A stretch of DNA of 64,000 nucleotides from positions 62,001 through 126,000 of the forward strand of contig JAHLWZ010000518.1 in NCBI GenBank assembly GCA_020536535.1, written 5' to 3'. Below are positions 1-64,000 of this stretch, one piece after another (position 1 is the first letter of the stretch; each line of letters begins with the position of its first letter). A model generated the notes under the pieces. The model was given only the letters and a program-made list of their open reading frames with translations. It was not told the DNA's origin and made no database searches. The position numbers were made by a program, and so were the translations under genes. This DNA is from Pelomyxa schiedti. Lineage: Eukaryota > Protista > Evosea.

Positions 1-3000
1 TTTCAAAATATGAGAATTTTGCTTGGAGTAGAAAAAAAAAAAAAAAGACTGAAGCCATACCGAATCCATCAGTCTTATCATCTGGTATTGTTATATTGCT
101 TAAGTTGATAGGCGTAACACATGAAAATGGCTACCTGAAGTGTTAAGATATCTTGGCGAAGATCATCACCCTCTTTGAAGAGGATATAGATAGTGGGTGC
201 ACCTGGCTCATAGTTTTGGAAGGCAAGCCATAGCGGCAGCTGTATTTAGTCATGGTGACGTAAGGGAAAGTGTGCTCTAAGAGATCACGGAGGTACCTTT
301 TTGGAGTCCATGTACTTACAGTTCTCCAGTATCAGACCGTTCACAGTGAACCTGCGAAATTTAGTGACAAGAAGAGATAAATGTGAACAAGTAAGTACCG
401 GGGATCAATTGGGAGCTGAATGGGACCAGGAAACACAATCCTCGAGAGATTTTGACGTAGCATGCTCAGTCTGTTCTCCTTTGGAGTTACCTTCAGAAGC
501 TTGGCGGTTGTTTCAAGCTCTTTCAGAAGATTGTGCTTTGAAGAAGTTAAAAAAAAAAAACCACGTCTCCAAAAAGCTATTTTAATTGCCTGTTTGACTA
601 TCTCTTCTTTATATGTGCCGGAAGCCCTAATGAAAGCCTCCAGCAGAACTCCGTAGCGCTCGGAGATTGTGTCGATGTGCATTTCAGCCTTGGAGAAATA
701 AGGAAGCATTGGAAAGAAACGAAGTGTACCCGCAGACACCAGTAGAACATGTGACCAATTTTGTTTGTATTAGCAAGCGCACGTTGGAGGAGAAAACGGG
801 CCAAACATGAATCGTGACTTCTCTCGTATTTCAGCACCTTTGGTTTGGGGGGGTGAGAATTTGTGAAGAGAGAGGTGTGTGGTCCAACAAAACCTGTGTC
901 AGTTGAAGCAAAAAATCGGAAACTTCCGCGTCAGTCAGGCCGCTCAAGCAATTAACGGCATACTTTCTGGCGTCCTCATCTGCGAACCGTGCATCCAATA
1001 GCTCAAGTGCATGAGTTGGTTTGAGAAGTGGCCAGGAGAGAAGCAATTTATGGGCTGTTACGACATGGGAAGGGTTGTTCCAGTCCGCACTCCTTAAAAG
1101 TTTTGGCAAAGCTCTTGGCTTGGATTTATGGCTTTCACGAGTTTGCCACAGAAGGGCACGTGCTTCTTTGCTGAGGGATACAAGAGGATCTAGACTACCA
1201 ATAAGAGATAACGCACATTCGTAGTGAACATACCCAAATGAAAAATGTCCTTAAGGAGACGAAGTTGGGAAGGATCAAGAGGTGGACACACATCTGGTGT
1301 TCCTTCAGTATCAGGGAGAGAAAATACTACACGGTTCCTAAACTGTTCAAATTCAACTTCAATAAGAGCCGGGTTTGCGCTAATGGTATTTTCCACACAA
1401 GTTCCTGTCATAAGTTAAGTAGAGCTGAGGCCAATAATCGATCTTTCCTCATACCAATTGGGTTGGGAGCACCTTCCCACATCTTATATCTGTGCCGACC
1501 AGAAATAAGTTCAAGTTTGTGGTTATAAAGCTGGCATCCAAACCATCCAAGTGCCACATCTTTTCTGATTTAGGGTAAGTACTGGGTAGGTGATAGTGGA
1601 AAGTCTCACGAGTCGATTCTTGTGGGGGTTGTTCCCACGGTTTCTTGTGTGGCGAAAACACCAAAACAAATTCTTGCTTCCTACAATTGGAATTAATACA
1701 AAATAACATGAAACTGCAAATCGTGCCACCTTGGGAATGCACTTGATGGAAATAGAAAATGGTGTAAAGAGGCCCCACCCTAAGTAGTGACAGCAAGTAT
1801 CTTGATATGTTACAACAGGAGTAAAAATTTGTTGTGCAATAGGACTGCCACCATGATAGCTGTGGAACAAATAAGTTATATTGTGATTACACTAGGAATA
1901 TACAGTGATGCTGTTGCATATATATTATATACAGAGGGTACTGGGTTTTGTTTTCCCTTGTCGTCGTAGGTAATGGGCCATTTGAGATTAAGAGTTGAAA
2001 GAATCTATTTATTTGGTTATTATTGTGAGAACAAGTGTGTTTTAAGGTAGTGCCTTGGCTTTGAACTTTCGATCAAGTGAAGAGGTCTTTATGGTTGGAC
2101 CCGCATTGACTAACTCTTTTGACACTTCTCTTGCCAATAACTTCACACAAAGTAAGGCAAGTATTCCACTATCCATTGACTTACCTGGTCGATGAGCATA
2201 TTTGCATCAAATTCTTGTGGGGTCGGGGGGGCAGGGACCAGTTTCTCCACAAATGAAAACTCAAGGAATTGCACTTTCTTGGCAACACAACGTCGCACAT
2301 AATCAAACATATTGAAGGTCAACGGCTCTCCATTGTCCCCTCTTGGGATATTAAGTTTTCCGCCTTTCACTCCCTGTACCAGCTTACGTTGTGACAATAT
2401 ACTCATTGAATCCATAAACTTTCAAGACAAAATCATCAATAGTCTTTGTCAGAGTCGTATTGGATTTGATTAACTTGGTGAATACAAGTTTTTGGAGTTC
2501 AATAACAGGGGCATCCGCTGTAGAGAGTGTTACCAATCTGTGTTAAAACCAACTGAATGTACCTTTGAGGGAGAACTTGGATGTCATTCCAGGGATATGC
2601 ACAAGGAAGAATAATGTCATTCTTGGATCAATGAGAGGTGGTTCTGAAAGAATATACACAGATTTTGATTCGAAAGAACGTGTGGTAACGGAAGAAGTTG
2701 ATCTCCCACTTAGTCGTATCCTGGTAGAGACTTTGAGTAATGGCAAAGAAAGGGGAAACAAAACCGGGCAAATTCCCCTCGAATATCATTCACTTCCTCT
2801 TTGAATTTATTTAGTGTGATTTTATAACTGTCTCCAATAAGCTCAAGATTGCTTTCTTTTTTTATTGATTCGGCCATCCGCTCAGCACATTCTGGGGGTG
2901 TTTCACACATATAATTAGGCTCCTGGCACATCTCAAATGTGGGGTTTACCCCAACCCCAAGACACGCTTGATAAAGAGGTAATTCTTTCCTGGTAAAAAT

Positions 3001-4687
3001 TGTCAAATTTGCCTAAGAGATAATGGGTATCTTACATCACATAGGTTTTATAGGATGCTCCCATCCAAAGGTTGATTTCCTTTATTGTTAAACAGTATTT
3101 GCTTGATGGATCGTGCCCACAATCAGCAATTGTAGACTCGATAATTTGTTGGATTGTCCTTTCTATCGGATAAATAAATTCTTTTCTTTCCCCAGAGATA
3201 TTTTTGGAAATAATTTTCACACTCTAAGCACTTAATCAGAAGTGTTTTCCAAGGGACTACATACTGTGTTTGCTTTTTGAGGAGTTTGTTCTGTAGTGGA
3301 GGACTTGAGTGTAAAATCACTTCCACGCAGTACAAGGTCATCATTTTCCTCTGTGACTGTAAAGAAACTAAATTAGGCAATCAAGCAGTCCAGCACTCCA
3401 ACAAGAAAAGAGAATAGTGAAAGAACTACCAGACTTGAGTCGGCAGACACACGGGTTGACTAAGCTGAGCTCAACCAAAGTGAGGTCCAGGGGACAGGTT
3501 AGCCTGGATTCTGTTGTTACAATGTAATCTCTGGGGTCCACATCAAATCTCTTGCATATTTGTGTCCTAAGCTAAAGCAGCTATTAATTCTAAATATAAC
3601 AGGAGTAAAAAAGACTAACCTGGTCCACTGTCATGTCAGGCTCAATCCTGACAACATAGTTGGCTGAGGAAGAAGCTGTATTTCTATCCTCAAAAGTCAC
3701 CCGAGCGGTGCTTGGAGGAGGAAGCAGAGTAGTGGGAGTAGAACCTGCAGAACCAGACATAGAAAGAAGATTGGAGAGACTTTCATCATCCTTTTTTTAA
3801 TTTTTTAGGTTTTCGTTGGGGATTCGGCAAGAAAGTCACCTTTCTAGAGAGTACTAATGACTTTCTTGCAGCTTTCCTGGACGTGTCAATAGTAAGTCTC
3901 TACTTTACATTTGTGCATTATCACCTGTCAGAATCTGCAAGAGATGGAGACGGTGGTCCCATAATGCTTCTTGAGTGTTCTCTTCTCGGGTTAGACTTCA
4001 CACTCTATTACGTGTAATGGAAAGGAAAAGAAAATGAAGGTGGATTACATTGTTATGTGTGGAGTCAGTGAAGGAGGTAGATCGAGAAAGGGGTGGGACC
4101 CCATCAAGACCAAGTGTGCGCATTGCCTTACTGGATGAGGATTTTGTTGCACTAGCTGGCCCACCATCGACATCCTCTTCAATGGTACTGGCAGACTCAT
4201 TTACTTCCCCATCAGGGGGAGGAGGTGGTGGTGGCTGGTCTTCCTCTTCATCAGGAGGTGGAGGTGGGGGTGGGGGAGGGGGTGGTGCTTTGTGTGATTT
4301 GTGTAGCCGAGATACTGTGTGTTGAATAGAAGGATCTAGAGGGCCTTTGTACTGGTCCAGAAATGCAAGTAGAGCCTCTTGTGCCTGGGGAATTTGGTTT
4401 ATGTCAGGATTTTAAGTGGTGACTTCTTATTGTGTTTGTTTGTTTGTTTATAAGCTGGTTTGCGTTATGGCTCACAGTCAACAAATTAGAAAACAAACTT
4501 TTTTTGACTTGGACCTAGCAGCTCGTTCTACTTCCTTTGCAGCAACATACTCGTGGAACAACTCGTTTAATTTATCTTTTTATGGTGTGGGGGAACATTA
4601 AAAACAGCAACGGATTCGTTTGACATGTTAAGGTGTCAAACGCGTCGTTTGGTTTTGTTTGCAGGGAATTGATGCCTCACCAGCCAT
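1..4687 (-). CDS. Class I-type phosphatidylinositol 3-kinase catalytic subunit, multi-exon; 3' end lies beyond the window start
   Basis: Spliced translation gives a Pro-rich N-terminus, ubiquitin-like modules, RBD motif DDFVLKVYGFNEY, C2 (ASLYHGG), helical domain (LPKLLRSADW...ALELLDARFAD, LLQLTQVLKYE) and kinase N-lobe (MDSKKLPLWL, FKEGDDLRQDILTLQ). Start ATG GCT G|gt at 4687 is inferred. Confidence 0.93.
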
Positions 4688-4787
4688 CGCTTTTCTTTTA
4701 AACAGAAAACCAAACAAACGCGAAAAAAACTAACGAAACCAACATCAGCCGTAGATCTATAAATAAATAACGCGTTCTCTTCTAGGG

Positions 4788-6393
4788 ATGTCAACAAGTG
4801 CCGCCAAGTCAACAGCCACAAAGGAGGAAGACGAAGATGGGGTGCTGACCGTGCTGTTTATCGCGTCGCAGACTTCACGAAACTGGTTCAAGTTACTGTC
4901 GGGCATTCGGCTAGTCAACAGATCCACGGGCAAGCACTTTAAGATTATGGTGGACCAATGTGACTGGCCTGAGCTGGACTTATAGTTGAGAGTCTTGTGT
5001 TTGGAGGCCATTCGTTTTTCTTACCATTTTGAAGTGCGTATTGTGACACGAAACTGGTTGCAACTTTGAATGAACAACATGATCCTATCCCCGGCACAAA
5101 CCAGGCCAACAGGCGCACAATTAGGCCTGACCTTGTCTGCGTTCGGTGAGCATTTTTTTGTTTCTGTTCTGCCACATCAACATTCAACTTTAGTGCCACC
5201 GTTCACTCCATTTGCTCTCGTGACTATAGAAACTCCCTTTATGCTTTGCAGTTCTGTAATGTCCCCTGTGTAAATAATTTTCAATGTCTCTACGCCGAAT
5301 TGCAGAGGCCGATTATGTACGGAGCACTACTTGAAATCAGAAAACGTCTTGGGGAGAAGTTGTTTCCCCTCATCCAACAGTATTACTACCCCACTTACAA
5401 GACCTGGGGAATAACGCCATCATATCCTCTTGTTATTAAAGTTGCACATCCACATGCAGGTGTGCTTCCCGAAAAAAACTTTTCCCTGAAATTTTTAGGT
5501 TATGGTAAAATGAGAGTTGAGAATTCCCAGGATTTCATGGACTTGGGGGGAATTGTGGCAATAAGAAATGTATCACAAGGGTGTACTTCAAATTGACTTA
5601 GATCCAAAACAGGATTACTGTACTGCTGAACCCCTCATCGATGGGGCTTATGATTTGAGGATTCAGAAAATTGGTAACTGTTATCGAGCTTACAAACGAA
5701 CATCTGTTTGCTGGAAGGGGAACCAAGGAGCCGCAGAGTTGGATCAAATTCCTATGACAGGTAGTTCCGAAAGTTTGTATTTTCTACATTTTGTGGTACT
5801 ATTTGCATCCCATCAGATCGATATAAACTTTGGTGTGATGAGGCAAGCAAGCTGTTTGGAGGAATGGACATTCTTGCTGTTGATGCCATTGTTGATAAGT
5901 CCGGGAAGGAATACATCTTGGAAGTAAATGGGTCTGAGATCGGGCTTGGACCAGAGTTTAGTGAGGACGATGAAATTGCAATCAGAGATGTTATTCTCAA
6001 AAAACTTGAGTAGCTCTTGAACACTCCTCCGCATTTCACTCACGTATTTCCAGGGAGGTTTATGGAGTGGTTTCGGATGTTGTTCCGAGCGTACTTGGAT
6101 CCACAGTAACTACAACCACAGCTACCGCTCCCACCCCCGCAATCCCGGCTGACAGCAGTGCTGAACTTGAACTAATAGAAGTTCGGAACCGAAACCTGGC
6201 GCTGCAGCAGCAAGTCACCAATCTACAAAAAACAGTTGAGACACTGAAGAGACAAGCTACATCACACGTATCAAGGTCCCCCACATGGAGCACCATCTCC
6301 TCAGTGTGCCGATGTTGTTCCATGGCAGCCGTTGGCCTCTTCATCGGTATTGTACTGATACTTGTTTTGAACCCAGATATCCGATTTCATTAA
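4788..6393 (+). CDS. Synapsin-like ATP-grasp protein with C-terminal coiled coil and predicted tail anchor
   Basis: Spliced motifs IRPDLVCVR, FPLIQQYYYP, YPLVIKVAHPHAGYGKMRV, YDLRIQKIG, WKGNQG, FGGMDILAVDAI and YILEVNG match the synapsin C domain. Intron 6010-6053 joins the 6067-6393 ORF in frame. Confidence 0.85.
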
Positions 6394-6463
6394 AGAATCC
6401 TCGTAAAACCTTATTTTACATGGAAGAAGGACTACAACAAGGAAAATAAGTTTTTCTTTCATT

Positions 6464-9400
6464 TTAGGCGTCACCTTCAAATTCTATTGGGGGCATAGTG
6501 GTCATAATTGCCTTCTTGTACTCGGCGAAGTCTCCGTCGAATCGTTCTATGATGCCACCAGGCCTGAGCATCCATATTTCATCACAGGCGGCCTCAATGA
6601 GACGCTGGTGATGTGTTATCAGAACAACACCGCCGCGGAATTCACGGGTAGCTTGAACTGTACAGTGGTTAATCAGTTGGTTTGGTTTGTATGGTGTTGT
6701 GTCGTTTGTTGTAGGAGTTGGAGGCATACTCAAGACTTCAATTGTGTCCATGTCAAGATGATTTGTGGGCTCGTCAAGGAGTATGATGTGTGGGTGAGAC
6801 CAACTGAGTTCGGCAAATACAAGCCTGCTTTTTTGTCCTCCACTGAGGGATGCAATCGACTGTAACGCTGTGGAACCTTTCAAGCCAAATTTGCCCAAAA
6901 ATTGTCGTATGTCTTGAACTTGGGCAGTGGGGAACTTGGAACGAATGTACTCAACAGGGTTCATTTCCATATTAAGCTGTTAATAAGATTTTAGATTTAA
7001 AAGCCAAAAAAAGAGCCGCTTACCTGGTCAACGTGGTGCTGATGGAACCGCGCAAGTGAAAGACCATGATATCGTGTAACCTGCCCAGAGGTTTCAACGA
7101 GATCTCCACACATCAACCTGAATATTGTGGATGAGAGAGTCTATACTGGTGCTGAGCTAGCTCACTTCATTAAAGTACTCTTCCCAACACCGTTTGGACC
7201 AACAAGACCAATTCTTGAATTTAGGTATATGCCAAATTCCAAGTTTCTGAACAGCAAATTGTCTGGTTCGTAGCCGAAGGATACATCCTGAAATTGCAAC
7301 AAACACACATCACCCAGTACTCCTGGATCAGGGAACTCGATTGTGGGAGGGAGTTCCTCTCGGTCTTCCTCCACTGTGTTGTGGTCAGTTTCACTTGGAA
7401 CAGTACGGACACTCTAGACCTGCAGCTACTTTAGCGGCTTTCTTCAATCTGTCTTTGGCTTGCTCTCTGTTTCTACCAGCAAGGTCCGTCAACTTCTTCT
7501 TTGCTTTCTTTGCCCTAAGAACGTTAGTAGAGTTGGTTGAGTTAGAGTTAGTTACTTGTCTGCCTCCTTAGCTGCGTGTACTTTGTTTTGTCTTCGGGCT
7601 TTAACAAAGCTATCATAATCACCTTGGGAATACAGTAAGAGGCAAGGAGCCTTTAATAGGATTCAACCTTTAAACTGAGTGAGAGTCTGCATGTGCAAAT
7701 GTACGATATTGTCGCAAGTCGAATTCAAAAATGAGGCATCATGTGAAACTAGCAAAAGTGTATTTCTCCACATTGACAGATATGCTTCTAGCCAAATTAC
7801 AGCTTGCAAATCAAGGTGGTTTGTGGGCTCATCAAGAATTAACAAATCGGGTTGCATGAAGAGTGCTTGGGCTAAACTAATACGCATACGCCAACCACCA
7901 CTGTACTCCCGTGTTCGCTTTGTGCGCATTTCTTCATCTTCGAAACCCAGACCAGCCAAGATTGTAGCAGCCCTACATGAGATTAATCACCGCATAGGAG
8001 CACTGGAATACCTTGGTTCAGCTTTGTGGGCATCAATTTCCCTAAGTCTACTGTATATATCAGGCAATCCATAGCCTAATTCATCTTCATCATTCTCACT
8101 GGCTGTATCATCACTGACGGCGCTCTTAAAAGGAACAACGGGAGGGGCGGCAATTGCAGTAGGTTTGGCTGCAGTAGTTGAAGCTGTAGTGTTTACGACA
8201 GACACAGCGGCAGTAGCAGGCGCGGCGGCAGAAGCTGACGTAGACGAGGTAGCTGCAGAAGCGGATGTGGAAGGAGTAGAAACAGATGCAGACTTGGAAG
8301 GTGCGGTAGTGCCTGGCTTCTTTCCAGTTGTGGGCACAGGCTTTGCTGGAGGAGGTTCTTCCTCATCAGAGTCATCACGGCCTCTACGTCCTCCTCTTTT
8401 GCCACCTTTTCCACCTCTCTTGGCAGGAACAGGAACAGGTTTTTTTGCGGGGGTATCCTCTGGTTCGCTATCATCACCACGACCTCGTCTGCGCTTCCCG
8501 CCTTTGGCAGCGCCACCCCTACCTTTCTTTGCTGGGAGGTCATCTTCATCATCCTCAACTCCCTTTCTCCTTCCTTTCCCACCTTTTTTCTTGGGAGCAC
8601 TATCACTCTCCTCCTGGATTTCGTCATCAGATGAGACTTTCCCTTTTTTCCCTTTTTTTGGGGCTTTATCTTCATCGTCTCTTGCGTGCTCTTCTGCCTC
8701 AAGTTCAGCCAATTGTCTCTCTATCTCTTCTAGTTCCTCATCTGCCTCTTCTTTGGCTCTCATAGCCTTGGCCTTGGCAATCTCGGCCTTCTTTGCTGCC
8801 TCAGTATTTTTTTGTTCAGCTGCAGCTGCAGCCTCAGATTTTCGTCGTGCTTCTTCCTCCTCGGCTGCTTTTTTCCTGGCTTCTTCTTCTTCAGCTTTTC
8901 TTTTTGCAAGTTCCGCCTCACGGCGAACTTTTCTGTCTGCTCTACGCTTTGCCCTTTGCTCCTGAACGATTGCATCAGCTTTTTCCTTTTCTTCTAGTCT
9001 GTTAGCCTCCGTCATCAACCAGTCTCGCTCTATGTCAGCAGAGAGTACAGTCTCTAAAGGTGTTCTGTCATCACCTTCCACTTCCTGTTGTACATGCAAA
9101 ATTCGGATATTGGCTGGGATCTTTCCAAAGGATGTGCCTGAATCACGCTCAGAGATACAACGGAGTAGAACAGTCTTGCCAAGACCGTTGCGACCAACAA
9201 GACCTTTAGACCCAAGTAAGTACAAAAGGAGAATTGCACCAAACAACCGTAAGCACGCCCATGTGCAAGCTTAAGAGAACAGTTTCTGATTAACTCCTTA
9301 CCAGGAACAGTCACAGTGATGTCATCTATCTAGTAGAAAGAAAAAGTCTCACTAAAGGGTGAAGTGGAAGCCAGATAATACCACAATGTCTTTCTGATTG

Positions 9401-10095
9401 TCTCGACCTCGGTTCCCGGAATGCCCTTTGAGATGAACATACTCAGGAACACGGGAGGAGACAGCTTTGTAAAGGTGTCAGACACTCGACAATGAAAAAG
9501 ACAAATACCGGAAGTTGAGCCTACACTCGTAATTGTGCTAGAAGCAGTGTGCATCGTCAGACGTGCACGACCAGATGTAACTTCAGGCTCTGCCTTCTCC
9601 TTCCCTTTACCAGAGTCTGATCCAGACCCACCATTCTCCTCAGCATCACTGCCTTTTTCCGACCCAGAATCGCTATCTTCTTCCTCACTGGGACTAGAAC
9701 TGATCACTTCATCCTCATCCGATTCCTCACGATTTCTCCTCTTTGGTGGTGCACGGCCCTTCTTGGGAGCAACTGCAGGAGGTGCACCCTTTCTGGGAGC
9801 ACTTTTTGTAGCTGCAGCACTCGCAGCAGTAGTTGCTGTTGCGGATTTTCTCCCAGTAGAAGAAGACGGTGTTGGAGCGGCTGGTTCTGCTCGCCCTGTT
9901 CGTTTTCTTTCGGCTCCCTTGTCGGTTGCAGCGGGAGTGGCCTGAATGATAGTTGTCGTGTTAGGTACAAAACAGAAATGAAGTTCGTAGCAAGTTGTTG
10001 TGTCTAACCTTCCCTTTGTCAGCAGTTTTATCCCCTTTCTGCGTAACAACGCGTCAAATTACTAATGCGGGATCTTGGAGACGTACCTTCGGCAT
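6464..10095 (-). CDS. ABCF-family (non-transporter) twin ABC ATPase
   Basis: Two ABC cassettes ([28 protein letters not shown]; [26 protein letters not shown]) and no TM segments. Start MPK at 10095 via two short exons. Confidence 0.93.
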
Positions 10096-10389
10096 TGCAA
10101 GATCTCACGTACGGTGCCTCGCTTACCCTTCACACACGAGCTTTGATTGCGATGAATAAAAGGAAAAAGGAAAAGCACAAGACGAGAAGTGATTGCAGTT
10201 GCACAAGCCGGATATTGGTTTCTCAGACACTATCCCAGATCGAAACATTATGACTTCGGACCAGAACTCTTTCGACAACGTCCACTGGACATTGAGAGAA
10301 CTCGGTGGCAGGCAAATGATGCCAAAAGATGACAGGAGTGATGAGTAGATACGTATTTGCAGAAAAGCAAAATAAAAAAACAAATAACA
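10096..10389. promoter_or_regulatory. Short divergent promoter region shared by ABCF and RAD50
   Basis: Head-to-head start codons at 10095(-) and 10390(+) with about 294 nt between them. Confidence 0.5.
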
Positions 10390-13300
10390 ATGACTACCGT
10401 GAGGAAGCTGCTAATACAAGGGTGGGGAAGATCTGGGGGTTGTTGTGTTGTTTGCTTACGACAGTCATATAAAGGATAAGGAGTTTTTCGCCCAATGTGT
10501 ACTCAACGATTACGTTCAGCAAACCTCTTACCCTGATTGTGGGTGAGAATGGCGCGGGGAAGACAGTGAGTACTTGTAAATTGGAGATTATGTGATTGTC
10601 GACATGTCTGTGCACAACCTCATGTATGGTGCAGACCGTGATTGAGTGCTTGAAATACGCTTGCACTGGGGAATTTCCACCAAATGCAAAAAGTGGACAA
10701 GCATTTGTGCATGACACTCGCGTGGCTGACTTACGTGAAGTCAAGGCTCAGATAAGACTCAAGTGCAACACTTACTCTTACTGGCGTTTGTAACTTGCTT
10801 GTAGCTTCATCAGAAACAATAAACCTGTCACCGTGGTGCGGAATTTGCAGCTTACCCAAAAAGCTGTTACACAACAATTTAAAACTCTTGAGTCCTCACT
10901 GCAGATGTATAACAGTGCTGGAGAGGTAAACTCGTTATTGTAAAAGCAGGCTTGAAGTTACCATCATACATTTTAGTTGGTTGCTGAGAGTCTTAAATGT
11001 GCCAGTTTAGACCGAGCTGTTCCGATGTTAATGGGTGTTAGTAAGCCCATCCTTGACAACGTTGTAGGCATTCCCCGTCTTTTTTATTTGGTGCCTTTAA
11101 CAACACTCTGATAGATTTTCTGTCACCAGGTTCACATCTGTGACGTTTGTATTGGCCTCATATATCTTGTTAGGAGGACTCCCACTGGCCATTTGAAAGC
11201 TCATCCAGGAAACTCAAAGAAAAATTTGATGCCATTTTTTCTGCCACAAGGTTCTTTATTAGAGACTCCTTACACCTTCCCATATTTTCGTAAGATACAA
11301 CAAAGCTCTGCAAGAAATTAAAGATTTACGAAAGAAGCAAATGGATATTGTAAAAGAGTCTCGATTGAAACTGGAAACACTGGGACTTTCCAGAGAGAAT
11401 GCCTTAAAAGTAATTCGAGAGTAACTTCTCCTCTAATCTCCCAAGTTGAGAAGTCAGCAAGAAGACTGCAACAGGCAAATTATCTCTTGTACAGAGCAAG
11501 CCAAAGCTATCAATGAGGAACGCGCACAAATGACTTCCCAGCTCAACCATCTCAAGGGTGAGAGGTCTGTATGACATGAAGTCTTCCTGGACTAACAGAT
11601 CAACTAGGCAAGCTTATTGTGAAACAACTCAGGCCTTATCCAACCTTAAGGTAGACTGTCCTCCACTAACATCACTAATTCTCTACGACAGATGAAACGA
11701 ACTGAACTTCTGAAAACTCAAACTCTTACTCTTCAAGATATTTCAGAAGAGCTGACCTGTACACTACATCACTATGGTGTTTGCAGCTAAAATTTTTTAG
11801 GTAGTGATAGCGAGTTGAATGCTATGCAAACCAAATTTGAGAGAGAATCAAGTGCGACAAACAACAGTCTTCATCAACTGAAGCAAAGGAAGTCTGATTT
11901 AGAAGTGGCTCGAAACAAAATCAACCAGCAACAACAAAAAATCAATACAGAGAGAGGCCGCTTGCAAGCTACAAATGAAGTATTCACAAAGAACCAATTA
12001 CAAAATAAAACTAACGAAGCTTTCTAGCATCTCAAAGCAGTTCGAAAGGAGCGTGACGTCATTCTTCTCCAGTTCCTTAAAAAATACCAGGTTCCTTTCT
12101 TTCCTTTGTCTTTGCTCGATGCTGAGCCGAGGCTAGCTAGAAACTAAGGAGGTCGGCCCTGATTTTTTAGATCAGCAAGCGACTCAATACATTGAATTAT
12201 GTTCCTCCAAATTCAAGATTCTTCTTTCCAAGCTTGAAGAAATGAGGGTGCGTTTCCAAATGAAGAAATTTTCCGTAATTGCTAATTTTAGTTTCAGGTG
12301 CATAACGCCACTAAACGCAGTGAAATGGACAACAAAATTGTACTTCTCAAGCAACAATGTGCCCGACAACAAGAATGTATGGCACAGAACACGAAATCCA
12401 TCAAAGAAAAGCAGTCCAAGCAGAAACAAATCGAGAGTGAAGTAAAGCAGTTAACCGCCCAGATGACAAAATTTAAGCAACTTGAAGTATGTTATTCTCA
12501 AGTCACCTCCACCTCATGAGCTAACCAAAAAAAGATGGAAATTGAAGAGAAGGTTAATCCCTCATTTCGTTCCCATAAATCAATCTAACACAGGAAAATC
12601 GGAAACACATCCTAAAATCTGCCTTTGATCCTCGCAAAATTGAATCAGAGATTGCTTCACTCCGTGATCAGAAGGCAGAAATTGATCGAGAGCAGGTGGC
12701 AAAGGATAAGTTGTCCTGAATGATAATCAAATTTAGGCTTCACTCAGTGAAGCTATGAAAGTACTGAATATGCAAGGAGCCTTGCGTGCACGCATTAATG
12801 TGAAGAGAAACGACAAGCAAACCAAGCAAGACACATTCCAGCGAAAGTAAGGCACATTGTGCAAACAATTACTGAGACAAATTTTTAGATTATTAGCCAG
12901 TGAAGAAAAATTGAAGAATTTACTTCAAGTACGCATTCTGCCATCACCTGAAGTTATTCTTCAAAAGATCACTGAGCTCAAAGAGTCGGTTAAACTTGAA
13001 CACCCTCCTGAGTTACTTACATCTGAATAAGGTTACAAGAAAAGAAAACTGTGGCACTTAGATCAAAGCTCGAAGAGAAAAGAACCCAGGTGGCAACTTT
13101 GCAAGGAAACAGCTCATCAACAAGAACCACTTTACTTAAGTTAGAAAAGCAGCTTGAAGGAAATTACTCCAAAACATTCTAAACCATACCAACTACACCA
13201 CAGACCTAAAACCGGCATGTAAATTTGGGGAAGACTTACCTGCTTTAATAATTGCTGCTGAACAAACTACGGCGAAGTTGAATAAGTATTCCCCCCCCTC

Positions 13301-16149
13301 CACCGCCACATTTTGAAGTTTTCTCATTCTGCATAAGAGAAATTGCTCTGGCAAACCAAGCAACCAATATTTATGAAAACTATATTGAACTTGCCAACGA
13401 AGCTCATTTGTGCCCCCTTTGTGAACGCCCTTTTGAAACACCTAAAAACTTTACTGACTTTGTGCAAAAGGTTTACATTATAATATGCACTCAGTGTTCA
13501 CTTTTTTTTTTAGCTGCATCAAATAAAAGAGCAAGCACCGAAGTCAACACAAGACAAAGAAGTGGAGGTTACTGAAGCTGAAAGCAGACTAGCACTGCTG
13601 AAAGGAATGAGGACACCCTGGGAGAATGCCAACAGGTTTCATACGACGCTCTTTCTGGGTCCAACAAATTTAGGTTGCACAACACTGAAATCCCAGAATT
13701 AAAAGCAGCCCTCCAACGAAACGAAGCCGAAATAAAGCTTGCAACATCTGATTTGGAACGGGTATTTTCTTCCACACTTTTTGGAGTATTCCTTGTAACT
13801 GTTACAGTTAACTGCGGAATTAGCTACTATCACTAGTCAAACTCAACGAATTACTGCTGTTTTTGGTGAAACTCAGGAAATTTGCCGATTGTTCATTGAT
13901 GTATCCACTGTGAGTGCTTGCGCACCTATCTACACCTGACCTCCCAAATTAGGCTGATAAAGATCTTCAAGCAGAGGAAGCTAAACTTAAAGAAACTTCG
14001 TCTGATACAAGAACTCTAGAGGAATTAAGTGCTAGCTATGAAAAGAGCCAAGCCAGAAGGTTTCTTTTCCCCTCATGTTTTTGCAGTGACTCACAAGCAC
14101 AGTCTTGACACAAATAACAAGATTGATAACTTGAGGAATATGTGTACCACAAAATCAGCAGAAATATCGGAGTAAGCCGGTTGTTTCAAACACAAGACAC
14201 TGAAATGACTTAGATGCGAACAAAAAATATCTGCATTAAAAGAAGAAGCCCTTAGACTTCAATCCACCAAAGATACCATTACACGGTTGCAAAGTACCCA
14301 GCAAGAGATATCCGGTGATATCTCAAGGCTTGGCAAAGAATGTTATGTAAGAGTTCTTCGGATCAACAATAGTGTAATTCTCTCAAAGGAGGCAGAGAGC
14401 GGAATAGCTGAGAAGTCGGAAGAAATTGAGAGTATATGAACCCTAATTTCTTGTACTCAAGTGACACTCCCATAGCTCTGACGAAGGAGAAGGAAAATTT
14501 CCAGGCCGAAATCTCACGAACTGAAGAAGAGCTACTGAAAAAAAAAGATGCGTTTCAACAAGTTCTTGGAAGATTACAATCACTAGAAAAGCTTATTACC
14601 AAGTACAGCACGTTTACCTTATCTCAGTAAAATCGAAGCCAACAGTCACTAATACCATGAAGGGATTCTGTTGCGCAAGCATCACTTAAACAGTTGGATC
14701 AGAGCTCCAAGGATTTGTCTACCGATCTGGAAAATAACGAGAAAGAACTTAATGCTATCATAAGTCGCCTATCCGCCGCTGAGCAAGGAACTGATGAACA
14801 AGAGCGTTACAAAGTAAGCCCTCCGTTCTCTTTTTTTAATTAACCACCCCGTCAGAGAAATGTATCATTGAATGTCCGTTTACGTGGCATCAGACGTGAT
14901 ATAAAAGCGGTTGAGGATAAGGTTTGGTGCAATGACTCCGTCATCTCGTCACGTTTATTCAGATAAGATCAACCGAAGAGGAGATGTCCAAGCAAATTGG
15001 AAGGGACAGCATTGATTCAGAGATAGAACAATGCGAAAAGAACCTGAGCAAGGCCAATAGTAACGTTGGTCTTTAAATTCCATTTACCTTCATCTTACAT
15101 TGAATTCATACAGTATGACCAGCTCCAAGGCTCCTTGGTATGGCACGCCCTCACTTGTTGGTTACATAATACACTTCTCACCTTTCAAAAGAAAACACTT
15201 CAAGAGAACTTGAAACAAATAACAGCCGACTTAAGAAAGCCATCACTACAGCACGTAGATGAAGAGTACAAAAACATGCTAATCAAGCACAAAGTCCGCT
15301 CTTTCTTTCTCTACGTTCCCAGTGGTGGTGGCACTTAAATTTTCTTTTACAGACAACAGAAGTTGCACAAGGAGACCTTGACAAATATTACAAGGCACTC
15401 GATGCGTATGTGCCAAGAAGTCACTAGATATAGAGCCCAACTCATTCCCAGGGCACTTATGCGATACCACACTTTAAAAATGGAAGACATAAACAATACC
15501 ATGAGGGAGTTGTGGCAGTCCACTTACCGCGGCAATGACATAGATGCCATTCAAATAAAAACCGATATGGAGTCAGACTCAAAAAAGAAATCCTACAACT
15601 ACCGAGTAAGCCACAGTGTTTCCACTATTACACTCTCACCCCACCAATTTCAAAACTTAAAAGGTTGTAATGGCAAAGGCAGGGGTTGAATTAGACATGG
15701 CAGGAAGGTGCAGTGCCGGACAGAAAGTATTGGCGTCATTGATAATACGGATGGCCTTGGCTGAGACATTTTGTGTGAACTGCGGCATTCTGTCCTTGGA
15801 TGAGCCAACAACCAATTTGGACAGGTAATCACTAGTCAGCCACCACCATGGGCAATATCGCAACTAACACCCCAACACAACCAGACGTAATGTGGAGAGT
15901 TTTGCGGCGGCCATCTCCCGTATCCTGGATCGCAGACACAACCAAGCCAGCTTCCAGCTCATTATCATCACACATGATGAAGAGTTTGTTCAACTCCTGG
16001 CGAGAAACCAGTACGCCAACTGCTACTGGCGGGTCTCAAAGAATGCCAAGTGAGTTGTTCCCCACACAAACGTACATAATACCAATCTAACTTCGATCCA
16101 CAGTGGCCACAGCACCCTCGAGATGAAGGACTTCAAAGACTTGGTTTAA
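10390..16149 (+). CDS. RAD50: DNA repair protein RAD50, about 39 introns
   Basis: Spliced: IQGIRSF, Walker [17 protein letters not shown], zinc hook CPLCERPF (about 13411), signature [17 protein letters not shown] and IIITHD. One open frame reconstructed across all exons. Confidence 0.97.
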
Positions 16150-16466
16150 TTTTCCTTGAATGGTGTAAAACAATTTTCAACAACAGATTGTACTTTTTAC
16201 TGGAATCTGTACTGGATAGAATAATTCCGGAAAGAAAAAGCGATTCAATGTATTTTGAAACAGGAAACTGTTAGACCTAATAGTCAATTCGAATTTTTTA
16301 TGGTTTTTTGTGTTTGTTATACATAGTTGTAGCACTGGATAATTTTGAAAATATGTATTTTGTATACAGCATGGGAGAGTTTTGTGCTGTACTGGGACTT
16401 TTTCTATGGTGTAATAAATTGTTGTGGCAATACTTTTGAAAGGTGATTTCAACAACCATGCTGAAA

Positions 16467-16748
16467 GCACGGAAGTTTTGTATTTTCAACCTTCCTCAGT
16501 CTCAGTTCTGAATGGGAACCAGGGGAAACCTTGACCACAACCTCAAGCTACTGATTCCCCCCTGGTTGCCTGGAGTCTGAGGTTTGGACACCAAGAAAAC
16601 GAATTTTGATACGATTTTCGGCACTCTTAGTTTGACCCCCAAATAATAGTGGAACCATCGTCCCTAGTTTGAGCAGTCGTGAAAATGTCCGCCATTCCTT
16701 TATTGTAGCGAGTTCCGATCGCTTTCCGTGTGGTGCTGTGCTTTTTTT
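16467..16748. ncRNA. Candidate structured non-coding RNA, unclassified
   Basis: Nested hairpin at 16494-16582, possible terminal stem 16468-16474/16724-16730 and a T7 run at 16742-16748, inside an unusually long spacer between two convergent genes. Confidence 0.3.
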
Positions 16749-16805
16749 GCCTAGGAGGATGAAATACATTGGAGGTTTTGTTTCGGCGGTTTTTTTTTAC
16801 AACAG

Positions 16806-19224
16806 CTAACTGTAGGGTGTGAGTTCGTGGAGTAAATTAGCAAGGCTTTGTAGAACTTTGCTTGTGTCTGCAACAGGCTTGCTAAGCTCCTAGTGGAAAA
16901 GAAAATTAGCAAGTTGTGCCAAAAAAAAGAACACACCACGGGAGTAAGGGACGGCGTGCTGCCTTGGTGAGGAATGTTCATGGATGATGTGATATTTGGT
17001 GACAGAGTACTGAGAAGCTTGTGCCGCAAATGAACTCTGTCGTTGTGTGCGGAATTAAAACACAGAAAACAGCGGTTTGACTTACAGAAGCTCAGTGTTC
17101 GAGTTCGGCTTCGATAGAGCTTCGGCATTGGAGTTGTGCACTTGGGCAGAGTTTACAAGAGCAGTAGACATTTCTGCTATCGACTTGGTTGTATTCTGAT
17201 CTAGCTTTGGTAATGAAAAGAGGATTCAAAGAAGATAACATCTAAATCAATAATAGGACTGGATTGAATAAAGTACTATTTCCAAAGAGAATGGCTTTCA
17301 GTGTAGACAGTTTAGCAGCGGCCTCAGGGGAGGGATTTGTTGTGACTGTGAGTCGCTCGCTACTGCCGATCTTGTGAACGTTAGTCCTGAAAAAAAGGGA
17401 GAGTAGGTGCCTGTGGGAACAATATCTCTTGTGCACCAGAAAGCTCCTTGGTAAGAACCGAAGAAAGGTCTATAACACCATTTGTTAACTGTGTCTGCTT
17501 AGAAATAAGTGCTCTTGTCAGTAACAAACGGGCAAATTGCATGTGTTGCTTTGATAGTAACTGGGAAGTTTTGTTTGTTTGTTGGAATGATATTAGTATC
17601 ACTCAGAGGTGCTGAAGAGATCACACCTCAGAAAGGGTATCAGACACTTCCGTTGTTGTTTGTATTTCAGTTTCTTTCGTAGCCTGGATGAGGGGGAAAA
17701 TGAGAGTAGCGGCATTGCTAACTGCAATCTTGTTTATGTGCGAGAGAAGAGAATTCAGTTCTGATCTGGTCTGTTCAATGCTCTGCTTAATCCTTGACAA
17801 CCTTCCAAGCATTACCAAATTTTAAGAGCACCAGAAAATATCACACTCGAGGTCAGAAGGAGGTTCACAATTTCCGTTTAGTTTTACAGATTCGATATAA
17901 GCTGAGTGATGTGATTGCATAATGGCTGATTTTGCGTAATGTTCATAGCTTTGTTCTAATCTTGTGAAGTGAGAAGGAGAATGAGACCGCACTTCAGTCA
18001 CCTTGACTGTAAGCATTGGTAATTCACACACGAACACCTTTTTTCTTTTGTGACTAGGAACGAAATCTTAGAGTTCAACGTTTTATGCGGGGAAATTAAA
18101 CCTGCATATACTGAAGTGATACACTGGGATGCTTCATGAAGAGTTCCTGTCACAGTCCTTTCAAGTTGCAGTACACTACATGACGGCAACGAAAGGTCAG
18201 TAGCTCCTGGCGAAAAAAAGTCAATGAGAAGAAAGTTATGCATTTTGTGTGTAAAGTACTTCCAAACACAAATTGCTGTAAATTTGAAAGATCGGCAATT
18301 ACTCCGGAAATTTGTTCAGACAACTACAAATGCATATGTCAACATAAGGCAATAAAATTGAAGATAAGGCTCACATTATGTTTAGAACACTCAAAATTGT
18401 GTATTGCCTGAGACAAAGGACTTCCGGACCCACCAGTGCACACTCTACTGTTTGATACTTCCTCCAACCGTGAGTGAAACTGTTTTTCATAATCGAGAAT
18501 TGCAGTGAGAGAGTCCAGATCTGCACTGAGCTGTTGATACAGAGAAGTAAGCTCCGCTTCTGCAGTTGTAAGCAGGTCAAGTTGTTCATGCCTACGAGGC
18601 GAAAAACGTTGGACTTGAATGGAAAAGATTTCGTGACGTCAGTACATGGAACTATCCAAGACCGCCTTTTTTACATCTGGGATGTCATCCAGCTCCTGGT
18701 AATTTTTCAACAAAATATACTAGCAAGAGTATGAAGAAAGATGTAATGTTCTATAGTAAAATACATTTTCACTTGGTTGAATCCAAAAACCGAGAAGAGG
18801 AGCAAAAAGTAATGGAAAAAAACCCAACAGCAAGCAGCCCATTGGCCTCAGTTGACGCCGTCCTCGTGGCCCCTCGAGCCTCCAGCCCTCCCTCTCCCTC
18901 CTCATCTCCTTCTCCTTCTCCTTTTCCCTCTCTCTGCCGCCACTGCACCTCCGCCTCCGCCGCCGCAGCCTGAGCATCTGCCTCCTCCCTCTGCAGGGCC
19001 GCCCACAGGCACTCGGCGTCGCCCCCGCCGCCGCCCTGCAGCAGCTCCCCAACGAACTCGCGGGCCACCTCGGCGCTCTCCGCGTGCCCCAGAGACACCA
19101 GCATTGCCTCCAGCCGAGATCGCCGCGGGTCGTCGGGCCCAGCCGTCACCTCGCCTGTGGCAGCGACCTCCCCCACTTCCTCATCAGCTGCTTCACAACA
19201 CCCGACTCCCTCCTTGTCACTCAT
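16806..19224 (-). CDS. Coiled-coil protein, probable augmin subunit HAUS3-like
   Basis: Spliced segment SNAATLIFPLIQATKETEIQ...LLSKQHMQFARLLL...LTKELS follows the spacing of the HAUS3 core (NA..L..P...I...L...Q.A...L..ELS) as I recall it; N-terminal L..LG motif; extended coiled coil. Confidence 0.5.
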
Positions 19225-19335
19225 TTCCCTTCGCTCCTTTCGGTGACGAAAACAAAAACGTATTTTTTTTTGCATCTTCTTACGGGATGTCCATAGGATC
19301 GAAGGCCGCGTGCAATGTAGTGTGGAGTGGATAGT

Positions 19336-21236
19336 TCAGTGTGATGAATTTGTCGTCGATTTGCTAGGTTTAGTCTTCTTCTTGGATTCAGTTGGTGTGG
19401 TTGTTGCTGCTGAAACCTCAACTTGATGCCCAAATGCACCCTCCACTGCAGAACTGCGAAGAAGTTTACCTACTTCAGAGGCAACTGCACTGCTGAGTGG
19501 AGCCGGCATTTTATTGGCCCAAGGGGTACCTGTTAGAAAAACTGTTAGCCCCTCTAGTGGTGAAAAGAAAAGGGAATAACCTGGTAAAGGCATAAAGTAA
19601 TGCATTCTTATGTGGCAGCCCATTGTGACAAGTTCATTTATGAAGGCAAGTGTCATGAACTGTTGATTTTCAGTCTCCTCAGGGGAGCCCAAAATAAAAT
19701 CAACCTTATAGAAATCAATCCATAAAAGCTGGTGATGTGATATTTACCTGGGGAAGCAACCCAGCACCAAGTAGAAGAGAACACGCATTCCTGATGGTGG
19801 CTGATGTGTGACATCTATGCATCCTCTGCAGGACTTCATCTGATCCAGACTGCCCACCAACTGCAACAACTTTTGTGGCGGATTGAGCTAAAATGGCTGT
19901 AGAAAGAAGTTATAAGCTGGTGCAACTTGAAGGTAGATACCAACTGTCTCAGGGGTGACAAACTCAGGGCGTACCTCACTGGGAAAGGATCCAAGATACA
20001 TATTGACGGGATATCTGTTTCCCGTCACACGTGTTTATATTCTGGCTCAGGCACATACTTTTTTACTGTGCTAACAAGTTCTTTCAGTTTGTCTATATTT
20101 GGAGTTCTACCATCTTCAGACATATACCCCAGGCTGCATAGGAAGTGTGTCACTGAAGAAGGTAAAGAAGGGGAAGCGGTGAAGAGGAAACACCTGTTTG
20201 GAGTAATAAATCTTATATCTACAGGAGATGGATATCTACTAACATAGTGCTGAATAATTTTCTCAATTGAGGCAATGGAACGATATCTTATGGTCCCTCC
20301 ATGGAGACCTGAAGTTTGGCAGTACCTTAACCTGTTACTGCGTGTAGACACAAGAGGCCACGCTACCTGCAAGCAAAAGGGCAACCTCTCATTATTTCAA
20401 TGGGAGGATGAAGTGCAGGTTCTTCACAAAATGAGATGTAATCGTCCAACCGCGGGATGAGTGGTGGTGATGGGGTATAGACAATCTGACTGGTGCTTAC
20501 TGATTTGAATGCAATACCAGGGATGGATTCCCATGGGGCACCTATTGCAAGTTAAATTTAAATTGGTGTTGTGAATACTGAAGTACCTTTTGTAACAACT
20601 TTCACTATTTCTCCAATCACATGCTCACCTTCACCACGACCTGCTATGTGGAATCCTAAGTCAAGTGTGTCGGCAGGACAAGCCGTTGGATGAGCACCTA
20701 GATATTTTTGCGGTTATAACGCACCACAGTTAGGAATGCAAACCCCCAGCACATAGAATGATTCTATGTAAGTCAGAGGGGCTCAGGGAGGCCAATATAT
20801 CATTGATTTCCTTTCGGACGAGTTCAAGGTCGCATGACATGAATGAATCAAAGTAGAACACAAATCCCACAGTCCTGAGAAAGCCTCGTCAGCGGCCAAA
20901 CAAATACTGCAACAGGTACGTGGCTAGTGTTTGCTGCAAAAAGGCGACCGGGTTCTTTTTGCACAAGACTACGTGCACATCGCCAAGATCTTTTAGCACG
21001 GGTATCAACGTACCTTAGGGTGCTGTCAATCCAAAACGAAACCAACACAGAGATCTAGGCAACGAACCCCACGAGAAAGTATTCTTCCCATGTCTGAACC
21101 TTGCAACAGCCGTGCACGGCCACACCGCTCGCGATTCTGTCACACAGGAAGATCCAGGTGCAGTAACCTCCGTCGTAGGCACTGTCGAAGAACCAACACC
21201 CGGTACAGCACTCACACCGTCACCAACAGCCGCCAT
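19336..21236 (-). CDS. B12-binding radical SAM protein, prokaryotic MJ1487/TIGR04013-like family
   Basis: Spliced: DSFMS, AGGAHPT, GRGEGE (B12 domain); IEIMRGCPFACRYCQT (CxxxCxxC); DIRFITPN, GSFPSEVRPE, GGQSGSD, DFILGSPEET, HYFMPLPGTP. Confidence 0.88.
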
Positions 21237-21429
21237 CGCCTATTTAAACGAGCTGAATGAACCGAAAAAAGAGCTGAATGATCGTGGGTCTCAAAGACAC
21301 TTGGCAATCTCTCTTCTCTTTATTGTTGACACTTTGGCAGTAGTTCCCGGCGTTGTCACTGTGGTTGAAGGATTCCTGTTAGATCTCCAATCATTTTGTT
21401 AATTTATTTTTCTCCTGTTGGTGTCGGGG

Positions 21430-23783
21430 ATGAGAGCGTTTGGTGCCCGTAAGTCGCTTCAGTTGCAAAGGAAGCAGAGATCCGCACCCAATGAAAATGC
21501 CGTTGCTTCTTCGTCGTTATCGGCGAAGATCCCCTCGTTGTGGTCAATGTGTCTGCGAGCCTGCTGCGCTAAGGACTTTTTTTCCACTCAACAACAACAA
21601 TTGTGTGTGCGCAACGGGCAGTCAATAGAATTGGACTTTGGTTCTCCTCGCTCGTCGGCGGCATCTGCAGAATCAACAACCTTATCTACAGCTAGCAGCC
21701 ACAGCAAAGTGCCTCGTGTATGGCTGTTGGATTCTAAAACCGCCGTGTCTTTGTGGAAAATTGTGTGCCAGAGATTGATTCCTCATCAATTCCAGCTGGC
21801 AACCGGACAAAAAAAGCCCCCGCATACCGGGAGAGTTCTTTTGAGTACGACAAAGCAGGATTCCCCTGTGGAGCCCATTTTTTTGCAATTACCTCCCCCT
21901 CCAACCACGCCATTGGCACCCTCTTTGGTTCCGCTTCCGTCCCTTCTTTTTCATTCGAGTCCCCCCATGGAAACGTTGCACTCACAAAAACCTGACCTTT
22001 CCGTTACCTCACCTCCATCAACTCCCCTTGGGCCTCGTTCACACCCAGAACAGGTCCAGCTTCGCCGCACCCAGTCTGAATCCCCTCCCCTGGCGCAGAC
22101 TCTCCGAAGTAAACCGTTGGTTTCACCTACATCTCCCACTAGATCATACAGTCTTTCCCCTCAGTCCCCAGAGATTTGTAGGTGCCCTGTTACGCCACCT
22201 TCGTCTCCACTCGGTCCTGCAAAAGTCTCATCACCACGAGCCTCCCAATCATTATCTGAAAGAGTGTGTCAGAAATGCAATAAACGTCGTCGCATTTCGT
22301 ACCCAAACTCTCCTACAAAATTCCCGCGATCTCCAACAACTCCTGTCAAACACATTTCCTCTCAATCCAACTCTACAACCTCTGCTGCTGTTAGTGCAGC
22401 CACACCCTCGGTAATAAGGAAACCTCTGATAGATCCAACCACTCCCCTTGATGGCACCTTTCTCACAGTACACTTATTGCCCGGTTTTGCCATGCATCCA
22501 AAGTTCCCACAATTACTGGATCTAAGTGGCTGTCCTGTTAACAACAAGTCACTATTAGTTGTTCTAGGTTCATACTTGCACTCACTTTTTTGTGTTAATG
22601 TCACATAGATTTGAAACTACTTCGAGGATTGAGTCTTTCTCAATGTCGCTTTTTTGACAGTGCTTATCTTGATCGAATACGAGGTTGTGTTCCCTTTTCG
22701 TATGTCAACTGATTGTTATAGATCTCATTTGGCTTGAATGGTTGGACCTGAGCAATACACCCATTACAGATTCGTCGATCCGATTTCTGACAAGTACTTT
22801 TCACATATTTTTATGCAAATTATTTACATGACAAGGTTTGCCACATTTGAAGTATCTTAATCTGGAGAGCACCTCCATCACCGACTGCGGTGTATCAATT
22901 GCCTCAAGTTAGTAACCTTTTTTTTGTGGAACCCGCTTAATATCCGCCCTTAGATATTCTGGATCTTCAATACCTCAACCTCAACAGAACTAAAGTCAGC
23001 AATGAATTTCTAAAGCCAGTTGCTTCACTACCGTCCACGCACTCGGAGTTGGGGTAAGAAAGAATATAAAAAATGGACCGCTTCATCATCGCACAATCAA
23101 AGCAGACTCTCTCTTTTTTTTCTATCATTAAATAGTGCTTGACAGTTCACAGTTTTTCGACCCTGTGGTCCACTTAAACGTGATGTTTAAACACAGAATC
23201 CAGAAGCTTTCTTTGTGCGCCACCAGTCTAACAGATGACTGCATACCATATTTTCAAGGCATCCAATGCTCTTCATTTTCACTTTTTTGTTTTAAATGTA
23301 CTGTAGATTTTACAAATTTGACATCCCTGGAACTTCGAGGGTGTACAATCTCGCAGAAAGGACTTGTTGTGTTACAAAGTATCGAAACAACCTCCAATCA
23401 ATTCTTACAGGGAACCTTACACTCGTTTAGATATTTTCAAATCACAACCCACAACAAAAACTGTAGTTAAATCCATGATGAGCACAATTGGTGGGTTACG
23501 ACTTCGAACCTCACTCTTGCACCGCTAATGCACACAACAGAAATCAGCCGTAACTTTCCATTAAATCTCCAGTGGTGGCAGACCCTCACCTCTGGCTGTT
23601 TTCCCTACGACTCCCTGTGGGACACTGATCTCCTCAAACAAGCCATCTTGTATTCTGACGGTAAGATTATCCCTACTTAACTTTGCTCTAACACAACTCA
23701 CAACAGTAGGACAGCAAAGACTGCACACCGACAAAGGAGAAAAGACCAGTCCCACAGGCACCAACCCCCGAACCAGGCACTAA
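21430..23783 (+). CDS. Leucine-rich repeat protein with long Pro/Ser-rich N-terminus
   Basis: Repeated LxxLxLSxT/C units (LDLSGCPV, LSLSQC, LDLSNTPITD, LNLESTSITD, LNLNRTKVS, LSLCATSLTD, LELRGCTIS) across short exons. Confidence 0.75.
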
Positions 23784-23887
23784 CACTAAACCGTTGGTCC
23801 TCTCAGACTCCAAACAAAAAAAAAAATCCACTTCCTTCTACCCGTGTGTGCCTTACTTAGTACGTGTGCCTATCCCACCCATTACAA

Positions 23888-24838
23888 ATGACAACGATGT
23901 CATCGGCATCAAGCCGCTGTGGTGGCATTGCCGAGCCCACGCCGCACCCGCGCAGCCTTCATTTGCCAACCACTAGTGCTAGTGCCAGTGCCAGTACCAG
24001 TGCCAGTACGGCTGCTGCACCTGTTGTTGCATGTGGCGGGGCACCGGGCTCGCGGGCACAACCGACGGCCACGACGATGAGGGAGTTCCTGCGCACCGAG
24101 CTGTTGATTCTGAAACTCGTGGCTGCTCAGGACAAACTGCATGCAGACCACCTGAGGGTCGTGTACCACAAGAATTCATTCCTGTACTGTGTGTGTCTGC
24201 CCTATAGGCCTATCTGTCAAATTCATTCACTCACTCAATTGCGTGTGGGGTGCATACGTGGGTGGTGTTCAATCACCAGTCCTCTCCCAACTCCTGCCGT
24301 GTTGTGTGTTTTGGCTGCAGAGGGAGGGCTAATGGGTGGTTTCTGCATTGCTAGGGGCGAATAGAGCCGACAGGCTGCGTGAGTTGAGACAATTGAGAGA
24401 GAAGCAACACTTAATGAATGGAGCACCTCAAATGTTGGAAGGTTGGTGGACCTTTCTCTCTCCTTCATATCCCTAATAATTGTGAAAGCTGTATTCTTAC
24501 TCAAAGTTTGTAGAACAGCCTCCATCAGTACAACATACTAACAGCGATACATTGTGTGCCAAATGTGAGGAAGCCATACTGGATAATTATGACGCCAATG
24601 TACCTCCATTTTCTCTTTTTTTTTAGAAGCCTGCATCTTCGACTGACTTTGTTGTAGATGGATAAACTGAGACAACTTAACTCGGTGGTATGTTTCTTTT
24701 TTCTGACCAATGTCTCATCGGTTCTATTTGTAGTTTGAGCAATTTGCAAGCCACACTACAGGCAAAAGACCCCCAGCAGAACAAAGTGGACCAGAAAGGA
24801 ACAACAAGAAAACCAGAGTTGAACAGCGTAATGAATAA
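23888..24838 (+). CDS. Hypothetical protein, multi-exon, basic C-terminus
   Basis: ATG at 23888; later exons splice in frame to ...GKRPPAEQSGPERNNKKTRVEQRNE*. One internal junction is unresolved. Confidence 0.45.
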
Positions 24839-24955
24839 GGAAAATGGTTCTTTTAGCACAAATTTTTATATTGTTGTAATGGTGTGACGTGAATGGTAAT
24901 GGGCCTCAATTCCACAGCAGTTACTATCTCTACCTTAGTAAAACTCCTACCACCC

Positions 24956-25965
24956 TTAGTGGTGGCTTTTGTGAGTGTGGGAGTGTTTGTGACCGGATGA
25001 AGAGTGACGTGAGGATGAAGAGGTTGATGATGCTGTTGTGGGGGTGGCAGGGGAAGAAACGGGTGTTGATGCGGGAGGGGAAACTGGTTGAGTTGCGGTG
25101 GCTGTGGGAGATTGTGTCGGAGTGGCGGGTGTTGTTACAGGAGGAGCTCCCGTAGAGGCTGGAGACCCGGGGGGAGGTGCTGCTCCACCCTGTTGGGCAA
25201 CAGCTTCCTTTAAGTATTCCAGGTGCTTCTCCACTACATCAAGAGTGAGAGGCTCCTCTCCTGGGCTTGGGCTGACGGATACTTCCGTAGGTGCTTTTTT
25301 CCACAAATTAACACTTCGTTGGAGGATTTTGACTGCAAGTGCGTAATTTCCAACTGATGCTGTCAGTACTCCTACATCGACTACTTTGTGTTAAACGCAC
25401 AACCCAACTTTGGTGACATACATATTAAAGGGGCCAAATGAGGTGAATGTTTGCCGTGAACTTGCTCCCATAATGTGAGGGAAGCTTTATAAGCTTGTAG
25501 TGCCTTGGTCAAATCTTGAGCTGGACTGCTAGCCATCATGTAGCCTAGCCCAAGAAGTGCTAAGGCAAGATCCTGTATGACCGATTACGCATTCATATTC
25601 AACCCATTGGGATACGAAACTGTTTTGGGTGCAAAAGGCTTTTCTGCTTCCACCATTGCTTTTGTTAAAGTTTCTTGTGCTTTGGGCCAATTCTTAGCAT
25701 CCACAGCCTTTTTTTTGTTTAGAGAATGAGTCCTTGTAAATGACAGTTGTATTTTTCATCATTATCAGTAAGGGAACCCACATGAAGACCAGTCACAAAC
25801 AACAATGAAGCCGATGACGGTTGAGGCGTTCCAAGCCTCTCTTCTGTGGATACAACAACCAAACTTTCTAAGAGCCTTCAAAGCGTTATTGGCAGTCCAA
25901 TTTGATTCAAAGAGTTTGACTGGAAAGTACCGTATTGGGCTCGAAATAGGGCACTGACTAGTCAT
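24956..25965 (-). CDS. TPR-repeat protein with Pro/Thr/His-rich tail
   Basis: LALALLGLGYMM...KALQAYKASLTLWEQVHGKHSPHLA...GNYALAVKILQRSVNLW resembles kinesin-light-chain-type TPR repeats. Confidence 0.65.
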
Positions 25966-26460
25966 GGTACTAACACGTGTTACAGAAGAACACAACACAA
26001 ATGATGGGGGAAAAAAGGGAAAATACAAACACACGAAACAGGACAACAAACCAACGTGATGAAACGAAGACAAAAAAACGAGAGTGTGTGAGATCTGATA
26101 CGATGATGTCGTAGACACGCGCCAGTGGCTTCCGGTTGTTTCGCCGACAAAATCCCGGCCCTTTTTGGAGTCCTTTACCGGTAAAATAGATCTCGCAAAA
26201 GAACTTTGATTTTTTTCTGTTATGTTTTTCAACCGGCAGTTTCTGCAATTGCGTTAGAACTCAGGATCCCAAAGCAGATGGCGACGACCAGGGACAACTT
26301 GAGTTCGGATTGGGCGGCCAGGGGAGAGCTGTCACCCCTCGACATAATTAAGCAAAAAAAACCCGTGCCGCGCCAAAAAATATCGTCGATGGTTCTTTGT
26401 TATCTTCTACAGCTTCCCGAAAAGCAAAATTCAGCGCCACACAAAAGAAAAAAAAACAAG

Positions 26461-27863
26461 ATGCGAGGTGTTGTGGCGGTGTTAGTGTCGTTTTTCTGTT
26501 TAGTCCGGAGTAGCACCCTCGGTTTTGGTTCAGAATGGGGCTATGAGGACAGCGGATCTGTGAGAGGTTGGCTTACGTTTTCGAACACATGGTGTTTTCA
26601 TATCGCACATTTCTGTGACGCACCAACCTCCTATTGCATGTCTAGGGGTGTCTTTGTTCATGTGGGTTTTTTTTAACAAAAAAAAAAAAAAGGCCCAGCA
26701 AGATGGTACGAAGTGTACCCTGCTTGTGGCACAGGTGCGGCTGTGGAGCATCAGTCACCAATCAATATTGACAGTTTTTCTACCGTGCATGATGCATCAC
26801 TCTCTGAGCCTTTCGTGTTTGGCTACAAAGATAACGTGGCATTCAACGTTTCAAATGTGGCCTATTCCATATTGGTTGATGGCCAAAGTATGTGGGATCC
26901 TGCTCTCTTATCTACTTTATACTGAAGAAAGCTTGTAACAGTTCCTATGGATTTCACATTTGTTGGCCCAAGAGATCTGCAGACTACATATAAACTTATT
27001 AGCTTCCACTTCCACTGGCATGACAGCACACTGGAGGGCTCCGAGCACACCATTGATGGTGTCAAGGTGCGTTTGAGCGGCATACGATCAACTTATTTAC
27101 TCTTTAGTACCCTCTCGAACTTCACCTCGTCCATATTCGCTCTGATTTTGCTGATCTGCATGAAGCACTTTTATCTGGAGAGGCAAATGCTCTCAGTGTT
27201 GTAGCAGTACTTTATACGATTGGGGAACCAAACACAGAGCTTCAAAAAATCACTGATGCTGCAGCAAACGTGCCATACCCTGGAAACACTCCCGTCTACA
27301 TTCCTGATTTCACTCTTAAATTAATACTACCGTCACTTCTTTTGTCCCGTTATCAGTACTTCCTCTACTCAGGAAGTTTGACAACTCCTGGATGCAATGA
27401 AGTTGTGCAATGGGTGGTTATGACGGAGCGCGTTCAAATTGCTGCTGATCAACTGTCAGGATTCCGTGCTATGCACCACCAGCTTCTCGAGGCACACTCC
27501 ACATCCACAGGTTAATCCCTCCCCTTTTATTTACTGTCTATACTTATGCCATTCTTAGAAGAACCGTTTGATGTCATATGCAACGCACGACCAGTGCAGC
27601 CCTTGAATGGTAGGACCGTGATTGTTGGTGGGCAACCCTCCACCAGTGAATCCATCAGCACCTCAAGCAGCAGTTCCCTCAGCAGCAGCAGCTCCATCAG
27701 ACTCTCTTCATCGCAACCTGTTGTCTCTTCAATCGAGGACTGGGAACCACCCGCCAAGGCTGACACAGGACCAGCCATTGCCACACTGACACTTTCGCTT
27801 GCTCTTGCTGTAGCCAGCGTACTCGTGTTCTGCATCATGCTATGTAAGAAGGCTCCTAAGTAA
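26461..27863 (+). CDS. Alpha-carbonic anhydrase with signal peptide and C-terminal membrane anchor
   Basis: WGY, GPARW, QSPINI, Zn ligands FHFHW and ELHLVH, GSEHTIDG, YSGSLTTPGCNEVVQW, NARPVQPLNGR; Ser-rich stalk and hydrophobic C-terminal helix. Confidence 0.93.
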
Positions 27864-28036
27864 TCAATCCATTTTTTGGTGTTGCAATACCGAAAATTTC
27901 GCGGCCGGTCGACAAGACAAGGTTTGAATCAATTTCGTGTCATTCGGTGCCACCCGGCGAACGTAAGGTAGAGCAAGTGGCTTGTTGGTGTTGTTCGTTG
28001 CTGACGGGATATAAATTGTAAGTTCCACACGAGCAG

Positions 28037-31000
28037 ATGAAGGGTGGCGATTTGACAACGAGCACCAGCACTAGTCCCACGAATGCTAGCGGTGTTAATA
28101 TTGCGGAGGATGTGAGAGGTGAAAGAAAAGGAAAGAAGAGCTCCTCAACAGGAGGCAATGGTGCTGGCCATTCACTGAAGCAACAGCACAAACCAGTGCT
28201 GCGCACTCCATCTACTACACCAAAGACTTCTTCTGCTAACATTCACACTACCCAACTGTCACCCAACAACAAACCGTCACCTCCCACTCAAAAGAAACCA
28301 CGGTTTTCCCAAGTTGGCTCCCCTGTTAATACCATGCAATGGAGGGACAAGGATTTCACACAAGAACAGCAGGAAACTATCAGTGATAGGTGGCACTCCA
28401 TTTCCACTCATGTTGCAGCTCTCAGTGACTGGAAAATTGCTGAGGAAATTTCCTCCAATTTAGTTGCTGTATCTGAAATCTGCACCTTCTTGCTACACAC
28501 CCAGCCATCTGAAAACAGTGTTGAGCACGATGTTTTAGAAGTGCTAAGGCTATTTGCTTGTCATAAGGTTCTTCCTTTCCCCTTGAAATGAAAATTGAAT
28601 ACACCATAGATTGAGGATACTTTAGGGTGTGCGGTGAGTAGAAACTTTGTTGACAGCTTGTTAGTTCACCCTCTTGTGCGCTTGATCAGGGATCTTCGGA
28701 GGTATGAGAGTTCTCCACTGGAGGCAGCAAAATTCCTGGTGGAATATCAAGTAATAACTTACTAATTTTCACCTATCCTTTCTAACAAATCAAGATCAAG
28801 GCTTGTTGTCCTATCGAGCTCACCTCATACAGAATCATCAAGGAATTCCTCTCGATGACTTAAATTTTGAATCTCTTGTCATCTGTTATCAAGAGCCTTT
28901 TTCCTTAACCTTGTCTTTGGCCATTCATAAGGTTATTCTTTCAAAATTACTAAAGCTCATTTTTCCTAGATGAAATCTTTAAACTGTGACTTTCAATACA
29001 TTTTAAAGAAATTCTGGAATCGCAGGACAGAAACGAACCTTTTCTCTTTGGTTCAAGATCTTTTTGTTGCAGCTTCAGCTTCCGAATTTCTTCATCAGCT
29101 TTTGACAGCTGAGGTATGGGTGAATTCTTCACACTTTCATTGAATTCCCAAAAGAAAAACCGTTTGTATTCTCTTATTGGGAGTCTGCAACGCCCCCCTC
29201 CTACAAAACTGCAATTTATCAATAAAATAAATGGTCTAGATCTATCAGAGAAAGCCTTGAAGACAATGCTATCCATGACATCAGAGGATGATTTGATTGC
29301 CACATTGTCATCTCAAGGTATTACATATATTTTTTGATTGTTTGTAATAAATCAGGAAAAAAAGAGGATGTGACAAAAGAAACAATCGATGCTCTGATAA
29401 AACCTTTTGAGAAGGTGCCTGCAAGGTCCGAACTCAAGAAATACCTGTTGGATACCCCTTTGGCTGTGCCAATACCCGTTTCTTCCGATTCTTCAGAGAT
29501 TTGGTTGCATGAAAGGTTCCCAAACGTGTTCCAGTTTGACCTCTCAAGGAGTTGCCCCGGTTTGAGTGAGGTTTATTCTGGACTGAAATATCGAAGAGAA
29601 AGCATAAAAGACAGCTCCGAGGCTTCCCAGACTCGCTGGATTGACAAATACTTTGCAGAAACTTTTCACCAATGGAGGAAGTACAATCCAGACGTTGCAG
29701 CAAGAAGCAAAGCACCACAAAGGAACAGAACAGCAAAAACTGCATCAGTGTCACAAACACGACCAGACTGGTGGTTTGAGTTTGATGGGAAACTTATGGT
29801 CAAAGGTGAGTTTCTCCTGGTTTCAAAAACAAAGACTAATTTTGGGGAAAAACTCCAAGGTGAAGAAAAATGTGCAGACCACCCACTACAAAAACCAACA
29901 AAAGAGCTAAGGAAGAAAATCCGTGCTGATCCCTGGTTTGAAACTACTTTCATCAACTACCTTGTGACCTATGCAACTTCTGGGGCAACTTTTCAGCCTT
30001 GTGTGTGTTTTAAAGGAAAAAACAAAAAGTATGTCACGGAACACCTGGGCCCTTCTCTGGACATGCTTCAAGAAAATGTTTGTTTTCGTTTTCCTTCCTT
30101 TTTTTTTTGTTTGTACAAACCTTTCATCACACAGGACAAGTTGCAAATGTTCATTTTTGCTGTAAATGTTTGTCGATTGATAAAAACATTTGATGTGTTT
30201 CACAGGGTATGCTCTCTAAGCATTGCCAACGCCTAAAAAGCAATGTAAACTGATGGGATGGTACACAAAAGATACCCTTGACTAAAGACATAACCCTGAA
30301 GAATGAAGAATCAAAGTGTATGGTGACACTAAAGAGCAACAGGCACATCCACAAGAAGATATTGCTCACTTGGTTTCTTGTTATAACCTTAGCGAAGTTA
30401 TCTAACTCTTGCACAGCTCCACTTTGTCTGCTGAAACTTTCCACTCAGTTTACAGACAATTACAAGAAGATGTCGACGAAACATTGAAGCCTTTCGTAAT
30501 TCATGCTGTGGATTTCCCAAGAGTTATCAACAGTGGGAGGAAGACAGCCAGTGACACAAAGAAGAAGAAAACCAAGAGTGCAAAAGAGTTGGAAGTAACA
30601 CTGGCACCACTTGGTGATGCTCGGCACCCAACCAATGAACTGGAGTTGTTCGTGGCAGCAGTGAGCACTCTGTTTGGTCTGGCAGGCCTTCACAGCCTTG
30701 GGATTGCCCACCGTGATGTGAGGTGGCCCAATCTTGTGTTCAACCCAGAGACAAATGCCTGGCTCCTGATTGACCTGGAGTATGCAGCAGAGTTTGGTAC
30801 CTATCACTCAAAAACTGTGCACCTTCTTGAAAAACCCATAGATCACGAGTGCAGTCCCAAATCAGATGTTTACATGCTGGGAGCAATGCTCGGCCGATCC
30901 CCATTCTGCCAGACCCACCCTGAGAGATGCACGGAAGTAAGCAAATGGGCGGAATTCCTCTCCAAAGAACGGTTCAATGAACGCCCATCAACAGAAGAGG

Positions 31001-31611
31001 CCCTCAAATACATCCTGGAGAACCCACCGCCAAGCGCAAACAAAGGGTCAGTGCTGAACTGCTGCCCAGCTCTTGCCACACTTCTCAAGTACGATCCCGG
31101 ATCGAATCAATTCCGGCTCAGGAAGCCGCTACCACCAATTCCAATGCTCCCATCACCGAGTGTTGGGAAGGAAGATCCCACAGACAATGACAACACTGAT
31201 GATGATGATGACATCCCGGCAACACAACGCCATTCCAGTAAAAAAGCCACAACCAAGGCAAACAGCACTTCTTCCTCATCCTCCTCGCCCTCGTCGTCGT
31301 CCTCGCCATCGCGCTCATCGTCATCGTCTTCGTCGTCAACATCACTCTCCTCAACCCCGCCGCAAGCAAAGCCCAAACGAAAGAGAAGACCAAAAAAAAG
31401 ACCCATTTACATGCCAAAAAAAAAGGGGACTCAATCTCGTGGGAAGAACTCAAAGGCCACAAAGCACAAAAAAGACACAAAGCACACAAAGGACAAGAAG
31501 AAACGGGCATCAAGTTCTTCATCATCCTCCTCGTCTTCAGCTGCTGCTCACAAAAGCCGGAGAAAGAGGAAAAAGAGAAGAAGTTCCTCATCCTCCTCAT
31601 CTTCTTCCTAA
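28037..31611 (+). CDS. Crinkler (CRN)-type protein: PD-(D/E)xK nuclease domain, divergent kinase and Lys/Ser-rich tail
   Basis: RPDWW...VKGEEK after removing an in-frame intron, then KEL..K and YATSG; kinase motifs HRDVRWPNL, LIDLEYA, SDVYMLG, ERPSTEEAL. Confidence 0.72.
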
Positions 31612-31742
31612 GTCTGTGTCACAAAAGAGAGACAGACCACTGGACCGGGATGTTAGACCCTCTCTGAGGAAAAAAAAACCACTCTATTGTCCTTCAGATC
31701 TGCAGGAATTTTCAAATAACACAATAAAAAATCTTTTGGTGA

Positions 31743-32399
31743 ATGCCGCGAGTGAAGTCATCGAAGGAAAGGCCACCAGAGGGATGGGAGGTCGTCGAAG
31801 AAACACTGAACGAACTGGATAAAAAGATGCGCGATGGTGAGTTTGTTGTTTTTTGTGTCTGGGTGTGTTTCGGCTTTGTTGCGCACTAGCACCAAAAAAT
31901 CCACTGTGTTAACGAGGTATTCCTTAGTGGAAAATGAACCGCATGAGGGTAAGAGAAAGGTGGAGTCCACGTGGCCCATATTGCGAATACACCACGAACG
32001 CACTCGGTGTGTACTCTTCAGACTCTAGTTTTCTTTCTGCTCGTTTTTTACCGTTAGGAATTTATGACACTGGTTTCCAGGTACATATACGAAATGTATT
32101 ACAAGAGGAGAGAAATCACGAAAGAAGTGTATGATTATTGCCTTCGCCAGGGCTATGCCGACCCAAACCTCATTGCCAAGTGGAAGAAGGTTGTTCTTTA
32201 ATCAGAAATCATTTAATGTGACCCACTCACACCAACACAGCCGGGATACGAGCGACTTTGCTGCGTGCGCTGCATTCAACGAAAGGATCACAATTTTGAC
32301 ACTACTTGTATATGCCGAGTCCCCAAGAGCAAACTCTCTGCTGGCAAAGTTGTTGAATGCGTACATTGCGGCTGCCGAGGTTGTGCCAGTGGTGATTAA
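31743..32399 (+). CDS. BUD31: Splicing factor BUD31/G10
   Basis: MPRVK...[62 protein letters not shown]; three introns. Confidence 0.97.
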
Positions 32400-32624
32400 A
32401 TCAGTGTATCTACCAACCAAAAATAAACTAAAGCAAACCAAACACACCAACAACTCCCATTAAAAAGAGCTTTTTTCAAAAGCAAGGCCTCCTTGTTACC
32501 TTGAAAGACTTCGAACAACAGAAACAAAAAACAAAACAAATCCAGCACAGGGACCCAACTTGGGAGTTTCCACAAAAAACCAAAACACAAAAAAAAAGGC
32601 AAATTCCGGTGTTGGTGAGAAACC

Positions 32625-35273
32625 ATGGCGGCGTACCCAGGGTGGGGACAGCCACCACAACAGCAGCAGCCCCCGATACAGGTTATGGGATACGGCGGAT
32701 CGCCGCTGAGGATGGCACACACGCCGCAGCCGGCGGACGTGTCGCGCGCGTCGTTGGCGGGTTTTCCAGTGATACCAGAGAGCGAATTGGTTTTCAATCG
32801 AGCAAGTGACGAAATTGGTTCTGGGCAGTTTGGCACCGTTTACCGGGGTAAGATCTTTCGATCTTGTCTAAAACTACAAATTATAAGTAATGGCAACAGT
32901 ATAAATAACAAGATTGAAGTATTGAATTTTCCATGTTGAATCTATCTCCACATTTAAAACCTTTCACAAACGTTATCTGACCGTCATTTTGCACTCCTGT
33001 GAAGCTAATTGCAGAGGGAATTCTGTTGCAGTGAAAGTTATCAAATGTCCTGCAAACTGCGCTACTGTATTCCTCTTATTTCCCTAAAACAACAAAAATG
33101 ACGTGTGAATATAGGTTCTTCAAGAATATAGAAAAGAAGTCTCCATGCTTAAGAACATACGTGTGCCAAATGTTGTTCAGTTTCTTGGCGTTTGCGCTGC
33201 CCCAGGGGAATTAATGATTGTTACCGAGCTTCTAAAAGCGGACTTATCACAGGTTTTCCCCTCTACTTCATCTGGGTTTAATTAATTCATTCTCTGTTCC
33301 AGGTATTACAAGACCCGGAAGTATTGAATTCTCTATCTCTTGATAGGCGCCTGCAAATGGCAAGAGAAGCTGTAAGTTTTCTATTGTAGTGAATCAATGA
33401 AACTAACTCCTTTAGGCGTGTGGTATGAGTTGGCTTCACGGAATTTGCCACATTATTCACTGTGATTTAAAGCCTGCAAGTAAGACATCTCATTTTGAGT
33501 TTTTCTCTTACTATTCCCCTCTAGATCTCCTTTTAGATGAAGCTTTTCACGTGAAGGTTTTATCTTCCTCTTTAATTTATAGAAAGTGTTAAACTGTACA
33601 AACCAGGTTTGTGACTTTGGGCTTGCCACGGAACAAATGCTGAAGGGTTTAAATTTTGAAGGGTTTTCTTTGAAGGGAACTTGTAGGCTCTATCTCTTTC
33701 TACCATTCTTCAAATTGATAAAAATTAGTAATTTACATGGCCCCTGAACGGCTGTCCTGCAACCCATTCAACGAGAAATCCGATGTTTACTCCTATGGTC
33801 TTATTTTGTTTGAACTCTTCACTGGGAGTGTTGTTTATGAACATCATGATAAAGAAGACGAATTTATTCAAGTATTATGCACCAACTAACACATTTTTCT
33901 CACCTGAACTTAGGCGGTTACAACTCTCAAAGAGCGGCCTGTGTTTCCTGAAAATTGCACACTCCCAGCGGAACTTGTATCGCTGATCAAATCATGTTGG
34001 GATGCGGACTACAAAAATAGACCATTATTCCCACAGGTTGTAAGCAACCTTGAAGCACTTCACATGGATGTTGTGCTGGGGCATACAAACATAGCGACAT
34101 TTTGGAGATCTCACTTTTCAAATCCAGTATGATATACTGTATCATCTCTGTCCTAACCTTCTCCAGTTCTTGGATGAAGTAACATTCAGCATGTTTGTTC
34201 AAAAGCTACAAATAAACCTCCAAACAGAATTCAACGTAGAAGAACTGGAAGGCCTCAAGAAACTTATGCGTGAGGCTCCATCTTCCAAAACCACAAGGGT
34301 TAAACTCATAAATTAGGTTCCCTGTCAAACAAAACCAGCCTTGAGCCAATGGTTACCATGCAAATGCTAAAAGAGCTTAATGAATGGTTTGGTGACTTCT
34401 TCTGCCCTCCATATGGTAGTGCTGTTGCACATGAGGTATTGAACCTATCCCAATTTAGCTCTTCCTACAGTTAGTTATCTTAGATGTGTTTCACGTCTAC
34501 GAGGCCATGGTTCCATTTTAACCTTCCAAGACCAATGGCTGATTCAAGGTTATCATGCTGTTCTGTCAACACTTTTTTGGTAATCTTTCATTCTATGCAT
34601 TAACTCATTCATTTCATCATAGGTTCGACTCAGCAGTACCAATCCCACCTCACAGCCTTTCACAATTAGCAAAATGTACCCTGGTCGTAAACCTCTGCAC
34701 AGGCGTGTTGATAGAGTTCTGCTCACATCCTCACAAAAACCTCTGTCATCAACTGTAGATTCCCCTTCAAGCAGCACTGACTCTATTACCCCTACTTCCA
34801 CCATGTGCCCATCGACAATGTCCACGAGCACGAACACCTCTTCGATCACCACTGGGCCAGAAGATACCAACTCTTCATCCACTGCACCAACCACAACTAT
34901 TGTATCCCCATCCCCGTCTCCATCCCCAACACCAACATCCACATCCACTGAAGCCCCAGCCACCGAAACAGCCTCAACCACCACAACACCACTCACATCC
35001 CAGTCCCCACCTCCCCCGCAGCAAACACAAACGCCAACGCCAACTGCTACAGCAACCACAACAACTACAAACACACCGGCGCTATCTTCACCGCACCCGC
35101 CGCAGCCGCCGGCCCACCACCTCCTGAGTGTCACTCTCAGCAAGGGAGGGGTTGTTCAGCGCCCAACCCTGAGTGAACTAATCGACGCTCTGGTTAAAAT
35201 GGGTGCCCTAGGGACTCCTTGCCCCCTCATCGACCCACCAAGCACAGGAACTCCCTACGACGACCTGTTTTAG
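32625..35273 (+). CDS. SHK-type TKL protein kinase with C-terminal SH2 domain
   Basis: IGSGQFGTVY, VAVK, HCDLKPAN, DFG, YMAPE, SDVYSYG, CWDAD..RP; then PWFH...TFLVRLS...PFTIS (SH2). This architecture matches Dictyostelium Shk kinases. Confidence 0.87.
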
Positions 35274-35364
35274 CCATGTTTGAAGCCTGGAACCTAGCAA
35301 GCAAGCTGCGAACTTTTTGTCAGTGTTGGGACTTGTAAAAAAACAAAAGAACCTTTCCCCACTA

Positions 35365-35488
35365 CGTATCTCCAAATCATAACCCAGCGTATCTCGTTGC
35401 AACTCAAGATCAAAACCCCAGCGTATCTCGCTGCAGGCAGTTTGTTTTCGTTTGCGGAGAAAAAAATTGATGTCCCGGAGCGTATGTC
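35365..35488. repeat. Clustered short direct repeats with core CGTATCTC
   Basis: CCCAGCGTATCTCG at 35383 and 35417; partial copies at 35365 and about 35479. Confidence 0.55.
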
Positions 35489-35565
35489 AATTCGAAGGAA
35501 ACAAATTTAAGGGGTGAACTTCGTTCAGAACAAAACAAAAAACAAAAAACAAACTGTCATCGGTG

Positions 35566-38500
35566 ATGACAACCAACGAGGCCAACAGCGGTAGCAGAAG
35601 GGGGAGGCACCAGCGACAGAAATCTACACCAACACCAGTATCGGCCTCGTTGATTGCGTCTACTGCATTGGGTTCCTACAGATCTCTCTATGGCGACATC
35701 ACGCCGCCGACCACCACTGCTCCATCTCCCCCAAGTTCAGAAGGAAGCGGCACGCCCCAGTGCACCACACCCGAGAGGAACAACTCGGCCGGCCTCCATC
35801 GTACAAAACCAACTCCAACACATCTCCTTCACACAGTCACTCTTTCTTCATCCCCGGAAAGACGTAATTTTCTTTCCTTGAGCACTACGCAACTCAGCTT
35901 GCCTTCATCCCCAGCACCGCCGCCACCAATTTTGTTTACTCCTCACGGGGGCCCTCCTGTTTTTCCGTGTACACCACCTCACCCCTCTCAGCCGCCACCA
36001 CATCCTCATCCGCAGGCACCCCCTCCACACCCTCCTATGTTAGCTCAATCGTCTCAGCGCCCACCTGCGTCACCTATGACCGACACCCCTATCACCAATC
36101 TTTTAACGCCTCCGCACACTAGACGTCGGAGTTTTTCCGGCTCTGAGGCCACTCTTTGCCCACCACCTCTCACTTCTGAAACAAGCAGCCCTGAAATAGC
36201 TAGGTTTATTCCTGGTGACATAACTCATGACAGAAAAACTTCTTTCCTTGAAGGGCCTACTGTAGTTTTAGGAGACAAGACACCTCGCCTAAAAAGACTG
36301 AGTGTCAGTACTGATAACATATTCACTAAATTGGGTGATGGTCTGGAAATGGAAGCTGGAGAATCTGATGGGCTCCCCGCACATACTGCCGACAGCATGG
36401 GAACCGCTGATAATGAGGCCAACAATGAAGAGATACCAACAGCAGTTTATTCTGAAGGGATGTATGGAGAAGTACTAAAGGCCGCTTCTGAGCGAGCCGC
36501 AAAGCTTCAAGAAAATGAGCAACCTGAGCAACCACAAGTTCCTGTTGTAGTTGCATCCTCCACAGCCCCAAGTTGGAATACCTTATTCCAGGTATTCACC
36601 TTCCTTCTCTAGAATACTCTTGTAATAAGTGTACTAGAATGCTTTAGACAGTCTGTGCGAGATAAGAGACTCTGATGTAAAATACTTCACCCCACATCAT
36701 CATAAATGTCTCGTGTCGGCGTGGACTGCAGTTAGGGATGTTGCTGCAGACTTCGTGTATGCTGCCCAATCTTACGGGAAGGTCGCAACACTTACTATTA
36801 GTATTCTCTATTTACATCTTCCTACTTCTTCTTTCCTTTTTTTTTTTTTTGTTTTTTTTCCCATCAATTTACACGAACCCATTTTTCCTGTTTTCTTTGG
36901 CTCTTTTCCATCCTTCTTCTGACGCTTACCAGATTATAATTGGCGAAAAGTATCTCCCTGAAGAGGCTAAAACTATCAAGTCTGCCCGTGTTGGTGGGAT
37001 TGCAGGCGGCACGGTGAGTATATGAGACCTTCGAATGTGTACTGACAATAGCAGAAATACATTGTGAATGGGATTCTGTTCAAATTTGCAACAGATGATA
37101 AAGGACTATTTGGTGGTGATGACTACCTAGCAGCCAAAACAGCTGGTCACGAATTAAAAGTAACTCCAATCTGCACAAAATTATCTCAAATCCCCGTAGA
37201 GCTGTGTCCGCCTCTTCAATGTCGCTGGGTCCATCATACGTGTTCCACTTATGGCTACAGTCGATTTTTTGGGATACAGATTGACTGCGATGTCATTGTT
37301 GCCAATAACTGCTAAGTGAGTTCCATTTCACCTTCGCCAATACTTATTCCTTGAAAGATCGATTTTGTATGGATCCAGTAATGCTGGCAGAATCGTTCAC
37401 GCCGATGACCCTGTGGTGGTTAGGAATATGGAACACATATGCACGAAACTAAATCTAAAGGGCCACACTTGTGGCACAGGGTATAATGGTAGATATAGTT
37501 TTTAAAGTTTTAATATTTCAAAGGTTAGAACATAAAACCCTATGGGGTCCTACAGACATTGAAGTGCATAGGGGATCTGATGGAAGGTTCTATGTATGTA
37601 CATTCTTCCAATTATTTGCATTTGATTTCCTCTAAAGATAATTGACCTCTCGAGGTTATTCCCTCCAGAAAGACCTGTGAAAGGGTATGTGAAATCATGA
37701 TATCTTCACAGCAAACACCCAGTAGAGTTCCTGGGTGCAGTCTGCACAGGCTTTTGAGACCCGAGTTGGTGTATCAGTATAAAACACCCCTGTCCTCTGA
37801 TGCCTATACAAACTTTGGACATGCAGATGAGAATGAACTGGCAAGTACAGCTGAAGTGGCCGCAGCAACAGAATATCTTCATAATTCTGTACCTTTTTCC
37901 CTTTTTATCTTAGACTGATTACCTTAGGTGATTCCGGCATTTGCTGAAAGCCTTTCCCATTCCTTCAAGTCTGTCATGCCTCAAAGTCCCGAGTCTTTGG
38001 CTTTAATTTCGAAAATGCACACAGCAGGTTTTTTTTTAAGTTCCAAGAAAGCATCAAAGTAACTCACTCCATAAGGAATCAATCTTCGTCACCTTGGACA
38101 AGTATGGAGCCATACAACTACCCCAAGTGTCAGGAATATTATAACACATGAAATAGCTGCCCGCATTATCAAGGTATCTCATGTACGTATTTGTTCTTTC
38201 CTCATTTCTCTCCAGAAATTGTTGAACAATAAGCTTCGGGAACTTATGACGGTGGAGAAAAAGCTCACGCAGTCTCCATTTCGGAGACTTATTGTAGATT
38301 ACCTTAATGTAGTGCTCAATCGCTGTGCCTTTGATCGGTATCTCCTAGCGTTTTTATTGAAGTCATATTTTAATAGAAAAGCTGACCCTCGAAAAGCTGC
38401 TATACAACGAGAACAGGCAACACTGAATGAGTGGCAAACTGTCATACACCCAATGATGGTATCCTCCTACGAAGGGTACACAAATGATTGGGCAAAGAGT

Positions 38501-40490
38501 ATGGATGTCGATCCAATGGTTGCTTTCTTTTTGCTTGCAGCAGTGTGTAACTTACGTAGGGTATTTATCTGCGACTTCAAGATATGATTGGTCTTGATAT
38601 CTCTCAAGAAGCTATCAACAAATTCTTCAAGGAACAAGCAAAGGGATATTCATTGTACGAACGGGACTTGCTCAGTCTTCCTTCAAAAGTCACTCACATG
38701 GACTTTTTTTCCAGTACTTTTCCCATTCTATCTGCTGTTATTCTGATTGTATCTGTACAAAAGTTGCCGAAGCTCACCTGTTGAATCTAACCTCTCAGGA
38801 GGAGAACAATGAGATGGCGTCCCAGTTTCTACAGTGGAGCATTGACATCTTTACGCATGTCATTTCTGGCAACCCAACATCATGTAAGTCCCATTCCGTG
38901 GAATCCTGTCCCGACTTAATAATATATCCGTAGATAATGACATTTACGAACTTGGGCTTTCGCAATACCATCTCGCCACTCGTGGTACTAACACCAACTC
39001 ATTGTTTGAAGCATGTTGTACGAACGTGGAGCTAGCAAGAAATCTTCATGGAAGAGATATCCCCGAAAGAAAATTGTTGGTTAAACAACAAAGCTACGTG
39101 CAAAATTGAAAAAGATCTAGGAAGTATTCTGTCACTCTGAAGGCAGTACAGAGAGCAAATAACTTTTGTGCATTAGCCAAGTGCTTTTCGTACAACACTG
39201 GAAGTACAGCATTGTGCCTGCAATTGTGTAAGCAATATGTGATGGTGGGACGAAAGGTATTTTGTTTCTCTACTGCTTTTTTTCTAACAACAAACAAGGA
39301 TGGATTTGTGGAAAAAGTAAACTTGAAGAAGCCTAAGAAAAAAAGGGAAGCTAAAGAGTACCATCGAGGCAGTGTCAAGGCTATCAGCGTTGATGATGGA
39401 CTGTTGACGACAATGGGCTTTGACAACAAACTTAAGGTTTGCGAATAGTGGTATTTCTCTTAACGTTGTTTAAAGCTGTGGAATTCCAAAGGTGGGGTTT
39501 TGCAAGAGGTACCATTTTCATTTGAAGGGAGAGCATTTCAAATGCGAAACAAGGTTCTTGTCATAGCTGGTGGAACAAGGTAACCTTTTACACAAGTGGG
39601 AGAATTTCACGTGCACTAGAAAATCACCTGCAAAAATTGGAGTCTGGTTGATGGGCCCCGATGGGAAATATTATGAATCTGATTTCACGTGCCCTGACTA
39701 CGTTGAATGGTTTTTCCCACGGAATCTTTGTATTAATTTGGCTTACAATATGTCAGTATATTCTCTCTCTCCGTTGACGATACAAAAATGGTTACTGGGG
39801 GTGCTGATTGTGCGCGGTTGTGGCCTTTTCCTCCAACAACCACAAAGCCCCCAATTTCATTAGGAGATGTATCCTTTGGCCCCGCTTTTTGTGTCCTATT
39901 GATAGAAGAAACTGATCTTATTGCGGTGGGATATGAGGAAGGCACCATAAGGTTCTCATATTTACTCAATGATCTTTTTAATTCGACACAGACTATTTAC
40001 AACGCTAGATGGCGGTGCATCTCCCCCATGTTGTGGTATCTTGACTGGTCACAATGATGCGGTGACCTGTATGTCTACTTCAGGCTTAGTATTGGCATCT
40101 GGGAGCAATGACGGCACTTTCCGGTTGTGGGATTTACTGACGAACATGTGCATCAAAGTCGTGGAGGATGGCCCAGTTGGAGCGATTCACGTTGGGCTGG
40201 CTTGCGTGTGTGATTCGAGCCCCGCAGCACACCTTCATATTGGACAATACCTGCAACTGCCGCACCTCAATCAACAACAACTAATGACCATTCTCATTGG
40301 CGGAGCAGTGGGGTCCGCGGTATGTGGTGGGCCAGAAATGGGTGATGACAGGAAGCCCAGGTCTGAAAAGATAGAGAGATTAGTGTGCCGTGTAATTACT
40401 GCTGTACACAATGAGCTGCGTGTATATTTCACACAAACAACACCCGCGCAGCAGCACGGGTTGTTGCTACCTACCCCCATACGACTATAA
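35566..40490 (+). CDS. CLU (clustered mitochondria)-domain protein with C-terminal WD40 repeats
   Basis: DFVYAAQSYGKIII, GGIAGG.KY...ILFKFA, AGHELK, VDFLGYRL, YGS, DIEVHRGSDGRFY, LLRPELV, GINLRHLG; C-terminal VTGGAD..RLW and GHNDAV...LASGSNDGTFRLWD. Confidence 0.85.
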
Positions 40491-41874
40491 CCACAACTAC
40501 TACACAACACTACACACCCAAAAAGTATTTTTGTGTTGTTTTTTTAAGGAAAAAAACATAGAATGTTAAACAAAAGAGAAAGCAGTTAATGTTTTCCCCT
40601 CAGAACGCCGAAAGAGATTTCTCTCACCTCTGGTAACGAATTAGATACATAAAAGGAAGATGCGAAAGAAAAACGCACACCAACGGGGGTTTGGGAAGCT
40701 TCGTCCCAGTCAGTCCAGCCATCAGGGTCACTCAGAACAATCTGGAATGGTGTTGAACTTGTGCTATGTAAGCCTTTTAGAGCCTGCAGTTTTGTTTGCG
40801 CGAAAATTTGGTTAAGTTGTAGGCATTTTGCTGTAGTAATATTTGGGAACTATACCTCCACTTTCCAGTTGATAACACCAAGACCGCGGCAATCAATTAG
40901 TGCTATTGTTTTACAATTTCCGTTGTCTACTCAAGGTCGATTGTAAAAATAAGGTGATAAGGAAATACCAGACTCAAGGTAACTGGTTCTTGAATCATGT
41001 ATCACATTCAAGTGACCTTCCCTTTTGCACACTTTACACCTCTCTGTTCTGGGCACGAAGGAATTTGAAGAAAAGTGGGTTACCTTGGTAGTATACAACA
41101 AAACGAAAGGAGAAGGAAGAACATACTCACAACATGCGCTGCACCTAATTTATTAGAAATAGGAGACATAACCTGCAGTAACTATTTAAGGTCGAAATAC
41201 GTACAAAAAGCAACATAACATACACGAGTGTCTACTCGATGGAAAACTTCAGGGCATTCTCCACAAAATAGGCATTTTAGCTTGTTTGGTATTGGTTTTT
41301 GTTTGGAACGTTCACTGACAAAACCTGAAACAACCACGTTGTGTTTTGTTCAAATAGCACTCTGATGTTTGTCACTTCCCCACCAAACGTAAGTCTTGAC
41401 ACCTGACATACAGGCCTCAGGAAATTGACATAAAGAAGCAACATACAGGCATTTTGGAACGCCAATTTCCTGATCGTGTTTAATTTCCGGAAATGACCAC
41501 GCAAAAAAAAAAAAACAAGTCTCAGTTCTCCAAGGTGATAGTTGTTCTTCAAAGGCTTCACTCTGAAAGTATAAGTATCATCATGACCACTTCTCTGGTG
41601 TATTGCCACCCTAGAGGTGACTGCTGTCTTGGACAGACGCTATTATGGGTGTACGAAGGTTTTCCAGAGCAGGAACAGCGCAGATGGAAGCAGAATTCCA
41701 GATGGATCGAACCCATCTGGAACTGTGGAATTTTCCCTTTCTTGGGTTTAAGAACATGTAAAGCACCAGACCATGGACGTGTCTTTCGCCGTATTCGCGA
41801 ATGTTTCGGCTTATAAGCTGCTGTGCGAGAAAAAACAAATAAATTATTGCCACAGGCAGCTTAGCCTCGTTGTC

Positions 41875-43250
41875 ATGGAGTTCGTAACAAGGCGCACAAT
41901 ATTTCCATGTGACTGCGGTACATCATGCTACGGCAGTAGCTATAACTCACCGCGTTGCTACGGTAGTATGGGTGAAAACAGAGCTTACAGCACCCCGCCT
42001 TCCCAAAGCTTATTGGATCAGTTAATGAGTATAAGAGAGCAACAAAATCACGCACGGTTTGCTCGCTTGGCTCAGCGGTTTGTGGGTTGCATTTTGGCGA
42101 GAAGAGACAGCCCAAGACCGGAAGTGTATGCTGCAACATCCGAGTTCTTTACTGGTTTGATGGGAATCTTTAATGCAAATCATCCTCCGTCCATTAGCTT
42201 ACTTGCCTATACAGAAAGGTTAGCCCTTTTTCCCGTCGAAATGAGAAACTAAATCTTCTATGTAGGCTTCTTCAGTATGGTGTATCTGAAGAATCCCTGG
42301 TTCTGACTTTGATCTATATTGACAGGCTTCTGAAAGCTCACCCCAGTTTCAGTTTGACTGAGATAAATACACATCGATTGATTCTTGCTTGGTACAGTTC
42401 AACAGAAAACCAATGAAAATTTACTCCATGCAGTACTGTTGTCGGTCTCAAACACTGGGAAGACTCATTCAGCAGTAATGAATTCTTCGCTCGTGTTGGG
42501 TGTGTCACTGTTGAAGACATGCGGGACCTGGAGGTAGCAGTTCTTTGCCTTTTGGACTTCAAATTGCACGTTTCTACCGAGGGTTTTGCAACCTACCAAC
42601 GCTCCGTGGTGCCGGCACCAGCAGTTTGCGTATCAGTAACCTCTAGTGCATCCCCACACACAAGCACTTGCCCTGACCACGTAAATACGACTTCGACGTC
42701 ATTGCCGTTGTGGTCGGCCATATCCTACAATGCTCCGCTAACAAACAGCCCCCCTTCACTGTCTCCCCCAAATTGCTCCCAAACACCGGTGCGTGCAGGC
42801 TCGCCACCCTACTCCTCACAAGCGTCGTTTTACTCATCATTATCATCCTCTCCTACCAGCACCACAATTCCGTCCACCTCCCCGTCGGCACACCACACCC
42901 ACACCCCCTCCCACACCCACACGCACGCCCACGCTCACCACCCGAGACGTAACCACTCCACCAGTCCCCGTCACCACGCCGACAACGGGAGAAGCGAATA
43001 CAACACTGAGTGCTCCCACTCCCATTCTCACACGCATTCCCATGACCATTCCCATTCACACCACAGTTTTGATCGCCACCACCAGCACGCTCACCGGCAC
43101 GCCGAACAATCATCTGCCGCACTTATAGACGCCACAGTCGGTTCCCTGGCCGAACTGGTGGGACAAGCACTCCAGACACTCACAATGAACAACTTCAATA
43201 CCTCGAGATCCGCCCTCACCGGGCTGACATCCACCAACGCGAGCCTGTGA
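41875..43250 (+). CDS. PHO80/cyclin-U-like cyclin with Ser/His-rich tail
   Basis: PSISLLAYTERL, LIYIDRL, NTHRLILA, K.WED.F.SN.FFARVG, LE...L..LDFKLHVS. An alternative in-frame start exists at 41773. Confidence 0.88.
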
Positions 43251-43376
43251 CAACCGCAAGCCACACACAGATCCGACATTTTTGTGTTTTCTGTTGGATC
43301 TTGTTCGCCCCTTCCATGCTTGTAACATTTGTTTTACACAATGGCACCAGTTCCCTGCGTGTCGTTCACAACTACA

Positions 43377-46300
43377 ATGAGAAATTCGAATAAAAGTCAA
43401 AAACCATTAATTAAACGAAAACTGGCACAACACAACAGGGCCGTGGCGGCAACACAAGGAGCGAGATCGGGGGGAGGATGCGCACTCAACAAACAAGTGC
43501 GAGTGCGTGACGTTAGCGTGGAGGTGGCCACGTCGTCGCTGGTGGTCTCGCTGGATGTGGATGTATCTCTTGTGGACCCGGCATCAAACCGTGTTGTAAA
43601 TAGAGACGTGGAGCACCTCACAAAAAAGTAGGCTTTATTCGTTCATTTTGGGAGGAGCAGAAACTTAAATACTCATGTTGCTTTTTTTTTTTTTTTTACT
43701 TCAAAGGATTCCTTTGAAAATCACAGAGCACACTAACGTGGAACTTCTTGTGGAAGATGTCATTCGCAAGTACGGCAATTTCTTTTCCTCTCAACATACT
43801 GTGGTTCTACGAAGACTGCTGGAAACATTGAAGACAGGAGTTCTCTCCTGTCCCACAACCTCTTCAGGTCATGGACATAGTATGTATGTTTTTCAATGTT
43901 ACCTTGTATGTGTTATCCAACCAAATAATTGTCTTGGTCGTGCTTGTGGGTTGTGATAAACATTGAACTTTTCTTCAGCCATGAGGAGGAGAGAATCCAA
44001 CCATGATGTCATTAATGTACCATCTGTATGCATTTATTATAGAACGCCAACACTCTAACCTCCTCTCATTCTGCACAAAAAATCAGCAATCAGCAAGCAT
44101 GAATGACTTGAGTTCATATCTCACCAAACTATATGGTACTCCAGAAGAGAAACATCAGGCCTCCTTGGCTATTCTGGAGCTTGCTCGAGATTCAGACAAC
44201 TTAGTTCAGCTACTACATTCAAGTGATGGTAGGAACGAGCCCCTGTTACTATAGGCCATTCACACACCGTTTAGTTTCGTTGTTGTCAGCACTTGGCCGG
44301 GTGATGAGAGAAGACTCCGCAAAAAGTATTGATCTAGTAACAAGTGTTGTTTATATATTTTATTGCTTTTCATTGTACCCACGATTCCATAGCGTATGAC
44401 TCGCAATCCCCAAAAACTTCTCACCCTCGATTACCTCAGGACCTTGTACAAAGCAAGATCGGGGATTCGTGCTTCACTGCCATGGAGACTGAAGCTAAGA
44501 GGAAGACTGTTTTTTTACAGGACCTGAAAAAGCTCCAACAAGAAGGTACTATTGCGAGCATTAAAAATACTTACCAAGTTTCGCAGTTCAAATGTCTTCT
44601 GCGGAAATCGCACCTGAAAGAAGGCAACAACTTGCTCGAGATTCGAAACACTTTCAGGCACTACAAAAAAAGCAGGAGGCACTGTTTACTGGTATGTGTA
44701 TAGTATTTTCCTTGAATATCTAAAGACTTTCAGTTTGCTTGCACGTTTTACTCAACATGGCTGAAGACCCAGCAATAGAAGAAAGAATGACTAAACGTGG
44801 AGTAGTGTCCATACTTCTTGGATTTCTAGATACAAATGACGCTGAGCTGCTTGCTGTCGTTCTCACATTCCTCAAGCAATTATCCATTTTTTGTGAGAAC
44901 AAGAATGCCATGCTGACCATGGGTGTAGCAGAGAAGCTTATCCTCGTCTTGAATAACTCAAATGAGGTTCTTCTCTTGACATAACCTTATCCCATGTTCA
45001 TTGTTTTAAAGTCGATCGTAAGCCTTGCTCTGCGACTCTTATATAATTTATCATTTGATGCTGGAACGCAGGAGAAGGTGCATTACTTCTCTCTACTTTG
45101 TTTACATTTTATTTAGATGGTGGCATTGGGATATATTCCAAAACTAGCCAACTTTCTCAGTAATGGGTCATACCAATTAACCACAATACATCTGTTGTAC
45201 CATCTCTCCATCCACCCTAATCACAAAGAGATGTTCTCCTCGGTCACTCTTCAAGTTGTATGTATCCCAATGAAAGCCTCTATGCATTCATTACTTGTAG
45301 TTAACTCAGATGGTTTTGAGCGATCCAAATCCCCAAGTGAACTCGAGCTTAATTGCTCTACTGCTAAATTTATGCATAAGTTCTCGCAATGCTCATGTAT
45401 TGTGCGGGGGTACAAATATTGGCTTGTTAGTCAGCCGGGCACAAAAAACGGGTGATCCCATGGTTGTAAAATTGCTTAGGACCCTTGCTGTTTCTGCTCC
45501 AGAGCAGTTTGTGGTATATACATTTACAATTTACAACTGAAATAACCCACTCAAGGGAGCCATACACCCACTTGTCGAAATGATGGTGAAATTGTTGCCA
45601 CCGCATTCGACTACAACCAACCTTGAGATGCTCATTGATTTGATATCAGTCATTCTATGTGTGGACCTTAACAATATGGACTGGTCAACTCTAGGTAGTT
45701 AAATTTTGTATCTATATCGGATTCAACATTTCCAGGGGAGAAGTTCAATCTTTTTGGTTGTCTCACATCCGTGTTACAGCAGTTTTCTGTTGATGCCAAG
45801 ACAAACGAGCAAATCTTATGCATGCTCATGAGTCTTGTACAGTTGTGTACAAGTAGTAATACTAGTGGTGTGGAGTCAATTGTGAGGTGTGGACTACCCC
45901 AATTGTTTGTATCTCTGCTAGCTGGTATCTCGCAACAGACAGTGAGAGGTTTTAGCAACTTCTAAAGGCTTTTTCAGATTTTCATGAAAATACAACACTC
46001 GTTTCTCATGCATTGGAATGTGTATGTGCATTTATGTTACATACTCCAACTAGGTTGGCAATTTTGAGCCACGGTTTGTAACTTCAAATGAAGGGTTTTA
46101 TTAAAACTAAAAGAGGACTTTCCGAATCTTTGTATGCAATTCACCTCCTACCCCAACGAACGTATCAATGCCCTGTGCTCAAATATACTGGACTACTTGA
46201 TGGTATGACGGACAACAAGCCTGTATGACATTTAACAGGAACATGACCCCGAATGGGAAAAGAAAATACGGGAATATAAATTTAGAGTTCACAACAACCA

Positions 46301-46819
46301 GTGGCTCGAAGCTATCTCTCGTGCCCATGAGACTGGAGGCGAACAGGGGTGGGAAGTAGATGACACTACAGCATTTGCACTGGATAACAATGCGGATTTT
46401 GATAACCTCCCCTTAAGTGCCTCTGCGTCGAGTTTCCGCCCTGGAGGTGACCCGGCCCCTCAATCCAGCTACTCATCAACCCCACGCCGAGCACCCAAGC
46501 CAAAGCCATCACTGCAACCCACAGCACCCACACCCACGAGAATTGTACAAACCACAACACCAGGCACCAATAGAACGGCCGCAATCCTGGCATCACCCAA
46601 GGCACCAACACTCAGACCTAGTGCAACGCAACCAGCCACAGACCCCCGTCATATACAGCGACCACAGTCTGCCCGGCCTCAGACTGCCAACAAAGGGGCA
46701 AAGTCCTCAGTACCTACGCGGTATGCACTTCTCATATTTCTCATCGTGGGATTCACATTGTCACAGACAGACACAGGCACCTCCCAAAGACCAACGGAAG
46801 CCCTGAGTTAAACAAATAA
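43377..46819 (+). CDS. KIFAP3: Kinesin-associated protein 3 (kinesin-2 non-motor subunit); start and last exon uncertain
   Basis: ILELARDSDNL, ALGRVMRED.AKSIDL...IFYCFS, LLNMAED..IE.RM, TFLKQLSIFCENKN.M, LRLLYNLSFD, KFRVHNNQWLE. Confidence 0.88.
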
Positions 46820-46866
46820 AAAATTTTGTCCATCAGTTCTCATAAAAGTAAAATTGGGCGGGCGAA

Positions 46867-47348
46867 ATGAGCTCCAAGGCGGGTCGGAAGACGCCGCAAA
46901 AGACGCCATTGAAGCGAAGAGCGCAAACGACACCGCTGAGCATCATGGCAGCGCCACCCGTATTCGCGTATAACATTTCTTTTTTTGGGAAACGCGAAAC
47001 GCCGTGGCAGAGTTGTGGGACCAACCAGATTTTTTTTTTCCTCCTCTCCCCTCTGTGCACAAGGTAGAATTGGGCGCCGTGGAGGAAGAGATTGCGATAA
47101 TAGAAAGGGAGATCTTGCGACTAAGTGAGCTGCAGAAGATGTCAGAGTCTGGCCAATCTTCCCAGTGGGCCATTGAGGACCCTTCATCCTTCGCCTGCCT
47201 CGGTTGCCTCTGTGACGGATCACCTGACTCTGCCACACCACATGATCCATATCCCACCAAAAGGCAGAGGCACAAGTTCCTCGAGTCCTTCTTGTGTGAA
47301 GTCCTCTCAGAGGCCTCATCCCTGGACAACGAGAAAAATGACACGTAA
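46867..47348 (+). CDS. Small hypothetical protein (basic N-terminus, short coiled coil)
   Basis: MSSKAGRKTPQKTPLKRR exon joins by a GT-AG intron to VELGAVEEEIAIIEREILRLSELQKM...*. Confidence 0.5.
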
Positions 47349-47462
47349 CAGGAAAGAAATTCTTTCTTGTTTGCCAACAAGGTTTTGTTGCACCGTTTCT
47401 AAAAAGAATAAAAAGTATACACCCCTTCTTTCATTTTTTTACAACAAAACCAGCCACTAGCG

Positions 47463-48849
47463 ATGGCGTCTTCCACCCCTAGCACGTCTGACAAATCGAC
47501 AATTGACAAGGTCAAGGAGTACTACGGCAAAGGTAGGAGGCATTGTTAGCTGTAAAGAAAACCAAATTGCTTACTGCATTCACTAGTATTGAAGACATCC
47601 GACGATTTGCAGAGTAATGCCTGTTGTACTGCTGTTAGGCCACCAAAGCACATCATAAGGTTTTTTTTTTTTTTTTGTCAACCCTCTTTTTTGTTACCAT
47701 ACACTCCCAGTGCAATGGAAAAACTAAGTGAAGAAGTCCTCTCCAAGTACTACGGATGTGGTTTGACAATCCCTGATGAATTGACTGGCCTATCTGTTAT
47801 GGATTTAGGATGTGGTGCTGGTCGGGATTGCTATATTCTCAGTTGTTTGGTTGGCCAAACAGGGCATGTAGTATGTGAAGTACTTATGTTTTCCCACGAG
47901 TGAAATTTTATTCAGACTGGGATTGATATGACTGATGAACAACTGGAAGTTGCTCGCAGGAACATTCCGTATCATATGGAGTCTTTCCACTACACTACTC
48001 CAAACATCGAGTTCGTCCAGGGGTACATTGAGGATCTCGCAACAGCCGGAATAAGGACAGGTTCCTTGGATCTCATTGTGTAAGCCAAATATTGTTTCCA
48101 ATCTGTTAGCTCAAGTTACATAGGTCAAACTGCGTTATTAATTTGTCGCCAAATAAGGAGGCTGTGCTGCGCGAAGCATACAGGGTTCTGAAGACTGGTG
48201 GTGAACTCTATTTCTCTGATGTTTATGCTGATCGCCGTGTTCCTAAAGAGCTCGTATGACACAGGTACCCTTGACACTTTCAATGACATCATGTAGGTGG
48301 ATAATCCCGTTCTTTATGGGGAATGTATCAGTGGCGCACTTTACTGGAATGACTTCATAAATCTTGCCAAGAAGGTTGGGTTTACTGACCCTCGTCTTGT
48401 GGAAGATCACGTAATTACTATCCGAAATCCCCGCATCGAAGAACTTGTAGGGCATATCAAATTTTACAGTGCTACCTACCGCCTGTGGAAATTGGATAAC
48501 TTGGAAAACCGTGTGTTCACCCCACTTCAGCTGCAAGCAACCTACTCAAATTCCGACCTTAGAATGCGAAGATTACGGGCAAGCTGTAATATACAAAGGA
48601 ACCATTTCCACATGCCCCAAAGCGTTCACCCTCGACGCTCACCATGTGATCGAGGCTGGCAAGGTCTTCCCAGTGTGTGGAAACACGTTCTCCATGCTGC
48701 ATGACACTCGCTTTGCTCCCCACTTCACGTTCATTGGAGACCGCAGCACCCACTATGGTATATATGCTGACTGTGGCTACAAAATCCCCTTCAAGTCAGC
48801 CACAGCATCCCCATGTGCACCATCAAAGTCTGGCGGTTCTTGTTGCTAA
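47463..48849 (+). CDS. AS3MT: Arsenite S-adenosylmethionine methyltransferase (AS3MT/ArsM)
   Basis: VKEYYGKVL, SNACC, YYGCG, DLGCGAGRD, GIDMT, SNCVINLSPNK, YGECISGALYW and a terminal CC. Confidence 0.93.
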
Positions 48850-48900
48850 ACGCAGGTCAAACAAAACCTATCTATTTGAAACCCATAGGGTTTTTTTTTT

Positions 48901-50282
48901 TCAAGACAAAGTGTTGGTACAGTCGGGAAACCGAGAGGAAATGGTGTTCCAGAAGGATTCGTATACTTTGGGGTCAGTGAGTGCGAAGACGACGTGCCGG
49001 AATGCATTGATGAGGCGTGGTGCCGCTTCACTGGTGGTAGCAGAGGCAGATGTGGTGCTTGGTGGTTCAGAGGAATTGCCGGTGACAGTTTGGCTTGTAG
49101 CTACCGGTTCAGGTAATGATGGTTCGGGTGCAGGGGTTGGTGTAGGTGGTGTGAGCGGTGTTGCGGTTGTTGCGGTAGTTGTAGTTGTGGGTTCTGTGCC
49201 TTGGGTGTCTGTTGGAGTAGTGGAATTTGTCTCTGTGCTTGGTGTGACAGCGCTTACTGAAATGGGTTGTAGAAGCTGTTCACAGAACAGTTCGGCAACA
49301 GTTTTTGGGTCATTCTTAAAGACACCACATCCCCATGCACCCAAAATTATGACATCATCTCCATGAGCAACCGCCGTACAGAGTACTCGGTGTGCTCTGT
49401 GCATCATAACAGGGCGAAGTGTTTCTTCAGCTTGAGCTTTGGGGGTTACTCGTTTGTACACCACACCAGCATTCACTGCTGGAGAGGTTATAAACGAGAC
49501 ACAGTGTGGATGTTCTTTAAGTGTCCCATCTTCGTCTCTGAAAACAGGGGTGCCGGGGCTGAAAAGCAAATAAGCATTAGACTGAGAACCCAGAACTGTA
49601 CCTATAGGTGACGTGGTCACTGTAGAGACCAGTATTTGGTTTTCTGTGCTCGTTGAACTTGTACAGAGGAGAAGCAGCAGGCGCAGTTAAACAGGCATAT
49701 AAACCCGACGAACGGGATAGAGATTCTTCCTGGGCGCGGGAGCCCTTGAGGAAGGTTTAATTAGACGTGGAAGAAGATAAAATGGAATCACTCACTTTAA
49801 GAAAGCCTCCACCAGGGTGCTTCGCGGAAGCGAAATTGAGGGCTGACACGCCGGTGACAACTCCTTGTGAAACAAGTCCTTGAATTGCTTGGAGTGTGGT
49901 AGCCTGAATCACACTAACGCGAGTACTTGTGTAAAAATGACGAGGAGCAGAAGTCAAAATGGGATCTTCAGGCAGATGGCACACCGTCCCTGGCAGAAAC
50001 AATCAACAACGGAATTACTTTGTCAACTGAACACAAAAGAACTCAAAATGAAACCTGTGATTGCCCTCTCTAGATCTTCCCTGACCACAACATGAGTACC
50101 AGATCCCGTAGTGTACTCGCCTTTTAATTAAAAGTCAAACGACGGAGTGTTTTTATAAAAGAAAAAGTGCAGGCACAGTGTTTCGGAGCAATCAAATAAC
50201 CACACGTAACGTGGTATATACCAGATTTCAAGACCCGGACGGTCTCCTCTGCCATCAATCTTGCACCCTTGCGTGTTGTCAT
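48901..50282 (-). CDS. Bacterial-type poly(ADP-ribose) glycohydrolase (TIGR02452/DUF2263-like macrodomain)
   Basis: AEETV..L.SG.Y, LNFASAKHPGGGFLKGSRAQEESL.RSSGLY, YSP..PVFRD, ITSPAVN, ILGAWGCGVFKNDP, FRHVVFA. Confidence 0.9.
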
Positions 50283-50515
50283 TTTATTGCAATAAATCAC
50301 GATAAAACGCCTCTCAATTTACTGGAATTGATCGGTCCGAAGACTGCAGGTCTCTGCAGAGGATCTGATTTTTATCAATCAGGAGAGAAAGGGTGACCAG
50401 CAGCGAACTGGGAGACAATTACAACTGACACATGGCTCCAACAAGTTTGGCGTTTACTAAGTTGTGCATTGCCGCAAGTTGGGCGTTTTAACGGGGAAAG
50501 AAAATAAGCCTGAAC

Positions 50516-52365
50516 ATGGCTACCAGGGAAGAAAGGAGCAGAACGAGGGGACGATTTTTCTCTTCTGTGAACTTCCTGAACTGGTTCCCGTGTGTCTTTC
50601 TTCGCCTGCGAATTTGTTCAAGCATCCCTTATTCCCAATTCAAGAGGGAGCTATGACACACGCGAGTACCAATATCACAGCATGTGGAATTATATGTCCT
50701 CTCCGATGGCAGTTGCTTCCATAGCCCTCATTCTGTGTGTCATTGGTTTATGTGGGTACCACTCGGTAAAGTGGATCGCCAGGCATGACATTGAGATAAA
50801 TCAGGTGAAGGATATCCACGTATCTGCCCTTCCCCTAACCTTGAATCAGTATGATTTTGAGACAAAGGGAACGTATCCCGAATTCCCTACGTTCGCAGTT
50901 TCTATTGAGAATGACTTAGTTCCTGAATATTTGATTGTACGTTTCTCCTTGGTCACAATTTTCAATCAAAATCGTTCTGACAGGTAGTGAAGTCCAGCTT
51001 GTTATTTTTCTCTAAATCTATAAAAGAAACGTAACACCCTGTGGGTTGGGGCACCCCTGTTACCCATTAGAAAACCTGAACGCCACTGCATTTATTTGTC
51101 CTCCAGAAGATTGCTATCATGTTGAAGGAAGTTTGGCTTCATCTGTTTTCTCGTTGAAAGCACACAGCTATACATTCCTCTCATATTCGTTAGGTTCACG
51201 CGAATAGAAATTAGTAAAAACCCTGATGTTGACACGACAAACCTGTCGAAAGCGATTATGGGAATCCGAGCACAGCTGTATGTGGGCACATCGTTTTGTG
51301 ACTACCCCAATAGAGTGAAGAGGAACTGCGTTAAAGTTGTGAACGGTGATATAAGGTGGACTGGATTCTTCGGTTCTCATCACGTATGAAAAGTCTGGAA
51401 AATGTTTGACTGAAAATAAGATCCTGATGTAGTCCTAATCAACGACTACAATCTGCGGTATATCAACGTCATTGATACTCGCCGAATTGCACTCCGCGGA
51501 CAGCATGTTAAATCAATCTGGGTAATACAATGTACGATGAAATGATTGCATTGTACGACTCAAAATACAAATAGGTACAGAGGAGCACATCGAGGTGGCA
51601 GCAGAATCCCCTGCCCATAACAACAGTGTAGCAAGCTTGAATCTTCTTCTAGATACTACCACAACTGAAGTGTACCGCAACCATGAAAATGGTCTGGATT
51701 TCCTTGAGGAAATAGGTTCAGTTTTTGGGCTTGCTGGATTTGTGGGTTGTCTTCAATTCACAATGATATCTAGTTCTGATGCTCAAACAGCGTTGGTAAT
51801 TACCATGGTGAATAAAGTTGCGTGGTGCTTCTGCCATGGCAAAATGGTACAAAAAGTGTGCCCTTGCACTAAGAAGGCAACGGAGGAGAATAAAAGGCTA
51901 TTAGAGTATGAAAACCTCTTTTCAGATCCCAAGGGGAAAAGGTTCTGTTGTACCGGATGTAAGCTCTCAAGTTTCGTGACAAATTTATCTTACAACTTGC
52001 AGCAATTTCACTCCGAACAATGAACAAGTAGGAAAATGCCTCTACTCCTTCTGACCTTTATTAGCTTAGCAGATGTTTGCAAGATTCATTGGAAGTGCTT
52101 CGAGATAGTGACACCTCAAAATTGTACCTTCGCTGTGCGTTGTTTGTGCCCTGGGGAGCCACGTGTCACACCACACCTTCCTGAAGAGGCCCTCAGCAAT
52201 GCACCCCACAAGAGATGCGAATTGAAGGCAGTGTATCTGACACAACAACAAGCAGACGACCTCCTTTTCCAGTCGGTCAACTACTCATACAACGAGAGCG
52301 ACATACAAATCAACGGTGACATAGAGATGCAAAATTGTGTGAGTTCCAACCAAGCAAAAGAATAA
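50516..52365 (+). CDS. Two-TM membrane protein with Cys-containing extracellular loop
   Basis: TM1 AVASIALILCVIGLCGY; loop with N-glycosylation sequons and Cys residues; TM2 region DFLEEIGSVFGLAGF(AL)VITMV; Cys-rich cytosolic tail. Confidence 0.6.
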
Positions 52366-52525
52366 CTGCCATGTCTTATTATTAACAACCGGTCTGTGTC
52401 CGATTCGTTTCTCATTCTCGAGGGTGCATTTCGTTTGATCTCGAAATGTCTGAGTGGATCCATCAAACCTGAGAACTGTGTTGATTTACATTGGCTTGAG
52501 CTTTCATTAAAAAAATAAACGAGGT

Positions 52526-54574
52526 ATGAGAGGCATTGCACTTGTGTTCGTGGTGAGCTGGTGTTTGGTGGTGAGATCTGGTTTATGTTCTCCTGTTCCT
52601 CCTTCCTTCCCCTCGTCTTTCACTGTTTCTTACTCCCTGTTGTGAGTACAAACCATCCCCACCCCAGCTCTTTTGTTGCTTTTTTTTTTTCTTTATTTAC
52701 TGTTTACTAGGTCTCCTGAGTCACATTCTGGTTGTTTGTTTTCACTTTTAGTGTGTTGTTTGTGATAATATTTCCACCTCAAGATTGGTGGGAGCAAGAG
52801 GATGTTGTCTACGATGCCGTTTCGCAGCGGGTTTCCATTAGAATTTATAAGGGATCCGGTGGTTTCTCTGTAGTTATCGACTTCCCATCTGTGAGTATTT
52901 TTCTTTTTATCTCTGTCTGAAGAAATATACTCAAAAGAAAGTCGCCTATAACATTGGGAGTATGTTCGAGGACTATGTTTGCTGGGGTCTCCCTTATAAT
53001 GCCGCTTTTCCAGAGCCTCCAGATTTTCAGAGCTATCAATATGTGAAGACAGAATACCTGAATGGCATTCCCTACTTGTCTCTCTGACCATTATTGAATC
53101 TCAAAGATATACTCTGTGATGTGTTCCAGCTTCATACCGATGTTGGAAACAACACACTTTGGGCTGCGTCTGCCTTCCCCAACTCTCTTGTGAGGGTGGA
53201 TGAAGTTCAAGTGATGACATTCTCGGACACTCCAGTACATGTTATTCATGACATCCACAACTATGGTGTGGGAGATGCTTTTGGTTTTGGCGCTTTCAGC
53301 GTTCCTGAGGACTGCACATTCTTCTATGACCCCGCATTGTATGGAGGGTAGTGCCTTAAATACCCTAATTTCGGATTGCAGGGAAGGAACCGTGATGTCA
53401 TATCTTACACATTTCTTGTCTGTACCCAGTAAACCAGATCTAGAACTTCCTGAAAATATTCTCTCCATGCTATTGAATGACAAAACCCTTCCCTGGACTG
53501 CTGGACCCAACACGTAACACTATTTCCAATGAGAAGACTTTCTCCAAGTGTGCCTAACAGCTTGAAACAAAAGGTTTTCTGGGCGGATAATCGAGCAAGT
53601 CACTGCTTCTCTCAATTCCTTCACAGTACCTGAGACCACTCATAACGTTGTACAAACGCAAGCCAACGAAATTCCCCTTTCATTTGATGCCCGAGATCAA
53701 TGGTCTTACTGTCCCTGGACAGTCCGAGACCAAGTATTTCCCACTCCTGTTTGTTGGGGTAATTACTAACAAGACAAGGGCTCGTGTGATTCTTGTTGGG
53801 CACACGGGCTGGTAGAAGTATCTGAAGCCCGAAAATGCATTGAAACAAACGGAGAATTTTCAAAGCGGTTATCGGTGCAGTTTCCTGTCAGTTGTGACTT
53901 CGGTATGCTACCACATATTAAATGCTCTTTCACATAATTTAGACGATTGGGGGTGTTCCGGTGGCTCACTAGACAGAGGCTGGCTGTTTATGGTATCCAA
54001 AGGCACAGTACTTGACGAGTGCCTTCCTTATGAGTACTTCTCTCCATTATTTTTGGGTTACTAAGGAAACGAAAAGAAATCAGACAATGAATGGCGCTTC
54101 TGGAATATGTCCAAGCACCTGCCAAGACGGCTCACCGTTCTCTTATTTCAAGTCCTCATCTGCATATACTATAGCACCAGGGGAAACCTCAATCCAAGAC
54201 GAAATCCTTGCATACGGACCCATTGCCACCATTTACAATGTTTACCTGGACCAGGTATAACGAGTATCATAACTGCAGCACTAACAAGCAAAAGGTTTTT
54301 TATAAATCTGGTGTTTATGTACACAAATATGGCCCCCTCCTCGGTTCTCATTGCGTGATGATTGTGGGCTGGGGAATTGACCAGGAATCCTCTCTCCCCT
54401 ATTGGACTGTTGTAAACAGGTTAAATCTTTTCCTCTAAAGTTGGTGTTCGCCAAATTAACACTTTACTCAGTTGGGGGACTGATTTTGGAGAACAAGGCC
54501 TTTTCCGTATACTCAGAGGATCCAATGAATGTGGGATAGAATCTGTTCTCTTTGCAAACCACATGCTTTCATAA
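52526..54574 (+). CDS. Cathepsin B-like (C1A) cysteine protease with long N-terminal extension
   Basis: Signal peptide; IPLSFDARDQW, QGSCDSCWA (Cys), GCSGG, GSHCVMIVGWG (His), YWTVVNSWG (Asn), FRILRGSNECGIE. Confidence 0.9.
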
Positions 54575-54652
54575 ATTTTTGCTAAATCAAAAAAAGGTAT
54601 TGGTGGTACAACAGTTTGCCGTTTGGTTTTATTGTCACTATTTTATTAGTTT

Positions 54653-55807
54653 TTATCTGGAACTTTGTAGGGGTCTGGTGGTGCCATCCCCTGCAGGTCT
54701 TGTTGGTTGTGATTGGCTTTGTGACTGTTGTTGTGCTTGGGTCTGTGGTTGTCCCTGTGACTGTGATGCAGCTTGTGATTGTGATTGCGGCTGGGTCTGT
54801 ATCTGTGCGGGGGAGGGAGGAGTTGTACTTGGAGGCTGAGCGGTTGTAGCCGATGGTGTCGGAGGGGTGATTTGGGCTTGTTGCGAGCTTGGTTGTTGTT
54901 GCGGAATTGCTTGCTGTTGTTGAGGAGTTGTGGATGTTGGAGTTGTTGTAGTAAGCGATGCAGAGGAGCCAGAAGAACAACCGGTTGGTGTGGAATGCCT
55001 TATCTTGAAGCCAAAAATCTTAGGGACATACTTGGGTGCTGGTTTGGGTGGGACCAGCTCAGGATACTGCAATAGTAGCATATGGGGAAAGCTGGTGCCG
55101 AAGTAAGCTCCATCTATGCTGGTGTGCTTCTGGACTTTAGGGATATACACATCCTCACACCTGGGGCAATACAAGCGAACTGGCTGCTGTCGGGGGATGT
55201 CACTCAAGCCTACTGGAAGTACTGGTTGTCCGTTGCACAGATAGCGAGGACATTTGCCGAAAATGGCCTGCCTGTATTTTTCCAGCATGAGAGCCATACC
55301 ACGAGATGTCTGAATGAATCTTGCATGAATAAGCCCGTAAAGAAGCTCGGCATTTCTTTGCAGCATCTCTTGTTCTTGTACAGTCTTTCTGGGGTGTCTA
55401 ATCACACCAGTTCTGCCATCATCCTCCCCTCCTTCATCTTCCTCTTCTTCATACGCTTCGTCATAGTCGTCATTGTCCAGGATGATATCTAGCGCAGCAG
55501 CGTACCCTGGAACGATTGAGGACAGCCCATACAAGTTGAATTGGTCATTAATGAACTCCTCGTCAACCTCACAGAAAAGCTCGTTGCCTCTTTTTTTTTT
55601 TTAGTTAGCACTGGAATCGCAGGTTTAGTTGTTGCGAGGATGAATGTAGCATTGCCTTTGTAGGAACATTATGCCTTAAGGATGGGAGTTTTGATTTTAT
55701 TTTTACCTGGTGGAAGTGTACCATTGGATCCACGAGGTGTTCGACTCGTCCGTCGACGAAGACTCAGAAACATTAGTTTCCGCCGCACCGTTGATAGTGC
55801 CCGACAT
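54653..55807 (-). CDS. CSNK2B: Casein kinase II regulatory subunit beta
   Basis: SWIQWY...GNELFCEVDEEFI.DQFNL.GL, LYGLIHARFI, CPR..C, YCPRC.DVY.P, DGAYFGTSFPH, YVPKIFGFKI. Confidence 0.96.
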
Positions 55808-56085
55808 CACTACTAACACCGTGACTGTGGATTCACAAATGGTACCGGGTCAGGTCGACCGTGCTGTCTCGCTGGCCCCTGTTTTTTTAGAATGAATGAT
55901 TTTTTTGGGTACATTTTTCCTTGTCTCGGATTGGCAGGGAAGTGATGCCAAAGTACTCGTTACTCGTTCTTCTGAGTCTGGGCGAACGAGACCTCGAAGG
56001 GCATTTTTGGAGTCTCATCAAGGCACGACACGGAGGATTGAGCAGGGAAACCACAAACAACAAGTTCGAAGAAGTACATGGATTT

Positions 56086-58402
56086 TCACACACCAAGTTG
56101 GGCCATGAGCTTCTCCAAATTGTCCAAGTACTCCATGTGGCCGTGCACGTAGGCCGTAGCATCAAAGTCCTCAACACCCTCGGTTGTGGCACCTGTCAGG
56201 CCCGCCACTTTGTTGTTGTTGTCGTCCCTCCTGTCACCACTGTGGTTCTCGTTCTCGTCGCTGTGATTGTGCTTGGCCTTGATGACTTTGGCTGTAAACA
56301 GGCTCAGGGATAGATCGTGGCGGGACATCGCGTTGACGACGCGGCCGGCGACGCAGGCTCTGGCACGAGCCCACAGCCGCGAGGAGGACGGTACTGGGGA
56401 TCCCATAAGTATGACGTCGGCGACTACTGAGCGGACCCAGGCGGGGCCCACGCGGTCGGCTAGAATCGCGAGTGCTCTGAGGATCATGTAGGTACCCGCT
56501 GAGGCTCCGATGAGAGTGACTGGCGAGTACCTATTAACTGGTGTGAGTGTATTGTGGGAGGATTTTCGTTTGTTTCTTTTGATGAGAAGGGTTTTTTCTC
56601 TTAGTTAATATATTAATATTTATAGACCAAGGAAGCAATATACTACCTTGAAAGGTGGAATTGGATAACTTCAGCAAGAATGGGTGCCGCTCTCTTGGCT
56701 CGGGACATTACTGACTTCCATGGATCGTCTAGGTTTATCTCTTATTTGTTATGAGATTATGTGGCACCAAGGCGGAATATCGATGGCTTACTTGTTAAGA
56801 TAGAAGTAGCCACTTTCAGTGCACTTACTGCGTATTTACACACCAGCGAGTGGGATGTGATTAAGGAAGTCATTTTGCTTCTTACAGCTTGATTATTTTC
56901 TAAAGTGTGCAGTATCAACCCCAGCTCACGAAGTCTATGGGGCTCCCAATCCAACAAATATGCCAAAGAACAAATTTCTTGTTCTGGAATTTGTCTTGAC
57001 TGACGGCAAGTACATCTCACTGAACTTGTTGGCTGCCAAGTATCCAAGTTATCCTGGTTTGGCAAAATATATCCAGGAATGCTTAAGCGCAGCCCTGCAA
57101 TGCTAAAGTTAGGATGGAATAACAAACACCCTGTGCTGCACCTGCACAGTTTTGCGGCGGGAATGCTGTTTGGGGAGGAATGACTTTGAACTGAAACGTT
57201 TTGATGGAGGATGTCTTTCGCAGTTCCTTTATACCTCCATAAAGTGCACCAAGAGAGCCCACTGTGAAAAGTACCACAGGCGTGGCCACCATAATAATGG
57301 CAGTTCCAGCAGCCAGCACAACTGCTAAATAGTCAGTAGGCCAATCCAACAGCACAAATTAACTCATCAACTCACCAGCCGAGCCCACGCCAAATCCAAG
57401 TGACCCAGCGGTAGTAGCAATTCCCAAAGGTATCACTGCCCCTCCCCACAATCCAACAACTCCCATAACTCCGCCACAAGCTCCGTAGCAAGCAGACGCC
57501 GCTGTGACTTTTACTCCCCTCCGGTCAGATTCTGTTGAAGCTCCGCGTTCGAGTTGTACAGTCTCCAGTTGTTCCACCTCACACTTAATTCCACACAGGT
57601 ACTCAGCGTGACTGATCCAGCATAAGGGAAGTTCCATTTTCCCCAACACATTCCGCAGAACTGCTTGAATTCGGGAGTCATACATTCCTGGATCATCCCA
57701 TAAGTCAGAGGAGCAATGCGGGGCCTACTCCATACAACAAAATCAACATACGCACGGCACAACGAAGCCCTGCTTACAACTGCGAAAATGGCAGCTCGTG
57801 CGCCAAAATTACCGCCGGGGAACAGCGTGTTCAAATCTGAAGTGCAGGACTCGGCCAATTGCCCCAAGTCACACGATGACATTGCGCGGAATAGCAAGGC
57901 AACTTCGCTGCACGTGCCGGGGGGCAGGCCTTGCTCTGTCGGCATCATATTTATGGCTATCTAAAAAAAGACACCCAGATGAAAGTTCCTAAAGACGTGG
58001 GTGGATCAAGTTACATGGCCTTTGTTTCGAAGGGTTTCGCGAAGTACCACCACCACAGTTTGCCCAGTCGATGTCAGAGAACTATTGCCAGACTCTTATT
58101 CTGCTCGGCACCTGGATCTGCTTTCTTTCCCCGAACCGTTTCAAGGCATTTCGGCGTCGGGTCCAACTGAACGTCTGGCTCACAACACAGGATATCCGAG
58201 GACAAGTTCGTGGGCTTCTGCATGCATGCGAAGACGCTGTCGAGGAGCCGATACCTCCATAGCACCTGCCACCGACACATCTACGCCTACAGATTGCGAC
58301 GATCCCACAAGGAAGGACGACGATGGTGACAGCAGTGATGACGGCACCAACAGGCCCATTAGTGCTGGTGGAGCTTACCGCATTCCCGTCATGGAAATCC
58401 AT
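56086..58402 (-). CDS. DUF726/TMCO4-like alpha/beta-hydrolase-fold membrane protein; 5' exons tentative
   Basis: DSR...L, Gly-rich hydrophobic segments, WEP..L..LG, DPW....RA, PVTLIGASAG, LMGSP, VAGRVVN, V.GH..Y. Confidence 0.75.
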
Positions 58403-58659
58403 CACACCTCGCCACACAAATAGAAAAAGAAAATGTTGGAAATCCAACTCCTCTGGGGGCCACAAATGGCCCCCAGAGCAGAAATGACTCACGTTGTTCT
58501 TGCACTAGATTTGCGATTCTCCAGAACACCTATCGGAGTCCAAGTTGGTCTGGGTGGTAGTTGTGCAAAAGTCTGTGGGTCGGCTCCTGGAGGCGCCCAG
58601 GAGTCAACCCTGGTGATACAATTGTGGGAAGAAAACAATCGAGCTTCGTTTTACTGGAA

Positions 58660-60394
58660 ATGTCGTGGCCAAATGGTGGGCTGACAGACGACGAGGTAGA
58701 GACTTGGCCAGACTTCGAAGAAAACGGACTTTATGAAGGAGAGGACGAGACCGAGGGCTACGTTGATTATGGGGCGGTTGGCGCCCTCGACGAGGACGAA
58801 GAGGGACCCCGGACGAGTCCTCCTGCCCCTCTGTCCCTGCAACAGAATCCACAACAGCAACCACCTGCCCCGCCCAACCCACAATTTTCGAATGTCGACG
58901 ACGGAACCTTGCCCCCCCGTCCCACAATTCACAAACCACAGCAGCACCTCCCCAGCTACCAAGTCGACGACGAGGACCACCAGCAGGAGGAGCACGCCTC
59001 CACCTACGACGACGAGTACGAGGAGGAAGAAGAACCCGAGGCGCCGAGGCCGACGCCGTTTTCGGTTCCCGGGGGCTCGGCCTCTTCGTCGGCGTCGTCG
59101 TCTGCAACCAACTTGGCCGCGCCTAGGCCTGTGCCGCCGCCCATACACCCCGCCAAGTTGGTCGCGGCGGCCGCGTCGCTTCAGCGGGGAACCGGCGCGT
59201 CGGTTGAAGCGGCGGCTTTTGCCTCGCCTTCGCCTAACCAACTGCAACCACTCCAGCCACAACATGAACACCTGTCCGTGCAACAACTGGATCAGCAGGA
59301 ATCAACCTATTTACCTTCTTCACCTATGCAGTCACAACAGCAGCAATTACAACCTTTACAGCAGCACCAGGCACTGCTGCAGACTGCACCAAGGGCACAG
59401 TCACCGCCTCGCCCTGTGGCTCAGCCGAGACCCCCTGTGAACATGAGGCCAACAAAACCAACTTCCGGGAAGGCTCCCAGCACAGGATTAACCAAGCCAG
59501 CAGTGGCTGTGGTCCCACCGAAGCCCAATGTACCAGCAACAAAGTATAGTGGGACTGGAAAAGCTCCCTATCAAACCTCCGGAGGACAACTTGTGGATGA
59601 AGCTGAAATAATAGAAATAGAGCCATGTACTGTTGCACCGAAGTTTTTTATAGGCATGTTCACGCTTCCTTTTCCCCACTCTTTTGCACAATTTCACTAA
59701 CTGGTATGAAGCACAGAGAGCTCCACGGAATCCACCCGTAAACCCTAAAAATCAACCCAGTGAGCAAGAAAGCAGCACCAAAACCCTCACAGAAAGGACA
59801 CACTCATCCAAAAGAGGCCTACTCCCTTCCGTTATCTCCACCACCAAGTACAACCCCATTACCCAACCTTCACCCATTCTCAAGGTAAAATCTCCCCCAC
59901 TAGTCAAAGGCACAGCCCATGAACCAAATACTTACTCACAACCCTCCACCACTTCCCACCCTCCAAAATTCACCAATAAACCCACAAGAGGACCCTCTCC
60001 CCAGCTTCCTCAATCCCATCATTCACTTACAAATCACCAGCATCTTCACCAGCAGCAGCAGCCGCCGCAACAACAAATAATCCCATCATCCCCACATGAC
60101 ACCCTTGTAAAAAATGTATTAGAGAGACTGTCCAGCCAACAACAAGCACTGCTGCCCTACTACACGCAAAGCTTCGTGCCCAAGCCCAGCCCCCCTGACC
60201 TGGCCGCACTCACGGCAAAGTCAATGTATTTTGGCCCATTGCCACCAAGTCCAATGCCGCGTTCTGAGCTGCTTTTTGTGGCTAGAGCCTATGCTGAAAT
60301 TGAGAGGGCGGCAAGGGAGGCTTGCTCAGCACCTTTGCCTGGCAAATTGAGTGCGGATTTTAATACAAGGAAAATGGATGGTGGGAACAGTTGA
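58660..60394 (+). CDS. Acidic/Pro/Gln-rich hypothetical protein
   Basis: Two long ORFs joined in frame by a candidate GC-AG intron at 59654-59711 with a CTAAC branch-point motif. Confidence 0.6.
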
Positions 60395-60437
60395 ATTCGT
60401 TTTTGTTCTTGTTTTTTGCCATTAGAATTGGTCCGTA

Positions 60438-62205
60438 CTAGGAATGTTCAGTACTAGCGGCAGTGGTTGTTTCTGTTGTTGTTGTTGTTGCTGTTGCTGA
60501 ACTTGTTGTGGCGGTTGTGCAATTAACAGGTGTGGTGTGGTTCATTGTATAAAGTTGCCTTCCAAGGGTTTCTAGGCGCCCGCGGTATTCTAGGGCCTCG
60601 TAGTTGCACAGTGGAACACCTTCAATTCCGTACAATGCGCCGAACATGGCTCCAGCTATGCAACCGGTGCTGTCATTATCTCCGCCATGGAGGATGCCAC
60701 TGTGCAGCATTAAACTACATTTATAACTGTTGGGTATTGGAATTACCTCCAACATAACTTTTCCCAAGAGTTTCCAGACCACAGGAGGGAATCGTAGGCA
60801 ATCATTGGTGCATCGTGACCACTGTGGGAAAAAGAAACAGGTAAGATGCGTAAGCAAATGTAATGTGTAGAACCTGGAGCCACCCCAACCAGAGTATGAG
60901 ACAGACTTGTAAAAATCGTCTCTCTCTTCTACACCCCAAGCTTCAGGGAAAACAGGACCGTCAGTGTCACTTTGTCTTAGGTGTCTAAAGGAAAGTTAGC
61001 TAGTCGAAAACCGAGAATTGACGAACCTTAGCTCCAAATACTCCCTCCACTTAGTTTCAAAGTACCCAAAGCTCTCGAGATTTTCTTCAACCTCACGATC
61101 TGCGGATCTAAAAAGAGGGTTTAGTACCTAAACCTTAATCAGGAAAGCTGCTCACTTTATATAGTCTCTGCACAAAGGGAGGACTTGGTCGATAAGCATC
61201 CAACCCCAATTTCTAACGGGAACATTTTGAATGGCGTAGCTAGTGAACAGGGCTGCAGCTACAGACCCCAGGTAGCCTAGTCCACATCAAAAGGTTAGTC
61301 ATCTCTCAATTCTTGGTTTTTTTTATGTTCATTACTCCCATAGTATTTGATACAAATACCTGTGCCATTGTGGTGGGTCATACGGCCAGACTCAATTGCC
61401 ACTGCTATTAAGTTGGGAAGTTGCTCAGGTCTAGGGTACCGTAGGCCAATTGGTGCAGCCCTCATAGCAGCACCACAACCTCTTTACAGTTTGTACAGTG
61501 ATAAATCAATTGGCTTCATACCACCAGACCCTGTACTGAATGGAATTCTGTCCCACTCGGTGCCATCATGCCTTATCCTGGAAACTAGGGATGTGAAAAA
61601 ACAAAAAAGGTAAGAGTCACAGTAATACCTCCATGTGAACATGTACCACCTTGTAATATTTATTAAGTGGGGCAAGAAAAGCAAAAAAAAAAAAAAAAGA
61701 AGGGAGCTCTCACCAGGGGCTCTTCCACCCATATCAGACCAACATCGTTTGTAAGCCTTAGCAATACGTTGCAAAGTATGTGGGGCAGGTACAGAATCAC
61801 CATCTGTCCCCTCAACAAGTCCTTCTGCAGTTGCAAGTGCCATGACAGTGTCATCTAGAAAGGGGGAAAAAAAAAAGTGAGCATATTCATGAATAACGAA
61901 GAAAGGAAACGAGAAACACCTGAAACTGGAAACGTGGTTACATCCAAAGCAAAGCTGCAGGGACCCTTTCCACCTGTCCATTTCAACACCTCTTTGTGTA
62001 TTCTCTGTCCCAGAATACATTAAGAAAAGAACCCACTTGGTGGTTCTGGAAGAAACTGAATGCACACTTTGCCACTAAAGTTGAACTCCCAACGGTATCC
62101 CATCCCATCACCAACTCCACTAAGAACCTGGAGATGAAAATAATAACTCAATACCCAATAGCAAAAATAAAGGGGTCGCACCATCGACGCTATGTATCTG
62201 TCCAT
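60438..62205 (-). CDS. ADPRH: ADP-ribosylarginine hydrolase (ARH1-like)
   Basis: [83 protein letters not shown]. Confidence 0.92.
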
Positions 62206-62445
62206 CTTTTTCCTTTGGTTTGTGACTGAGTTGGCTTGAGAGATTTCTTCTTCTGAGGCGATTTCCAAGCAACAACACCTCTCCTCAAGGAGTTTGGGGA
62301 AGGAATCACACCCAGACTTGTTGTTTGGGGTGAATCACCTCATCGAACCGCTAGCTTTTTTTGGATTCGCAGGAACTTGGTGGGGGCGAAATAACAGAGA
62401 TCGGTTGAGAGCACTACGGCCGGTTTAATTAACCAAAAAGCAAAG

Positions 62446-64000
62446 ATGGTGTTTGAGGCGGTGGTGTCGTTTCTGACGTCGGCCTTCCACGACTACAAGT
62501 TGGAGGCACATTCGTTTCACTCCCTGGTGCCCTTTTTCACGGTGGTTATGCTGTTTGCCGTTGGGGGGTACTTCTCGGGATTCTTTTCGTTCCTCTCCTT
62601 GCTCGAATTCCGTAAGGAGAATCAAAGAGAGCCGACTACGCAAATTGCTCGTGTTAGGTTCAAAGACAAAGTGAGTTTCGTCGTTTTTTTTTCTTCACTT
62701 TTTCCGTACTAACAACAGCTTTCAGCTGTTTTTCAGTATTGGTGTTGTAAATGTTGCACTGTCCACATTCATAGTTGGAGTTGCACCTTCAAAGTACTAT
62801 ATATTTTTCACTTTAAAGGTAGGGATGTCCATGCCATTTTGGATATCAGTTTAATGCACTTCAAGTGTTGTCTTTTGCTTGGTGTACGATACATCAGTTA
62901 CAGGCGTGATGGACGTCAATACTTATTCTGGGACTTTTGTAAGCCAACATAGAACATTTCAAAGTTGTCTGCTAACAAAAAGGGGACAATATTCTTGCAT
63001 ACAGGCTACTGGTCAAATTTCCTCTTCCTTCTCTACGTCTGGTTTTGGGACAGTAGAACAGTCTTCAGAATCTTGTTTGTTGTGGCCAATGGCCCACTTG
63101 CGTGGAGTGTCGTAGCATTTTCAAACCGCACTGTTTTCCACAACAGAGAGCAGATGACAAGCTTGTTCATTCACGTTTCACCAATGCTACTGAGCTACTG
63201 TCTTCGGTGGAACCCAAGTGCTTTTGATGTATGTGAGGGAGGAGCTTTGAATGACTGCTGGGCAAATCCTCTCTGGCTATTCCTTGGTGCACTGCTTAAG
63301 TGCTATGTGATTTGGCTTGTTTTATATTACGTTTGGGTATTTATCATCCTGGGACCACGCGCAAGAGAGAAAAAATATAAGTAACGCATCCACCTCCTTT
63401 TTTCCCCTGTTGAATTCTTTCCTCTTAGGACAATGTTTGACTGGTATACAAGTGAGGGCACTGGACAACTCATTAACCGGTTCCACCCAAATCATCTGGT
63501 CAATAAATTGCTTTACTGCATGATGCATTGTGTATGCTCCACGATTGCTCTATTTTTGGGCTCTCTTTTGTGGAACTCCCATATTGCACATTTCAGTTTT
63601 ATTGTTATCATTAATCTCATTGGGATCTGGCAAGGTGCTGAACATTACTTCCAAGTAACCGTAATTGTGAAATCTTTAAAAACCTAACATTGAACCTCAA
63701 GAGTTTTGCTCAGTCCTATGAGAAAGATTTACTGCTAAAACTTGGTCTTACGGCCACCTCCAAGCAAGGTGCCCTAGATCTCAACCATCTTGAACCTGCT
63801 ATTGTGACTACTGTCAAGGGCTGGGTGTCTGCCCGAAGGGGTACTGATATCCAGGCAGCTGATATACCTCTTCACGCCAACCTCACAAGAGAACTGGGTT
63901 TGAATTCGATCCAAATAAGCGAGATAAAGGGGCTACTGCAGAAAGAGTTCAAAGTTGGTGAAGTAAATCTAAGCGAACTTGAAACTGTGGCTCACGTTGC
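62446..64000 (+). CDS. Glycerophosphocholine acyltransferase (GPC1/DUF2838 family) continuing into an acyl-carrier-protein-like domain; runs off the window end
   Basis: DK..F..GV.N, R...Y......Y...DFCY..N, GPLAWSV..F.N..VFH...MTSLFIH..P, IWQGA..Y; then intron 63655-63701 and an open frame ...ANLTRELGLNSIQISEIKGLLQKEFKV...LETVAHV. Confidence 0.85.

What the first reader, a model, noticed from the sequence alone, without database searches (positions are those of the whole stretch)
62446..64000. GPC1-type membrane acyltransferase fused in frame to an acyl carrier protein (ACP)-like domain
Seen: after the last GPC1 helix (IWQGAEHYFQ), a GT-AG intron (63655-63701, with CTAAC) leads to SFAQSYEKDLLLKL, which matches the usual GPC1 C-terminus. 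The frame then stays open to base 64000: HLEPAIVTTVKGWVSARRGTDIQAADIPLHANLTRELGLNSIQISEIKGLLQKEFKVGEVNLSELETVAHVA. This fits the ACP/phosphopantetheine-binding pattern (..L..ELG.(D/N)S....I...L.KEF.V......TV..V), with the attachment Ser at 63906-63908 and N in place of the usual D. Known: yeast and plant GPC1/GPCAT are stand-alone enzymes that acylate glycerophosphocholine using acyl-CoA. Inference: a tethered ACP could supply the acyl chain in cis, a self-contained lipid-salvage module conceptually like the acyl-ACP-dependent bacterial Aas. Further domains, such as an adenylation/acyl-ACP ligase, may follow outside the window. I do not know of a described GPC1-ACP fusion. The ORF track misses it because there is no stop codon in the window.
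Basis: partly seen in the sequence, partly recalled or inferred. Interest (0 to 1): 0.85.

Follow-up and report, generated by a model that had tools for sequence, protein, structure and literature searches.

The report
GPC1 acyltransferase–ACP–acyl-ACP synthetase fusion enzyme
An anaerobic amoeba encodes one membrane protein that joins a glycerophosphocholine-type acyltransferase to its own acyl carrier domain and a fatty-acid-activating enzyme. It is a rare, uncharacterised eukaryotic counterpart of the bacterial lipid-repair enzyme Aas and could rebuild membrane lipids from free fatty acids without coenzyme A.

Summary
The window ends inside a 19-exon gene of Pelomyxa schiedti. The assembly statistics match the published genome. 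The product (database protein P0001, 991 aa) has three domains:
- a GPC1/DUF2838 membrane acyltransferase (99 bits);
- a PP-binding carrier domain, above Pfam's cut-off, with a confident four-helix ACP fold and Ser400 at the start of helix II;

The same three-domain protein occurs in a Mastigella eilhardi transcript (55% identity). Related proteins occur in Bigelowiella natans and on one unnamed assembly contig. The ACP and synthetase are colinear homologues of hundreds of bacterial PlsC-ACP-synthetase proteins, so the bacterial PlsC acyltransferase module is replaced here by the unrelated GPC1 module. Spliced RNA contigs link the ACP exon to the synthetase exons. The GPC1 exons have no RNA cover in this organism.

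The likely function is inferred, not shown: fatty acid plus ATP gives acyl-S-ACP in cis, and the GPC1 domain (invariant Cys131/His187) then passes the acyl group to glycerophosphocholine or a related acceptor.

The fusion is rare: none of 17 environmental GPC1 loci shows it. No searchable paper describes it. The scan had noted this same stretch once before (s1-396619), not on other DNA.

The parts
62446..62670 (+). Exon 1 (residues 1-75): start codon and the N-terminal hydrophobic helix of the GPC1 domain
   Evidence: Maps exactly to P0001 residues 1-75. The donor GTGAGT is at 62671.
62726..62818 (+). Exon 2 (residues 76-106): start of the DUF2838 core
   Evidence: Pfam DUF2838 at 18.9 bits for this exon alone, profile positions 3-32. 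Exact match to P0001.
62866..62938 (+). Exon 3 (residues 107-131): ends in the family-invariant DFCY motif. The codon of Cys131, the candidate catalytic nucleophile, is split between 62938 and 63005-63006.
   Evidence: D129, F130, C131 and Y132 are invariant in 12 of 12 fused and stand-alone GPC1 sequences. A Cys/His dyad is proposed for the GPC1 family in bioRxiv 10.1101/2022.07.06.498872.
63005..63380 (+). Exon 4 (residues 131-256): DUF2838 core with the invariant NGPLAWS motif, His176, His187 and Pro190
   Evidence: Pfam DUF2838 at 42.5 bits, E 8.5e-11, for this exon alone. Invariant columns are listed. His187 lies in helix 178-199, two helices after the Cys131 helix.
63429..63654 (+). Exon 5 (residues 256-331): the last two transmembrane helices, ending ...GAEHYFQ
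   Evidence: Helices 278-302 and 307-344 in the AlphaFold model.
63655..63701 (+). Intron 5: 47 nt, GTAACC..CTCAAG, phase 0, with CTAAC at 63684-63688 and an in-frame TAA at 63685-63687 if retained
   Evidence: Its size and ends are typical of the gene's 18 introns (39-74 nt). Splicing restores the family tail motif (HYFQ|SFAQSY against YYF.VFA.RY in stand-alone GPC1). The modelled helix runs unbroken across the junction. No RNA contig of this organism covers it. The Mastigella transcript has the same uninterrupted sequence.
63702..64000 (+). Exon 6, in-window part (the exon runs to 64058; residues 332-450). A single exon encodes both the GPC1 C-terminal tail and the whole carrier domain.
   Evidence: for the translation and for the mapping. 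Because the tail and the ACP lie in one exon with no stop, their fusion does not depend on any splice.
63780..64000 (+). Acyl carrier (PP-binding) domain, residues 358-437. It ends 19 nt beyond the window.
   Evidence: Pfam PF00550 at 26.6 bits against a cut-off of 20.8. AlphaFold pLDDT above 90, helices 363-377, 400-414 and 427-437. All top 50 Foldseek matches are carrier proteins.
63906..63908 (+). Codon of Ser400, the predicted 4'-phosphopantetheine attachment site (LGLNS; Asn where bacteria have Asp)
   Evidence: Ser is invariant in 9 of 9 sequences and in 53 of 53. It sits at the N-terminus of helix II.
64000..64000 (+). Point where the gene leaves the window. The remainder is the end of exon 6, 13 more exons and the stop at L002 4285-4287 (extrapolated window 66284-66286; L002 position = window - 61999). 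It encodes the AP..W linker and the Aas-type acyl-ACP synthetase domain (residues 472-991).
   Evidence: AMP-binding at 195 bits. NCBIfam acyl-ACP synthetase models score 352, 325, 307 and 241 bits. All 13 introns in this part are confirmed by spliced RNA contigs, one of which links the ACP exon to the synthetase exons.

Best explanation
This is one real, intron-rich gene of the anaerobic amoeba Pelomyxa schiedti. It encodes a three-domain membrane enzyme of 991 aa (992 with the extra codon seen in RNA):
- an N-terminal multi-pass GPC1/GPCAT-type acyltransferase (about residues 1-345);
- an acyl carrier domain (358-437, Ser400);
- a C-terminal Aas-type acyl-ACP synthetase (472-991).

Proposed mechanism:
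1. A phosphopantetheinyl transferase converts Ser400 to the holo form.
2. The synthetase domain adenylates a free fatty acid with ATP and loads it as a thioester on the arm of its own carrier domain.
3. The carrier, which sits between two flexible linkers, swings to the GPC1 domain.
4. The acyl group is passed on, probably through the invariant Cys131/His187 pair, to glycerophosphocholine or a related acceptor such as glycerophosphoethanolamine, giving a lysophospholipid.

The result would be a self-contained route from free fatty acid to membrane lipid that does not need coenzyme A. In evolutionary terms it is a bacterial-type acyltransferase-ACP-synthetase (Aas-like) chassis in which the PlsC acyltransferase module is replaced by the unrelated eukaryotic GPC1 module.

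Shown: the architecture, the conserved residues, the carrier fold, the homology of ACP plus synthetase to the bacterial proteins, and spliced transcripts for the ACP-synthetase part.
Inferred: phosphopantetheinylation, the direction of acyl flow, and the acceptor.
For: Architecture:
- Single exons match DUF2838, PP-binding and AMP-binding.
- The full protein P0001 has DUF2838 at 74-183 (99 bits), PP-binding at 380-433 (22.2 bits, cut-off 20.8) and AMP-binding at 478-849 (195 bits).
- P0001 maps exactly onto the DNA as 19 exons, and all 18 introns are GT..AG.
- The GPC1 tail and the ACP lie in one exon.

Conservation:
- The Mastigella eilhardi transcript P0022 (complete ORF, 55% identity) has the same three domains and an invariant LTRELGLNSIQ.SEIKGLL core.
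- Bigelowiella natans P0141/P0059 has DUF2838 plus AMP-binding, and its carrier Ser aligns. A Logan contig carries a DUF2838 ORF directly upstream of P0023.
- The four eukaryotic proteins sit on one side of a branch with SH-aLRT 99.

Carrier domain: confident ACP fold, and all 50 top Foldseek matches are carrier proteins. Ser400 is invariant in 53 of 53 sequences.

Synthetase domain:
- Its best curated matches are acyl-ACP synthetase models, well above acyl-CoA ligase models.
- Motifs TSGSESAPKG, GYGITE, YITGDLG, GRLKR and GSGK(976) are present and invariant among the three full-length eukaryotic proteins.
- Its closest relatives are bacterial PlsC-ACP-A proteins with the same domain order. 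The alignment starts at the ACP and runs to the C-terminus, E 2e-100.

GPC1 domain:
- Every position that is invariant in nine stand-alone GPC1 sequences is kept, including C131, H176 and H187.
- The model matches the fungal GPC1 Atlas cluster with TM 0.72.

Context:
- The genome has PPTase (ACPS) matches over the cut-off.
- This is its only DUF2838 locus.
- RNA contigs splice the ACP exon to the synthetase exons and run on to the 3' UTR.

Precedent:
- E. coli Aas makes acyl-ACP and uses it at once for lysolipid acylation (PMC11416262).
- Gpc1 acylates GPC and GPE from a phosphopantetheine thioester, acyl-CoA (PMC5122774).
- A Cys/His dyad and an acyl-enzyme mechanism have been proposed for the GPC1/TMEM164 superfamily.
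Against: - There is no biochemical evidence of any kind.
- No acyl-ACP-dependent GPC1 enzyme is known. The characterised donors are acyl-CoA and lysolipids.
- The residue before the attachment Ser is Asn here (Thr in Bigelowiella), whereas Asp is nearly invariant in the bacterial relatives. Modification of Ser400 is therefore unproven. The Bigelowiella carrier does not reach Pfam's PP-binding threshold.
- RNA contigs of this organism do not cover the GPC1 exons or intron 5. The single-transcript claim for the 5' half rests on the annotated model, the shared exon 6 and the orthologous transcripts.
- It was not determined which side of the membrane the GPC1 C-terminus faces. It must face the ATP-containing compartment.
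- Cys131/His187 were assigned as the dyad from conservation and helix spacing, not from a superposition on yeast Gpc1.
Confidence: 0.6

Rival explanations
1. Same fused protein, different chemistry at the membrane domain. The GPC1-like domain would use the tethered acyl-ACP to re-acylate a lysophospholipid or another lipid acceptor, as bacterial Aas and the related transacylase TMEM164 do. The enzyme would then be a lysolipid repair enzyme rather than a GPC salvage enzyme.
For: The bacterial relatives on the same ACP-synthetase chassis carry a PlsC domain and are named acyl-[ACP]--phospholipid O-acyltransferases. Gpc1 also handles lysolipids as substrates in transacylation. TMEM164, in the same superfamily, acylates lyso-ether lipids. 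The eukaryotic fusion proteins are only 22-32% identical to the stand-alone GPC1 sequences.
Against: All GPC1-family invariant residues are kept and the Pfam match covers the whole profile. The only biochemically defined acceptors for acyl-thioester-dependent GPC1 activity are GPC and GPE. This is the genome's only DUF2838 gene, so it probably carries the ancestral GPC1 function.
Confidence: 0.17
2. The carrier and synthetase do not feed the GPC1 domain. The GPC1 part would work on acyl-CoA or lysolipids as usual, or serve mainly as a membrane anchor. The ACP-synthetase part would deliver acyl chains to another enzyme in trans, or the carrier would be a decayed, unmodified linker.
For: Asp is replaced by Asn or Thr before the attachment Ser in the eukaryotic clade. 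The carrier scores only just above Pfam's cut-off. The genome holds about 70 other PP-binding matches, many in very long open frames, so other acyl-carrier chemistry exists there.
Against: The carrier core is the best-conserved stretch of the linker region between Pelomyxa and Mastigella, and the Ser is invariant in all four eukaryotic and all bacterial homologues. The order acyltransferase-ACP-synthetase is conserved from bacteria to eukaryotes even though the acyltransferase module differs, which points to a functional coupling. The catalytic candidates of the GPC1 domain are intact, so it is not a mere anchor.
Confidence: 0.15
3. Gene-model artefact. Two neighbouring genes (a stand-alone GPC1 and an ACP-synthetase gene) would have been merged by annotation, and the apparent intron at 63655-63701 would be a real stop-containing spacer.
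For: No RNA contig of this organism covers L002 400-1938, which includes intron 5. On the Logan contig a prokaryote-style gene caller reports the DUF2838 part and P0023 as separate ORFs.
Against: - Exon 6 itself encodes both the GPC1 tail, which is homologous to the tail of stand-alone GPC1, and the ACP, with no stop between them.
- The family motif HYFQ|SFAQSY is restored only by this splice, and the modelled helix crosses it.
- The intron is canonical and of typical size.
- Complete or long transcripts from Mastigella and Bigelowiella encode the fusion in one ORF.
- P0023 begins inside the GPC1 tail.
Confidence: 0.04

Closest known systems
Escherichia coli Aas (2-acyl-GPE acyltransferase / acyl-ACP synthetase; NCBIfam PRK08043)
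   Same: It is a bifunctional enzyme that activates a free fatty acid with ATP onto ACP and immediately uses the acyl-ACP to acylate a glycerophospholipid precursor at the membrane (PMC11416262). The synthetase domain is homologous: 241 bits to PRK08043 and 352 bits to the related PRK08633. The acyltransferase is N-terminal and the synthetase C-terminal.
   Different: The Aas acyltransferase is a peripheral PlsC-type domain, whereas here it is an unrelated multi-pass GPC1 domain. No PF01553 match was found in P0001. Aas uses free holo-ACP and has no carrier domain (transferase 1-203, synthase 204-719). Its acceptor is a lysophospholipid. It is bacterial.
Bacterial PlsC-ACP-AMP-binding proteins (about 890 aa) and MFS-PlsC-ACP-AMP-binding proteins (about 1,290 aa). 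They are uncharacterised; source names include Chlamydiota, Lentisphaeria, Cloacimonadota and Planctomycetota.
   Same: They are the closest sequence relatives of the ACP-synthetase part, at 38-44% identity over residues 470-991. The domain order is the same (acyltransferase, ACP, synthetase). The attachment Ser, the AP..W linker and the synthetase are colinear.
   Different: The N-terminal module is PlsC (PF01553), not GPC1. Asp precedes the Ser. They are prokaryotic and have no introns. I found no functional study of them. The searchable literature says only that LplT-Aas fusions are uncharacterised.
Yeast Gpc1 and plant GPCAT (Pfam PF10998/DUF2838)
   Same: The N-terminal domain is a full-length member of this family: 99 bits over profile positions 1-111, all family-invariant residues kept, and a fold match of TM 0.72 to the fungal GPC1 cluster. 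The characterised enzymes transfer acyl groups from a phosphopantetheine thioester (acyl-CoA) to GPC, and more weakly to GPE.
   Different: The characterised members are stand-alone proteins of about 350-450 aa with 'only one defined domain' and use acyl-CoA or lysolipids as donors. Here about 650 further residues supply a tethered carrier and its loading enzyme.
TMEM164 and the AIG1/TMEM164/GPC1/YwaF/YpjA superfamily
   Same: They share a predicted 6-TM core with a nucleophile on one helix and an invariant His two helices later. TMEM164 needs its Cys for acyl transfer, and an acyl-enzyme intermediate has been proposed. Cys131 and His187 fit this pattern.
   Different: TMEM164 takes the acyl chain from phosphatidylcholine, is only remotely related in sequence, and has no carrier or synthetase domain.

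Membership tests
GPC1/GPCAT (Pfam PF10998, DUF2838) | Significant match to the family profile over its full length | tested here: met
   P0001 residues 74-183 match profile positions 1-111 at 99.2 bits (cut-off 25.2). Single exons also match.
GPC1/GPCAT (Pfam PF10998, DUF2838) | Family-invariant residues, including the proposed Cys/His catalytic pair | tested here: met
   DFC131Y, NGPL, F175-H176, S183, H187 and P190 are invariant in 3 fused and 9 stand-alone sequences. The assignment of C131/H187 as the dyad rests on helix spacing and the published scheme, not on a superposition with yeast Gpc1.
GPC1/GPCAT (Pfam PF10998, DUF2838) | Multi-pass helical membrane fold of the family | tested here: met
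   AlphaFold model with pTM 0.74 and 9 long helices. The best Atlas match is the 'Glycerophosphocholine acyltransferase 1' cluster, TM 0.72 over 282 residues.
GPC1/GPCAT (Pfam PF10998, DUF2838) | Acylation of glycerophosphocholine | not testable with these tools
   This needs an enzyme assay.
GPC1/GPCAT (Pfam PF10998, DUF2838) | Stand-alone single-domain architecture of the characterised members | tested here: not met
   About 650 residues (ACP and synthetase) follow the GPC1 tail. Stand-alone homologues stop 10-40 residues after the tail motif.
Acyl carrier protein / PP-binding (PF00550) | Profile match above the curated cut-off | tested here: met
   26.6 bits for the exon and 22.2 bits in the whole protein, against a cut-off of 20.8. 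The Mastigella orthologue scores 23.7-27.4 bits. The Bigelowiella orthologue does not reach the threshold.
Acyl carrier protein / PP-binding (PF00550) | Four-helix bundle with the attachment Ser at the N-terminus of helix II | tested here: met
   pLDDT above 90 for residues 358-437, and helix II starts at Ser400. All top 50 Foldseek PDB matches are carrier proteins, with rmsd 1.6-2.3 A for the stand-alone ACPs.
Acyl carrier protein / PP-binding (PF00550) | Conserved (D)S attachment motif | tested here: inconclusive
   Ser is invariant in 53 of 53 sequences. The preceding Asp is Asn in three eukaryotic members and Thr in Bigelowiella. From my own knowledge, peptidyl carrier domains with His at this position are modified normally, so Asn does not disqualify the site.
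Acyl carrier protein / PP-binding (PF00550) | 4'-phosphopantetheinylation of the Ser, and a PPTase available in the genome | not testable with these tools
   The modification itself cannot be tested here. A prerequisite is met: two ACPS (PF01648) matches over the cut-off on contig C561.
Aas-type acyl-ACP synthetase (NCBIfam PRK08633 / PRK06814 / PRK06334 / PRK08043) | Closer to acyl-ACP synthetase models than to acyl-CoA ligase models | tested here: met
   352, 325, 307 and 241 bits against at most 181 bits. The scores lie below the whole-protein cut-offs of all four models. For the three multi-domain models only the synthetase half can match; PRK06334 is a 539-position synthetase-only model that matches over nearly its full length (307 bits against a cut-off of 847).
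Aas-type acyl-ACP synthetase (NCBIfam PRK08633 / PRK06814 / PRK06334 / PRK08043) | Adenylate-forming core motifs (P-loop, GYGxTE, TGD, GRxKR, C-terminal catalytic Lys) | tested here: met
   Motifs start at residues 643, 781, 868, 884 and 973 (K976). They are invariant in the three full-length eukaryotic proteins.
Aas-type bifunctional enzyme | N-terminal PlsC-type (PF01553) acyltransferase domain | tested here: not met
   There is no PF01553 match in P0001, P0022 or P0141. DUF2838 stands in its place. The protein therefore works like an Aas but is not a member of the Aas family as a whole.

The most novel reading that the evidence does not exclude
GPC1-family membrane acyltransferases can take their acyl chain from a protein-tethered phosphopantetheine thioester. 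This tri-domain enzyme would then be a complete, CoA-independent pathway from free fatty acid to lysophospholipid in a single protein. It would have arisen by swapping the PlsC module of a bacterial-type acyltransferase-ACP-synthetase ancestor for the unrelated eukaryotic GPC1 module, and it is now scattered across distant eukaryotes (Archamoebae and a chlorarachniophyte). If so, it offers a natural, covalently tethered donor-enzyme pair for working out the still unknown mechanism and structure of the GPC1 family.
Probability: 0.5. Interest if true: 0.72.

Novelty: new variant of a known kind. Interest (0 to 1): 0.62.

Why it matters
- GPC1/GPCAT is a young enzyme family (cloned in 2016) with no solved structure by sequence search. 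Its discoverers stressed that it has no recognisable acyl-binding motif. A natural fusion that tethers the acyl donor and its loading enzyme to the GPC1 domain gives a direct handle on donor recognition and on the proposed Cys/His acyl-enzyme mechanism.
- It also shows that the Aas principle (activate a free fatty acid on ACP and use it at once at the membrane) exists in eukaryotes, with a non-homologous acyltransferase on the same ACP-synthetase chassis. That is a clear case of module swapping.
- For anaerobic amoebae that feed on bacteria, a CoA-independent route from scavenged fatty acids and glycerophosphodiesters to membrane lipids would be physiologically meaningful.
- The bacterial relatives with a built-in ACP are numerous and apparently unstudied too.

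Tried and rejected
- **Hand-built exon model.** My first model of the region after the ACP (one intron, L002 2206-2328) was wrong. P0001, the Mastigella alignment and the RNA joints show a small extra exon (L002 2249-2302) flanked by introns of 44 and 40 nt.
- **Complex prediction.** Complex prediction on the GPC1 domain plus the ACP gave no answer: score 0.00, alignments not used, controls not run. This is evidence neither for nor against binding.
- **Atlas feature search.** The protein-atlas search with residues 1-470 gave no usable hit.
- **Solved structures.** There is no PDB relative of the GPC1 domain by sequence. The nearest solved adenylate-forming enzymes are distant (best E 1.4e-25, an oxalate-CoA ligase) and say nothing about the acyl acceptor.
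- **Literature.** Searches for DUF2838; for GPCAT with acyl-ACP synthetase; for GPC1 structure and catalysis; for LplT, Aas and ACP; and within the Pelomyxa genome paper found no description of the fusion.
- **Metagenome scan.** The scan with the GPC1 domain returned 17 loci. None had an ACP or synthetase hit in its flanks. This shows rarity, not absence.
- **Profile search.** A search with the three full-length fusions found no additional eukaryotic member.
- **Bacterial contamination rejected.** The gene has 18 spliceosomal introns, 13 of which are seen spliced in RNA.
- **Internal cDNA ends.** I considered whether the template-switch-oligo ends inside the gene (L002 2279, 2718, 3438, 3769) mark an internal promoter. 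They differ between runs and look like truncated cDNAs, so they are not evidence for a separate ACP-synthetase transcript.
- **Joined spliced model.** I never typed or searched a joined spliced model. Exons were searched one by one by reference. All full-length work used P0001, a database protein returned.
Full report
**Observation.**
- An ATG at 62446 opens a hydrophobic protein split by short introns.
- The last helix ends ...IWQGAEHYFQ at 63654.
- A 47-nt GT..AG intron follows at 63655-63701. It has CTAAC at 63684-63688 and an in-frame TAA at 63685-63687.
- The frame then resumes with SFAQSYEKDLLLKL and stays open to the window end.
- Translated one exon at a time by reference, the exons match Pfam DUF2838 (18.9 and 42.5 bits), and the last in-window exon matches PP-binding at 26.6 bits against a cut-off of 20.8.
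- The same exon aligns to solved ACPs, with its Ser opposite their attachment Ser.

**Beyond the window.**
- The window is G000:C518:62001-126000. I fetched the next 8 kb as L002, where window coordinate = L002 + 61999. The frames downstream of 64000 hold an adenylate-forming enzyme in many short exons.
- An exhaustive search with the ACP exon returned a 991-aa database protein, P0001, that is 100% identical at its residues 332-450.
- P0001 maps exactly onto L002 as 19 exons from 447 to 4284.
- P0001 carries DUF2838 (74-183, 99 bits), PP-binding (380-433, 22.2 bits) and AMP-binding (478-849, 195 bits).
- I never typed or searched a joined spliced model of my own. Exons were searched singly by reference, and the full-length analyses used P0001 as returned by the tool.

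**Organism.** G000 has 52,367,397 bases in 5,337 contigs. The Pelomyxa schiedti assembly is described as 52.4 Mb in 5,337 scaffolds (PMC8887013). An earlier scan note also names this amoeba. That paper does not mention this protein.

**Is the fusion real?**
- Exon 6 (63702-64058) alone encodes both the GPC1 C-terminal tail and the whole carrier domain, so that link needs no splice.
- The tail is homologous to the tail of stand-alone GPC1 proteins (HYFQ|SFAQSY against YYF.VFA.RY). The motif is restored only by removing intron 5. The AlphaFold model runs one helix (307-344) across the junction.
- Contigs from four single-cell RNA-seq runs (one study) cover the gene from L002 1939, inside the ACP exon, to 4316, past the stop. 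They show all 13 introns of that part spliced. One contig joins the ACP exon to the synthetase exons.
- The GPC1 exons and intron 5 have no RNA cover in these 3'-biased libraries, so this step rests on other evidence. A complete-ORF Trinity transcript of Mastigella eilhardi (P0022, 1,015 aa, 55% identical) has the same three domains. A Bigelowiella natans gene model and MMETSP transcript (P0141, P0059) combine DUF2838 and AMP-binding. A Logan contig carries a DUF2838 ORF directly upstream of the fragment P0023, which itself begins in the GPC1 tail.

**The carrier domain.**
- In an alignment of 53 eukaryotic and bacterial homologues the attachment Ser (Ser400) is invariant. The preceding Asp is nearly invariant in bacteria but is Asn in Pelomyxa, Mastigella and P0023, and Thr in Bigelowiella.
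- AlphaFold gives pLDDT above 90 for residues 358-437, with the canonical helix I, loop, Ser at the start of helix II, short helix III and helix IV.
- All 50 best Foldseek matches in the PDB are carrier proteins. For the stand-alone ACPs the target-normalised TM is 0.72-0.83 and rmsd 1.6-2.3 A.

**The synthetase domain and its kin.**
- Curated NCBIfam models rank acyl-ACP synthetases first. PRK08633 scores 352 bits, PRK06814 325, PRK06334 307 and E. coli-type Aas PRK08043 241. The best acyl-CoA ligase model scores 181.
- The core motifs, including the C-terminal catalytic Lys (K976), are present.
- The nearest relatives after the eukaryotic proteins are hundreds of bacterial proteins at 38-44% identity. 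Their architecture is PlsC acyltransferase, ACP, AMP-binding (about 890 aa), or the same behind an MFS domain (about 1,290 aa).
- A pairwise alignment with one of them starts exactly at the ACP motif and runs unbroken to the C-terminus, E 2e-100. The ACP, the AP..W linker and the synthetase were therefore inherited as one unit.
- In a tree of this region the four eukaryotic proteins lie on one side of a branch with SH-aLRT 99 (quick search, unrooted, one long branch).
- E. coli Aas has no carrier domain and uses free holo-ACP (PMC11416262).

**The GPC1 domain.**
- The metagenome scan supplied nine stand-alone GPC1 ORFs. In a 12-sequence alignment the invariant positions include DFC131Y, NGPL, F175-H176, S183, H187 and P190, and the fusion proteins keep all of them.
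- The GPC1 family has been placed in a superfamily with a nucleophile/His dyad on helices two apart, and TMEM164 needs its Cys for acyl transfer (bioRxiv 10.1101/2022.07.06.498872). Cys131 (helix 126-143) and His187 (helix 178-199) fit that spacing.
- The model's best Atlas match is the fungal 'Glycerophosphocholine acyltransferase 1' cluster, TM 0.72.
- This is the only DUF2838 locus in the genome.

**Mechanism (inferred).** Acyl-CoA, the known Gpc1 donor (PMC5122774), and acyl-ACP carry the acyl group on the same phosphopantetheine thioester. Replacing the soluble donor by a tethered one is therefore chemically conservative. I propose these steps:
1. A PPTase modifies Ser400. ACPS matches exist on contig C561.
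2. The synthetase adenylates a free fatty acid and loads its own carrier.
3. The carrier delivers the chain to Cys131/His187.
4. The acyl group ends up on GPC, or on GPE, which yeast Gpc1 also accepts at about a quarter of the rate.

None of these steps is shown. The Asn before the Ser, the unknown sidedness of the GPC1 C-terminus and the absence of any acyl-ACP-dependent GPC1 precedent are the main doubts. A controlled complex prediction gave no verdict.

**How common, how new.**
- A word-indexed search over 5.8 billion proteins for long relatives of the GPC1+ACP part found only P0001 and P0022. A profile of the fusions added no eukaryotic member.
- None of 17 environmental GPC1 loci has an ACP or synthetase in its flanks, and at least seven of them have more than 1.5 kb downstream. 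The closest one is a stand-alone 373-aa ORF.
- No paper in the searchable library mentions the fusion.
- The proteins do exist as unannotated predictions in public databases.
- The scan had noted this same stretch once before, from another window (s1-396619). It has not been noted on other DNA.

**Verdict.** The finding is real, correctly read and extended. It is a new variant of a known kind (Aas-like coupled fatty-acid activation and acyl transfer), built with a non-homologous acyltransferase and a built-in carrier.

Noticed in passing
L002:3850 (extrapolated window coordinate 65849, beyond the window end): RNA contigs from three of the four runs carry an extra TTT after this base, where the assembly lacks it. 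It adds a Phe, giving GRLKR-F-VKVAGEM, which matches Mastigella, Bigelowiella and the bacterial relatives (RLKRF.K). The genome assembly, and so P0001, probably lacks one codon here, or the strains differ.
   Followed up: partly
Proteins P0024-P0140 and P0144 (bacterial): A large bacterial family of PlsC-ACP-AMP-binding proteins (about 890 aa) and MFS-PlsC-ACP-AMP-binding proteins (about 1,290 aa) has a built-in carrier domain. 97 of the 117 sequences I checked have a carrier-type Ser motif at the expected place. They score far below the cut-offs of the curated Aas models, and I found no study of them. They would be self-contained versions of LplT/Aas.
   Followed up: partly
G000 contigs C753, C1181, C424, C259, C151, C176, C508 and others: The genome holds about 70 PP-binding matches, many inside open frames of 1,000-2,700 codons, some with adenylation-like domains. 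This is an unexpectedly rich set of PKS/NRPS-like genes for an anaerobic amoeba assembly. I did not check whether they are eukaryotic, laterally acquired or from symbionts.
   Followed up: no
L025:560-2944 (metagenome contig Ga0209295_1010325): One uninterrupted 795-codon ORF combines a TruD pseudouridine-synthase region (PF01142, 73.8 bits) with a C-terminal GPC1 domain. It is either another GPC1 fusion or a read-through of two genes.
   Followed up: partly
L002:2279, 2718, 3438, 3769 (beyond the window end): RNA contigs end at these internal positions with template-switch-oligo sequence. The positions differ between runs, which suggests truncated cDNAs rather than a defined internal transcription start.
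   Followed up: no
L002:4681-7401, minus strand (beyond the window end): A convergent, multi-exon gene with long hydrophobic ORFs starts about 400 bases after the stop codon of the fusion gene. I did not examine it.
   Followed up: no
G000:C561:21307-21441 and 24953-25231: Two separate ACPS (PPTase) domain matches lie 3.5 kb apart on one contig, possibly two tandem PPTase genes. I did not work out the gene structures.
   Followed up: partly
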